64,000 bases of DNA from Candidatus Multivorans sp. (GCA_965247095.1 OZ251997.1:3968001-4032000), one strand, 5' to 3'. Shown: positions 1-64,000, counted from the first letter of the stretch. Notes: a model not told the origin generated them from the letters alone. Program-made: numbers and translations.

Positions 1-855
1 GAGCGCAACCGGCGCAACCGGAAGGTGGAGGGTCTGTTCCGGCTCCTCTTCCTGTGGATGACCTGCATGCTGATCCTGCCGGTCGCCCTCATCCTCGGCG
101 TGCTCATCTACCGGGGCGGTCCGGCGATCTCGTGGGAGTTCCTGTTCACGACGCCGACCCAGGGGATGACGGCGGGCGGCATTCTGCCGGCCCTGATCGG
201 CACCGTGTGGCTGGTGGTCGTGGCTTTGCTCGCCTCGGTGCCGGTCGGAGTGGCGGCGGCCCTCTACCTGAGCGAGTACGCACCGGATAATCGGCTCACC
301 CGGGCCATCAACCTCGCGATCATCAACCTGGCCGGGGTGCCGTCGATCGTCCACGCGCTGTTCGGCCTCGGCGCCTTCGTCATCTTCTTCCGCTTCGGCA
401 CCAGCATCCTGGCCGCGAGCCTGACCCTGGCGGTGATGACCCTGCCGGTGGTGATCGTCGCCACCAGGGAGTCGCTCCAGACGGTGCCGCTCGCCTTTCG
501 CGAGGCGTGCTGGAACATGGGGGCGACGCGCTGGCAGACGATCCGCAAGGTCGTGCTGCCGAACTCGGTCAGCGGCATCCTCACCGGGGTCATCCTCGAG
601 GTGTCCCGGACCGCCGGCGAGACCGCGCCGATCATGTTCACCGGCGCCGCCTTCTTTCTGCCCTTCCTGCCGCAGGGGGTGCTCGACCAGACGATGGCGA
701 TGTCGCTTCACCTGTTCGTCATCTCGACCCAGGTGCCGGAGGTGCCCGAGCACCTGCCCTTCGGCGTCGCCCTGGTGCTGATCTCGATGGTGCTGGCGAT
801 GAACGGGGTCTCGATCGCCTTCCGGGTCTATCTGCGGGGCCGCAAGAAGTGGTGA
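1..855 (+). CDS. pstA: Phosphate ABC transporter permease PstA (frame open to window edge; true start may be upstream)
   Basis: Hydrophobic ORF with YLSEYA, LAGVPSIVHALFG, EAA-like loop FREACWNMGATRWQTI and RTAGETAP; followed by two PstB genes. Confidence 0.9.
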   Translation, partial: ERNRRNRKVEGLFRLLFLWMTCMLILPVALILGVLIYRGGPAISWEFLFTTPTQGMTAGGILPALIGTVWLVVVALLASVPVGVAAALYLSEYAPDNRLTRAINLAIINLAGVPSIVHALFGLGAFVIFFRFGTSILAASLTLAVMTLPVVIVATRESLQTVPLAFREACWNMGATRWQTIRKVVLPNSVSGILTGVILEVSRTAGETAPIMFTGAAFFLPFLPQGVLDQTMAMSLHLFVISTQVPEVPEHLPFGVALVLISMVLAMNGVSIAFRVYLRGRKKW

Positions 856-1637
856 GCGCTCCCGCGCCGGCGAACGCCGACTTAGCCTTCGCGATCGACG
901 TCGTCGACCTGGCGATCCGTTACCACGGAAAGTTGGCGCTCTCGGGCGTCACGCTCCAGGTTCCAAGCCACGAGATCTTCGGCGTCATCGGACCGGCGAA
1001 CAGCGGCAAGACGTCCTTTCTGCGCGCCATCAACCGGATGGACCTGATGACGGCGGGCATGACGGTCGAGGGAGCGGTGCGCGTGGAGGGCCGGGACGTC
1101 CGGAGTTGGCGCAATCCCTATGCGCTTCGGCAGCGCATCGGCGTCGTGTTCCCGCTGCCTGTGGGCCTGCCGATGACGGTCTACGACAACGTCGCGCTGT
1201 CGTCGCGGCTGCGGGGCACGCGAAGAAGGGCCGACCTGGACGTCATCGTCGAACGCTGCCTGCGGCGTGCCGCGCTCTGGGACGAAGTGAAGGACCGGCT
1301 CGACTCCCTGGGCAGTCTGCTGTCGGGCGGCCAGCAGCAGCGGCTGACGATTGCCCGTGCCCTGTCCCAGGATCCGTCGATCCTCCTGCTCGACGAGTTC
1401 TCGATCGCGGTCGATCCGGTGACCACGATGCGGATCGAGGAGGTGCTGTCGGAGCTCAAGTCCGAGATGACGATCGTGCTGGTCACGAACCTCGTGCAGC
1501 AGGCGCGGAGGTTGGCCTCGCAGACCGCCTTCTTCCTCACCGGCGAGCTGGTCGAGGTCACCCCGACGGAGGCGATGTTCGAGGGCGGCGCCAAGGATCC
1601 GCGGACGACCGCCTACGTCGAAGGGAAGTTCGGATGA
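852..1637 (+). CDS. pstB: Phosphate ABC ATP-binding protein PstB, copy 1 (no H-loop histidine)
   Basis: GTG overlapping pstA stop; Walker A GPANSGKT, LWDEVKDRL, signature LSGGQQQRL, C-terminal YVEGKFG. Confidence 0.85.
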   Translation: MSAPAPANADLAFAIDVVDLAIRYHGKLALSGVTLQVPSHEIFGVIGPANSGKTSFLRAINRMDLMTAGMTVEGAVRVEGRDVRSWRNPYALRQRIGVVFPLPVGLPMTVYDNVALSSRLRGTRRRADLDVIVERCLRRAALWDEVKDRLDSLGSLLSGGQQQRLTIARALSQDPSILLLDEFSIAVDPVTTMRIEEVLSELKSEMTIVLVTNLVQQARRLASQTAFFLTGELVEVTPTEAMFEGGAKDPRTTAYVEGKFG

Positions 1638-2449
1638 CCGCGGCGATTCCGGCGACGGAAGCGACGCCCACGGCTGCCGATCCGGCCGCGGCGATCCTGA
1701 TCGAGAAGCTGAACCTCTGGTACGGCGCCTTTCAGGCTCTGTTCGATGTCGACCTGAACGTGAAGGCGGGCGCGATCACGTCCCTGATCGGCCCCTCGGG
1801 ATGCGGCAAGACGACCTTGCTGCGCTCGGTCAACCGGATCAACGAACGCCTTCCGTATGTGCGCACGTCGGGCAGCATCCGGCTGTGGGGCCTGGATGTC
1901 TACACCCCGGAGGTCGAGCTGGCTCAGCTTCGCAAGCAGGTCGGCATGGTCTTCCAGCGTCCGAACCCGTTGCCGCTGTCGGTGCGCGACAACGTGCTGT
2001 TCGGGACTCGAGTCCACCGCCCGAACGAGCGTCCGCCGACCAGGGTCCAAGGCGACCGCATCGTCGAAGAGGCGCTGCGCGAGGTTCTGCTCTGGGACGA
2101 GTTGAAGGACTCGCTCGACCGCCGCGGCACGGAGCTCTCGCTGGAACAGCAGCAGAAGCTCTGCATCGCGCGTCTGCTGCCGGTCAAGCCGAAGCTCCTG
2201 CTGATGGACGAACCGTGCTCGGCGCTCGACCCCGCCGGCACGGAGGCGGTCGAGGAGCTGATCTGGAAGCTGCGCGGCGCCTACACGATTCTGATCGTCA
2301 CCCACAACATGGCGCAGGCCCGCCGCGCGAGTGAGGAGTGCGTGTTCATGCTGCTCGGCGAGATGGTCGAGCACAGCGACACGGCGTCGATGTTCCTGAA
2401 CCCGTCAAACAGTCAGACGGCGGCCTACATCGAGGGTCGGTACGGTTAG
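1634..2449 (+). CDS. pstB: Phosphate ABC ATP-binding protein PstB, copy 2 (degenerate signature)
   Basis: ATGA overlap; GPSGCGKT, GMVFQRPNP, LLMDEPCSALDP, VTHNMAQA, YIEGRYG. Confidence 0.9.
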   Translation: MTAAIPATEATPTAADPAAAILIEKLNLWYGAFQALFDVDLNVKAGAITSLIGPSGCGKTTLLRSVNRINERLPYVRTSGSIRLWGLDVYTPEVELAQLRKQVGMVFQRPNPLPLSVRDNVLFGTRVHRPNERPPTRVQGDRIVEEALREVLLWDELKDSLDRRGTELSLEQQQKLCIARLLPVKPKLLLMDEPCSALDPAGTEAVEELIWKLRGAYTILIVTHNMAQARRASEECVFMLLGEMVEHSDTASMFLNPSNSQTAAYIEGRYG

Positions 2450-2732
2450 GAGGTCGGCGGCTCGGTTCTCTCCGCCTCGAGGCCGTCCGGGCATTGCTGC
2501 TGCGTGGTAAGGGAGAGCGGCGTGTCAGAACTCGGGTCGGCGGGCTAGAAGAATTCGCTGCGACTGCTGCTATCTGTTGGCGGAACAGAGCGGGAACGGA
2601 CGTCAGGGCTCGGCGACCCTGGGCGACACGTCCGTGGCCGTTTCAATGAAGCGGCGGCTGACGTTGCCGTCAATCGCCTCCATGCCGTCGCCGGGGCACC
2701 GCCGGGGGTGCTCTCCACGACGAGGCGTGCGA

Positions 2733-2761
2733 TTGACAACAGACGCCTCTACCGCTATGTT
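2733..2761 (+). promoter_or_regulatory. sigma70-type promoter upstream of structured leader and DUF3800 gene
   Basis: TTGACA (2733-2738), 17-nt spacer, TATGTT (2756-2761). Confidence 0.75.
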
Positions 2762-2766
2762 GCCCG

Positions 2767-2850
2767 AAGTAGCCCCACGCTTCGGCGTGTTTGCCGACCC
2801 CAGGTGGGCGGCGGATCCTATGGCCACCATTGGTGGCCATAGCTTTGTTT
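2767..2850 (+). ncRNA. Candidate structured small RNA/leader upstream of DUF3800 gene
   Basis: Three consecutive hairpins: CACGC-TTCG-GCGTG, GCCGACCCC-AGGT-GGGCGGC, CTATGGCCACC-ATT-GGTGGCCATAG, between a consensus promoter and a T-rich tract. Confidence 0.6.
2818..2850 (+). terminator. Intrinsic terminator-like hairpin 9 nt before DUF3800 start
   Basis: Perfect 11-bp stem followed by CTTTGTTT. Confidence 0.65.
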
Positions 2851-2859
2851 GGGGCCTAG

Positions 2860-3702
2860 TTGCAGCTTTGCTTCATCGACGAAGCCGGGGATCTGGGAGT
2901 ACTTCGCGACCCACCCGCACCGAACGACCAACCCGTCCTCGTCGTAGCGGGGCTCTTCGTTGACGCCGCCAGGCTCGCGAGCCCGACGGCCGACTACCTC
3001 GATCTCAAGCACCGTTTCTTTCCTAACCTGAACTATCCCTCAGCGCGGCGTCTGGACCGCATCCTGCCGGAGATCAAGGGAGCGGAAGTCCGCAAGCACG
3101 CAACCCGCGGGAACGCGAGGCAAAACCAACATGCGATCGGTTTCCTCGACCACATCGTGGGTCTGTTGCGGCGACACGATGTCAGAGTGGTCGCGCGTAT
3201 CTGGATCAAGGCTCCAGGCTCACCGTTCAAAGGCACAGCCGTGTACACGTCCTCGATTCAGGGCCTGTGTACGTACTTCGAGCACTATCTGACCCAGTGC
3301 GACACACAAGGCCTGTGCATCGCAGACAGCCGCAACAAGAGCAAGAACCTGAGGGTCTCCCACTCGATCTTTACCCAGAAGTTCGGCACGGTTCCGAACT
3401 ACGAGCGCTTGGTCGAACTCCCGACTTTTGGACATAGCGACAACCATGCCGGCCTCCAGATTTGCGACATCGTCTGCTCGGGGCTGCTGTACCCGATCGC
3501 GTGCTTCGCCTACTGCACCGGACACGTGAACAATGTGCATGTGCAATCGGGGGCCTCGCGGCTGAGGAGCCGCTACGGGCCACAGTTGAAGAAACTCCAA
3601 CATCGCTACTACGATGTCGGAGCTAGCCGCTATGTCGGCGGAGTGGTGGTGTCTGATGACGTCAACCAAAGTAGCGGCGCCTTGATGTTCAGCAGCCAAT
3701 AG
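2860..3702 (+). CDS. DUF3800 family protein (predicted RNase H-like nuclease)
   Basis: N-terminal FIDEAG, internal EIKG, IADSR, and GLQICDIV (QxxD) motifs typical of DUF3800; TTG start. Confidence 0.75.
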   Translation: MQLCFIDEAGDLGVLRDPPAPNDQPVLVVAGLFVDAARLASPTADYLDLKHRFFPNLNYPSARRLDRILPEIKGAEVRKHATRGNARQNQHAIGFLDHIVGLLRRHDVRVVARIWIKAPGSPFKGTAVYTSSIQGLCTYFEHYLTQCDTQGLCIADSRNKSKNLRVSHSIFTQKFGTVPNYERLVELPTFGHSDNHAGLQICDIVCSGLLYPIACFAYCTGHVNNVHVQSGASRLRSRYGPQLKKLQHRYYDVGASRYVGGVVVSDDVNQSSGALMFSSQ

Positions 3703-3927
3703 GGCTGGCGCCGGAACGTGGAAGACGCCCATGCCGTTCACACGCCAACGGGCGCCGTCGAGGAGTTGAACCGGTGGCCGAGCGACAGCGAAACCGTCGT
3801 CCGGCACAACCGGCTGCGGAATCTGTCCGCGGTGCGGAAACGACAGACCGTTTCCGGCGCCGCCTTGGAACCGGCAAGTCCAGATCGCCGGAGACCGTTG
3901 CATGGCATGGCTTCGCTATGTCATGAT

Positions 3928-3956
3928 GCCGTCATATTTCCCGGAAAAATGACGGC
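3928..3956. promoter_or_regulatory. 29-bp near-perfect palindrome (candidate operator)
   Basis: GCCGTCATATTTCC-C-GGAAAAATGACGGC ends 3 nt before the ATPase ATG. Confidence 0.6.
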
Positions 3957-3959
3957 GAC

Positions 3960-5120
3960 ATGTACAACGAACCCTATCCTCGGCTGTCCCGACTTCCGCG
4001 TCGGAGCTTCTTCCTGCTCGGCGTCCGAGGGGTCGGCAAGAGCACTTGGGCCCGGCAGAACCTCGGCGACGCTCACCGGGTTGACCTGCTAGACGAAGCG
4101 CGCTTTCACGACTACTTGGTCGATCCGGCGTTGTTCGCGGCGGAACTGCGGTCGGTTCCACCCGGAGGCTGGGTGGTGGTCGACGAGATTCAGCGCCTGC
4201 CGAACCTGCTGAACGAGGTTCATCGGTTCATCGAAGAGCATCGGCTCCGCTTTGCACTCCTCGGGTCCAGCGCCCGAAAGCTGAAGGCGGCTGGAGTCAA
4301 CCTGCTGGCGGGGCGGGCGCTGCGCCGGATGATGCACCCTCTGACGCCGGCGGAACTCGGCCGCGAGTTCGACTTCGAGGCCGCGCTTCGATGGGGAACC
4401 ATTCCACTCGTTTGGACCGCCGAGGACCGGCGCGCGACGCTCGAGAGCTATGTGCAGCTCTACCTCCGTGAGGAGATCCGGGCCGAGGCACTGGTGCGGA
4501 ATCTGGCCGGCTTCGCCCGTTTCCTGCAGGTTGCCGCTCTCTGTCATGGAGCAACCGTCAACGTGTCGGGCATCGCGCGCGAGTGCGGCGTCGCCCGAAC
4601 CACCGTGCAGGGATACCTGGACATCCTGGAAGACACCCTGCTGGCGTACAGGCTGCCCGCCTTCGAAGCGAAGCTGCGTGTGCGCGAGCGCCGTCACCCG
4701 AAGCTCTACTGGGTCGACCCGGGGCTGGTTCGGGCGACGAAGCGGCTTTTCGGTTCGATCGCGCCCGAGGAGCGCGGAACGCTCCTTGAGGGATGGGTGC
4801 TGCACCTGCTCCGAGCGCACGGCGAGGAAACCGACCTCTACGAGGCGGTTCACTATTGGAACCCGCATTCGGCGGCCCACACAGAGGTGGACTTTCTGCT
4901 GCGCCGTGGCCGCGAGTTGCTGGCGATCGAGGTGAAGTCCCAGGCCAGGTACCACACCGGTCTGCTCCGCGGCTTGCGGGCGGTGGCCGAACTGGCCGGC
5001 ATGACCCGGAGGATCCTCCTGTACGGGGGCAGGCGATCGGTCCGCACCGAAGACGATATCGATGTCTGGACCTTCGACGATCTGCACCGGGCACTGGCGG
5101 AGGATGCCCTCTGGCCGTGA
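3960..5120 (+). CDS. AAA_14-type ATPase with DUF4143 / C-terminal PD-(D/E)xK domain
   Basis: Walker A GVRGVGKS, Walker B VVVDEIQ, LGSSA, LAGRA, KLYWVDPG, EVDF...AIEVK. Confidence 0.85.
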   Translation: MYNEPYPRLSRLPRRSFFLLGVRGVGKSTWARQNLGDAHRVDLLDEARFHDYLVDPALFAAELRSVPPGGWVVVDEIQRLPNLLNEVHRFIEEHRLRFALLGSSARKLKAAGVNLLAGRALRRMMHPLTPAELGREFDFEAALRWGTIPLVWTAEDRRATLESYVQLYLREEIRAEALVRNLAGFARFLQVAALCHGATVNVSGIARECGVARTTVQGYLDILEDTLLAYRLPAFEAKLRVRERRHPKLYWVDPGLVRATKRLFGSIAPEERGTLLEGWVLHLLRAHGEETDLYEAVHYWNPHSAAHTEVDFLLRRGRELLAIEVKSQARYHTGLLRGLRAVAELAGMTRRILLYGGRRSVRTEDDIDVWTFDDLHRALAEDALWP

Positions 5121-5232
5121 GCGGGTCAGTCGGCCTGGACCGCTGACGGCCTCGGTCGGCCAGACCGCGGCCCGACTCGCTGTGGCATCATCGGCGGCTG
5201 TTCTGGAACACGCGTCGAATGGGAGGCAAGGT

Positions 5233-6438
5233 ATGGGCAGATACGGTCTGACGGACGAGGTGATCGAGCTGCGCGAGCAGATGCGCGCGTTCATCGACGG
5301 CGAGGTGATTCCGGCCGAACCGGACTTGGAGGCGGAAGAGGACCGCGCCCGCGGCCGGATGGCCGAACTCAAGGCGCTCGCCAAGCAGCGCGGCCTGTGG
5401 GCGTTGGGCCACCCGGCGGAGATCGGCGGCGGCGGTCTGCCGCTGATGTCCTTCGTCTACCTGAACGAGATCATCGGCCGTTCGCACTACGGCCAGATTG
5501 CCGTCGGCTCCGCGTCGATGCAGGATTCGATCATGCTTCACCTTTACGCCAACGAGGAGCAGAGGGAGCGGTGGCTCAAGCCCCTGGTGGCGGGCGAGAT
5601 CTATCCCTCGGTCGGCCTCACCGAGCCGGAGGTCGCCGGCTCCGATCCGACCCTGATGCAGACCCGGGCGGTGCTCGATGGCGACGACTGGGTGATCAAC
5701 GGCCACAAGTGGTTCACCAGCGGCGCCAGCCGTGCCGCGTTCACGACCTGCTTCGCGCTCACCGAACCGGAAGCGCAGGGCCATCGCAAGTTCTCGTCGA
5801 TCATCGTGCCGACGGACACCCCCGGCTACGAGATCGTGCGCGCGGTGCCGACGATGGGCACCACGGACGGCCAGCACTGCGAGGTGCGCTACAACGACGT
5901 CCGGGTGCCGAAGGACAACCTTCTCGGTGGCCGCGGCGAGGGCTTCGTCATCGCCCAGAGGCGCCTTGGGCCCGGTCGCATCTTCCACTGCATGAGGTGG
6001 CTGGGCCAGGCCCAGCGCGCGTTCGAACTGATGTGCGAGCGCGCCAAGTCGCGCTGGGCGCACGGCTCCTACCTGTCGGAGAAGGGCGAGATCCAGCGCT
6101 ACATCGCCGAGTCGGCAGCCGAGATCCAGGCTGCCCGGCTGATGACCCTGGACGCGGCCGAGGCGATGGACCGCGGCGACCAGGCGCGGGTGGAGATCTC
6201 CCTGATCAAGTTCTGGGGCGCGCGAATGCTCCACAACGTGATCGATCGGGCAATCCAGGTCCACGGCGCGCTCGGCGTCACCGGCGACACGCCGCTCGAG
6301 AAGATGTACCGCGAGGCGCGTTACGCGCGGCTCTACGACGGCCCGGACGAGGTGCACCGCATGGTGGTGGCGCGGCGCATCCTGCGCGATCCCCAGGGCA
6401 GGGTGCCCTGGGGCACTCTGAACGGCGGCGGGGGGTAG
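5233..6438 (+). CDS. Acyl-CoA dehydrogenase
   Basis: LTEPEVAGSD, WVINGHKWFTSGA, RLGPGRIFHCMR, AIQVHGALG, LYDGPDEVH; GGAGG SD upstream. Confidence 0.92.
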   Translation: MGRYGLTDEVIELREQMRAFIDGEVIPAEPDLEAEEDRARGRMAELKALAKQRGLWALGHPAEIGGGGLPLMSFVYLNEIIGRSHYGQIAVGSASMQDSIMLHLYANEEQRERWLKPLVAGEIYPSVGLTEPEVAGSDPTLMQTRAVLDGDDWVINGHKWFTSGASRAAFTTCFALTEPEAQGHRKFSSIIVPTDTPGYEIVRAVPTMGTTDGQHCEVRYNDVRVPKDNLLGGRGEGFVIAQRRLGPGRIFHCMRWLGQAQRAFELMCERAKSRWAHGSYLSEKGEIQRYIAESAAEIQAARLMTLDAAEAMDRGDQARVEISLIKFWGARMLHNVIDRAIQVHGALGVTGDTPLEKMYREARYARLYDGPDEVHRMVVARRILRDPQGRVPWGTLNGGGG

Positions 6439-6463
6439 CAGGGCCCTGCGGCCGGCCATCGGC

Positions 6464-7834
6464 ATGTTGCGGCGCCGTCTGATCTTCGGTTTGGCGGCCC
6501 TGGCTCTTCCCGGCGTGGCGGCGCTCAGCCCGCTGGCGGCGTCGGCTCAGTTGCGTGCCGGCTCGGCTGTGGTCGAGATCACGCCGCCGGTCGGATCGCT
6601 GCTCTACGGCTACGGCGTCCGCGGCGCGAACCGCTCCGAGGGCGTTCACGATCCGCTCTACGCGCGGGCGCTGGTGCTCGAGGCGGGCGGCGAGACGTTC
6701 GCACTGGTCACGCTCGATCTCGGATCGATCAAGAAGGCGAACACGCTCGTGGTCCGGCGAGAGGTCGAAGCCGCCGCCGGGTTCGACCACGTTCTGCTGA
6801 GCGCGTCCCACACCCACTCGGCGCCGACCTTCGTGCCCGACTTTCCGAGTGCGGAGCAGCCCTGGATCGCGGAGCTGGAGCGGAAGATCGTCGCCGCGAT
6901 CGTCGAGGCCCACGCCGGGCTGCGGCCGGCCCGGGTCGCGGTGGGCTGGGGCGCGGCGAGCGAGGGCTTCAACCGGCGCCGGGTGCTCTCCTCTGGCAGC
7001 GTGGAGATGTTCTGGCGCAACCGCGAACGGCTGCCGACCGAGCCGGTCGACGACTCGGTGGCGGTGCTCGCCGTCGACGACGCCGGGGGCGGCGCGATCG
7101 CGACGGTGGTCAACTTCGCGGTCCATCCCGTCATCCTGGGGCCCGAGAACATGCTGGTGTCCGCCGACTACCCGGGGGCAATGGCGGCCCTGGTCGAAGA
7201 GCGGGGCGGCGGGATGCCGATGTTCTTGCAGGGCGCTCCGGGCGACATCAACCCGTTCTGGGACAAGACCCCGCCCGAGGAAGGCGGTTTCGAGCAGGCG
7301 CGGATGGCCGGTGAACGGCTCGGACACGAGGTGCTCCGCATTCGCGCCGATCTTCTGGCCGCGGGCGCATTTCACGACCCGGAGACCCTCTCGGTGCGGC
7401 GGCATGTGGTGCCGCTCGAAGCGCGCTGGGACCTGGAGTCGCCGGAGGTGCAGGAGGCGTTCCGCCGCCGCGGCCAGGAGGCGACTCTGGAGCGTTTCCG
7501 GGTGCGGTTCCCGCTCGAACGGGAGGCCGAGGTCAACACGGTGGTGATCGGCAACCGCCGCGAGGACCAGATCGCGCTCGCCAGCTTCCCGGGTGAGTTC
7601 TTCGTCGAACACCAACTCCGTCTGCGCGCGACGAGCCAGACGCCGCACACTCTGTTTGCCGGCTACACGAACGGCGAGCTGGCCTACTTCCCGACCATCG
7701 CCGCCGCAGCCCAGGGCGGTTACGGCGGCCGGGAAGCCACGATCGTCGAGGTCGGCGCCGGCGAGAAGCTGGTCGACCTCGCCCTGGTCTCGATTCTCGA
7801 ACAGGCGGGCTGGCTGCACACGGCGCCGCCGTAG
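6464..7834 (+). CDS. Secreted neutral/alkaline ceramidase-like metallohydrolase
   Basis: Signal peptide; GVHDPLYARALV, SASHTHSAP, NFAVHP, SADYPG, QGAPGDINP, PGEFF motifs. Confidence 0.7.
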   Translation: MLRRRLIFGLAALALPGVAALSPLAASAQLRAGSAVVEITPPVGSLLYGYGVRGANRSEGVHDPLYARALVLEAGGETFALVTLDLGSIKKANTLVVRREVEAAAGFDHVLLSASHTHSAPTFVPDFPSAEQPWIAELERKIVAAIVEAHAGLRPARVAVGWGAASEGFNRRRVLSSGSVEMFWRNRERLPTEPVDDSVAVLAVDDAGGGAIATVVNFAVHPVILGPENMLVSADYPGAMAALVEERGGGMPMFLQGAPGDINPFWDKTPPEEGGFEQARMAGERLGHEVLRIRADLLAAGAFHDPETLSVRRHVVPLEARWDLESPEVQEAFRRRGQEATLERFRVRFPLEREAEVNTVVIGNRREDQIALASFPGEFFVEHQLRLRATSQTPHTLFAGYTNGELAYFPTIAAAAQGGYGGREATIVEVGAGEKLVDLALVSILEQAGWLHTAPP

Positions 7835-7887
7835 GCGGAAGCCAGGCACTACACGGCGCCGCCGTAGGCGGCGGCCAGGCACTACAC
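7818..7887 (+). repeat. 33-bp tandem duplication spanning the stop codon
   Basis: ACACGGCGCCGCCGTAGGCGG(AA/CG)GCCAGGCACT twice, then ACAC. Confidence 0.9.
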
Positions 7888-7914
7888 ATCCAAGCCCCGC
7901 AAGGAGGCATCCTC

Positions 7915-9879
<1,965 letters not shown>

Positions 9880-9931
9880 ACGCACTCGGCGGGGACGAAT
9901 ACCTTCCGCCTCTACGAACCGGGCCGGGCGA

Positions 9932-11101
9932 TCAGAAGTCCATGTGCAGCAGCAGACCGACGTGGTCGACCGATCCGGCTCCATCCGGGTCGGTCGTCAC
10001 GTAGTTCAGGAGCGCCCGCAGGTTGCTGCGCAGATACCAGTTGAGAGCCAGAGAGAGACTCCGCTGGCTGCCGCCGAGAACAGATCCGTCGCTCAGATCG
10101 ATGTGATCCCAGCGCGCGGCGAGTTCCCACGCGCCCTTGCCTTCGGGCACGGGCGCTTGGGGCTTCAACCGGGTGAAGGTGCGGGAGCTTCGACTGTAGG
10201 GCTTCCTCTCGCCGGTGAGGAACCAGCCCGCTTCGACGTACCGGGCCTCGAACCGGGCGCTCCGGCCATCTGGGGAACCAACCGGCAGCAGGTCCACCTG
10301 GGCCGACAGCGCTTCGCCCTGCAGCCAGAAGGAACCCCGCGCGAGCGCGAACTCGACGCCCAGCAGCCGCATGCCGTCGGCGGGCAGCCTTCCGGTGTCG
10401 ACCATGCGCGGCGCGAGTCGTACGCCGGCGCGCCCGCGCAGACGGACCGTGTCCGCGGTGGGCTGGCGGTGCGAGACGCCCACGCCGAGGTGGAGCAGGG
10501 GATCGCTTCCTTCGTCTCCGTCGAGCGCGAGGCCGGTGAGGCGGCCGCTCAGGCTCCAGTCCGACCCGGGCCGCAGGTCGTAGCCGTCGCTGTCGCGGAA
10601 GGCGCCGACGGCCCAGGCGACGCGGTCGCCGGGAAGCCGGTCGTGGATCATGAAGCCGAGGTTGCGCCCGGGCGCCAGAGCGGTGGCCGCGGCCGGACGT
10701 GCGATGAACGAATGGTAGTTGGACGATTGGAGGATGGAGAGGCTGAACGGCTCCTTGAAGTGCCCCGCGCGGAAGCTCGGTGCGGCCCCCTCGGGCGCGA
10801 ACTCGACGAAGACGTCCGTGGGCACGATGTCGCCGCTCGCGATGTCGTGCTCGATCTTGAACGCGAAGCGGTCGAGGAACTCGCCGTTCAGCACCAGGCG
10901 GGCGCGTCGCCAGTCGATGCCATCCTCGAACTCGAACCGGTCGGCCAGGGCCGGGTCGGGAGAGGACGTGCTGGCTTCGACATGGAGCCGCCCGCCGACG
11001 CTGACCGAGAACCGATCCTTGGCGTCTTCGTTGTTCTGAGCCGCCGCGGCGGCGGCGATGGGAATCAACGCAGCCGTCGTGAGGAAACGGAGCACTCGCA
11101 C
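9932..11101 (-). CDS. Phosphate-selective porin OprO/OprP family
   Basis: Signal peptide, RRARL, GHFKEPFSL, GWFLTGE, GAWELAAR, LNWYL, terminal Phe; divergent from phoB. Confidence 0.85.
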   Translation of the reverse strand: MRVLRFLTTAALIPIAAAAAAQNNEDAKDRFSVSVGGRLHVEASTSSPDPALADRFEFEDGIDWRRARLVLNGEFLDRFAFKIEHDIASGDIVPTDVFVEFAPEGAAPSFRAGHFKEPFSLSILQSSNYHSFIARPAAATALAPGRNLGFMIHDRLPGDRVAWAVGAFRDSDGYDLRPGSDWSLSGRLTGLALDGDEGSDPLLHLGVGVSHRQPTADTVRLRGRAGVRLAPRMVDTGRLPADGMRLLGVEFALARGSFWLQGEALSAQVDLLPVGSPDGRSARFEARYVEAGWFLTGERKPYSRSSRTFTRLKPQAPVPEGKGAWELAARWDHIDLSDGSVLGGSQRSLSLALNWYLRSNLRALLNYVTTDPDGAGSVDHVGLLLHMDF

Positions 11102-11195
11102 TTGTCGCTGGGTCAGGCTCGGTGTTGGAAGGCGTCGCCGCGAGCAGCCGACCCGTCCGCTCAGTCGGCCAGCGGGGTGCTCTCGCCTTTACAAT

Positions 11196-11271
11196 CTTCA
11201 CCGAGCCTGACACGCCGGCGGTCGCGATGTCCAGCTCGGGCCAAGAGAACCGGCTTTATCGCCCGTTCACG
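11196..11271. promoter_or_regulatory. Possible Pho boxes between porin and phoB
   Basis: Two pairs of 11-bp spaced half sites: CTTCACC/CTGACAC (11196, 11207) and CTTTATC/GTTCACG (11254, 11265); degenerate. Confidence 0.3.
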
Positions 11272-11329
11272 AAAGGCTGGCTAGCCTTGGGTCAGGTCCA
11301 ACGTATTGTGGGGGGGTGCCGGACAATCC

Positions 11330-12025
11330 ATGAGCGCCACGAAGGTCGTCGTCATCGAAGACGAGCCCGACATCCTCGAGCTGATCGAGTACAACCTTCG
11401 GCGAGAGGGCTTCGATGTCGCGACGGCGACCAGCGGCCGTACCGGTCTTGCTGTGATCGGGCGCGAGAAGCCGGACATCGTGCTGCTGGACCTGCTGCTG
11501 CCCGGTCTGGACGGTCTCGATGTGTGCCGTCGCCTGCGCTCGGTGGAATCGACCCGCGACCTGCCGGTAATCATGGTCACGGCCCGCGGCGAGGAGAGCG
11601 ATGTCGTCCTCGGTCTCGGCGTCGGCGCCGACGACTACATCCACAAGCCCTTCAGCCCCCGCGAACTGATCGCCCGCGTTCGGGCGGTCCTGCGGCGGGG
11701 CCCGATGCGGGACCGCGATCCGGAACGTCGTGTGACTCGGGGTCCGCTGGAGATCGACCCGGTCAAGCACCGGATCAAGGTCGAGGGTCGGCGGCTGGAG
11801 TTCACGCCCACCGAGTTTCGCCTTCTGCACTTCCTGGCCTCGCATCCCGGCCGTGTGTTCACCCGCGGCCAGCTCCTGGACCGGGCGATCGGGGACCAAG
11901 CGGTGGTCATCGACCGGAACATCAATGTCCACGTCCGGGCGGTGCGCAAGAAACTCGGGCCGCACCGCGACCTGATCGAGACGGTGCGCGGCATCGGCTA
12001 CTGCTTCAGCGAGGAATTTCCATGA
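11330..12025 (+). CDS. phoB: OmpR-family response regulator PhoB
   Basis: IEDE, LLDLLLPG, GADDYIHKPFS, winged helix ETVRGIGY; context phoR-phoU. Confidence 0.85.
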   Translation: MSATKVVVIEDEPDILELIEYNLRREGFDVATATSGRTGLAVIGREKPDIVLLDLLLPGLDGLDVCRRLRSVESTRDLPVIMVTARGEESDVVLGLGVGADDYIHKPFSPRELIARVRAVLRRGPMRDRDPERRVTRGPLEIDPVKHRIKVEGRRLEFTPTEFRLLHFLASHPGRVFTRGQLLDRAIGDQAVVIDRNINVHVRAVRKKLGPHRDLIETVRGIGYCFSEEFP

Positions 12026-13401
12026 TTCGCTCACCTCTCTTCTGGCGCCTCTTGATGGGCGGAGTCGGCCTGCTTGCCGCGGGTATCCTGCTTGGCGTCG
12101 CGGTGGCCTCGGGTCGCCTCGGCCCGGCCGTCTTCTGGACCTTGGCGCTGCTGGCTGGCGCCTGTGTCGCTCTCGGCGCCGGCCGGTTGGCGCAGCGGGC
12201 GCGAGGTCTGCTGACCAAGGCCGCGGCGCTTGGCGCAAGCGTGCCGCGGGCCGAGACCGGCCGCGGTGACGAGTTCGCCCGGCTCGAAGCCCGTCTGGAG
12301 GAAAACGGAGCGCGGTTCGTGGAACAGGTCGAACAGCTCAAGGCGGAGCGCAACCAGTTGACGGCGGTGCTCGGCGGAATGGTCGAGGGGGTGGTGGCGA
12401 TCGACCGCGACCGGCAGGTGCTGCACCTGAACGCGGTGGCCGCGAACTGGTTCAGACGCCCGGCGCCGGAGTTGGCGGTCGGACGTCCGATCTACGAACT
12501 GTCGCGCCAGCCGGAGATCTCGGGCGCCCTGATCGAGGCGATGGAGAAGCGAAAGCAGGTGAGTCGCACGTTCACCCTGGCGCGCTTCGCCAGCCAGGAT
12601 GGCGGCCCGAACAGGTTCGAGCTGAACGCGTCGCCCCTGCTCTCGTCGCGGCGCGACGGCGAACAGGTCGAAGGGGCGGTGGCGGTGATCCACGACATCA
12701 CGGAGCTGGAGCGGTTGGAGAGCATGCGCCGCGACTTTGTGTCGAATGTCTCGCACGAGCTGAAGACGCCCCTGACCGCCATTCACGGCTATGTGGAGAC
12801 CCTGCTGGACGCGGATCCGGTCGACGGCCCGACGCGGGGCCGCTTCCTGCGCAAGATTCGCAAGCAGAGCAACCGTCTGAGCGCCCTGGTTTCCGACTTG
12901 CTCACGCTGTCGCGGATCGAGTCTTCGGCCGAGCCGCCCGAGAAGATCGTCGATCTGCGATCGCCGGTGGGCGAAGTGTTGAGCCTGCTCGGGCCGTCCA
13001 GCGAGGAGAACGGTCTCGAACTGGTCGCCGAATGCCCCCAGACCCCGGTTAGGGTCCTGGGTGAAGAGGAAGCGATCCGGCAGGCGCTGTCCAATCTGGT
13101 CGACAACGCGGTCAAGTACTCGTCGGTGGGCGGCCGGGTGGTGGTGCGCCTGCAGGCGGACAACGGGCGGGCGGTTATCGAGGTCGAAGATCAGGGGCCG
13201 GGCATCGCGTCGGAACACCTGGACCGAATCTTCGAGCGCTTCTACCGTGTCGACCGAGCCCGCTCCAGGGAGCTCGGCGGCACCGGCCTGGGCCTGGCGA
13301 TCGTCAAGAACGTCGCCAGGCGACACGGCGGAGGGGTGGAAGTGGAGAGCGAACGGGGACGGGGCTCGACGTTCCGCTTCTGGTTGCCCATCGCCGGTTG
13401 A
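12022..13401 (+). CDS. phoR: Sensor histidine kinase PhoR
   Basis: Two TM helices, PAS, RRDFVSNVSHELKTPLT, NLVDNAVKY, DQGPGI, FERFYRVD, GTGLGL. Confidence 0.88.
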   Translation: MIRSPLFWRLLMGGVGLLAAGILLGVAVASGRLGPAVFWTLALLAGACVALGAGRLAQRARGLLTKAAALGASVPRAETGRGDEFARLEARLEENGARFVEQVEQLKAERNQLTAVLGGMVEGVVAIDRDRQVLHLNAVAANWFRRPAPELAVGRPIYELSRQPEISGALIEAMEKRKQVSRTFTLARFASQDGGPNRFELNASPLLSSRRDGEQVEGAVAVIHDITELERLESMRRDFVSNVSHELKTPLTAIHGYVETLLDADPVDGPTRGRFLRKIRKQSNRLSALVSDLLTLSRIESSAEPPEKIVDLRSPVGEVLSLLGPSSEENGLELVAECPQTPVRVLGEEEAIRQALSNLVDNAVKYSSVGGRVVVRLQADNGRAVIEVEDQGPGIASEHLDRIFERFYRVDRARSRELGGTGLGLAIVKNVARRHGGGVEVESERGRGSTFRFWLPIAG

Positions 13402-13417
13402 GGCTAGGATTGATGGC

Positions 13418-14074
13418 TTGAGGATTCATCTACAGCGCGATCTCGACCAGGTGACGCGGGCGCTCCTGGAGGTGGCGGCGATGGTCGAGGACATGATCGC
13501 CAAGTCGCTACGAGCGCTCCGGGAGCGGAGCGTCGACCTGGCGCACGAAGTCCAGCGCCAGGACCGCATCATCGACGCCCGCGAGATCGAGGTCGAAGAG
13601 GAGTGCCTCAAGATCCTCGCCCTGCATTCGCCGGTGGCGTCGGACCTGAGGATGGTCGTTACCTACCTGAAGGTGAACAACGATCTCGAACGGGCCGGCG
13701 ATCTGGCCCGCAACCTCGCCGAGCGCGCCGAGAGTCTTGCGGTGGCCGAGCCGGTCGAAGTCCCGGAAGAGATCTGGACCATGGCCGAGCGCATCCCGAA
13801 GATGCTCCGGGCGGCCCTGGACGCCGTCGTGGGGGGCGACACGGAACTCGCCCGTTCGGTGATTGCGGAGGACGAGATCGTCGACCGCAGCCACGAGGCG
13901 ATGTACGGCGTGGTCCAGAGGATGATCGACGAGGATCCCGAGTTGGCGTCGGCCAGCATCCAGTTCTTGTCGATCTCGCGCTATCTCGAGCGGATGGCCG
14001 ATCTGGCGACGAACGTCGCCGAGGATGTCGTCTTCCTGGTCGACGGCGACGTCGTACGCCATCAGGCCTCGTAG
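13418..14074 (+). CDS. phoU: Phosphate signalling protein PhoU
   Basis: PVASDLR, DLERAGD, YLERMADLATNVAE; TTG start inferred. Confidence 0.9.
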   Translation: MRIHLQRDLDQVTRALLEVAAMVEDMIAKSLRALRERSVDLAHEVQRQDRIIDAREIEVEEECLKILALHSPVASDLRMVVTYLKVNNDLERAGDLARNLAERAESLAVAEPVEVPEEIWTMAERIPKMLRAALDAVVGGDTELARSVIAEDEIVDRSHEAMYGVVQRMIDEDPELASASIQFLSISRYLERMADLATNVAEDVVFLVDGDVVRHQAS

Positions 14075-14137
14075 GCCCGTCCGCCTCTGCTCCGCAAAGG
14101 ACGGCACGCCCCATCCAGATGGATGTTGCAAGGGGGG

Positions 14138-14166
14138 TTTACGGCTGCCGAAGAAGCGGCTAGACT
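14138..14166 (+). promoter_or_regulatory. Probable promoter of tRNA-Thr/tuf operon
   Basis: TTTACG-17 nt-TAGACT followed by GC-rich discriminator CCGCCCC. Confidence 0.5.
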
Positions 14167-14310
14167 CCGCCCCTTCCCCGCGATGCACCGCGGAGCTTGG
14201 CTCCGGGGGGCGGGTCCCATTGCGTGTTGAGGGTCGCCTTGGGGGAGGGGAGAAAAGGGTGTCCCGGAACACGGTTCAGAGACTTCAAGATGGGGAATCC
14301 TGAGACGGCT

Positions 14311-14385
14311 GCCCACGTGGCTCAGGGGTAGAGCACTTCCTTGGTAAGGAAGGGGTCACCGGTTCAAATCCGGTCGTGGGCTCCA
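14311..14385 (+). tRNA. tRNA-Thr(GGT)
   Basis: Acceptor GCCCACG/CGTGGGC, anticodon arm CTTCC-TTGGTAA-GGAAG, GGTTCAAATCC, CCA end. Confidence 0.97.
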
Positions 14386-14451
14386 GACGGACATCAAAGC
14401 AGCAAGCACACGGATAGTTGAGCCGCTAGAGCGGGAGAGGCAACGAGCGTC

Positions 14452-15645
<1,194 letters not shown>

Positions 15646-15677
15646 GGGGTTGGACTCACGACTGGACTTGAGGACTC

Positions 15678-15753
15678 AGGCCAGTAGCTCAATTGGTAGA
15701 GCATCGGTCTCCAAAACCGAAGGTTGGGGGTTCGAGACCCTCCTGGCCTGCCA
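15678..15753 (+). tRNA. tRNA-Trp(CCA)
   Basis: AGGCCAG/CTGGCCT acceptor, TCGGT-CTCCAAA-ACCGA anticodon arm, GGTTCGAG, CCA end. Confidence 0.97.
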
Positions 15754-15885
15754 GACGGTCTTCGGGCGATTTCGGGGACGCGTTGCGGGAGGCGGAACGG
15801 CAGGACGGGGGTGGACGGGATTGAGACGGGTTTCACGGAGATCGGGCGAGTTTCACGGAGACCGGAAGGGGTTAGGAGGATAGAG

Positions 15886-16089
15886 ATGGCGGCAGTCGGC
15901 AGGCTCGGCGTGTTCCTGGGAGAGGTGCGCACCGAGATGAAGAAGGTCACCTTTCCCTCGCGGGAGGAGGTGGTGGGCACCACCGGCGTCGTGCTGATCA
16001 CGAGTGTCATCTTCGCCATCTTCCTGTGGGTCGCCGATCTCATCATCACGCGTCTCTACCAGGGCCTCGTCGACCTGTTCCTGCCGTGA
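15886..16089 (+). CDS. secE: Preprotein translocase SecE
   Basis: EMKKVTFPSREE plus single TM; AGGAGG SD; upstream of nusG. Confidence 0.93.
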   Translation: MAAVGRLGVFLGEVRTEMKKVTFPSREEVVGTTGVVLITSVIFAIFLWVADLIITRLYQGLVDLFLP

Positions 16090-16123
16090 GATCCGTGGCG
16101 CGAGCGACGACAGGGAGTACCCG

Positions 16124-16756
16124 ATGAGCGAAGTTGAAACGGCAGCCGTGGGCAGCGTCGAGGCCGCAGCCGACGGCGGCGAGGAAGCCTCCGCTCCGCA
16201 GCGGCAGTGGTACATCGTCCATACGTACTCGGGCTACGAGGAGCGTGTCCGGGAGACCCTGCGGCAGCGCGCCGAGGCGCACGGTCTGGGCCATGTGTTC
16301 GGCGAGGTGCGCATCCCGACCGAGACGATCGTCGAACTCAAGGGCGGCAAGAAACGGGAAACGCAGCGCAAGTTCTTCCCCGGCTACATCCTGATTGAGA
16401 TCGAGTGCGAGCAGCGCGGCGACGGACGGCTCAAGATCTCGGATGAGGCGTGGCACGTGGTCAAGGACACGCCGAAGGTGACCGGCTTCGTCGGTACCGG
16501 CAAGGAGCCGACGCCGCTCGCCCAGGACGAAATCGACGCGATCATCGAGAAGGTCGTTACCGCGAAGGAGAAGCCGAAGCCGAAGTACCTGTTCGAGAAG
16601 GGCGAGCTGGTCAAGATCGTGGACGGTCCCTTCAACAACTTCACCGGCACCGTGGAAGAGATCAACCTGGACCGGAGCACGTTGAAGGTGATGGTCACGA
16701 TCTTCGGCCGTCAGACGCCGGTGGAACTCGAGTTCCTCCAGGTCCAGAAGACCTGA
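16124..16756 (+). CDS. nusG: Transcription factor NusG
   Basis: WYIVHTYSGYE, FFPGYI, TPKVTGFVG, KOW GPFNNFTG, IFGRQTPVEL. Confidence 0.97.
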   Translation: MSEVETAAVGSVEAAADGGEEASAPQRQWYIVHTYSGYEERVRETLRQRAEAHGLGHVFGEVRIPTETIVELKGGKKRETQRKFFPGYILIEIECEQRGDGRLKISDEAWHVVKDTPKVTGFVGTGKEPTPLAQDEIDAIIEKVVTAKEKPKPKYLFEKGELVKIVDGPFNNFTGTVEEINLDRSTLKVMVTIFGRQTPVELEFLQVQKT

Positions 16757-16817
16757 GGGCGCTTCGCGGAGCGGATGAAGGCCGAGTTCGGTTTGGTTGA
16801 AATCAGGTAAGGGAACC

Positions 16818-17258
16818 ATGGCGAAAAGAACGGCAGGCAAGAGAGTAACCGGGCAGATCAAGCTTCAAATCCCGGCCGGCGCGGCGACGCCCGCGCCGCC
16901 GGTCGGCCCTGCACTGGGCCAAGCAGGCCTCAACATCATGGACTTCTGCAAGGCGTTCAACGCCAGAACCCAGGGTGACGGGGGGCTGATCATCCCGGTC
17001 GTGATCACGGTGTACGCCGATCGCACATACTCGTTCATCACCAAGACGCCGCCGGCCGCGGTGCTGCTGCTCAAGGCGGCTTCGCTGGACAAGGGGTCCG
17101 CCGAGCCCAACCGGGACAAGGTCGGCACGGTGACCCGCGCCCAACTCGAGGAGATCGCGCGCACGAAGATGCCGGACCTGAACGCGGTCGACCTCGATGG
17201 CGCGTGCAGGATCATCGCCGGCACTGCCCGATCGATGGGGCTGGAGATCGACGCCTGA
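16818..17258 (+). CDS. rplK: 50S ribosomal protein L11
   Basis: [26 protein letters not shown]. Confidence 0.98.
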
Positions 17259-17301
17259 TCGGCGTCGAATCGTAAAGGAAGACAGGGCAAGGAGAACGCG
17301 C

Positions 17302-18006
17302 GTGGGCAAGGCAGGCAGGAAGTACAGGGAGGCGAAGACGGCCGTTGAAGACCGTCCGCACGGGCTCGACGAGGCCCTGGAGCAGGTCAAGAACGGCAGC
17401 TTCGCCAAGTTCGACGAGACGGTGGAGATCGCGATTCGCCTGGGAGTGAACCCCAGGCACGCGGATCAGATGGTGCGCGGCACCGTCGTGCTGCCGCACG
17501 GCACCGGGCGAACCGTCCGGGTGCTGGTATTCGCCTCCGGCGAAAAGCTCCAGGAGGCCGAGGCCGCCGGCGCCGACGAGGTCGGTGGCGAGGAACTGGC
17601 GGCGCGGATTCAGGGCGGCTGGCTTGACTTCGACTCCGTGGTTGCGACGCCGGACATGATGCGGGTCGTGGGCCGGCTGGGTCGCGTCCTGGGCCCCCGC
17701 GGTCTGATGCCCAACCCGAAGACCGGGACCGTCACCGTCAACGTGGCGAAAGCGATCGAGGACATCAAGGCGGGCAAGGTCAACTTCCGGGTCGACAAGG
17801 CCGGAGTCGTCCATGCGCCCCTGGGGAAGGTCTCGTTCGACAAGGAACGACTGAAGGAGAACGCCGCGGCCCTGCTGGCCGAGGTGATGCGGGCGCGGCC
17901 GAGCGCGACCAAGGGCACGTACGTCCGCTCGGTCAACCTGAGTTCAACGATGGGCCCGGCCGTTCGGGTCGACGCGGCCGAAGCCGCTGCAGTGGAAGCG
18001 TCGTAG
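17302..18006 (+). CDS. rplA: 50S ribosomal protein L1
   Basis: [32 protein letters not shown]. Confidence 0.98.
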
Positions 18007-18040
18007 GCGACTGAGACGGTCTCAGGAGGAGTCGAGAGAA

Positions 18041-18568
18041 ATGGCACTGACACGGGAGACGAAGGCCGAGTTGCTGGCCAGCTACCAGAGCGACATGGCC
18101 GGTGTACCGCATGCGTTCCTGGTTGGATTCTCCGGCATCACGGTGGGGCAGGTCGACGACCTGCGGCGCCGGGTGCGAACAGCCGGCGGCAGCTACTCGG
18201 TGGTCAAGAACCGGATCGCCAAGCTCGCTTTCGAGGACAGCAGCCTTGGGGCTCTCTCGGAGCATCTGGCAGGGCCGACGGCGATCGCGTACAGCGAGGA
18301 CGATCCGGTCGGGTTGGCCAAGACGCTGACGGAGTTCGCGAAGGACGTACCGGTGATCGAATTCAAGGCCGGCATGGTGGACGGCCAAAAGGTGTCGGCC
18401 GACGCGATTCAGGAGATCGCCAGTCTGCCGAGCCGGGAGGCTCTGGTGGCGAAGCTCCTGTTCCTGCTCCAGTCGCCGATTGCGCGGTTGGTGCGGGGTT
18501 TGGGCGACGTGACGCCGCAGTTCCTCCGCACCCTGAACGAGATTGCAAGTCAGAAGGAAAAGGGCTGA
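18041..18568 (+). CDS. rplJ: 50S ribosomal protein L10
   Basis: [24 protein letters not shown]; position. Confidence 0.95.
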
Positions 18569-18643
18569 CAGCGGCCCTCGCTATCGATGTTTGGAACCGC
18601 GGCGCCGGACCGGCGCCGCTGAATAGGAAGGGGATCCAAGGAA

Positions 18644-19021
18644 ATGGCAGTAGCAGCAGCGGAACTGATCAAGCAGATCGACGAGATGACCGTCCTCGAT
18701 CTGAACACGCTGGTCAAGGAGCTCGAAGAGCACTACGGTGTGTCGGCGGCGGCGGCGGTTACGGTGGCCGCGGCCGCGGGCGGCGGCGAGGCCGAAGAGG
18801 TCGAAGAACAGATCGAGTTCGATGTGCAGTTGACCTCGTTCGGCGACAAGAAGATCGCCGTCATCAAGGTCGTGCGCGAAGTGACCAGCCTCGGATTGAA
18901 GGAGGCCAAGGACCTGGTCGAGTCGGCGCCGGTCGCCGTCAAGGAAGGTGTCTCGAAGGAAGAGGCCGACGAGGTCAAGTCGAAAATCGAGGAGGCCGGC
19001 GGCCAGGCCGAGGTCAAATAG
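18644..19021 (+). CDS. rplL: 50S ribosomal protein L7/L12
   Basis: [24 protein letters not shown]. Confidence 0.98.
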
Positions 19022-19265
19022 CCATTCCGGCTGGCGATCTTCTCCCGGTCGGCGTAGAATCACGTTGGCCAACCTCGACCCGGCAGTCGGCGCCGGGGTG
19101 GCATTCGTGTGGTTGCCCCGTCGCTCCAGCGCTCTTCCGTTCTCTGTCCGCCCGCCGAAGCGCGGCGGACCAATTCCGGGCGAACAACTGTTCTCATCGC
19201 CCCGGCTACAGCACCTGCCTTGCTCCCGCCTCGCGCAGAGAACCTGAAGTAGGAGACATCGAAGC

Positions 19266-23537
<4,272 letters not shown>

Positions 23538-23550
23538 GGGAGGTCGCCTG

Positions 23551-27736
<4,186 letters not shown>

Positions 27737-27741
<5 letters not shown>

Positions 27742-27809
27742 CGGGCCTGGTCCGCTAGTCGCCGTCCGGCCACTAGCGGGCCTGGTCCGCTAGTCGCCGT
27801 CCGGCCACT
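27737..27809 (+). repeat. Exact 35-bp tandem duplication spanning rpoC stop, each unit with a hairpin
   Basis: ACTAGCGGGCCTGGTCCGCTAGTCGCCGTCCGGCC twice; CTAGCGG/CCGCTAG inverted repeat in each. Confidence 0.92.
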
Positions 27810-27927
27810 GAGGCGCCCACTCCGAGGCTCCCCCGGTTGCCCCGGCTCTCAGGTTTCTGCTAACGTTCGCGCCCTTGTGCGGCTCGCGCGGAGCGGGCCC
27901 AAGAGACAGTCCACCACCACATCTGCG

Positions 27928-28004
27928 AGCCAGGCCTTGAACCGGGAATCAACCCGGTGCTGCGCGCAGCGCCAAACGCTGCGCGCGGTCAGTTAGGTCT
28001 GGTT
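27928..28004 (+). promoter_or_regulatory. Candidate structured 5' leader of the str operon
   Basis: Three-way junction: AGCCAGGCCT/AGGTCTGGTT enclosing ACCGGG/CCCGGT and GCTGCGCGCAGCG/CGCTGCGCGCGGT; TTGCCC-18-TAACGT upstream (27837-27866). Confidence 0.5.
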
Positions 28005-28126
28005 GCTCCGGCTTCGTCGGCCGGTCCTTGCGCCTCTAATGATCGCTCCGTTCAGAGGCGCGAGTTGCGCCGAAACGGCGGCTTTCCGGCAACGAAGTAG
28101 AAGAGTTCGTTCGAGCAGGAGTATCA

Positions 28127-28501
28127 ATGCCCACCATCCGCCAACTGGTCCGCAAGGGCCGCCAGCGCCAGGTCGTCAAGACCAAGAGTCCGGCGCTCCA
28201 GGGTTCGCCGCAGAGGCGCGGCGTGTGTGTGCGCGTCTACACGCAGACGCCGAAGAAGCCGAATTCGGCATTGCGCAAGGTGGCTCGGGTCCGGCTGACC
28301 AACGGCATTGAGGTCACGACCTACATTCCCGGGATCGGGCACAACCTCCAGGAGCACTCGATCGTGCTCATCCGCGGAGGCCGGGTGAAGGACCTGCCCG
28401 GCGTCCGTTACCACGTGATTCGCGGCACTCTGGATGCCGTCGGCGTCGACGAACGCCGCCGGGGGCGCTCCAAGTACGGCGCCAAGCGTCCCAAGAACTA
28501 A
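28127..28501 (+). CDS. rpsL: 30S ribosomal protein S12
   Basis: [21 protein letters not shown]. Confidence 0.99.
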
Positions 28502-28519
28502 GTCGGAGGAACTTGGAAG

Positions 28520-28993
28520 ATGCCTCGACGCCGCGAAGTCCCGAAGCGCCAGATCCTGCCCGACCCGCTGTATCAATCGCAGTTGGTCAGCAAGTTCATC
28601 AACGTCCTCATGAAGGACGGCAAGAAGTCCGTCGCCGAACGCATCCTCTACGACGCTTTGAACACGATCAAGGAGCGCACCGGCGAGGAGGATCCGGTGC
28701 CCGTCTTCCAGAAGGCGATCGATAACGTGAAGCCGGCGGTGGAGGTCAAGTCGAGGCGCGTCGGCGGCTCGACCTATCAGGTTCCGATCGAGGTGCGGCC
28801 CTCGCGCAAGCTGGCCCTGGCCATGCGATGGCTGATTCAGGCGGGGAAGGGCCGCAATGAAAAGACGATGAGACTGCGGTTGGCCGGCGAGTTGCTCGAC
28901 GCGGCCGAGAATCGTGGAATGGCGATCAAGAGGAAAGAGGACACCCACCGGATGGCAGAAGCGAACAGGGCCTTTTCCCACTACCGCTGGTAG
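28520..28993 (+). CDS. rpsG: 30S ribosomal protein S7
   Basis: [27 protein letters not shown]. Confidence 0.99.
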
Positions 28994-29211
28994 CGAACGC
29001 CCTTAGGGGCCGCTTCGGCGGCGCCCACGTCGTTCCCCAGCCACCGGTTGTCCAGGCCCGTCCCGGCGTCGCCGCTGCCCCCGCGGAGCGGCGGCTCTCC
29101 CCTCTTGTTGGAACCACACGCGAAACCCGCCTGCTTAGAACTGCATTGAGACGACTGATTGCCTCGACCGCTCCTCTGAAGAACCCGACCCAGATCACCA
29201 TGTCCAGCGCC

Positions 29212-31284
<2,073 letters not shown>

Positions 31285-31387
31285 GTCCCTGACGGGCTCA
31301 GACGACCACCGTTTCAGCGGCAACCCTTTCAGAATCCGTTCCAGACAAGACAATCAAGCATCACACCGAGCTAGCAGGAGCACCGCA

Positions 31388-32581
<1,194 letters not shown>

Positions 32582-32624
32582 GCGGTTCAAGGTCGGTATT
32601 CGAGGAAGGTTGGAATTCGAGAGA

Positions 32625-32942
32625 ATGGTGAACGAGAAGATCCGTATCCGGCTCAAGGCCTTCGACTACCGCATACTCGATACGTCGACGCATGAGATCG
32701 TCGACACCGCGCGGCGTAGCGGCGCGCGCGTGGTCGGGCCGATTCCGTTGCCGACGCACATTGCCCGCTACACGGTGAATCGCTCTCCGCATGTGGACAA
32801 GAAGTCGCGGGAGCAGTTCGAGATCCGCACCCACAAGCGGTTGCTGGACATCTTCGAACCGACCAGCCAGACCGTCGACGCGCTGATGAAGCTCGAGCTT
32901 CCGGCGGGCGTCGACGTCGAGATCAAGGCTTTTGGCAGTTGA
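32625..32942 (+). CDS. rpsJ: 30S ribosomal protein S10
   Basis: [30 protein letters not shown]. Confidence 0.99.
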
Positions 32943-32982
32943 ACCGGCAGTTGAGCAGGCGAAGCGACGGGGGATTAGGACG

Positions 32983-33627
32983 GTGAGCGAAAGCAAGGGT
33001 CGTGCTAGGGGGTTACTCGGGCGCAAGATCGGCATGACGCAGATCTACGCCGAGGACGGCGCCGCGGTGCCGGTCACCGTCCTGGAGGTTGGCCCGTGCC
33101 GGGTCGTGCAACGAAAGACAGCGGAGTCCGACGGCTACGAGGCGGTGCAGATCGGCCTGGTCGAGAAGCGGCCGCCGAGGCGGGTCACCGAGGCGCGCCG
33201 GGGCCACTTCAAGAAGGCCGGGGTCGACGCGATGCGTCACTTGGTCGAGGTGCGGGTGGACGCGACGAACGAGTCGCAGCCTGGCGATGAGATCGGGATC
33301 TCGATCTTCGAGGTCGGCTCTCGTGTCGATGTGATCGGCAACGGCAAGGGGAAGGGATTCCAGGGTGTCATGCGCCGCCACGGTTTCAAGGGCGGCCGGG
33401 CCACTCACGGCTCGATGTTCCATCGCGCTCCGGGTTCGGTCGGGCAGTCGGCGAGTCCCTCGCGTGTCTTCCCGGGAATGAGGTTCCCGGGCCGGATGGG
33501 CGGCAAACGGGTGACGACGAAGAAGCTGAAGGTGGTCAAGGTGGATGTTGAAAACCGCCTTCTGTATCTGCGTGGCGCAGTTCCCGGCGGCCGCAACGGT
33601 CTGGTCATGGTTCGGAGTTCGGTCTGA
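32983..33627 (+). CDS. rplC: 50S ribosomal protein L3
   Basis: GRKIGMTQ, KGKGFQGVMRRH, HRAPGS. Confidence 0.98.
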   Translation: MSESKGRARGLLGRKIGMTQIYAEDGAAVPVTVLEVGPCRVVQRKTAESDGYEAVQIGLVEKRPPRRVTEARRGHFKKAGVDAMRHLVEVRVDATNESQPGDEIGISIFEVGSRVDVIGNGKGKGFQGVMRRHGFKGGRATHGSMFHRAPGSVGQSASPSRVFPGMRFPGRMGGKRVTTKKLKVVKVDVENRLLYLRGAVPGGRNGLVMVRSSV

Positions 33628-34277
33628 TGCCAAAGGTCGCGATCAGGAGCCTCGACAACGAGGCGGTCGGCAGCCTTGAGCTGCCGGAAGAGGTGTTCAC
33701 CTACCCGTACAACGAGCATTTGATCCACCTGGCGGTGGTTTCGGTCCGGGCCGCGCAGCGGGCGGGTACGCACCAGGTCAAGGGCAGGCACGAAGTGCGG
33801 GGCTCCGGCGTCAAGCCGCACCGGCAGAAGGGCACGGGTCGAGCCCGCGCCGGCAGCATTCGCTCTCCGCTGCGACGCGGTGGCGGCGTCGTGCACGGAC
33901 CGCGTTCGCGCAGCCACCGCAACAAGCTGTCGCGGAACGAGAAGCGCAACGCGCTCAAGTCGGCACTCTCGCGCAAGCTGGCCGAGGAGCGGATCATGGT
34001 GGTGGACTCGCTTGATCTCGACAGCCACAAGACGGGCGCCTTCGCCGCGCGTCTGCGGGGCCTGGGGATCGAAGAGAAGATTCTGATCGTCGACGACCAC
34101 GGCAACCGGAACCTGATCCTGGCGTCCCGCAACCACCCGCAGATCAAGACTGTCGACGCCTTGGCTGTGAACGTCTACGACGTCGTCGATCGTGGCTACC
34201 TGCTGTTCAGCGAGACCGCGATCGGCCGCTTGTCCGCCGTGCTGCAGAAGCGGCGGAAGAACGGGAGTGGGTCATGA
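33627..34277 (+). CDS. rplD: 50S ribosomal protein L4
   Basis: RQKGTGRARAGSIRSP. Confidence 0.98.
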   Translation: MPKVAIRSLDNEAVGSLELPEEVFTYPYNEHLIHLAVVSVRAAQRAGTHQVKGRHEVRGSGVKPHRQKGTGRARAGSIRSPLRRGGGVVHGPRSRSHRNKLSRNEKRNALKSALSRKLAEERIMVVDSLDLDSHKTGAFAARLRGLGIEEKILIVDDHGNRNLILASRNHPQIKTVDALAVNVYDVVDRGYLLFSETAIGRLSAVLQKRRKNGSGS

Positions 34278-34561
34278 GAGTGCAGGAAATCCTGCGTCGG
34301 CCGCTGATCACGGAGAAGTCGACCGGACTCCGTGACGATCGGAACATCGTCGCCTTCGTCGTCGATTCCCGGGCCAACAAGATCGAGGTCCGGCGCGCGG
34401 TGGAGACCCAGTTCCAGGGTGTCAAGGTGGCGGAGGTCCGGATCGTGAACATGCACGGCAAGGTCCGCCGCCAGGGCCGCTTCGTCGGCCGGCGCCCCGA
34501 TTGGAAGAAAGCATACGTACGGCTGGCCGAGGGCCAGATCGATCTCTTCGACAACGTGTAG
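34274..34561 (+). CDS. rplW: 50S ribosomal protein L23
   Basis: PLITEKS, ANKIEV, WKKAYV. Confidence 0.98.
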   Translation: MRVQEILRRPLITEKSTGLRDDRNIVAFVVDSRANKIEVRRAVETQFQGVKVAEVRIVNMHGKVRRQGRFVGRRPDWKKAYVRLAEGQIDLFDNV

Positions 34562-34576
34562 CGAGAGCCAAAAAGA

Positions 34577-35407
34577 ATGGCGATCAAGAAACTCAAACCG
34601 ACAAATCCGGCCAGCCGCTTCCAGGAGTACGCACGGCGGGAAGAGGTCACGACCGACAAGCCGCACAAGGCCCTCGTCGAGGGCAAGAAGCGGATCAGCG
34701 GCCGCAACAACAAGGGCAGGCAGACGATCTGGTTCCGGGGCGGCGGCCACAAGCGGCGCTACCGGCGGATCGACTTCCGGCGCGACAAGATCGGCGTGCC
34801 CGCAAAGGTGGCCACGATCGAGTACGACCCGAACCGGAGCGCGCTGATCTCCCTGCTGCACTACACCGACGGCGAGAAACGCTACATCCTCCATCCCCAG
34901 GGCTTGGAGGTAGGCGCGGTGGTCCAGTCAGGCGAAGGCTCCGAGATCGATGTCGGCAACTGCCTGCCGATCCGGTTCATCCCCCTGGGCACGATGATCC
35001 ACAACATCGAACTGAAGATCGGCGGCGGCGGGCAGATGGTGCGCAGCGCCGGCACGGGCGCCCAGTTGATGGCCAAGGAGGGCGTCTACGCTCAGGTCCG
35101 CCTCCCCTCGGGGGAGGTCCGCCGGGTTCACATCGACTGTTCCGCCACGATCGGCCAGGTCAGCAACTCGGAGCACTCGAACATCGCGCTTGGGAAGGCC
35201 GGTCGCAACCGTTGGCGGGGCCGCCGGCCGCACAACCGCGGTGTGTCGATGAATCCGGTCGACCATCCGATGGGCGGCGGCGAGGGTAAGGCCTCCGGCG
35301 GACGGCATCCGACCACGCCCTGGGGCAAGCCCACCAAGGGTTACAAGACACGGAGAAACAAGCGCACGAGCGGCATGATCGTACGGCGGCGGAGCCGCCG
35401 TAAGTAG
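34577..35407 (+). CDS. rplB: 50S ribosomal protein L2
   Basis: [22 protein letters not shown]. Confidence 0.99.
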
Positions 35408-35437
35408 GGCCGGCGAGAGCACGAAACTGAGGTCAGC

Positions 35438-35725
35438 ATGGGACGTTCACTCAAGAAGGGTTTCTTCATCGACAGCCACCTTTACGACAAGGTGACCGCG
35501 ATGAATACGAGCCACGACCGGAGGGTCATCAAGACCTGGTCGCGCCGGTCCACGATCATTCCGGACATGGTGGGTCACACCATCGCTGTTCACAACGGCA
35601 TGAAGTTCATTCCGGTCTTCGTTAGCGAGAACATGGTCGGTCACAAGCTCGGCGAGTTCGCTCAGACGCGGACTTTCCGCGGCCATGCCGGCGGCAAGAG
35701 GGAGCGCCGGGCTCGTCCCCGGTAG
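35438..35725 (+). CDS. rpsS: 30S ribosomal protein S19
   Basis: [18 protein letters not shown]. Confidence 0.99.
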
Positions 35726-35746
35726 TTAGAGAGAGAGAACAGAACG

Positions 35747-36115
35747 ATGGAAGCAATCGCCCGACTCAGGTACCTCCAGGCGTCGCCCCAGAAGGTGCGC
35801 CTGGTGGCGGACCTGATCCGCGGCCGGGATGTCGAGGAAGCCTCGGCGCTGCTGCAATTGAGCACCAAGGCGGCCGCACGGCCGGTCTCCAAGTTGCTGC
35901 GGTCAGCGGTCGCCAACGCCGAGAACCGCGCCGAGAACCAGCAGAGGGGGGTCGACGTGGGGCAGCTCTACGTCAAGGAGATCTTCGTGGACGGTGGTCC
36001 GACGCTGAAGCGTCTGCGCCCGCAGGCCATGGGCCGTGCGTTCCGCATCCTCAAGCGGCAGAGCCACGTAACGATCAAGCTTGATTCCCGCAGTCTGTCG
36101 GCAGAGCCAACGTAG
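35747..36115 (+). CDS. rplV: 50S ribosomal protein L22
   Basis: [31 protein letters not shown]. Confidence 0.98.
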
Positions 36116-36123
36116 GAGCGATC

Positions 36124-36774
36124 ATGGGTCAGAAGACACATCCTTACGGTTTTCGTTTGGTCTACAACCAGGGCTGGCATTCGCGCTGGTACGCCGAACG
36201 GGACTACGCCAGCACCCTGAAATCGGATATCGAGTTGCGGACCGGTCTGAAGAAGCGCTTGATGCACGCCGGTGTGAGCCAGATCGACATCGACCGCGCC
36301 GCGGACAAGCTGCGCGTCACGATCTACACCTCGCGCCCCGGCATCATCATCGGCCGCAAGGGCGCGGAAGTGGACAAGCTGCGCGACGACCTGAGCCGGC
36401 AGATGGGGCGGGAAGTCCACATCAACATCCAGGAGATCCAGCGTCCGGAGCTCGATGCCCAGCTTGTGGCCGAGGCGATCACGGGACAACTTCTCCGCCG
36501 GGTTGCCTTTCGCCGGGCTATGAAGAAGGCGATGGAATCGGCCTTCCGTTTTGGTGCAAAGGGTGTCAAGATCATGGTTTCGGGTCGGCTCGGCGGCAAC
36601 GAGATCGCTCGTACCGAGTGGTACCAGGAAGGGCGGTTGCCGCTGCACACCCTGAAGGCCGACATCGACTATGGCTTCGCCGAGGCCTACACGACCTACG
36701 GCGTGATCGGGGTCAAAGTCTGGGTTTACCGCGGCGATCTTTCGCGGGAGCGCGGCCGCCGCGCGGTGGCGTAG
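36124..36774 (+). CDS. rpsC: 30S ribosomal protein S3
   Basis: [32 protein letters not shown]. Confidence 0.99.
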
Positions 36775-36814
36775 GCGCGGCTGGACGCAAGGGGAGTCGA
36801 GGGAGTAACGAACG

Positions 36815-37234
36815 ATGTTGATGCCGAAGAAGGTCAAGTTCCGCAAGCATCACCGCGGCCGCCGCAGAGGTCTGGCCAAGGGCGGCAATGTGGTGGCGTT
36901 CGGCGAGTACGGCCTGCAGGCGCAGGAGGCCGGCTGGGTCACGGCTCGTCAGATCGAGGCCGCGCGAATCGCGATTACCCGCCACATCAAGCGAACCGGC
37001 AAGGTCTGGATCCGCGTCTTTCCGGACAAGCCGATCACCAAGAAGCCTCTCGAAACCAGGATGGGCAAGGGCAAGGGCAATCCCGAGGAGTGGGTTGCGG
37101 TCGTTCGTCCCGCCCGCATCCTCTACGAGCTCGAGGGCGTGTCGCCGGAGTTGGCGAAGTCGGCGATGAGGCTGGCTTCCCACAAGCTCGGTATCAAGAC
37201 CCGCTTCGTCGGGCGCCACGGCGCACAGGTTTGA
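36815..37234 (+). CDS. rplP: 50S ribosomal protein L16
   Basis: RQIEAAR, RMGKGKG. Confidence 0.99.
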
Positions 37235-37247
37235 GGCCCCGAAGACG

Positions 37248-37445
37248 ATGAAGGCAAGCGAACTCAGGGAGCTGACCGTCGACGAGTTGCGGCAGAAGGA
37301 GGAGGAACTGGCCGACCAGTTGTTCGCCCTGCGGCTGCAGAAGTCGATTGGCCAACTGGAGAAGCCGAGCAGGATCAGACAAGCCCGGGTCGAGTTGGCG
37401 CGGGTCCTTACCGTCAGGCGGGAGAGAGCGACAGGAACGACATGA
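37248..37445 (+). CDS. rpmC: 50S ribosomal protein L29
   Basis: MKASELR, LFALRLQ, ARVLT; position. Confidence 0.96.
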   Translation: MKASELRELTVDELRQKEEELADQLFALRLQKSIGQLEKPSRIRQARVELARVLTVRRERATGTT

Positions 37446-37717
37446 ACGTGGATCAGCAAGAAGCGCGGGGCCGCCGCCAGGCTCGGGTGGGCAAGGTGGT
37501 CAGCGCCAAGATGGACAAGACAGTCATCGTGGCGGTCGAGAAGACGGTCATGCACCGGCTCTACCACCGCCTGATGAAGAAGTCGTCGCGGTTCGTGGCT
37601 CACGACGAATCGAACGACTGCCGTGAGGGAGACGTCGTTTCCCTCGTCTCGACCCGACCGATGTCGCGCCGCAAGCGCTGGCGCGTGCAACGAATCGTCA
37701 AGCGCGCGGAAGGGTAG
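37442..37717 (+). CDS. rpsQ: 30S ribosomal protein S17
   Basis: [25 protein letters not shown]. Confidence 0.98.
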
Positions 37718-37725
37718 GTGCGACG

Positions 37726-38094
37726 ATGATCCAGATGGGAACGGTGCTCGAGGTCGCCGACAACTCGGGGGCCAAGCGAATCGCCTGCATCAAACTGCGG
37801 GGCGGTTCCTCCGGCCAGTACGGGGTGCTGGGTGACGTGATCACCGCCTCGGTCAAGGAGGCGGTGCCCGAAGGCACGGTCAAGAAGGGCCAGGTCGTGC
37901 GCGCGGTGATCGTGCGGACCCGCAAGGAGCGGCGCCGCCGCGACGGGAGCTACATCCGCTTCGACAACAACGCCGCGGTGCTGATCAACGAAGCGCGGGA
38001 GCCGATCGGGACCCGCGTCTTCGGTCCGGTCGCCCGCGAGCTGCGCGAGCGGCGCTTCATGCGCATCGTGTCCTTGGCGCCGGAGGTGATCTGA
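37726..38094 (+). CDS. rplN: 50S ribosomal protein L14
   Basis: [25 protein letters not shown]. Confidence 0.99.
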
Positions 38095-38095
38095 C

Positions 38096-38434
38096 ATGCC
38101 CAAATCTGACAGTCACAAGGTGAAGATCAAGAAGGGCGACGAGGTGCTCGTCATCGCGGGCCGGAACCGCGGCGTGCGCAGCAAGGTGTTGCGGGTGCTT
38201 CCCTCCGGGAATCGCGCCATCGTCGAACGCGTGAATCTGGTCAAGAAGCACGAGCGGCCGAACCCGCAGCGTCAGGTTCAGGGAGGCATCCTGGAGCGGG
38301 AGGCGCCCATCCACATCTCGAATCTCAAGGTGATCTGCCCGGACACCGACAAGCCGACGCGCGTCGGCAAGCGGCGTCTCGAGGACGGAAGGTCGGCGCG
38401 CTACGCCAAGGTCAGCGGCGCGGTGCTGAGTTGA
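38096..38434 (+). CDS. rplX: 50S ribosomal protein L24
   Basis: [19 protein letters not shown]. Confidence 0.98.
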
Positions 38435-38451
38435 GGCTGTGACCTGAAGGA

Positions 38452-39000
38452 ATGACCATGATTCCCCGACTGAAGACTCTCTACCAGGAGGAGGTCGTCG
38501 CCAGCCTGCAGCAGGAGTTCGGCATCTCCAACCCGATGGCGGTGCCACGGCTGGACAAGATCGTTCTCAACATGGGCATCGGCGAAGCGATCCAGAACAT
38601 CAAGATCCTGGAGAACGCCGTTCCCGAGCTGGCCCTGATCGCCGGTCAGCAGCCGGTCATCACCCGTGCCCGCAAGTCGATCGCTGCATTCAAGTTGCGT
38701 GAGGGCATGCCGATCGGTTGCAGGGTCACACTGCGCCGCAACCGGATGTGGCACTTTCTCGATCGCCTGGTCACCGTCGCGCTGCCGCGAGTCCGCGACT
38801 TCCGCGGCATCTCGAACCGGAGCTTCGATGGTCGGGGTAGTTACACCCTGGGTGTCCGGGACCACCTGATCTTCCCCGAAGTCGACTACTCGAAGAGCGA
38901 CGGTTCCAAGGGCATCAACGTCACCCTCGTCACCTCGGCGGAGTCCGACGCGCAGGCACTGCACCTGCTGCGCGGTCTCGGCATGCCGTTCGCGACCTGA
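38452..39000 (+). CDS. rplE: 50S ribosomal protein L5
   Basis: [22 protein letters not shown]. Confidence 0.98.
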
Positions 39001-39040
39001 GCTTCTCCGTGCGCGAACTCTCAACCAAGGACTGCCACCG

Positions 39041-39439
39041 ATGACCATGACCGACCCCATCGCGGATCTGCTGACCACGATTCGCAACGCCCTGATCGTC
39101 AAGCACGACCAGACCGAGACGCCGTCCTCGAGCCTGAAGATCGCGTTGTGCCGCGTGCTGCGGGACCAGGGCTACATCAGCCACTACGAGGTCTACGATT
39201 CGCCTCCGGGCAGGACGCTCCGGATCTTCCTGGCTTATGACGGCCAGGGGGTGCCGACGATCACCAAGGTGCGGAAGATCAGCAAGCCCGGGCGTAGGGT
39301 GTACCGTGGCGCCGACGATCTGAAGCCGGTTCTGAACGGATTGGGCGTTGCGATCCTGTCGACGTCGAAGGGTCTGCTCACGGATGCCCAGGCGCGGCAG
39401 CAGCGTGTGGGTGGTGAGGTCCTCTGTGAAGTGTACTGA
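39041..39439 (+). CDS. rpsH: 30S ribosomal protein S8
   Basis: TDPIADLLTTIRN, SKPGRRVY, STSKG, GGEVLC. Confidence 0.98.
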   Translation: MTMTDPIADLLTTIRNALIVKHDQTETPSSSLKIALCRVLRDQGYISHYEVYDSPPGRTLRIFLAYDGQGVPTITKVRKISKPGRRVYRGADDLKPVLNGLGVAILSTSKGLLTDAQARQQRVGGEVLCEVY

Positions 39440-39459
39440 GACGCACGAGGTGTACTGAG

Positions 39460-40002
39460 ATGTCACGCATAGGAAAGGCGCCGATCCCGCTGCCGGAGAA
39501 GACGAAGGTGGCGACAAGCGGCGGTACAGTGACCATCGAGGGTCCGAAGGGAAAGCTGGAGCAGCCGCTCCAGCAGGGTATCGAGGTCCGGGTGGAGGAC
39601 GGCGTCGTCACGCTGCACCGTTCCGGCTCGAGCGGACCGGAACGGGCCCTGCACGGGCTGGCCCGGGCGCTGATCGCAAACGCTGTCGTGGGTGTCACCG
39701 AGGGCTTCCGGCGAGAGCTGGAGATCGTCGGCGTTGGCTACCGGGGAGAGGTCAAGGGGCGCGAAATTCACCTGGCGCTGGGGTACTCCCACCCCGTGGT
39801 CTACCCGATCCCGGATGGGATCGACGTTTCGATCGACGACCGGTCGAACCGGATCGCGGTCTCCGGCATCGACAAGCAGCAGGTCGGGCAGGTAGCGGCC
39901 GACCTCCGCAGCCTGCGCAAGCCGGATGCGTACAAGGGCAAGGGCATTCGTTACCGCGACGAGGTCATCCGGCTCAAGGTCGGCAAGGCGGCGGCGGTCT
40001 AG
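39460..40002 (+). CDS. rplF: 50S ribosomal protein L6
   Basis: [22 protein letters not shown]. Confidence 0.98.
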
Positions 40003-40042
40003 ACGGTTTGGAACGAGTTCGGAAAACAGGGACATCGAGGCA

Positions 40043-40429
40043 ATGAGCGACCTGCGCAGAAAGAGAACGTTGGATCGGAGCCGCCGGCGGCGCCGCGCGC
40101 GCTACCGCGTCCGGAAGAAGCTCCGGGGCTCACAGGAGAGACCGCGTCTGGCGGTCCACAAGAGCCGCCGTCACATCTACGCTCAACTGATCGATGATCG
40201 GGTGGGGCACACCCTGGCGTTTGCGAGCTCGCTCGAGCCGGAACTCTGCGGGGAGCTCGAAGGCTCGACCGGGAGTTGCAGCGCAGCGCAGGCGGTGGGC
40301 GAGGCGCTTGCGGCGCGCGCCAGGGAGCGGGGCGTGCAAACGGTGGTCTTCGACCGCGGCGGGTTCCTGTACCACGGCCGGATCCGGGCGCTTGCGGACA
40401 GTGCGCGCGCCGGAGGCTTAAAGTTCTGA
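40043..40429 (+). CDS. rplR: 50S ribosomal protein L18
   Basis: [26 protein letters not shown]. Confidence 0.98.
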
Positions 40430-40456
40430 TGCAGCAGAGCAACGAAGGAGACAGCA

Positions 40457-41020
40457 GTGGCTAGGGACATCGATCTCGACAGCGAGTTCTTCGAGCAGGT
40501 TGTCGACATCAACCGGGTGACGAAGGTCGTCAAGGGCGGCAAGAACTTTTCCTTTACCGCCCTGGTTGTGATCGGCGACGGCGCCGGCCGCGTCGGCTAC
40601 GGCTCGGGCAAGGCGAAGGAGGTTCCGGCCGCGATTCGCAAGGGGATTCAGATCGCGAAGCGGAACCTGGTACGGGTGCCGCTCTCTGGAACCACGATCC
40701 CGCACGAGACGGTGGGTGTGTTCGGCGCCGGTCGGGTGATGTTGAAGCCGGCCTCTGAAGGAACCGGCGTCATCGCCGGCGGCCCGGTGCGCGCGGTGGT
40801 CGAGGGCGCCGGCATTCAGGACATACTGACCAAGTCGCTGGGGACGACGAACCCGCAGAACGTGGTCAAGGCGACCTTCGCCGGGCTCATGTCCCTGCGC
40901 AGCGAGAAGCAGATCAGGACATTGCGTGGCTTGGACTCGCTGGACGGCGCGTCGATCAACACAGATCAGGGAGGAAGAGGTAGTGGCTGGCAGGACGATA
41001 CGGATACAGCAGGTGCGTAG
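40457..41020 (+). CDS. rpsE: 30S ribosomal protein S5
   Basis: [19 protein letters not shown]; C-terminal tail overlaps rpmD by 38 nt. Confidence 0.98.
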
Positions 41021-41180
41021 CCCGATCGGCAGGCCGAGACCGCAGCGCGAGGTTCTGCGCGGTCTTGGCTTGAGGCGAATTCGCCACATCGTCGAGCGGG
41101 AGGACTCCCAGGCGGTGCGCGGCATGGTGCGGAAGATTCCCCACCTGGTTCGGATTCTGGGGGGCACCGAGGAGGACTGA
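40983..41180 (+). CDS. rpmD: 50S ribosomal protein L30
   Basis: [26 protein letters not shown]; GTG start. Confidence 0.95.
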
Positions 41181-41181
41181 G

Positions 41182-41616
41182 ATGAAACTGCACGAACTCA
41201 AACCGGCGCCGGGAAGCCGCCGTGCGCGCAAACGGGTCGGCCGTGGACCGGGCTCCGGTACCGGCAAGACCGCCGGGCGAGGCCACAAGGGCCAGCGCTC
41301 GCGGGCGGGCTTTTCCCGTCGCGCCGGCTTCGAGGGCGGCCAGATGCCCCTCGTGCGGCGCGTCCCGAAGCGCGGGTTCACCAACATCTTCCGGACCGAG
41401 TACACGGTGATCAACGTCGGAGACCTGGACGGTCTCGGCGATGTGATCGACGGGGACCTCCTCGTTTCTCACGGCCGTGTGCGTCGGGGCATGAAACTGA
41501 AGGTTCTGGGCGCTGGCGATGCGCCGGCCGGGTTGACCGTCCGGGCGCACCGCTTCAGCGCGTCCGCGCGCGCCAAGATCGAGGCCGCCGGCGGCGCCTG
41601 CGAAGAGACCGCCTGA
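41182..41616 (+). CDS. rplO: 50S ribosomal protein L15
   Basis: [25 protein letters not shown]. Confidence 0.98.
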
Positions 41617-41628
41617 CGGAGCTGGCAC

Positions 41629-43014
41629 GTGGGCGTCGAGAGTTTCCGCAACATCTTTGCGATTCCGGATCTCCGGAAGCGGGTGTTGTTCGTGTTCGGC
41701 CTGCTGGCGGTCTACCGCATCGGCTGCATCATTCCGACGCCGGGGATCGACCCTCAGGCTCTGCTCGAGTTCATGGACCAGATGCAGGGCACCGTGCTGG
41801 GGTTCGTCAACACGTTCACCGGCGGCAGCCTTGGCCGGGTGGCCATCTTCGCTCTCGGCATCATGCCGTACATCTCGGCGTCCATCATTCTGCAACTGCT
41901 GACAGTGGTCTGGCCCTACCTCGAGAAGCTCTCGAAGGAAGGCGAGATGGGCCGGCGGAAGATCACCCAGTACACGCGGTACGGAACGGTGATCATCTCG
42001 ATCATTCAGGGCACGAGCATCGCCTTCTTCCTGGAGAACCTGAGCTCGTTGGGAGGCGCGCCGCTGGTCTTCAACCCGGGCCTCGGGTTCAAGTTCATGA
42101 CCGTGCTCTCGCTGACCACGGGCTGCGCGTTCGTGATGTGGCTGGGCGAGCAGATCAGCGAGCGCGGCATCGGCAACGGCATCTCCCTGGTCATCTTCGC
42201 CGGCATCGTCGTGGGTCTGCCGGGCGCCGTCCTGACGCTCTTCAGTCAAATGCAGAGCGGCGCCATGTCCTTGCTCAAGATCCTCTTCCTGTCGGCGTTC
42301 ATGCTGGTGGTCGTCGCCTTCATCGTCTACATGGAGCGAGCGCAGCGGCGCATTCCGGTGCAGTACGCCAAGCGGATCGTCGGCCGGCGGCAGTACGGCG
42401 GGCAGAGCACCTACCTGCCCCTGCGTGTGAACACCGGCGGCGTGATCCCGGTCATCTTCGCGAGTTCGGTGGTCACCGTGCCGGCGACGGTGGCGGGCAT
42501 GATCCAGTACGAACCGATCCAGCGCATCGCCACCGCGCTGCAGTGGGGTCAGCCGGTCTACTACCTGCTCTACGTGGCGGCGATCATCTTCTTCTCGTAC
42601 TTCTACGTCTCGATCATCTTCAACCCGAACGATCTCGCCGAGAACATGCGCAAGTACGGCGGGTTCATTCCGGGCATCCGTTCCGGCAAGCGCACTTCGG
42701 AGTACATCGACAGGGTCCTGACCCGGCTGACCCTGGTCGGCTCCTTGTATCTGGCAGGCGTTTCGGTGTTGCCGGAGTTCCTGATCGCCGGCTTCAAGGT
42801 CGGGGGGCTTCCCTTCGTTGGCGCGACCCTGGACCGGGTGGCGCCGCTCTGGTTGACCGAGGGCATGGGGATCAACTTCTACTTCGGCGGCACGTCGCTC
42901 CTGATCGTCGTCAGCGTGGCCATGGACACGCTGCAACAGATCGAGAGCCAGCTCGTGATGCGCAACTACGAGGGCTTCATGAAGCGGGGCCGGATCCGAG
43001 GCCGCCGTGGCTGA
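41629..43014 (+). CDS. secY: Preprotein translocase SecY
   Basis: FALGIMPYISASII, GIGNGISL, FIPGIRSG, GGTSLLIVV. Confidence 0.99.
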   Translation: MGVESFRNIFAIPDLRKRVLFVFGLLAVYRIGCIIPTPGIDPQALLEFMDQMQGTVLGFVNTFTGGSLGRVAIFALGIMPYISASIILQLLTVVWPYLEKLSKEGEMGRRKITQYTRYGTVIISIIQGTSIAFFLENLSSLGGAPLVFNPGLGFKFMTVLSLTTGCAFVMWLGEQISERGIGNGISLVIFAGIVVGLPGAVLTLFSQMQSGAMSLLKILFLSAFMLVVVAFIVYMERAQRRIPVQYAKRIVGRRQYGGQSTYLPLRVNTGGVIPVIFASSVVTVPATVAGMIQYEPIQRIATALQWGQPVYYLLYVAAIIFFSYFYVSIIFNPNDLAENMRKYGGFIPGIRSGKRTSEYIDRVLTRLTLVGSLYLAGVSVLPEFLIAGFKVGGLPFVGATLDRVAPLWLTEGMGINFYFGGTSLLIVVSVAMDTLQQIESQLVMRNYEGFMKRGRIRGRRG

Positions 43015-43579
43015 TCCTTTTCGCATTGTGCTGCTCGGAGCTCCCGGTTGCGGCAAGGGCACCCAGGCCGAGTGTCTTTCGGCGAGTCTCGGTGTGCCGG
43101 CCATCTCGACCGGCGAGATGCTGCGGGCCGCGGTCGCCGCGGGCAGCGAGCTGGGACGGCGTGTCGAGGGTGTGATGGCCTCGGGCGCTCTGGTCGACGA
43201 CGATCTGATGGCCGAGGTGGTTCGCGACCGGCTGGCTCAGGCCGATACGGCCGCGGGTTTCCTGCTCGACGGCTATCCGCGCACCGCGCCCCAGGCCGAC
43301 ACACTGGACGAGATCCTGGGCGCCGGGGCACTGGATCACGTGGTGACGATCGACGTGCCGGACGAGGTTCTCGTTCGACGTTCCGTGCTGCGCGGCCGCG
43401 GCGACGACGACCGCGAAGAGGTCGTGCGCGAACGGCTGCAGGTCTACGCCGCGCAGACCGAGCCCCTGATCGCTCACTACGAGGGCCTGGGGCTGCTGCG
43501 CCGTGTCGGCGGCAACGTCCCCATCGAACAGGTCACGACCGCGATCGAGGCGGCGCTGGCGCAGGGGAGAGCCGCCTGA
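43007..43579 (+). CDS. adk: Adenylate kinase (short-LID type)
   Basis: GAPGCGKGT, ISTGEMLR, LLDGYPR, RGRGDD. Confidence 0.96.
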   Translation: MADPFRIVLLGAPGCGKGTQAECLSASLGVPAISTGEMLRAAVAAGSELGRRVEGVMASGALVDDDLMAEVVRDRLAQADTAAGFLLDGYPRTAPQADTLDEILGAGALDHVVTIDVPDEVLVRRSVLRGRGDDDREEVVRERLQVYAAQTEPLIAHYEGLGLLRRVGGNVPIEQVTTAIEAALAQGRAA

Positions 43580-44334
43580 TGGCGATTCTCAAGACCGAAG
43601 AGGAACTCGACCTGATGGATCGCGCCAACAGGATCGTTTTGGAGGTGCTGGCGTCGCTGGAGCAGCGGCTGCGCCCCGGGATGACCACACGTGAACTCGA
43701 TGTCCATGCGGAGACGGCGATTCGTGAGCGTGGCGGCCGGCCGGCGTTTCTCGGTTACCGCGGGTTTCCGGCCAGCCTGTGCACCTCGGTGAACGATGTG
43801 ATCGTCCACGGTATCCCGGACGACGTGCCTCTCAAGGAGGGAGACATCGTCAGCATCGACTGCGGCGTGGAGTTTTCGGGGTACTATGGCGACGCTGCGC
43901 GCACCTACCGTGTAGGTGCGGTCTCGGAGCAGGCCGCGCGCTTGCTGGAAGTCACTCGCCGGGCCCTGGATGTGGCTCTGGAATGCGTGGCGCCCGGCAG
44001 GTGGCTGCACGACATCGGTCGAGCGGTCGAGCGGTACGTCAAGGGTCACGGGTACTCCGTGGTTCGCGATTTCGTCGGTCACGGTATCGGTTCCGCACTA
44101 CATGAGGAACCGGAAGTGCCGAACCACCGCCGCCGGGGTCGTGGCATGGAGTTGCGGTCGGGAATGGTCTTGGCGATTGAGCCCATGGTCAACGCCGGAA
44201 GCCGGGCCGTGAAGATGGATGGAGATGGTTGGACGGCGAGAACGAAGGATGGATCGTTGTCGGCTCATTTTGAGCACTCGGTCGCGGTGACAAAGGCCGG
44301 AGCGCGCGTACTGGGCCAGGAGGCGGCGGCGTAG
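43579..44334 (+). CDS. map: Methionine aminopeptidase type I
   Basis: VHGIP, SIDCG, GDAART, GHGIG, HEEP, AIEPM, AHFEHS. Confidence 0.97.
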   Translation: MAILKTEEELDLMDRANRIVLEVLASLEQRLRPGMTTRELDVHAETAIRERGGRPAFLGYRGFPASLCTSVNDVIVHGIPDDVPLKEGDIVSIDCGVEFSGYYGDAARTYRVGAVSEQAARLLEVTRRALDVALECVAPGRWLHDIGRAVERYVKGHGYSVVRDFVGHGIGSALHEEPEVPNHRRRGRGMELRSGMVLAIEPMVNAGSRAVKMDGDGWTARTKDGSLSAHFEHSVAVTKAGARVLGQEAAA

Positions 44335-44480
44335 AACGATGCGGAGCGAAGTTCGGAGACGCAGCCTCCTGGTGAGGTGGGGGATGGGCCCGCAGGACCT
44401 GCAGATTCTGGCCGAGGCTGCGAGGGGTTTGGCGGCGCTGGCGGCTTGAACGCAAGAGGAAGCAAGGGGACGAAGGGAAC

Positions 44481-44708
44481 TTGGGCGTGAAGAAGGAAGA
44501 GGCGATCGAGGTCGAGGCAACTGTGGTGGAAACACTGCCGAACGCAGTCTTCAAGGTCGAGCTTGACAACAAGCACCGGGCCTTGGCCCACATCTCGGGA
44601 AAGATGCGCAAGCACTTCATCCGGATTCTCCCGGGGGATCGCGTTCTGGTAGAACTCTCGCCCTATGACCCCGGCCGTGGCCGGATCGTGTACAGGCTGC
44701 GGACCTGA
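44481..44708 (+). CDS. infA: Translation initiation factor IF-1 (start TTG 44481 or GTG 44487)
   Basis: [21 protein letters not shown]. Confidence 0.97.
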
Positions 44709-44737
44709 CGGTCGGTTCGGAATCGAAGGAGTCCATC

Positions 44738-44851
44738 ATGAAAGTGCGAGCGTCAGTGAAGAGAATGTGCGTGAAGTGCAAGGTGGTCCGGCGTCGCGGA
44801 GTGATCCGCGTCATCTGTGAGAACCCCAAGCACAAGCAGCGGCAGGGCTGA
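44738..44851 (+). CDS. rpmJ: 50S ribosomal protein L36, zinc-binding form (not in ORF track)
   Basis: Translates [37 protein letters not shown]; AAGGAG SD. Confidence 0.98.
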
Positions 44852-44872
44852 GAAGGACTGGAGAGAGCTGGA

Positions 44873-45253
44873 ATGGCGAGAATCGCAGGGATCGATCTAC
44901 CGCAGAACAAGCAGGTCGGCATCGGCCTCACCTACATCTACGGCATCGGCCGCTCACGGGCGCTGGTGCTGCTGGATCAGGCGGGTGTCGCCGCCGAGGT
45001 CAAGGTCAGGGATCTGACCGAGGACGAAACCGGGCGCATCCGCCGGGTCGTTCAGGAGGCGGGGTCGGTCGAGGGAGACCTGCGCAAGGAAGTGACCCAG
45101 AGCATCAAGCGTCTGATGGAGATCGGCAGTTACCGCGGTGTCAGACATCGCAAGGGCCTGCCCGTTCGAGGCCAGCGCACGCACACCAACGCGCGTACCC
45201 GCAAGGGACCGCGGCGGGCCACTGTGGCCAGCAAGAAGAAGGTCGGGAAGTAG
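44873..45253 (+). CDS. rpsM: 30S ribosomal protein S13
   Basis: [31 protein letters not shown]. Confidence 0.99.
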
Positions 45254-45267
45254 AGAGAGGGCTTTAG

Positions 45268-45645
45268 ATGGCAAAGGCGAGGAAGAAGGAAAAGCGCGTG
45301 GTGCCCCACGCCGTGGCGCATGTCAATGCGACCTTCAACAACACGCTGGTCTGCATCAGCGATCCGGACGGCAACGTGCTGACCTGGTCGTCGTCGGGCC
45401 GAAACGGTTTCAAGGGGTCGCGAAAGGGGACGCCGTTCGCGGCGCAGGTGGCCGCGCAGGCGGTCGGCTATCAGGCCAAGGACCTCGGCGTGCGGTCGGT
45501 CGACGTGCTCGTCAAGGGTCCGGGAGGCGGTCGCGAATCGGCCGTCAGGGCTCTGCAGGCCACCGGCATCAACATCCGATCGATTCGCGACGTGACGCCG
45601 ATTCCGCACAACGGCTGCCGTGCCCGCAAGCGGCGTCGGGTCTGA
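45268..45645 (+). CDS. rpsK: 30S ribosomal protein S11
   Basis: [22 protein letters not shown]. Confidence 0.99.
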
Positions 45646-45722
45646 ACCCGGAATCGCAGCCGGTACCGCGCCGAGACATCAACGTTTCAACCTGGAACGC
45701 AATCGAGATTGTAGGAGTGAAC

Positions 45723-46709
45723 ATGCTCTGGAAGGGATTTCAACGCCCGAAGCGGATCGAAATCGATACCGAGACTCTGACCGACACGTATGGAAAGTTC
45801 TCGGCTCAGCCGTTCGAACGCGGCTTCGGTTCGACCGTGGCCAATGCACTGCGTCGTAGCCTCCTGTCGGCAATCGAGGGCGCCGCGATTACCGCGGTGC
45901 GGATCGACGGCGCGCTGCACGAGTTCTCTTCACTCGAAGGGGTGGTAGAGGACGTCACGGACATCATTCTGAACCTGAAACAGGTGCCGCTGCGGTCCTT
46001 CGACGGTACGACGCGCGTGATTACGATGGATGTGTCGGGCCCGCGCGAGGTGACCGCCGGTGACTTCAACGGCGACCCGAGCGTCGAGATTCGGGACCCG
46101 AACAGCAAGGTGGCGACGCTGAACGAACGGGGTCGGCTCCGCCTTGAGGCGCAGGTCAAGAACGGACGCGGGTACGTCGGCGCGGACCTCAACCTCGACG
46201 AGTCGATGGGGATCGGCTGGATACCGCTCGACTCCGTCCACAGTCCGGTGAAGCGCGTGAATTACCGCGTGGAAGCGGCGCGACTCGGCCGGACCACCGA
46301 CTACGAGCGACTGATCCTCGAGGTCTGGACGGACGGAACGGTGACGCCGGAAGAGGGAGTCGCCCGTGCCGGCGCCCTGTTGCGCGACCACCTTACGATC
46401 TTCATCGACGCCGAGGAGAGCCTTGTCGTCGAAGCGGCGGCCGAGGAGGAAGTCGATGGGGGCGACATCGGCACACTGCTCCAGAAGGAGATCGACGATC
46501 TGAACCTGAGTGTTCGTTCGGCGAACTGCCTGAGGAACGCGAACATCAACACGGTGGGCGACCTCGTCGTGCGGAGCGAGAAGGAGATGCTGGAGACGAA
46601 GAACTTCGGCCGCAAGTCGCTCAATGAGATTCAGGAGGTGCTCGACAGGATGGGGTTGTCCTTCGGCATGGAGGTTCCGGAGAACGCGGAGAGCGGCGTC
46701 CAGGCCTAG
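45723..46709 (+). CDS. rpoA: RNA polymerase alpha subunit
   Basis: [28 protein letters not shown]; AGGAG SD before ATG 45723. Confidence 0.98.
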
Positions 46710-46752
46710 CGGCCGCTGGACCACTCTAGAGCTTTCCCGGGAAGGAGCGAAG

Positions 46753-47115
46753 ATGCGTCACGGAGTTGGCTACAAGAAACTCGGCCGGACCACGGCCCAC
46801 CGGCGGGCCATGTTCCGCAACATGCTCGCCTCCCTGGTCGTACACGGCCGGATCCGGACCACCCTGGCGAAGGCGAAGGCCCTTCGTCCGGTCGCCGAGA
46901 AGCTCGTCACCAGGAGCCGCGAGGACTCCGTCCACGCCCGGCGCCGGGTGCGCCGCTGGCTCCCCAATCGCGACCACGTCAAGAAGCTGTTCGACGAGAT
47001 CGCTCCCCGCTACGCTGACCGCCCCGGCGGCTACCTGCGCATCACCAAGCTCGGCCCCCGCCGCGGCGACGCCGCCGAACTGGCCGTCATCGAGTTCGTC
47101 GACACCGACGAGTAG
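46753..47115 (+). CDS. rplQ: 50S ribosomal protein L17
   Basis: [24 protein letters not shown]. Confidence 0.98.
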   Translation: MRHGVGYKKLGRTTAHRRAMFRNMLASLVVHGRIRTTLAKAKALRPVAEKLVTRSREDSVHARRRVRRWLPNRDHVKKLFDEIAPRYADRPGGYLRITKLGPRRGDAAELAVIEFVDTDE

Positions 47116-47441
47116 CGGCCCTGGGAACCCGGGTGGCGCGGTCCGCGCCACCCGCGACACACTCCGTGCGCCCGTCACCGGGCGCACGGATGACACGCGG
47201 GCGTCTCGCCCGCATCCGGAAACGGCGTGGCGCGGCGGCGTCGGTTGCACCCGCCTGCAGCGGGCCGAAGGAGGGGGTCCCAGCGGCCGCTCGCGCTTTC
47301 GTGGTGAAAAGGGAAGGGTGCGCTCGCTTCGGTCGGCTGCGCTCCGGTTTGGCGTCAGACGATGAGTGGACGTCGGCCGTCGCTTGCCGACAGCCCGCTG
47401 GGACCCCCTCCTTCGGGCCACTGCAGGCTGGACGTTGTCGG
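46888..47441 (+). repeat. ~550-bp direct repeat, copy A (rplQ 3' half + downstream region + hairpin element)
   Basis: Colinear with 49726-50272 with scattered substitutions. Confidence 0.93.
47250..47431 (+). repeat. ~180-bp hairpin element, copy 1
   Basis: 37-nt terminal inverted repeat (3 mismatches) enclosing conserved core TCGCTTCGGTCGGCTGCGCTCCGGTT. Confidence 0.9.
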
Positions 47442-47569
47442 ACGCCGAGGCGGGAGTCCGCGAGGTCGCCTTCATGCCGTTGGTACCGTAGAGTTGGCTT
47501 CGTCGCGACCCCGTTCGGGACCGCTGTTCGCCGGATCGCGCAGTGTGTTTCTCGCACTACACTGAGACC

Positions 47570-48439
47570 ATGGTAAAAGGAAGTTCACTCGTGAAGCCCC
47601 ACTTACTCCCCGCGCTAGCGCTGATAGTGGCGCTACCCGCCGATGCCTATGGCCAAGCGAAGCTCTCTCCCTCGTGGCTAGAGTGTTTCTCGCCCAGCGA
47701 GTGCGAGGTCCGCGTGTTTAGGGCTGGCTGGCACAATAGGAAGGGGCGTTTGCGACTACTCGCGGAACGGGCTGCTAGCACCTGTCAGGTGGCAGGGTAT
47801 TCGCACTATGTTGCAGGGGCGCCCATTAGCGACGTTCGGCACCTCATCCAGCGCGTGTACTTCACACACGACGATGCGCCGCCTGCTCGTCCCTGCTCGT
47901 TCTCCGCGAGTCCTGAACTTGAGGCTGAGGCCAAAGAGATGGCAAGGGTCAACGGTTACTCGTGGCCGGTGGGCCAGGTGCCACTCGAGACAGAACCGTC
48001 GTGGACCTTCGAGCCCGGGGAGAACGACTGGGGCGAGGCAGTGCCGTTCTTGGACGAGATCGCTTCGCCCTTCGTCTCTGCCTTGCGAAGTGACCAAGAT
48101 GACCTTGTCGGGAGTGTGTACCTGACGCGAGACTGCTCTGCCACCTTGACTGTAGGCCGACTCGGTGCTGAACCGGGCGATTGGTGGGCCTACACCGACG
48201 GTCAGTCCGGCTACGACGACCGAGTTTTGGAGGTCCGAGTAGATGGCGCTACGGTCAAGAATCAGGGCCAGCGAGTGACCATACCGACTGCTGGCCTAGT
48301 CGCGTCGAGTGAGCGAACTTTCGGCGTAGCTGTTCGATCTGCGGAGTACGAGGACAACGCAGCGTTCGAGTGGACCGTTGCCGACCGCGACCGGGCGACC
48401 ATAAAGAGACACTTCCCCCACTGCGTAGAGTCGCCTTGA
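47570..48439 (+). CDS. Hypothetical secreted protein
   Basis: 289-aa ORF, signal-peptide-like N-terminus, six Cys, less GC3-biased codons than neighbours; TACACT 6 nt before ATG. Confidence 0.6.
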   Translation: MVKGSSLVKPHLLPALALIVALPADAYGQAKLSPSWLECFSPSECEVRVFRAGWHNRKGRLRLLAERAASTCQVAGYSHYVAGAPISDVRHLIQRVYFTHDDAPPARPCSFSASPELEAEAKEMARVNGYSWPVGQVPLETEPSWTFEPGENDWGEAVPFLDEIASPFVSALRSDQDDLVGSVYLTRDCSATLTVGRLGAEPGDWWAYTDGQSGYDDRVLEVRVDGATVKNQGQRVTIPTAGLVASSERTFGVAVRSAEYEDNAAFEWTVADRDRATIKRHFPHCVESP

Positions 48440-48773
48440 TCGTCAGCAGCTCCCACCAAGGGTCCCGGGCCTCACCCTCCGAGGGCGGGGCGCTATGGAA
48501 GAAGCGGCCTCAGGTCCTCTCCTACGGGCTCGTTTCGACGTAGAAGCGGCACACGACAGGTCGATTTTAGCGATGCCGGTCGGGCTCGGCTCCCGCAGAG
48601 GCGTCGCCGCCGAGCCTTTATCGAATCCGTCGGCGGCGACGAGTAGCTGGATGCGCGCCGATGGCGCCGCAGTCGCTGGAGTGTGGCGGCGTCGGTTACA
48701 CCCGCCTGCAGTGGACTTCTACTCAAGTCTCGTCCGAGGGTCAATGACCGAGGAGTGCATAGCCCGACGACCT

Positions 48774-48953
48774 CCAGCCTGCTGTGGTCCGGGGAGAGGG
48801 TCCCAGGGGGCTGTCGGCAAGCGACGGCCCATGTCCCTCCATGAACCGACACCAAACCGGAGCGCAGCCGACCGAAGCGAACGCTCCCTTCCCTTTTCAC
48901 CCAGAAAGCGTGAGCGGCCCTTGGGACCCTCTCCCCGGACCGCAGCAGGCGGG
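48774..48953 (-). repeat. ~180-bp hairpin element, copy 2
   Basis: Same core on minus strand; stem variant GGGGAGAGGGTCCC/GGGACCCTCTCCCC. Confidence 0.9.
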
Positions 48954-48980
48954 TACCGCCGAGATGCTTCGGCCGGCTAG

Positions 48981-49304
48981 CTAGCTCGACGCCGCCGCTG
49001 GAGCGGCTCGAGCCGGATCTACTCTGATGGTGACCTTGGCATCGGCGTCCAGCGCGGCCAACATCTTCATCAGACGATCCAGCGTGAAGCGTCCGAGGTC
49101 GGCGTTGCGGATGCGAGAGAAGTCCGCCGCGGCGAACCCGCTCAGCTTCGCCGCTCTGCGTACGGTGAGCCCACCGTCGTCCAGCACGGCAATGATCCGC
49201 GTTGCGAGGACAGCCTTGGCCTGCTTGAGGTCGGCCTGAGGGTCGCCGAGGTCCCGGAAGATGTTCCCACTCCCGTGAATAAGCTCGATGTCTTCTTGAC
49301 TCAA
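48981..49304 (-). CDS. XRE/HTH_37-type antitoxin (HigA-like)
   Basis: GSGNIFRDLG, AAKLSG..ADFSRIR, FTLDRLMKML; TTG overlapping toxin stop. Confidence 0.85.
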   Translation of the reverse strand: MSQEDIELIHGSGNIFRDLGDPQADLKQAKAVLATRIIAVLDDGGLTVRRAAKLSGFAAADFSRIRNADLGRFTLDRLMKMLAALDADAKVTIRVDPARAAPAAASS

Positions 49305-49651
49305 GGCAGTAGCTCCTTTCTCAGCCTTGTCAGACGCTTCCGGATCAGGTCGATCTCGCTCTTCGGGGTCCTGATGCCGGATTTCGACTTCTTCTGGTAC
49401 GCGTGGAGAACCCACAGGGACCCGGCCATCTGAGTCAGGTAGACGACCCGGTAGGCATCGGTCCGATAGCGAACGGCGATCTCCAACACACCGGAGCCGA
49501 GACCTGTGAGTGGCTTGGCGATGTCGGCCTTTCCTCCCTCCGCAGCGATTGTCAGGGCGGTGTTCATGCGGTCTCGAACGGTGCCCGGGAACTTCTCGTA
49601 GGCCTTTCGGGCTGCCCGAATCCACCCGATCGGCCGCGTGTCACCGTTCAC
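49301..49651 (-). CDS. RelE/ParE-superfamily toxin (HigB/Gp49-like)
   Basis: AKPLTGLGSGVLEI, AYRVVY, VLHAYQKKS..TPKSEIDLI; toxin-first order; GTCA-TATC-TGAC inverted repeat upstream. Confidence 0.87.
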   Translation of the reverse strand: MNGDTRPIGWIRAARKAYEKFPGTVRDRMNTALTIAAEGGKADIAKPLTGLGSGVLEIAVRYRTDAYRVVYLTQMAGSLWVLHAYQKKSKSGIRTPKSEIDLIRKRLTRLRKELLP

Positions 49652-49725
49652 CCCGGCATGTTGTCAGATATGACTACGCCTGTCAGCCCCCAACCCCCGG
49701 CTTAGCTGGTGAGCTTTGGCCATGA

Positions 49726-49953
49726 CCGGTTGCCGAGAAGATCATCACCCGGAGCCGCGAGGACTCCGTCCACGCCCGGCGACTGGTCCGTCGCTGGCTC
49801 CCCAATCGCGACCACGTCAAGAAGCTGTTCGACGAGATCGGGCCTCGCTTCGCCGACCGCCCCGGCGGCTACCTGCGCATCACCAAGCTCGGCCCCCGCC
49901 GCGGCGACGCCGCCGAACTGGCCGTCATCGAGTTCGTCGACACCGACGAATAG
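49726..49953 (+). pseudogene. rplQ: rplQ 3' fragment (75 codons, no start, in-frame TGA immediately before)
   Basis: [24 protein letters not shown]...IEFVDTDE*, five aa differences from intact L17. Confidence 0.92.
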
Positions 49954-50082
49954 CAGCCTTGGGGACCCGGGTGGCGCGGTCCGCGCCACCCGCGACGCAC
50001 TCCGTGCGCCCGTCACCGGGCGCACGGATGACACCCGGGCGTCTCGCCCGCATCCGGAAGCGGCGCGACGGCGTCGGACCCA

Positions 50083-50263
50083 CCCGCCCGCAGCAGGCCG
50101 AAGGAGGGGGTCCCAGCGGCCGCTCGCGCTTTCTTGGTGAAAAGGGAAGGTTCGCTCGCTTCGGTCGGCTGCGCTCCGGTTTGGCGCCGGTTGATGAAGG
50201 GATATGGGCCGTCGCTTGCCGACAGCCCGCAGGGACCCCCTCCTTCGGCCCACTGCAGGCTGG
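50083..50263 (+). repeat. ~180-bp hairpin element, copy 3
   Basis: Part of direct repeat copy B; same stem type as copy 1. Confidence 0.9.
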
Positions 50264-50481
50264 ACGTTGTCGGGCACCGTGCCGACGGTAGGCGCACACC
50301 GGACGCTGCCTAGCGTTGGCGTCGAGAGCGCCCCACATCTTCATCAGCCGACTGCGGACGTAAGGCGAGAGTCCCTATTGGTCCACATTGTCGGCTTTCT
50401 GGCACGTGAGACGGGCATTTCCGTCAGCTAGTCGCTCAACTGGAGTTGCCCCGGTTTGGTGGACAGTTTGTGTTTAGGGAA

Positions 50482-51330
50482 TCAGGCGGCCTCTCGGTAC
50501 GCCTCTTCGAAGTTGACGGGTGAGCGTTGTCCGATCGCGGAATGGCGACGATGAGTATTGTACCAGCCCTCGATGTAGCGAAAGAGTTCCGCCTTCGCTT
50601 CGGCGTGATTTCGGAACGTTGTCTGGTCGAGCAGCTCGCACTCGAGGCTGGCGAAGAAGCTCTCGGCCATGGCGTTGTCGTAGCAATCTCCGACGGAACC
50701 CATCGAGAGTGCGATGCCGGCATCGCGGCAGCGGTTCCCGAACGTCAGGGAAGTGTACTGGCTGCCTTGATCGGAGTGGTGGATCACGCACTCGGGTCGC
50801 CGCTGGGCAATCGCCATCTCCAGAGCCCTGAGCACGAGGTCGGTTGCCAGAGAAGAGTTCATTGCCCAGCCGACGATTCGCCGACTGAATACGTCCAGGA
50901 CGATCGACAGGTACACGAACCCGGCAAGCGTCGGAACGTAAGTGATGTCCGCGACCCACAGTCGATCCGGGGTCTCAGCCACGAACTGCCGATCAACGAG
51001 GTCCGGCGCCGGGCGAACCGAAGCGGCGCGACGGGTCGTCGTCGGCCGTTTGCGGCGGCTGATGCCCGCCAGGCCGGACTCTCGCATCAGTCTGGCAACG
51101 CGCTTGCGGCTCACTGCGAACCCACAGTCGGCCAGTTCAGCCTGAATCCTCGGCGCCCCGTAGGTCCCTCGGCTCCGTTCGTGAATCGCCCGCACCCGCT
51201 CGGCGAGAGCGGTGTCCGACTTCTCCCTGGCCGACCGCGGGCGCTTCAGCCAGGCGTAGAACCCGCTCGTGGAGACGCCGAGCACGCGGGCCATCGTCGT
51301 GACGCGGAACTCGGCCTGGTGCGCTCTCAT
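50482..51330 (-). CDS. IS3 transposase OrfB (DDE integrase core)
   Basis: WVADITY, HSDQGSQY, DNAMAESFF; frame open upstream to an A-AAA-G -1 slip site. Confidence 0.95.
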   Translation of the reverse strand: MRAHQAEFRVTTMARVLGVSTSGFYAWLKRPRSAREKSDTALAERVRAIHERSRGTYGAPRIQAELADCGFAVSRKRVARLMRESGLAGISRRKRPTTTRRAASVRPAPDLVDRQFVAETPDRLWVADITYVPTLAGFVYLSIVLDVFSRRIVGWAMNSSLATDLVLRALEMAIAQRRPECVIHHSDQGSQYTSLTFGNRCRDAGIALSMGSVGDCYDNAMAESFFASLECELLDQTTFRNHAEAKAELFRYIEGWYNTHRRHSAIGQRSPVNFEEAYREAA

Positions 51331-51635
51331 GAACCGGAAGACCCCTTCGGTTCCGTCTCCCGAGCGAACCAGGCCGTTGCTTTTGCCAGGATCTCCCGCT
51401 CTTCCCGCAGCCGGCGATTCTCCCGGCGCAGACGGCGCAACTCCTCACGCTCCGCCGTCGTGCTCCCGTCGCTGCGGCGACCCTCGTCCCGGTCCGCCTG
51501 GGCGACCCAGTTCCGGATCGACTGCGCTGACGACTCGAACTCGCGGGCTAGTTGGTCCGGGCTCCGCCCGGACCGGACCAGATCCACCATCTGCTGCCGG
51601 TACTCTGCTGGGTACCGGCTCCTTCTTCTCGACAT
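51327..51635 (-). CDS. IS3 transposase OrfA
   Basis: YPAEYR, HTH ..IRNWV, leucine zipper ELRRLRRENRRLREEREILAKA. Confidence 0.93.
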   Translation of the reverse strand: MSRRRSRYPAEYRQQMVDLVRSGRSPDQLAREFESSAQSIRNWVAQADRDEGRRSDGSTTAEREELRRLRRENRRLREEREILAKATAWFARETEPKGSSGS

Positions 51636-51808
51636 CGTGGATACCTCCTCTTCCAAGAATGAGGTGTCCACCAAAACGGGTCAAGCTCACCATCGAAGTG
51701 GATCAGGAGTTGGTTGGGCGCCAAAGGAAGTCTCGTATGAGAGCCGGATGGGACAGTACTCCTTGCTTCTCTCTCAGCCGGAACTCGATGCGGTCGCCGG
51801 GGCAACAC

Positions 51809-51872
51809 GGGGATGAAGTTACGGGCGACCGCCGTGTGGCTGAGCTCCACGACCATGCCCGGATGGTAGCAA
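51809..51872 (-). repeat. Diverged copy of the methyltransferase promoter and first 16 codons
   Basis: Ungapped 51/64 match (hand count) to 55532-55595; MVVELSHTAVARNFIP vs MVVEPSRTPTGLSFIP. Confidence 0.8.
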
Positions 51873-51982
51873 CCTGCTTCGACCGAGATGGCTGCCTCGG
51901 TCCAGCAAGGGGCCGGGCCGCCCAACTCGGTCAGAGAGGATCGCCAGGATCGGCACTCCGGCCGGACGGTGGGTCTGACCCG

Positions 51983-52495
51983 CTACGCGCCGAAGCAGTC
52001 CAGGGCCAGCTCGGAGGTCTTCCGCTCGTGCCATCTGTGCGTGTAGTGCCGGCGAAGCGGCGTACTGCACCGATGGCCGACAGCGACCAGGATCTGCTCG
52101 AGCGAACTGAGTTGCTCGCGGAATCCCAGCATGATGCCGCATCGGAGGCTTGCGTTGTCGGGGCCGCAGAACAGCCAGTGGCTGTCGGTCCTGGTCACGG
52201 CGTGAGCCCAGAGAGATCTCTCCCCATCGTCTAGCTCGGGCAGGTCCGATCTGCTCATCTCCAGCGACGCGTAGTCGCGGTTGCTGACCGTATGGACCGC
52301 GTCGAGCGACTGGCGGAGTTGCTCGGGATCGATGTGCTGCTGGAAGTCCCGGTTCTGATGCCCGGTCTGCGTCTCGGACACGCAGACATCCGTGGTCTGC
52401 ACGCGGTATCCGCCCGCGAGAGCGGTCCATGCACTGGCGCGGTGACACTCGATGATGACGTTGGCGTCGACCAGTACGATGGAACGCTTGTGCAC
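51983..52495 (-). CDS. PIN-like domain protein
   Basis: VLVDANVII, CVSE, LDDGERSL, GPDNA give PIN-type acidic spacing; downstream of HTH-ImmA gene. Confidence 0.65.
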   Translation of the reverse strand: MHKRSIVLVDANVIIECHRASAWTALAGGYRVQTTDVCVSETQTGHQNRDFQQHIDPEQLRQSLDAVHTVSNRDYASLEMSRSDLPELDDGERSLWAHAVTRTDSHWLFCGPDNASLRCGIMLGFREQLSSLEQILVAVGHRCSTPLRRHYTHRWHERKTSELALDCFGA

Positions 52496-52536
52496 GGTCT
52501 TCGATCAGGAACGAGCAGGTTGGAGACTCGGAGCGC

Positions 52537-53688
52537 TCAGATCTCGACCGGGCATGTGAGCCCATGGCTGGCAAGAAGTCGGTCCACGCCCTCGATCGTG
52601 CAGTCGAGCAACGTTGCAGCGCGGCGCATGGAGAGCAACCCCTGGTCGAGCGAGCGGGCGATCACAGCCAGGAACTTCTTCGAGAATGGCGGAGGAGGGC
52701 TGTTTCTCACGACCCAGGTCGTTGCCTCCCTGGATACGGTGGGCTGACCGTTGTTGCGGAGGCGGTCCGGAGGCAATGACCGGGCAGTTTGCCTGGAGAT
52801 CTGACGAAGATCGACGAGCCGCCAACGAAGGGCAGACGAGCTGACGCGGAGCGTCTCGGCGGTCGAGTTGAGTCTCTCGATCAGGGCATCCAGGGCCAGA
52901 TCGGACCAGGGGCCGTCCTGCATCAACGTGGCCTCGGGCATGAGGATCGCGGAGGCGAACTTGTCGGCGAGTTGCTCGGCACGGTCGCGGCTGGTGTCGC
53001 GGGCCGACTCGAGGTGTTGCGGGGGCATGGCGTCCCAGGTGAGGAGATGGAACAGTTCATGCGCGAGGTCGAAGTGACGGCGACCCTCCGCCTCATCTCG
53101 GTTGATCAGCGCCACGTCCAGGCGTGGCAGTCGGCAGGCCGCGCCGGAGATTCCGGGTGGAGCGTCGACCATCAGGACCAGGACACCCAGACGGTCGTCC
53201 ATCGTCTGTGAAAGGCGTTGGGCGGGAACGGGACCGAGATCGAACTCGGCGGCGAAGCGGTTTCCGGCCCACACGGCTTCCTCGTAGCTCGACTGCTTCG
53301 TCAGCCCGAGCGTTCGACGCAGCGGAGGCGGCGCCAGGTCGAGCCGTGTTGCCAGGTGCAGGTGGGCCGCGATCCAGCGGCCGGCACGGTCCTCGTAGTC
53401 GCGGAGTTCGGCGTCGTTGACGCTGGCCCGGCCTCCGGTGTGGGCCAGCCGCCATGAGAAGCGCCCATCGCCGGCGAGGAGAAACGGGTCCGTGAAGTAC
53501 CGAACCGGCGCGTCGAGTTTGTCGACGGCGAGTAGCAGTTCCTCCGCCGTTACTCGGCGATTGCCGGTTTCGATGGCCGATACCGTTTGGCGGTCCTTGA
53601 AGCCGAAGAGGCGGGCCAGTTCTTCCTGGCTGAGGTGGCGCCGCTTCCGCAGCGCCTTGATCCTCGCACCGATGAGGGCGGTCGTCAT
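52537..53688 (-). CDS. XRE HTH + ImmA/IrrE (Peptidase M78-like) protein
   Basis: LSQEELARLFG..VSAIETG HTH; RRHFDLAHELFH (HExxH); EQLADKFASAILMP. Confidence 0.9.
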   Translation of the reverse strand: MTTALIGARIKALRKRRHLSQEELARLFGFKDRQTVSAIETGNRRVTAEELLLAVDKLDAPVRYFTDPFLLAGDGRFSWRLAHTGGRASVNDAELRDYEDRAGRWIAAHLHLATRLDLAPPPLRRTLGLTKQSSYEEAVWAGNRFAAEFDLGPVPAQRLSQTMDDRLGVLVLMVDAPPGISGAACRLPRLDVALINRDEAEGRRHFDLAHELFHLLTWDAMPPQHLESARDTSRDRAEQLADKFASAILMPEATLMQDGPWSDLALDALIERLNSTAETLRVSSSALRWRLVDLRQISRQTARSLPPDRLRNNGQPTVSREATTWVVRNSPPPPFSKKFLAVIARSLDQGLLSMRRAATLLDCTIEGVDRLLASHGLTCPVEI

Positions 53689-53820
53689 GGCGCGGTCGCT
53701 CCGTGGGTGGAAAGGGTCTTGTGTGGGGCTCGACGCTGATTCGCTACGGTACACTCGAAACAGACGACACGCAAGGAGATCTTGCAGATAAAAGAGTGCG
53801 GAACGAGGGCCGCCCGCGGG

Positions 53821-53958
53821 CTAGCCCCCGCGTGGAATGGACGAGCCGGCGGCCGCCAGCCGCCCAGCACAGGACACCGGCTTCAGCGGCTGGTTCGACT
53901 GCGCTGGCGGCATCCCCAAGGCCCTGAGGATTCTCCGTGCCTCTTCAACGTTGGCCAA
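53821..53958 (-). pseudogene. Truncated BsuBI/PstI-type restriction endonuclease N-terminus
   Basis: TTG overlapping MTase end; MANVEEARRILRALGMPPAQSN resembles the family N-terminal EA..IL..LG.P..Q.N pattern, stop after 45 aa. Confidence 0.6.
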
Positions 53959-55579
53959 CGGCGACCTTCCGTGGGATGCCGGCGGACAGAATGTCCGCGA
54001 TCAACCGGTCCAGATTCTCTATCGGGTCGGCGAGTTGCCGGACACGCTCTCCGAGCGCGACGATGGTGTCGTGAGCCGGCAGCGGCATTGCGCGCAGCTC
54101 GGTCGCGTTGACCTGCGTGTTGCCGTTGAGACACCTGAAGTAGGTGTCGAGCAGGCGGCTGTTGTAGAGCGCGGCCAAGCCCCATGCCTCTTCGTCAGAG
54201 AGCGAGCCGGTGCGTCGGTAGATGTAGTTCAGGTGGTTTTCGAGACCCACGCGCGGCACGGACATGGACCGGGCAAGGTACGGCGCCGCGGCCAATCGGC
54301 GGGCCTCCTCCTTCGCGCTGAATCGCCGCATGAGAACGTAGTTGCGGTTCGGAAGGAGCAGTGCCTCGGCGCCTTGGCGCTTGATGTACTCCGGCTTGTG
54401 CCGATGCAGCGGCCAGGTGACCTGCATCGGACGCACGTGATTCATCCAGAGCAACGGAACGTGTGTCTGCGGCACGCGACCTTCACGGTCGACCAGGGTT
54501 CGCGCGCGGAAGGGCACTACGGGTCCCGTGGAGATACCGAAGCCCAGACTGGCCAATGTGTTCGGCCATGCGTCGACCAGGTCAAGAACCTGAGCGTCCT
54601 CGTCGGAGACGGGTAGTCGCAGTACGCGGTCGCGGTCATCGAGATCAAGCGCCGCCTGAAGCGACGTCATACGGCGGTGCGACTCGTTCAGATCGGCAAC
54701 CCCGCGGCTGCTGGATATCACCAACGGAGCTTGGCGATCTTGCCGCGGGCCCTTGAGCCGAGTGCCGTGGAGAATGACATTCTCCTGCAGGACTTCGTCG
54801 CGTTTGAATGCCTCTCGACGCGATCCGAATGCGTGAACCAGGGTCGGACGAATGAGGTTGAAGAAGACCTGCCGGAACTGCCGGAAGTACAAGCCGGAGG
54901 CAAAGCTCCTCGGCGTGATGGAGATGAAGTCGCCACCCGGGCGGACCAGGACGGCGCTGACCGCCATGAACAGGGCGTAGATGTTCGGTTGCCCATGAAC
55001 CACGTTTGAAGCGAGAACCGCCCGCGGGTCGCTCTTGTTGATCTTGAGGTACGGCGGGTTGGAAATGGTGATGTCGAACTCGCGGTCACCTGACTCGTAC
55101 GGAACCAGACTGCCTTCACGCCGGAGTGCTTCCGCGTGCGCCATGACGAAGTCTCTCGACTCGATGCGCGCCGCAAGGCGGATTCCATGCACCTCCATGC
55201 ACCACTCCCGGAGGTAGCCGAGGCCCACCTTCAGAGGGCCGGCCAGTTCGGCGTCTAGCTCGTAGGCGACAAGGTCAATCCGGTTCGTCGATGGGTCGCG
55301 ACCGGCGAGCGCTTCAACGGCCGCGCAGCAGAGGATGCCCGCACCGGCGGCAGGGTCCAAGACCCGAAGGCGGTCACCGCAGACCTGGATCTGGGCCGCC
55401 ATGAAGTCAGCGGCTCCCACAGGCGTCAAGTAGAGGCCGTGCTGCTTTCGGTGCGTCTCGGACTTGGAGGCGACGTGGTATTGGCCGATGCGGTCCGCGT
55501 ACTCGGTAGGTCGCTCCCCCGGCGCTGGAGGGGGGATGAAGCTAAGGCCGGTCGGTGTGCGGCTGGGCTCCACGACCAT
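53945..55579 (-). CDS. N6-adenine DNA methyltransferase, gamma class (Eco57I-domain, BsuBI/PstI-like)
   Basis: GLYLTP, motif I VLDPAAGAG, motif IV SNPPY, ITPRSFASG, STGPVVPFR, RRFSAKEE, ENHLNY, GNTQVNATELR. Confidence 0.9.
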   Translation of the reverse strand: MVVEPSRTPTGLSFIPPPAPGERPTEYADRIGQYHVASKSETHRKQHGLYLTPVGAADFMAAQIQVCGDRLRVLDPAAGAGILCCAAVEALAGRDPSTNRIDLVAYELDAELAGPLKVGLGYLREWCMEVHGIRLAARIESRDFVMAHAEALRREGSLVPYESGDREFDITISNPPYLKINKSDPRAVLASNVVHGQPNIYALFMAVSAVLVRPGGDFISITPRSFASGLYFRQFRQVFFNLIRPTLVHAFGSRREAFKRDEVLQENVILHGTRLKGPRQDRQAPLVISSSRGVADLNESHRRMTSLQAALDLDDRDRVLRLPVSDEDAQVLDLVDAWPNTLASLGFGISTGPVVPFRARTLVDREGRVPQTHVPLLWMNHVRPMQVTWPLHRHKPEYIKRQGAEALLLPNRNYVLMRRFSAKEEARRLAAAPYLARSMSVPRVGLENHLNYIYRRTGSLSDEEAWGLAALYNSRLLDTYFRCLNGNTQVNATELRAMPLPAHDTIVALGERVRQLADPIENLDRLIADILSAGIPRKVAVGQR

Positions 55580-55630
55580 CCGTCGATGGTAGCAAGGGTG
55601 CCAGTCGCCGGCTTCGCGCACCGTCGACAT

Positions 55631-55813
55631 CCAGCCTGCTGTGGGGACAGGGAGAGGGTCCCAAGGGGCTGTCGGCAAGCGACAGCCCATGTCCCCCCAT
55701 CAGCCGACAACCAACCGGAGCGCAGCCGACCGAAGCGAACGCTCCCTCCCCTCTTCACCAGGAAAGCGTGAGCGGCCTTTTGGGACCCTCTCCCTCGGAC
55801 CGCAGCGGGCGGG
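55631..55813 (-). repeat. ~180-bp hairpin element, copy 4
   Basis: Same core on minus strand; stem type as copy 2. Confidence 0.9.
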
Positions 55814-55854
55814 TGCGTCCGATAACGGTCCGGTCGCCGCGGCGCCTTCGGCGG

Positions 55855-57951
55855 CTAGTCCTCTCCCTCCGCCCGCTTCGCTTCGGCGATGATCTTTTCT
55901 TGGATCTGCCGGGGGACTTCCTCGTAGTGGGAGAAGCCCATCGTGAAGCTGGAGCGGCCCTGGGTCATTGAGCGCAGGGCGGGGGCGTAGGTCAGCATCT
56001 CGGCCATGGGCACGGTGGCCTTGACGATCTGGGCGTTGCCCTTGGCTTCCATGCCCTGGGGGCGGCCGCGGCGGGAGGACAGGTCGCTCATGATGTCGCC
56101 CATGAAGTCCTCGGTGGTGTTGATGTCGACCTGCATCACCGGTTCAAGCAGGGTCGGGGCGGCCTTCGCCATGGCGTCCTTGAAGGCCAGGGAGCCGGCG
56201 ACCTTGAAGGCTATCTCGGACGAGTCGACGTCGTGGTACTTGCCGTCCTGGAGCCGGACCCGGAAGTTGCCGACCGGGTAGCCGGCCAGGTAGCCGCGTG
56301 CGGCTGCCTCGAGCAGGCCCTTCTCGACCGCGGGGCGGTAGCTCTGGGGGATCGAGCCGCCGAAGATCTCGTCGACGAACTCGTAGTCCTCCGGGGTGGG
56401 GACGGGCTCCATCGTGATCGTGCAGTCGGCGAACTGGCCGCGGCCGCCGCTCTGCTTCTTGTGCCGACCGTGGCCGACCGCGGGCCTCCTGATCGCTTCG
56501 CGGTAGGGCACCTTGGGCGGGTGCAGGATGACCTCGACCTTGGACCGGGCCTTCAGCTTGGAGACCGCGATTTCGACGTGGAGCTGACCGGCGCCCGAGA
56601 GCAGGAACTCTCCCGTCTGCGGGTCGCGCCCGGCCCGCAGGCTCGGATCCTCCTCGACCAGCCGGAGCACAGCCTCGCCGATCTTCTCTTCATCGCCCTT
56701 CGTCTTCGGCTCGATGGCGAACGAGATCGCGGCGACCGGAGGGGTGGGAAATCCGAGCCGAAGCGGCCGTTCGCGGCTCGTGATCGAGTCGCCGGTGACG
56801 CTGCTCTTGAGCTTCGCCACGCCGCCGATGTCGCCCTCGAGGAGTTCGGGGATGTCCTGGCCGGTCTTGCCCTGCATGTGCATCAGGTGGCCGACGCGTT
56901 CCGCCTCCTCGTGCCGGGGGTTCCAGTAGCCGGTGTCGGAGGTCATGCGGCCCGCGGCCACGCGAAGCAGGGAGATGCGGCCGGTGAAGGGGTCGTTCAT
57001 GGTCTTGAAGACGATCGCGCTGACCGGCGCGCCGTCGCCGCGCTCGAGTTCTACGGGTTCTCCGCCGAGATCGGCAGCCGGCATCGGAGGCGCGCCCATC
57101 GGCGACGGCAACAGCTTGACCACCGCGTCGAGCAGAGCCGAGTTGCCGACGCCGTGGCTGGCGGACGACATGGTGACCGGGAACAGCGCCCGGTTCCTGA
57201 TTGCGTTCTTGAGCCCCTCGACCAACTGGTCCTGATCGAGGTCGCCCTGGTCGAAGTAGGCCTCCATCAGGTCGTCGTCGCTCTCGGCGACCGCTTCTGT
57301 GAGCTTTCCCCGCCACTCCTGGATCTGGTCCGCCAGCTCTGCCGGCGGCTCGGACCCCTGACTGCGGCCGTTTCCGTTGTGGTCGTAGAGATAGGCCTTG
57401 CCGCTCAGCAGGTCGACGACGCCGGTGAAGTCCTTGCCGGCGCCGATCGGGATCTGCACCGGCAGCGCCATGCGGTCGAAGTTCTGCTGAAGTTCGGCGA
57501 TGCAGCCCTCGAAGTCGATGTTGTCGCGGTCCATTTTGGTCAGGTGCAGCATCATCGGCTGCTCCAGCCCCGCCGCGACTTCCCAGGCCTTTTCGGCCAT
57601 GACCTGGGTCGGCGATGCGGCGTCCAGGCACAGCAGGGCGGCGTCGGCGGCCCGCATGCCCGAGCTGGTCTCGTGAACGAAGATCCCGGAGCCGGGACAG
57701 TCGATCAGGTTGACCTTGTGCTCGCCGGATCCGTCCGACCAGGGCGTGTAGCAGACGGCGAGGCCGATCGAGATGCCGCGGCGGATCTCCTCCTCGTCGA
57801 AGTCGGTGACGGTGTTGCCGTCTTCGACCCGGTTTTGCCGGTTGAAGACGCCGCCGGTGTAGAGCAGGCCGGCGAGCAGCGTCGTCTTGCCGGCGTCGTT
57901 GTGTCCGACGACGGCGAGGTTGCGTATCTTGTCCGAACTTTCGAGTTGCAT
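55855..57951 (-). CDS. Elongation factor G paralog (EF-G2-like; alternative GTG 57966)
   Basis: GHNDAGKTT, RGISI, DCPG, TKMD, HKKQSGGRGQF, HDVDSSE, LLEPVM. Confidence 0.92.
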   Translation of the reverse strand: MQLESSDKIRNLAVVGHNDAGKTTLLAGLLYTGGVFNRQNRVEDGNTVTDFDEEEIRRGISIGLAVCYTPWSDGSGEHKVNLIDCPGSGIFVHETSSGMRAADAALLCLDAASPTQVMAEKAWEVAAGLEQPMMLHLTKMDRDNIDFEGCIAELQQNFDRMALPVQIPIGAGKDFTGVVDLLSGKAYLYDHNGNGRSQGSEPPAELADQIQEWRGKLTEAVAESDDDLMEAYFDQGDLDQDQLVEGLKNAIRNRALFPVTMSSASHGVGNSALLDAVVKLLPSPMGAPPMPAADLGGEPVELERGDGAPVSAIVFKTMNDPFTGRISLLRVAAGRMTSDTGYWNPRHEEAERVGHLMHMQGKTGQDIPELLEGDIGGVAKLKSSVTGDSITSRERPLRLGFPTPPVAAISFAIEPKTKGDEEKIGEAVLRLVEEDPSLRAGRDPQTGEFLLSGAGQLHVEIAVSKLKARSKVEVILHPPKVPYREAIRRPAVGHGRHKKQSGGRGQFADCTITMEPVPTPEDYEFVDEIFGGSIPQSYRPAVEKGLLEAAARGYLAGYPVGNFRVRLQDGKYHDVDSSEIAFKVAGSLAFKDAMAKAAPTLLEPVMQVDINTTEDFMGDIMSDLSSRRGRPQGMEAKGNAQIVKATVPMAEMLTYAPALRSMTQGRSSFTMGFSHYEEVPRQIQEKIIAEAKRAEGED

Positions 57952-58106
57952 CGACGCTCCCGTCACTGGCTTCGCGGGCCTTGTGTGGGGAGCCCGCTCG
58001 AGTCGCGGTTGGCCGGAATCCGGCCACCCTGCGCGGCGCGAATCTCAGGCTTGGAAACAGCCGCAGAAGATACCACGCGGCCGGCCGGCGAGGGCTCCCG
58101 CGGCGC

Positions 58107-59492
58107 TCAGCCGGCCGGCTGCACCTCGATCGTTCCCAGGCCCTCGAGTTGCGGCGCGAGTTCGGATGCCGGCCCGACCGCGGTCACGGTGAGCCGGTCG
58201 GGGAAGAGATGACGGCGGCAGACGTCGTGCACATCTTCGCGGGTCGTGGCGCGGATCCTCTCGGGCCAGCGTTCGTACTCGTCGCGGTCCAGGTCGAAGG
58301 TGGCGAGCGCCTGCAGCCGGGAGGCAAGATTCTGGATCGTCTGCAGGGTGTACGGGAAGACACCGACCAGGTAGTTGCGCGCGTCGTCGAGTTCCCCCTC
58401 GCTCGGTGGCTCATCGCAGAGACGCTCGAGTTCGCCGACGATCTCCCGGCAGGCGGCGCCGGTCACTTCGTTGGCCACCGCCGTCGAGACCACGAACGGA
58501 CCCGGACCCCGGCGGGAGCTGAAGTTGCTGGAGACTCCGTAGGTGTAGCCGTGCCGCTCCCTCAGGCTGAGGTTCAGGCGGCTGATGAACTTGCCGCCGA
58601 GGATCGAGTTCGCTACCTGGATCGGGATGCGGTCGGGATGACGGCGCGGTATCCCGACATGGCCGACGCGCAACTGGGTCTGCGCCGCGCCGGGGCGGTC
58701 CACGATCACGACCCGGCGGGTCGGTGTCGTCGCGTTGTCCGGTTCGAGGCCGGCCGGTTCGTCGTCGAACTCCCTGCCGTGGAATCGGAGATCGCGTTCG
58801 ATCTTCTCCTCGATCGCCTGCCGTACCCGGCCGCGGCTCAGGTCGCCGACCGCGATCAGGTGGCAGGAACGGGCGGCGAGGGCCCCTTCATGGAATGCCG
58901 CGATGTCGCTCCGGGTGATCGCCTGGGCGGTATCGCGATCGCCGATCGCCGGGTTGCCGTAGGGGGTCGCGTCGTAGACCGCGCGCGCGAAGGCTGCCCG
59001 AGCCAGACTGGAAGGATCGCTGCGCCGCCGGTCGATCTCGGCCAAACGCCGCCGGCGGGTGCGTTCGATCTCCTCCGCCCTGAAGGCCGGTTGCAGCGCG
59101 GCTTCGGCGACAAGTTCCAGGCCAGCGGCGACATCCTCGGAGCGGATCGTGGTGCCGACCCCCGCCATCTCCCAGGAGCAGGAGGACGAGATGCCGGTGC
59201 CCAGGTCTTCGGCCGCGGCAGCGAACTCGAGCGCCGTGCGCTGCTTGGTGCCCTTGCTGCGCAGTCCCGCCGTGAACGAGGCGAGTCCCGCCAGTTGGGG
59301 TGGATCGAGCTCGCTGCCGCCAGGCATGAGCAGGGTGACGGTGACGAGACTGCGGTCCGGGACATCGAGAGTCCACAGACGGACGCCGGACATAAGACGC
59401 TCGTGCTCGAACTGGGGGAAGGGGCAGGGCCGGCTCGGCACCGGGGCTGGAGGCCGGCTGCGGTCGAGAGCCGGGCGCGTTGCCGTCTTCAC
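58107..59492 (-). CDS. M16 (insulinase) peptidase, non-catalytic partner subunit
   Basis: GLASFTA..GT, DRPGAAQT, ILGGKFISRLNLSLRERHGYTY; lacks HxxEH. Confidence 0.85.
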   Translation of the reverse strand: MKTATRPALDRSRPPAPVPSRPCPFPQFEHERLMSGVRLWTLDVPDRSLVTVTLLMPGGSELDPPQLAGLASFTAGLRSKGTKQRTALEFAAAAEDLGTGISSSCSWEMAGVGTTIRSEDVAAGLELVAEAALQPAFRAEEIERTRRRRLAEIDRRRSDPSSLARAAFARAVYDATPYGNPAIGDRDTAQAITRSDIAAFHEGALAARSCHLIAVGDLSRGRVRQAIEEKIERDLRFHGREFDDEPAGLEPDNATTPTRRVVIVDRPGAAQTQLRVGHVGIPRRHPDRIPIQVANSILGGKFISRLNLSLRERHGYTYGVSSNFSSRRGPGPFVVSTAVANEVTGAACREIVGELERLCDEPPSEGELDDARNYLVGVFPYTLQTIQNLASRLQALATFDLDRDEYERWPERIRATTREDVHDVCRRHLFPDRLTVTAVGPASELAPQLEGLGTIEVQPAG

Positions 59493-60826
59493 GGTTTGGG
59501 CACCACGACGACGGCCGCGCGGCGTTCTGGGCCGAGGGCGCGCTCGGCCAGGCTGCGGATCTGCTCGGTACCTATACGGAGCAGCCGATCCGGTTCGGTC
59601 CAGGCCCGGCCAGGGTCGCCCAGGTAGGTCGCCGCGGCGGACAGACGGTCAGTGCATAGGGCCAGATCCTGCTCGCTGTCGCGGTAGTCGAGTAGCAGGA
59701 TCCGCCGCGCCCGCTCGAGTTCGGACTCGGTCGGACCCTTCGCGCGGATCGCCTCGATGTGTTCGAGGACTGCCTGCTCGATGGCCTCGGCGTTTGCCAG
59801 CGCGTCAGGCTCGCGGCTCTGGCAGGTGGCGACGATGGCGAACATCGCGCAGATCTCCGTCGGCAGGATCAGCGCGGACACGGACTGCGCGAGCTGGCGC
59901 TCGTAGACCAGATCGCGGTGGAGTCGGCTCATCATGCCGGAGGAGAGAATCGTCGCCAGCATCGCGCCGGCGTACCAGTCGTCGCTGCCGTACCCGTCCA
60001 GGCAGTAGGCGGAGTAGGAGCGGGGCAACTCGATCGTGTCCTCGAGCACTTCCCGCGCCGTGCCGCGGGGACCGATCTCGGCGACCGGGTCGACCTGCGG
60101 CGCCTGGGGCAGCGGTCCGGGCGGGATGTCTTCAAAGTAACGCCTGACCTGATCGAGGGCGCGGCCGCTGTCGATGTCGCCGGCCAGGGTCAGCACCGCG
60201 TTGTTTGGCCGGTACCAGGTGCGGAAGAAGTCCCGGACCCCGTCGAGGGTGGCCGCTTCGAGGTCGTCCATGTAGCCGATCACCGGCCAGGCGTAGGGGT
60301 GGTTGCGGCCGTCGCGCTTGCGGTACAGCAGTTCGCTGAGGCGTTCGATGGCCAAGCCATAGGGCTGGTTGTCGACACGCTGCAGCCGCTCGTTCACCAC
60401 CACGGAGAGCTGGTTCTCGAACTTCTCCTGCGTCAGGGCCTCGAGCAGGAAACCCAGGCGGTCGGACTCCAACCAGAGGCCGAGTTCGAGATGGTTGGAG
60501 GGCAGGGTCTCGTAGTAGTTCGTGCGGTCGTACCAGGTCGAGCCGTTGGCGACGCCGCCGACGCTCTGGACGTGCTCGAAGTGCCCGTTCTCGGACACGT
60601 GCGCGGAGCCCTGGAACAGCATGTGTTCGAACAGGTGGGCCAGTCCGGTGCGTCCGGTCTCCTCGTTCTTGGAGCCGACGTGGTACCAGATGTTCACGGC
60701 GGCCAGGGGCAGGCGCCGGTCTTCGTGGAGCACGACGCGCAGGCCGTTGGCGAGTTCGTGCTCCTCCAAGTGCTGTTGTGGCATGTGGGGTGAGGTCTGA
60801 AGCCGGTTCATCGGCGCGTGCTCCAC
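59489..60826 (-). CDS. M16 (insulinase) zinc peptidase
   Basis: YHVGSKNE, GLAHLFEHMLFQG, DRTNYYE, WLESDR, YRPNNA. Confidence 0.92.
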   Translation of the reverse strand: MEHAPMNRLQTSPHMPQQHLEEHELANGLRVVLHEDRRLPLAAVNIWYHVGSKNEETGRTGLAHLFEHMLFQGSAHVSENGHFEHVQSVGGVANGSTWYDRTNYYETLPSNHLELGLWLESDRLGFLLEALTQEKFENQLSVVVNERLQRVDNQPYGLAIERLSELLYRKRDGRNHPYAWPVIGYMDDLEAATLDGVRDFFRTWYRPNNAVLTLAGDIDSGRALDQVRRYFEDIPPGPLPQAPQVDPVAEIGPRGTAREVLEDTIELPRSYSAYCLDGYGSDDWYAGAMLATILSSGMMSRLHRDLVYERQLAQSVSALILPTEICAMFAIVATCQSREPDALANAEAIEQAVLEHIEAIRAKGPTESELERARRILLLDYRDSEQDLALCTDRLSAAATYLGDPGRAWTEPDRLLRIGTEQIRSLAERALGPERRAAVVVVPKP

Positions 60827-60923
60827 GGCAGGTGGGAGGCGTGGTCGCGTAGTGTATGCGGCCCGGCGCGCAGTTGGCAGGCAGGTTGTTTTACGCTCGA
60901 TTTGCGTCTAGCATCGCTGGTCC

Positions 60924-61547
60924 ATGGACGACTTCCTGACCGAGCGGCAGAAGCAGATTCTCGACTTCGTGTGCGAGTTCGTTTCCGTGCGGGGCGTGGC
61001 GCCCACCCACCTGGAGATCCGGCGCCGCTTCGGTTACCGCTCCTACGGGACCGTCCACAAGCACCTGAAGCTGCTGCGGCAGAAGGGCTACCTGCGGGGC
61101 GGCTGGAATCAGAAGCGCGGCCTGGAGCTGACCGAGAAGACGCTCCGTTCCCGTCGTCCGGTGTCGAATGCGGTGCCCTTCCACGGCCGGATCGCGGCCG
61201 GCCAGCCGATCGAGGCGGTGGCCGGCGTCGACGACCTGTCGGTGCCGGAGCACCTGCTGGGGCGCGGTGCCGCCGGCCGCCACTACGTTCTTCAGGTGGA
61301 AGGCGACTCGATGATCGACGACGGCATCTGCGACGGTGACCTGGTGGTCATAGCAAGGCGTGAAGATGCCCACTCGGGCGAGATGATCGTGGCCCTGGTC
61401 GGCGACGAGGCGACCCTCAAGCGGTACTACCCCGAGGGCGACACGGTTCGCCTGCAGCCGGCGAACCGGGAGATGGGTCCCATCTACGTGCCCGCCGACC
61501 AACTCAGTATCCAGGGCAAGGTGGTCGGCCTTATGCGTCGATACTGA
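60924..61547 (+). CDS. lexA: SOS repressor LexA
   Basis: LTERQKQIL wHTH, cleavage site IAAG, catalytic GDSM and TLKR, LQPAN. Confidence 0.93.
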   Translation: MDDFLTERQKQILDFVCEFVSVRGVAPTHLEIRRRFGYRSYGTVHKHLKLLRQKGYLRGGWNQKRGLELTEKTLRSRRPVSNAVPFHGRIAAGQPIEAVAGVDDLSVPEHLLGRGAAGRHYVLQVEGDSMIDDGICDGDLVVIARREDAHSGEMIVALVGDEATLKRYYPEGDTVRLQPANREMGPIYVPADQLSIQGKVVGLMRRY

Positions 61548-61608
61548 GGGCGTGCAAGCCCTCAGCATCCAGGGCGTCGTGGTCGGCCTGATGCGTCGAT
61601 ACTGAGGG
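61503..61608 (+). repeat. Diverged duplication of the last 14 lexA codons and stop (58-bp period)
   Basis: 61503-61550 vs 61561-61608: LSIQGKVVGLMRRY* vs LSIQGVVVGLMRRY*. Confidence 0.9.
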
Positions 61609-61634
61609 GGCGTGGCGGCGCCGGCGCGCCCGCG

Positions 61635-63407
61635 TCAGTTGCCGCTGGCGGTGACGGTGCGGTTGGCGCCGCCTTGGGGCACGCCGTAGTACGAAAGGAC
61701 GCCGTCGACGATGGCCTCGGCGACCCGCTGCCGGTAGGCGCGGGTCTTCATCAGGCGCCGGTCCTGCTCGTTGCCCAGGTTGCAGACCTCGAGCAGGATC
61801 TTGGCCGGTACCCGGTTGAAGCGGATCTGTGCCGGCACGTAGGCCCTGCGCCGGACGATCCGGTCACGGACCGGCCCGTTGTGATGAATCGCCAGGTCGG
61901 AGTCTCTGAAGCTGGCCAGTAGGTGCTCGGCCAGGTCGCGGGACAGTCCCCTGCTGGTGGTCCGTTCGTTGCGCGTGAAGGACACTCGCGGTTCAGCTCT
62001 GACTTCCCGGCGGGACGTGTAGGGCGCTCCGGTCTTGCCGTAGTTGTTGGTGATGCCGACCAATCCCGGGATGTACACCATGGCCCCCCGCAGGGAGTGG
62101 TGCAGCGAGTCGGCGTGAATCGAGATGAAGATCACCTGGCCGGGCTCGACGCCGGCCTTCCGCCGTTGCTGGTAGACCCAGTTCGCAAGGTACCAGCGGA
62201 AGTTCGTGCCCACCGCCGCGTTGTCGATCCGGTAGGGCGGATTGGTGAGTACGGCGTGGCCACGGGACTGCGGCAGCACGTCGGCGTCGGCGATCCGGAA
62301 CGTCGAGCCCTCGCGCGTCGTCGGTACGACGGCGGCGGCGGTGCGGCTCTCCAGCACTCTCTTGGTCCGCAGCATGATGTCGTAGACGTAGTTGCTCTCC
62401 CAGAGCCCGCCGACCGGCGCGCCGATGTCACGGCCGCCGTGGCCGGCGTCGAGCACCACGGTCACGCCGTCGAGGTCGAGCGCCAGCACCTCGTTCTCGA
62501 TCTGCTCGCCGGCGGCGCGTTGCGCCTCCCACTCCACGCGGCGCGGATGGTCCGGGGGCAGGTAGCGCGCCGAAAGCAGGTCGACCGGGATCTTGACTTC
62601 GTATCCGACCGGCAGATCCCTGACATTGCCGATCTCGTTGCGCTGCTTGATCTCCCGCACCAGCTCGTTCACGTCCGGGGCGTGCAGACGGCCGGTGAAC
62701 CGCATGACGACACTCGAGTAGAGGGCCTCGCCCGCCTTCAGGCGGTAGGTCGCATACTCGCCCTTCCCGTCCGACCCGTAGCTGACGAAGGGTGTCGCCT
62801 CGCTACTGGAGCGGATGGCCGCCGTCCGGGGCGCGGCCGCGGGCAACATGCCGGCGAAGGGTGCGGCGAGGACGCGGCGCGGGACGAGGATCACCTGTCC
62901 CGGCCGGATGACGTTGCTTGTCAGACCGTTCGCTTGCCGCAGCACCCGGTGGTTCTCGCCGGCGCCGGTGAACCACTCCGCGATGCTCCACAGGCTTTCT
63001 GCATCCCGGCTGCGCGAGGAAGACGCGACCTGGTGCTTCCAACCCTCCGCGGTTGCCTGGTCCTTGGGCAACAGGGCGCGGATCGCTGCCTGCTGGCTTC
63101 GTTCGGGGAGCAGATCGAAGGGAACCTTGTACCGGACTCCCCGCTTGAGGCGCCGCACGCCGCCGTTGGCCCGGCTGAGCGCGGAGGAGTGCCTCGAGCT
63201 GCCGCAGAGCCGTTTCGCGAAGGCGAGCAGGCCTTCGTTCGCGCGCGGCTTCGCCTCGATGTGGATCTTGCCGTGCCGGGTCATCACGGCGACCGGTGTC
63301 GGCGATCCGATCTCGGGCACTGCGACGCGCTTCGTCGCCGCGGCCGCCACGGTGGGCAGGAGAATGGCGAAAGCCGCGGCGCAGACAATGGCGGTGCGGG
63401 TCCTCAT
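61635..63407 (-). CDS. N-acetylmuramoyl-L-alanine amidase (Amidase_3) with LysM-like repeats
   Basis: Signal peptide; ESLWSIAEW..IRPGQVILVP and YRLKAGEALYS..LPVGYEVKIP; LDAGHGG, SIHAD, LLEV. Confidence 0.82.
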   Translation of the reverse strand: MRTRTAIVCAAAFAILLPTVAAAATKRVAVPEIGSPTPVAVMTRHGKIHIEAKPRANEGLLAFAKRLCGSSRHSSALSRANGGVRRLKRGVRYKVPFDLLPERSQQAAIRALLPKDQATAEGWKHQVASSSRSRDAESLWSIAEWFTGAGENHRVLRQANGLTSNVIRPGQVILVPRRVLAAPFAGMLPAAAPRTAAIRSSSEATPFVSYGSDGKGEYATYRLKAGEALYSSVVMRFTGRLHAPDVNELVREIKQRNEIGNVRDLPVGYEVKIPVDLLSARYLPPDHPRRVEWEAQRAAGEQIENEVLALDLDGVTVVLDAGHGGRDIGAPVGGLWESNYVYDIMLRTKRVLESRTAAAVVPTTREGSTFRIADADVLPQSRGHAVLTNPPYRIDNAAVGTNFRWYLANWVYQQRRKAGVEPGQVIFISIHADSLHHSLRGAMVYIPGLVGITNNYGKTGAPYTSRREVRAEPRVSFTRNERTTSRGLSRDLAEHLLASFRDSDLAIHHNGPVRDRIVRRRAYVPAQIRFNRVPAKILLEVCNLGNEQDRRLMKTRAYRQRVAEAIVDGVLSYYGVPQGGANRTVTASGN

Positions 63408-64000
63408 GGAATCGCCTCCGGGCTGCACTCGAAACCGATCGTGAGTTCGACCGCCCTTGCCGCCCGCAGAGCCATGGCGTCGGCGAAGGGCGGGGCCAGG
63501 ATTTGGAGACCGAGGGGAAGCCCGCGGCTGTCCAGGCCGCAGGGCACCGAGACCCCGGGAATCCCGACCAGGCTGGGCGGCGTGGTGAAGACATCAGACA
63601 GGTACATGGCCAATGGATCGTCGACCCGCTCGCCGCGGGCGAAGGCGCCGGAGGGGCAGGTCGGAGTCACCAGGAGGTCGACGGCCTCGAAGGCGCTGGC
63701 GAACTGCTGCCCCATGGCCTCGGCGATGCGCGCGGCGCGGCCGTAGTAGGCGTCGTAGTAGCCGGAGGACAGCGCGAACGTGCCCAGGATGATCCGGCGC
63801 TTGACCTCGCTGCCGAAGCCCTCGCTCCGGCTGTCGGTGTACATCCTCTGGAGGGAACGGGCGCCTTCGGCTCGGTGTCCATAGCGGCTGCCGTCGAAGC
63901 GGGCCAGGTTCGCGCTGGCTTCGCTATTGGCGAGCACGTAGTACGTCGCGACCGCGGCGTCGATCAACGGAACGCTCACCTCGACCAGCTCGGCGCCGGC
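63404..64000 (-). CDS. gatA: Asp/Glu-tRNA amidotransferase subunit A, 3' part
   Basis: EASANLARFDG, GFGSEVKRRIILGTFALSSGYYDAYY, MYLSDVFT. Confidence 0.95.
   Translation of the reverse strand, partial: AGAELVEVSVPLIDAAVATYYVLANSEASANLARFDGSRYGHRAEGARSLQRMYTDSRSEGFGSEVKRRIILGTFALSSGYYDAYYGRAARIAEAMGQQFASAFEAVDLLVTPTCPSGAFARGERVDDPLAMYLSDVFTTPPSLVGIPGVSVPCGLDSRGLPLGLQILAPPFADAMALRAARAVELTIGFECSPEAIP

Follow-up and report, generated by a model that had tools for sequence, protein, structure and literature searches.

The 64,000 nucleotides analysed here, referred to as the window, come from the genome of Candidatus Multivorans sp. (G000; GCA_965247095.1, OZ251997.1:3968001-4032000). Between rplQ and the gene for an EF-G paralog lies an island of cargo genes. 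Four copies of a non-coding palindromic repeat of about 220 bp, a family named element A here, occur in this region together with two copies of a shorter repeat, element B (Table 1). The extents of the element A copies come from profile search and are slightly wider than the limits set by an earlier reading made from the sequence alone (the sequence-only reading).

Table 1. Genes and repeats between rplQ and the EF-G paralog, numbered from the first nucleotide of the window.
Feature	Position	Strand	Evidence or remark
rplQ (ribosomal protein L17), upstream of copy 1	46753..47115	+	PF01196, E 6.6e-38; own gene call
Element B, first copy; ~100-bp three-hairpin REP/BIME-like repeat	47117..47220	+	between rplQ stop codon and copy 1
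Element A, copy 1	47228..47444	+	nhmmer 179 bits; sequence read
Element A, copy 2	48755..48975	-	nhmmer 172 bits; 6 nt 3' of HTH_37 gene
HTH_37 (antitoxin-like) gene, upstream of copy 2	48981..49625	-	PF13744, E 4e-18
rplQ 3' fragment, duplicated (pseudo-copy)	49726..49953	+	93.9% identity to rplQ positions 136-363; D1
Element B, second copy, in duplicated block	49956..50058	+	96% identity to first B copy
Element A, copy 3	50058..50283	+	direct repeats D1, D4, D2; segmental duplication
IS3-family insertion sequence (orfA, orfB), island cargo beside copy 3	50482..51674	-	PF00665, PF13276, PF01527
HTH_3 + Peptidase_M78 (ImmA/IrrE-like) gene, island cargo	52537..53754	-	domain matches
Eco57I-like N6 DNA methylase gene, island cargo, abuts copy 4 3' end	53945..55630	-	PF07669, PF02384
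Element A, copy 4	55613..55834	-	nhmmer 167.5 bits; inverted repeat I12; orthologs
EF-G paralog, upstream of copy 4	55855..57966	-	five EF-G domains

Profile search, alignment and BLAST agree that the four copies are real. With copy 1 as the BLAST query, the genome returned E-values of 7.8e-75 for copy 3, 4.6e-54 for copy 2 and 9.7e-48 for copy 4, which excludes chance likeness. In an alignment of the four copies, mean column identity is 87%. A 26-mer and a second conserved block are invariant, and the arm differences between copies 1 and 3 and copies 2 and 4 are compensatory, as the sequence-only reading had described. The arms of each window copy measure 36-44 nt and are 77-92% complementary (inverted repeats I7, I8, I11 and I12); copy 4, with only 77%, is therefore decaying. 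Also confirmed is the claim that each copy lies 3' of, and co-oriented with, a gene end, namely that of rplQ (PF01196), the HTH_37 gene, a 228-nt rplQ 3' fragment and the EF-G paralog.

Element A is 215-230 bp long. Read from 5' to 3', it opens with a variable G-rich leader built from short tandem repeats, followed by a tag resembling GGCGTCGG, a purine-rich arm of about 45 nt, an asymmetric, conserved, G+T-rich core (about 115 nt), the complementary arm and a second tag, CGTCGG. In copy 1, the tag GGCGTCGG occupies 47237-47244, the palindrome begins at 47248 and the 3' tag ends at 47441. The core differs by a 1-nt indel between subfamilies, and any reading frame is therefore broken.

Copies 1 and 4 do bound the island, as first reported. 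Island-free relatives already possess both convergent copies behind rplQ and EF-G (L188, L198), so the bracketing is incidental. Copies 1 and 4 are those already resident behind rplQ and the EF-G paralog, and the island landed in the interval that separates them. Copy 2 belongs to the HTH_37 gene. Copy 3 arose with a duplicated rplQ'-B-A block, a segmental duplication of ~560 bp that spans the 3' fragment of rplQ, a copy of element B and copy 3 itself (direct repeats D1, D4 and D2, with a spacing of 2832-2838 and 87-94% identity in the window). The spacer between rplQ and EF-G, a hot spot, varies in its cargo among G016, G024, G055, G053 and G050. For instance, the methylase gene is also found in G016, G024, G053 and G050 and is fragmented in G055, and the HTH_3 and Peptidase_M78 module is found at another place in G050. 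The module junctions seen in G055 and G050 lie within a truncated copy of element A (at about model position 89-90) that is fused to a duplicated rpoA'/rplQ segment, an arrangement pointing to homologous or illegitimate recombination. Module shuffling and duplication of the rpoA'/rplQ region account for the island mosaic.

Genome-wide, 30 nhmmer matches correspond to about 22 loci in this 4.6-Mb genome, spread over 0.27-4.2 Mb in both orientations. The full element is found at 94 of 119 loci with an exact shared 18-mer, all of them in MAGs labelled as Acidobacteria. Of 24 same-genus species sampled, 22 carry copies and two are devoid of any; 16 genomes representing 11 further families within the order have none. 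Plasmid and phage searches gave no match to element A. An Rfam match, which the sequence-only reading had named as grounds for rejection, was not seen at the gathering score or, over 47000-56100, at E<=1; two tRNAs are the only gathering-score matches in the whole window. The family is restricted to one genus of sponge- and coral-associated Acidobacteria. Pairwise identity of copies within the genome has a median of 67% and a maximum of 90%, the latter from the segmental duplication. This comparison revealed no near-identical non-orthologous copies, and the mobility of element A is therefore historical rather than observed.

The placement of element A relative to genes is strongly biased. In this genome an intact co-oriented gene lies directly 5' of the element at 18 of 22 loci, and the rplQ fragment at one more. 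Gaps on the 5' side have a median of about 12 nt and those on the 3' side one of about 120 nt, the element starting a few to tens of nucleotides past the stop codon. The upstream genes are functionally unrelated and serve ordinary housekeeping and metabolic roles. Of 98 copies drawn from several species, 72 have a sense-strand gene ending on their upstream side and 28 an antisense gene ending on their downstream side; where only one of the two contexts applies, 54 copies are sense-upstream versus 10 antisense-downstream. TAG stops are in excess upstream of element A (25 of 39 genes versus 37% genome-wide). Since the 5' side is pinned to a stop codon, spacer insertions must fall on the 3' side of the element. 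Extra DNA adjoins the 3' side of another copy in this genome (1436507-1438707). In RNA libraries of relatives, contigs extend from the EF-G gene into the 5' arm of copy 4 by about 40-100 nt (X18 record 4 at 55756-56070; X19 record 13 at 55792-56092), although such contigs give neither strand nor ends and may reflect DNA carry-over.

At orthologous sites, element A is variously present, absent, internally deleted or swapped for another subfamily. Fourteen other species carry an ortholog of copy 1 behind rplQ. In L179 the rplQ/EF-G spacer has no copy, in L182, L184, L185 and L195 it retains deletion remnants, and elsewhere it contains one or two copies. An M23-peptidase site is occupied by any of three subfamilies or by stem-only remnants, or is vacant (L219, L224, L225). 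Sites that are empty or remnant-only in G000 are occupied in other species. Occupancy is therefore polymorphic in these between-species comparisons, in which junctions are resolved only approximately. The copy number, orientation bias and empty sites put forward as a genome-wide check are all found (about 22 loci, 18 of 22 co-oriented, empty sites seen). The ortholog in L175 is chimeric, with a 5' arm from one subfamily and a 3' arm from another, and so reflects ectopic gene conversion. Orthologous arms are 85-96% conserved versus 76-88% for rplQ third codon positions, and in-situ compensatory changes separate the orthologs behind rplQ and EF-G. Other elements have inserted into element A, including element B at one internal site in five copies, an IS110, and an IS3 in L043. 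A target-site duplication was not seen; the tags GGCGTCGG and CGTCGG on both flanks are family consensus, so that a duplication would be indistinguishable from the termini of the element itself. Neither TA nor TAG peaks at a fixed offset from the element, and tag-like sequence is present at only one of four empty sites.

Copy 1 folds at -130.5 kcal/mol (z -6.2) on the sense strand and -116.1 kcal/mol (z -6.7) on the antisense strand. In the alignment of element A, 91.6% of cells are paired and double changes occur at 40 of 57 pairs, with pairing values reached by 0 of 500 shuffles and a covariation score of 0.261 versus about 0.06 for slid controls. Of about 4600 cells in helices 1-4, 4318 are Watson-Crick, 37 G-U (0.8%) and 67 A-C; the stems are strictly Watson-Crick, with G-U no commoner than A-C. 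Compared with shuffled sequence, the interior shows no added stability (median z +0.27 sense and +0.40 antisense, 52 of 103 copies sampled), and the exceptional fold is limited to the whole palindrome. Thus, the sequence-only proposal of selection on a single-stranded structure stands as regards covariation, but the marks of an RNA helix, namely G-U tolerance on the transcribed strand and stability beyond composition, are missing from helices 1-4 and the interior. Watson-Crick-only stems point to upkeep of the palindrome at the DNA level rather than RNA-only selection, and the arm covariation reflects diverged subfamilies that each keep their two arms strictly complementary. Within the core, helix P2 covaries (19 double changes at columns 90/120), and the apical region is rich in wobble pairs on the sense strand only (321 G-U versus 23 A-C), with an apical helix that is only 80% paired. 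No T-run follows the stem in the copies inspected.

The sequence-only reading suggested looking for a HUH, IS110 or tyrosine recombinase gene with the same ends, and none emerged. No gene framed by element A ends, as expected of an autonomous parent, occurs among the loci examined. The single Y1_Tnp gene of this genome is RAYT-like and is flanked by element B, as 96-nt inverted arms, and not by element A. Element B has at least 200 copies in the genome and, among the best matches, lies behind rplQ in G000 and G016 only. At least one Y1_Tnp gene is present in 25 of 42 genomes of the genus, and element A is near none of 30 Y1_Tnp loci from 25 genomes (within about 1.5 kb, E<=0.01). At least seven genomes bearing element A lack Y1_Tnp, for example G007, G019, G006 and G024; the gene is also missing from G003, G022, G013 and G011, which are free of or poor in element A. 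No copy has any of the five tyrosine-recombinase (PF00589) matches next to it. The lone IS110 lies within a copy, which it splits, and it and the IS3 are unrelated internal insertions. The genome's real REPtron-like system is element B, not element A. Acidobacteria are described as having TIRtrons, families of long inverted repeats, possibly dimers, with TIRYT genes (Di Nocera et al. 2013, PMC3733652); that account fits element B around Y1_Tnp and not element A.

The most probable reading, with a probability of roughly 0.55, is that element A is an old, non-autonomous, genus-restricted and non-coding mobile element of the MITE/REP-like kind. It is short (215-230 bp, under 300 bp), non-coding and bounded by terminal inverted arms of 36-44 nt. 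Among the options of the sequence-only reading, REPIN/MITE fits best, given a dispersed, genus-restricted family with presence/absence, decay and nested REP, IS110 and IS3 insertions. The class is already known, and on this reading the family is a new addition to it. Element A has spread within one genus of Acidobacteria and sits directly 3' of ORFs in sense orientation; it would have been mobilized in trans by an enzyme that is now probably inactive here. Copies at orthologous sites have been gained, lost, deleted at the centre or overwritten by ectopic gene conversion, with the element serving as a landing pad for a REP-like repeat, IS110 and IS3. Arm complementarity may be kept at the DNA level, through arm-to-arm palindrome correction or selection for a perfect duplex, and read-through from the upstream gene could place the element in the 3' UTR as a long hairpin.

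If the element were nothing but a selfish relic, the bias towards sense orientation would go unexplained, as would arm conservation above that of rplQ third positions and the in-situ compensatory changes. It is possible, if a good deal less probable than mobile origin, that the element is an exapted 3'-UTR module, transcribed from the upstream gene, whose perfect stem of ~45 bp acts in RNA as an exonuclease barrier, a site for a double-strand-specific RNase or a factor-independent stop. Copies would then be kept by selection rather than persisting as junk, and such use could be a secondary role of an element of mobile origin. Sense orientation close to stop codons (18 of 22 loci; 54 versus 10), slowly evolving arms, compensatory changes among rplQ and EF-G orthologs and the contigs entering copy 4 are consistent with host use. 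However, the scarcity of G-U pairs, unlike RNA-selected helices, the frequent loss or centre-deletion at the same sites, the lack of a T-run, the interior z of about 0 and the two same-genus species without copies argue against it, as do the limits of the contigs. Rather unlikely is a combined picture, in which element A is a portable gene-end module, a mobile palindrome homing in sense orientation to transcription-unit 3' ends, with a perfect stem of ~45 bp that is actively maintained in place and used by the host. Homing might proceed via transcription-exposed single-stranded DNA or an RNA intermediate, and the stem may serve 3'-end RNA processing or protection, or as a barrier to transcription or replication. 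If true, this picture would cover the 54:10 bias, stop-codon pinning, TAG excess, hypervariable leader and slow-evolving arms together.

Other known systems of folded repeats offer partial parallels. ERIC/IRU elements of enterobacteria and Correia/NEMIS elements of Neisseria are transcribed palindromic MITEs. Element A is likewise a non-coding imperfect palindrome of 100-200 bp in transcribed intergenic DNA, a potential long 3'-UTR RNA hairpin whose presence varies among related species; it differs in having no TA or other target-site duplication found, a much stronger sense bias, direct-repeat end tags, and another phylum and sequence. Integron attC sites, such as the VCRs of Vibrio, are folded imperfect palindromes with bulged bases. 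Element A resembles them in lying directly 3' of a co-oriented gene and in conserving structure above arm sequence, but its stems are near-perfect, unbulged and about twice as long, and its central core is conserved. That element A is an attC-like or dif-like site delimiting exchangeable cassettes, and so builds the island, is very improbable, even though every window copy lies at a module boundary, the spacer is a hot spot with varied cargo and extra DNA adjoins a further copy. The integron-like option of the sequence-only reading is not supported, on several counts: copies are single and dispersed in both orientations behind ordinary housekeeping genes rather than cassettes or arrays, no integrase or attI is nearby, the G055 and G050 junctions indicate other kinds of recombination, and 3'-side insertions are forced by stop-codon pinning. 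An independent family of about 20 small-RNA genes with their own promoters is hardly credible. The conserved core, with its 18-mer exact in 94 real copies, P2 covariation and sense-only apical wobble are suggestive of one, but there is no Rfam family, no room for promoters because the element starts so soon after the stop codon, and an apical helix only 80% paired with interior z about 0, and the core suffers an indel between subfamilies while copies are freely lost. The idea that element A is the REPIN-type partner of a RAYT/TIRYT-like tyrosine (HUH) transposase, moved as folded single-stranded DNA, is improbable; the sequence-only option of a REPIN/MITE-type repeat fits best, but a link to the RAYT-like gene does not hold. 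One Y1_Tnp gene here, its occurrence across the genus, its absence from four genomes without or poor in element A, and a CGTC-containing end tag as in one REP super-family (PMC3733652) favour it. In published accounts (Bertels & Rainey 2011, PMC3116915; Di Nocera et al. 2013, PMC3733652), REP, BIME and REPIN sequences are, like element A, extragenic, palindromic, multi-copy, lineage-restricted and mostly 3' of coding sequence, where neighbouring genes are unidirectional or convergent, with complementary inverted arms. A REPIN has two short REP units in inverted orientation across a short spacer; element A has inverted arms too, but of about 45 bp, as against units of 20-40 bp, and with about 115 nt of conserved core between them. 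The published CGTC REPs have stems of 8-9 bp and loops of 4-5 nt (PMC3733652), quite unlike element A. Only about 20 copies occur per genome, the Y1_Tnp gene is flanked by another repeat, none of 30 Y1/RAYT loci lies beside element A, and at least seven bearers lack the gene. Opposite orientations within 2 kb (4015228+/4016755- and 4201653+/4203159-) argue against orientation tied to the replication strand, as for IS200/IS605 PATE-like elements.

As a MITE/REP-like family, element A accounts for a recurring intergenic block of ~220 bp in the annotation of widespread uncultured sponge and coral symbionts, and dispels the idea that this island might harbour a new integron-like system or RNA gene. 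It also provides a clean natural case of a long palindrome kept Watson-Crick perfect over species-level time, with ectopic conversion. Element A attracts other mobile DNA, including a REP-like repeat, IS110 and IS3, and is strongly oriented with transcription, which goes beyond the standard picture of a selfish MITE.

The four hairpins that the sequence-only reading had described between rplQ and a convergent EF-G paralog are real, and they belong to a larger family, element A, a non-coding palindromic repeat of ~220 bp. We read element A, with a probability of roughly 0.55, as a new, genus-specific and old member of the palindromic MITE/REP-like class. In a four-way alignment, the copies (A1-A4) have a mean column identity of 87%, and both sequence blocks named as invariant show no change; a gene 3′ end lies upstream of each copy, as had also been claimed. 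BLAST comparison of copy 1 with copies 3, 2 and 4 gave E values of 7.8e-75, 4.6e-54 and 9.7e-48, respectively. The arms of the window copies are 36-44 nt long with 77-92% complementarity. The folding energy of copy 1 as RNA is -130.5 kcal/mol with a z of -6.2; for the reverse complement, the values are -116.1 kcal/mol and -6.7. Rfam yielded no match to element A at gathering or E-value thresholds, and a literature search surfaced no description of the family; such a description may exist.

Coordinates of elements A and B, the direct repeat and the Y1_Tnp unit (window positions unless a contig is named)
Feature	Position	Strand	Remarks
Element A copy 1	47228-47444	+	profile search; upstream gene rplQ
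Element A copy 2	48755-48975	-	profile search; upstream gene HTH_37
Element A copy 3	50058-50283	+	profile search; upstream rplQ 3′ fragment
Element A copy 4	55613-55834	-	profile search; upstream gene EF-G paralog
Element B	47117-47220 and 49956-50058		between rplQ stop codon/fragment and copies 1, 3
Direct repeat halves	46888-47452 and 49726-50284		
B-flanked Y1_Tnp unit	G000:C1:2897998-2898987 (L199:1243-2232)		gene 2898169-2898813

Iterated nhmmer searches found 30 hits to element A, at ~22 loci, in the genome under study (G000; 4.617 Mb, 67.7% G+C, one contig, C1). Fourteen copies are full-length and uninterrupted, five carry a ~68-nt insert at one internal site and one is interrupted by 1,360 bp; several further hits are fragments of an arm alone. 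An exact core 18-mer occurs in at least 119 stretches of a species-representative genome collection, and 94 of these contain the full element at E<=1e-10. All 94 come from MAGs labelled Acidobacteria, Thermoanaerobaculia, Holophagales, Vicinamibacteraceae or 'Candidatus Multivorans', many with a sponge or coral source. The other 25, labelled as other phyla, lack element A and were dismissed as chance matches. Within the genus, 22 of 24 genomes sampled carry the element, typically with ~20 matches each among the matches listed; G013 has one match, G011 weak matches only, and G003 and G022 none. Element A was absent from 16 of 16 genomes of 11 other families in the same order, and plasmid and phage collections gave zero matches.

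The anatomy of the element was read from 103 aligned copies, 14 from G000 and 89 from other species, the latter a sample biased towards the core 18-mer. Element A opens at its 5′ end with a leader that is G-rich and variable; a tag resembling GGCGTCGG follows, then three bases that vary, the conserved stem base CACCCGCC and a purine-rich 5′ arm. A core of ~115 nt is followed by a pyrimidine-rich 3′ arm, GGCTGGA and a second CGTCGG tag, beyond which similarity breaks off sharply. Even orthologous copies have leaders of different lengths and with different short tandem units (GGCGAC-like, GCCACGCCGC-like). The 20-90 nt from stop codon to palindrome form a hypervariable GC-rich microsatellite (GGCGAC-like, 10-nt units) whose unit number differs between orthologous copies of close species, for instance in L200-L214, downstream of an M23-peptidase stop codon, and in L049, L032, L100 and L045. 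The 5′ arm is a polypurine tract in which GGAGG resembles a Shine-Dalgarno sequence, and the complementary 3′ arm contains CCTCC (in the window, 47265-47282 and 47404-47417), a pattern present in all copies. Compensatory arm changes are almost all transitions, so the purine/pyrimidine asymmetry is preserved. One tandem pair of copies is 94% identical (L136:3062-3301 and 3354-3593), and the 5′ stem base is duplicated in L044:6860-6985 and, downstream of the M23-peptidase gene of G016, in L207; these arrangements suggest that insertion recurred, or that slippage took place, at the 5′ end.

The coordinated changes of the two arms had been attributed to selection on a single-stranded structure. 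The covariation is genuine: 91.6% of cells are paired in a 57-pair structure, 40 of the 57 pairs have changed on both sides (493 cells), values reached by 0 of 500 shuffles, and the covariation score is 0.261 vs 0.054-0.077 in slid controls. RNAalifold alone gave compensatory changes in 26 of 32 pairs. The RNA-selected helix did not survive, and a DNA palindrome kept perfect takes its place. Selection on the sense-strand RNA would allow G-U and bar A-C, whereas helices 1-4 hold 4318 Watson-Crick cells, 37 G-U and 67 A-C; because these helices are nearly free of G-U and A-C is no rarer, the stem resembles a DNA palindrome with arms kept identical. Wobble pairs are frequent in the apical hairpin alone (321 G-U vs 23 A-C), yet this hairpin is just 80% paired. 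The interior shows no extra stability over shuffled sequence (median z +0.27 sense, +0.40 antisense; 52 of 103 copies), its greater stability on the sense strand being due to G+T richness. An interior fold was sought and abandoned, as per-sequence minimum-free-energy folds disagree and a pairwise scan was swamped by sequence conservation. P2 and the outer stem are the only solid helices; the apical helix is weak.

Orientation bias was among the checks proposed, and most copies proved to be co-oriented behind genes. With gene positions in G000 taken from our own codon-score gene caller (3,730 calls), 18 of 22 loci lie directly behind an intact co-oriented gene, one behind the rplQ fragment and three behind neither. 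The median gap is ~12 nt between the stop codon and the first base of the hit, and ~120 nt between the 3′ end of the element and the next gene. Across species, 98 of the 103 aligned copies could be scored, orthologs included, so that the counts are non-independent: 72 copies have the end of a sense gene no more than 120 nt upstream, and 28 have the end of an antisense gene no more than 120 nt downstream. Copies with a gene on one side only divide into 54 sense-upstream vs 10 antisense-downstream, with 18 having both and 16 neither. The upstream genes are unrelated, including those for a TPP enzyme, CoA transferase, PQQ dehydrogenase, FadB-like protein, symporter, peptidases, NYN and TPR proteins and others. 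They end in TAG in 25 of 39 distinct cases vs 36.8% of 3,027 confident genes genome-wide, and CG often comes next. A fixed stop codon or a CTAG/TA duplication as the end of the element was rejected, the stop-to-core distance ranging from 0 to 109 nt; neither flank has a TA or CTAG positional peak.

Orthologous sites document gain, loss and exchange of copies. The rplQ/EF-G spacer shows every occupancy state across species of the genus: no element in L179 (spacer 95 bp), stem-base mini-hairpins or half elements in L182, L184, L185 and the far end of L195, the rplQ copy alone in L195, the EF-G copy alone in L191, and both in L188 and L198. The M23-peptidase site holds subfamily 2, one of the diverged sequence groups of A, in G000, G053 and G016, the same with B inserted in G056 and G049, subfamily 3 in G024 and G012, a further subfamily in a more distantly related clade, terminal remnants in G050, G055, G008, G043 and G010, and no element in L219, L224 and L225, where the stop codons are ~7 nt apart. 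Sites filled in other species are also found empty or as remnants in G000. For such a mix of subfamilies at a single site, ectopic gene conversion is the best explanation. The copy behind rplQ belongs to a foreign subfamily in G055; in G056, its 5′ arm comes from that same foreign subfamily and its 3′ arm is the resident one. Compensatory changes also arise in situ, from A-T to T-A via A·A intermediates behind rplQ orthologs, and from G-C to A-T and to C-G behind EF-G orthologs. Arm identity to G000 is 85-96% (converted copy left out) vs 76-88% at rplQ third codon positions, and interior identity falls to 67% in distant species. Within G000, pairwise identity has a median of 67% and a maximum of 90%, the latter from a duplicated block. 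Neither near-identical non-orthologous copies nor recent transposition was found, the high-identity pairs being orthologs across assemblies or the local tandem pair.

No enzyme belonging to element A was found among the loci covered. Of the recombinases suggested as partners (HUH, IS110, tyrosine), none proved a candidate: 0 of 5 tyrosine-recombinase hits in G000 adjoin element A, 0 of 30 Y1_Tnp loci (25 of 42 genus genomes) have it nearby, and the IS110 gene lies within a copy. Relatives of IS110 are known for targeting repeat hairpins. The 1,360-bp interruption (G000:C1:1495208-1496567; L019:1595-2954) is a single-copy IS110-family element (PF01548, PF02371) with a 322-aa DEDD transposase, inserted in the conserved core in the same orientation. 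In another species, a copy contains an IS3-family element (L043:4096-5285; orfA 114 aa, orfB 282 aa), and a related IS3 adjoins copy 3 in the window (50482-51674). The ~68-nt insert is part of element B, a distinct repeat of ~100 bp with three GC-rich hairpins, at least 200 genome copies and a median identity of 89%. Its two-hairpin core sits at the same internal position (model ~72) in copies of different subfamilies (G000:C1 1954445, 3041965, 3597840, 2416764 and 1639546; L204, L206, L208, L180 and L181), through either site-specific insertion of B or spread of the insert by gene conversion. B flanks the only Y1_Tnp (IS200-like) gene of G000 with 96-nt inverted arms, 94% complementary, in a unit that also has extra tandem 34-nt hairpin units. 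With its B arms, this gene forms a REPtron/TIRtron-like system, a layout known from REP families and from Acidobacteria (PMC3733652).

The spacer between rplQ and EF-G is a hot spot of mosaic structure. Close relatives carry different sets of the same modules, namely an Eco57I-like methylase, HTH_3-Peptidase_M78 with a 170-aa ORF, and HTH_37 with an upstream ORF, accompanied by rpoA′ and rplQ pieces that have been duplicated. G055 and G050 each have a copy of A that is cut short at model position ~89-90 and joined directly to such a duplication; L232 (G055) holds a complete extra rplQ together with the final 70 nt of rpoA, and L234 (G050) a shorter piece. In G000, copy 3 lies in a direct repeat of ~560 bp that spans the rplQ′ fragment, B and A, with 87-94% identity and a spacing of 2,832-2,838 bp. 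An integron-like cassette site had been proposed, and nothing points to site-specific exchange at element A. Each of the two convergent genes has its own resident copy, A1 behind rplQ and A4 behind EF-G; since the 5′ side of each copy is pinned to a stop codon, the cargo sits on the 3′ side. Elsewhere in G000, ~2.2 kb of DNA extra to six other assemblies (G000:C1:1436507-1438707), in which a 370-aa ORF lacks Pfam hits, adjoins the 3′ end of the copy at 1438707-1438923.

ERIC, Correia and attC elements served as comparison systems for element A, as did REPINs (PMC3116915) and tagged REPs (PMC3733652). A purely selfish element leaves unexplained the sense orientation and stop-codon pinning, the TAG excess upstream and the slow in-place evolution of the arms, and these features keep a 3′-end hairpin used by the host as the main rival, if an unlikely one. 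Contigs from RNA libraries of related strains cover rpoA, rplQ and EF-G. Near copy 1, one contig stops at the end of rplQ, with its stop codon, and another reaches 47180, inside B; two others (X18 record 4, X19 record 13) extend from EF-G into copy 4, covering ~40-100 nt of its 5′ arm. These contigs, which give neither strand nor ends nor level, are compatible with read-through. The interior of copy 1 and most of the island have no contig cover, a gap that carries no weight in either direction. The favored reading is still that of an old palindromic MITE/REP-like family, whose movement in G000 has probably ceased.
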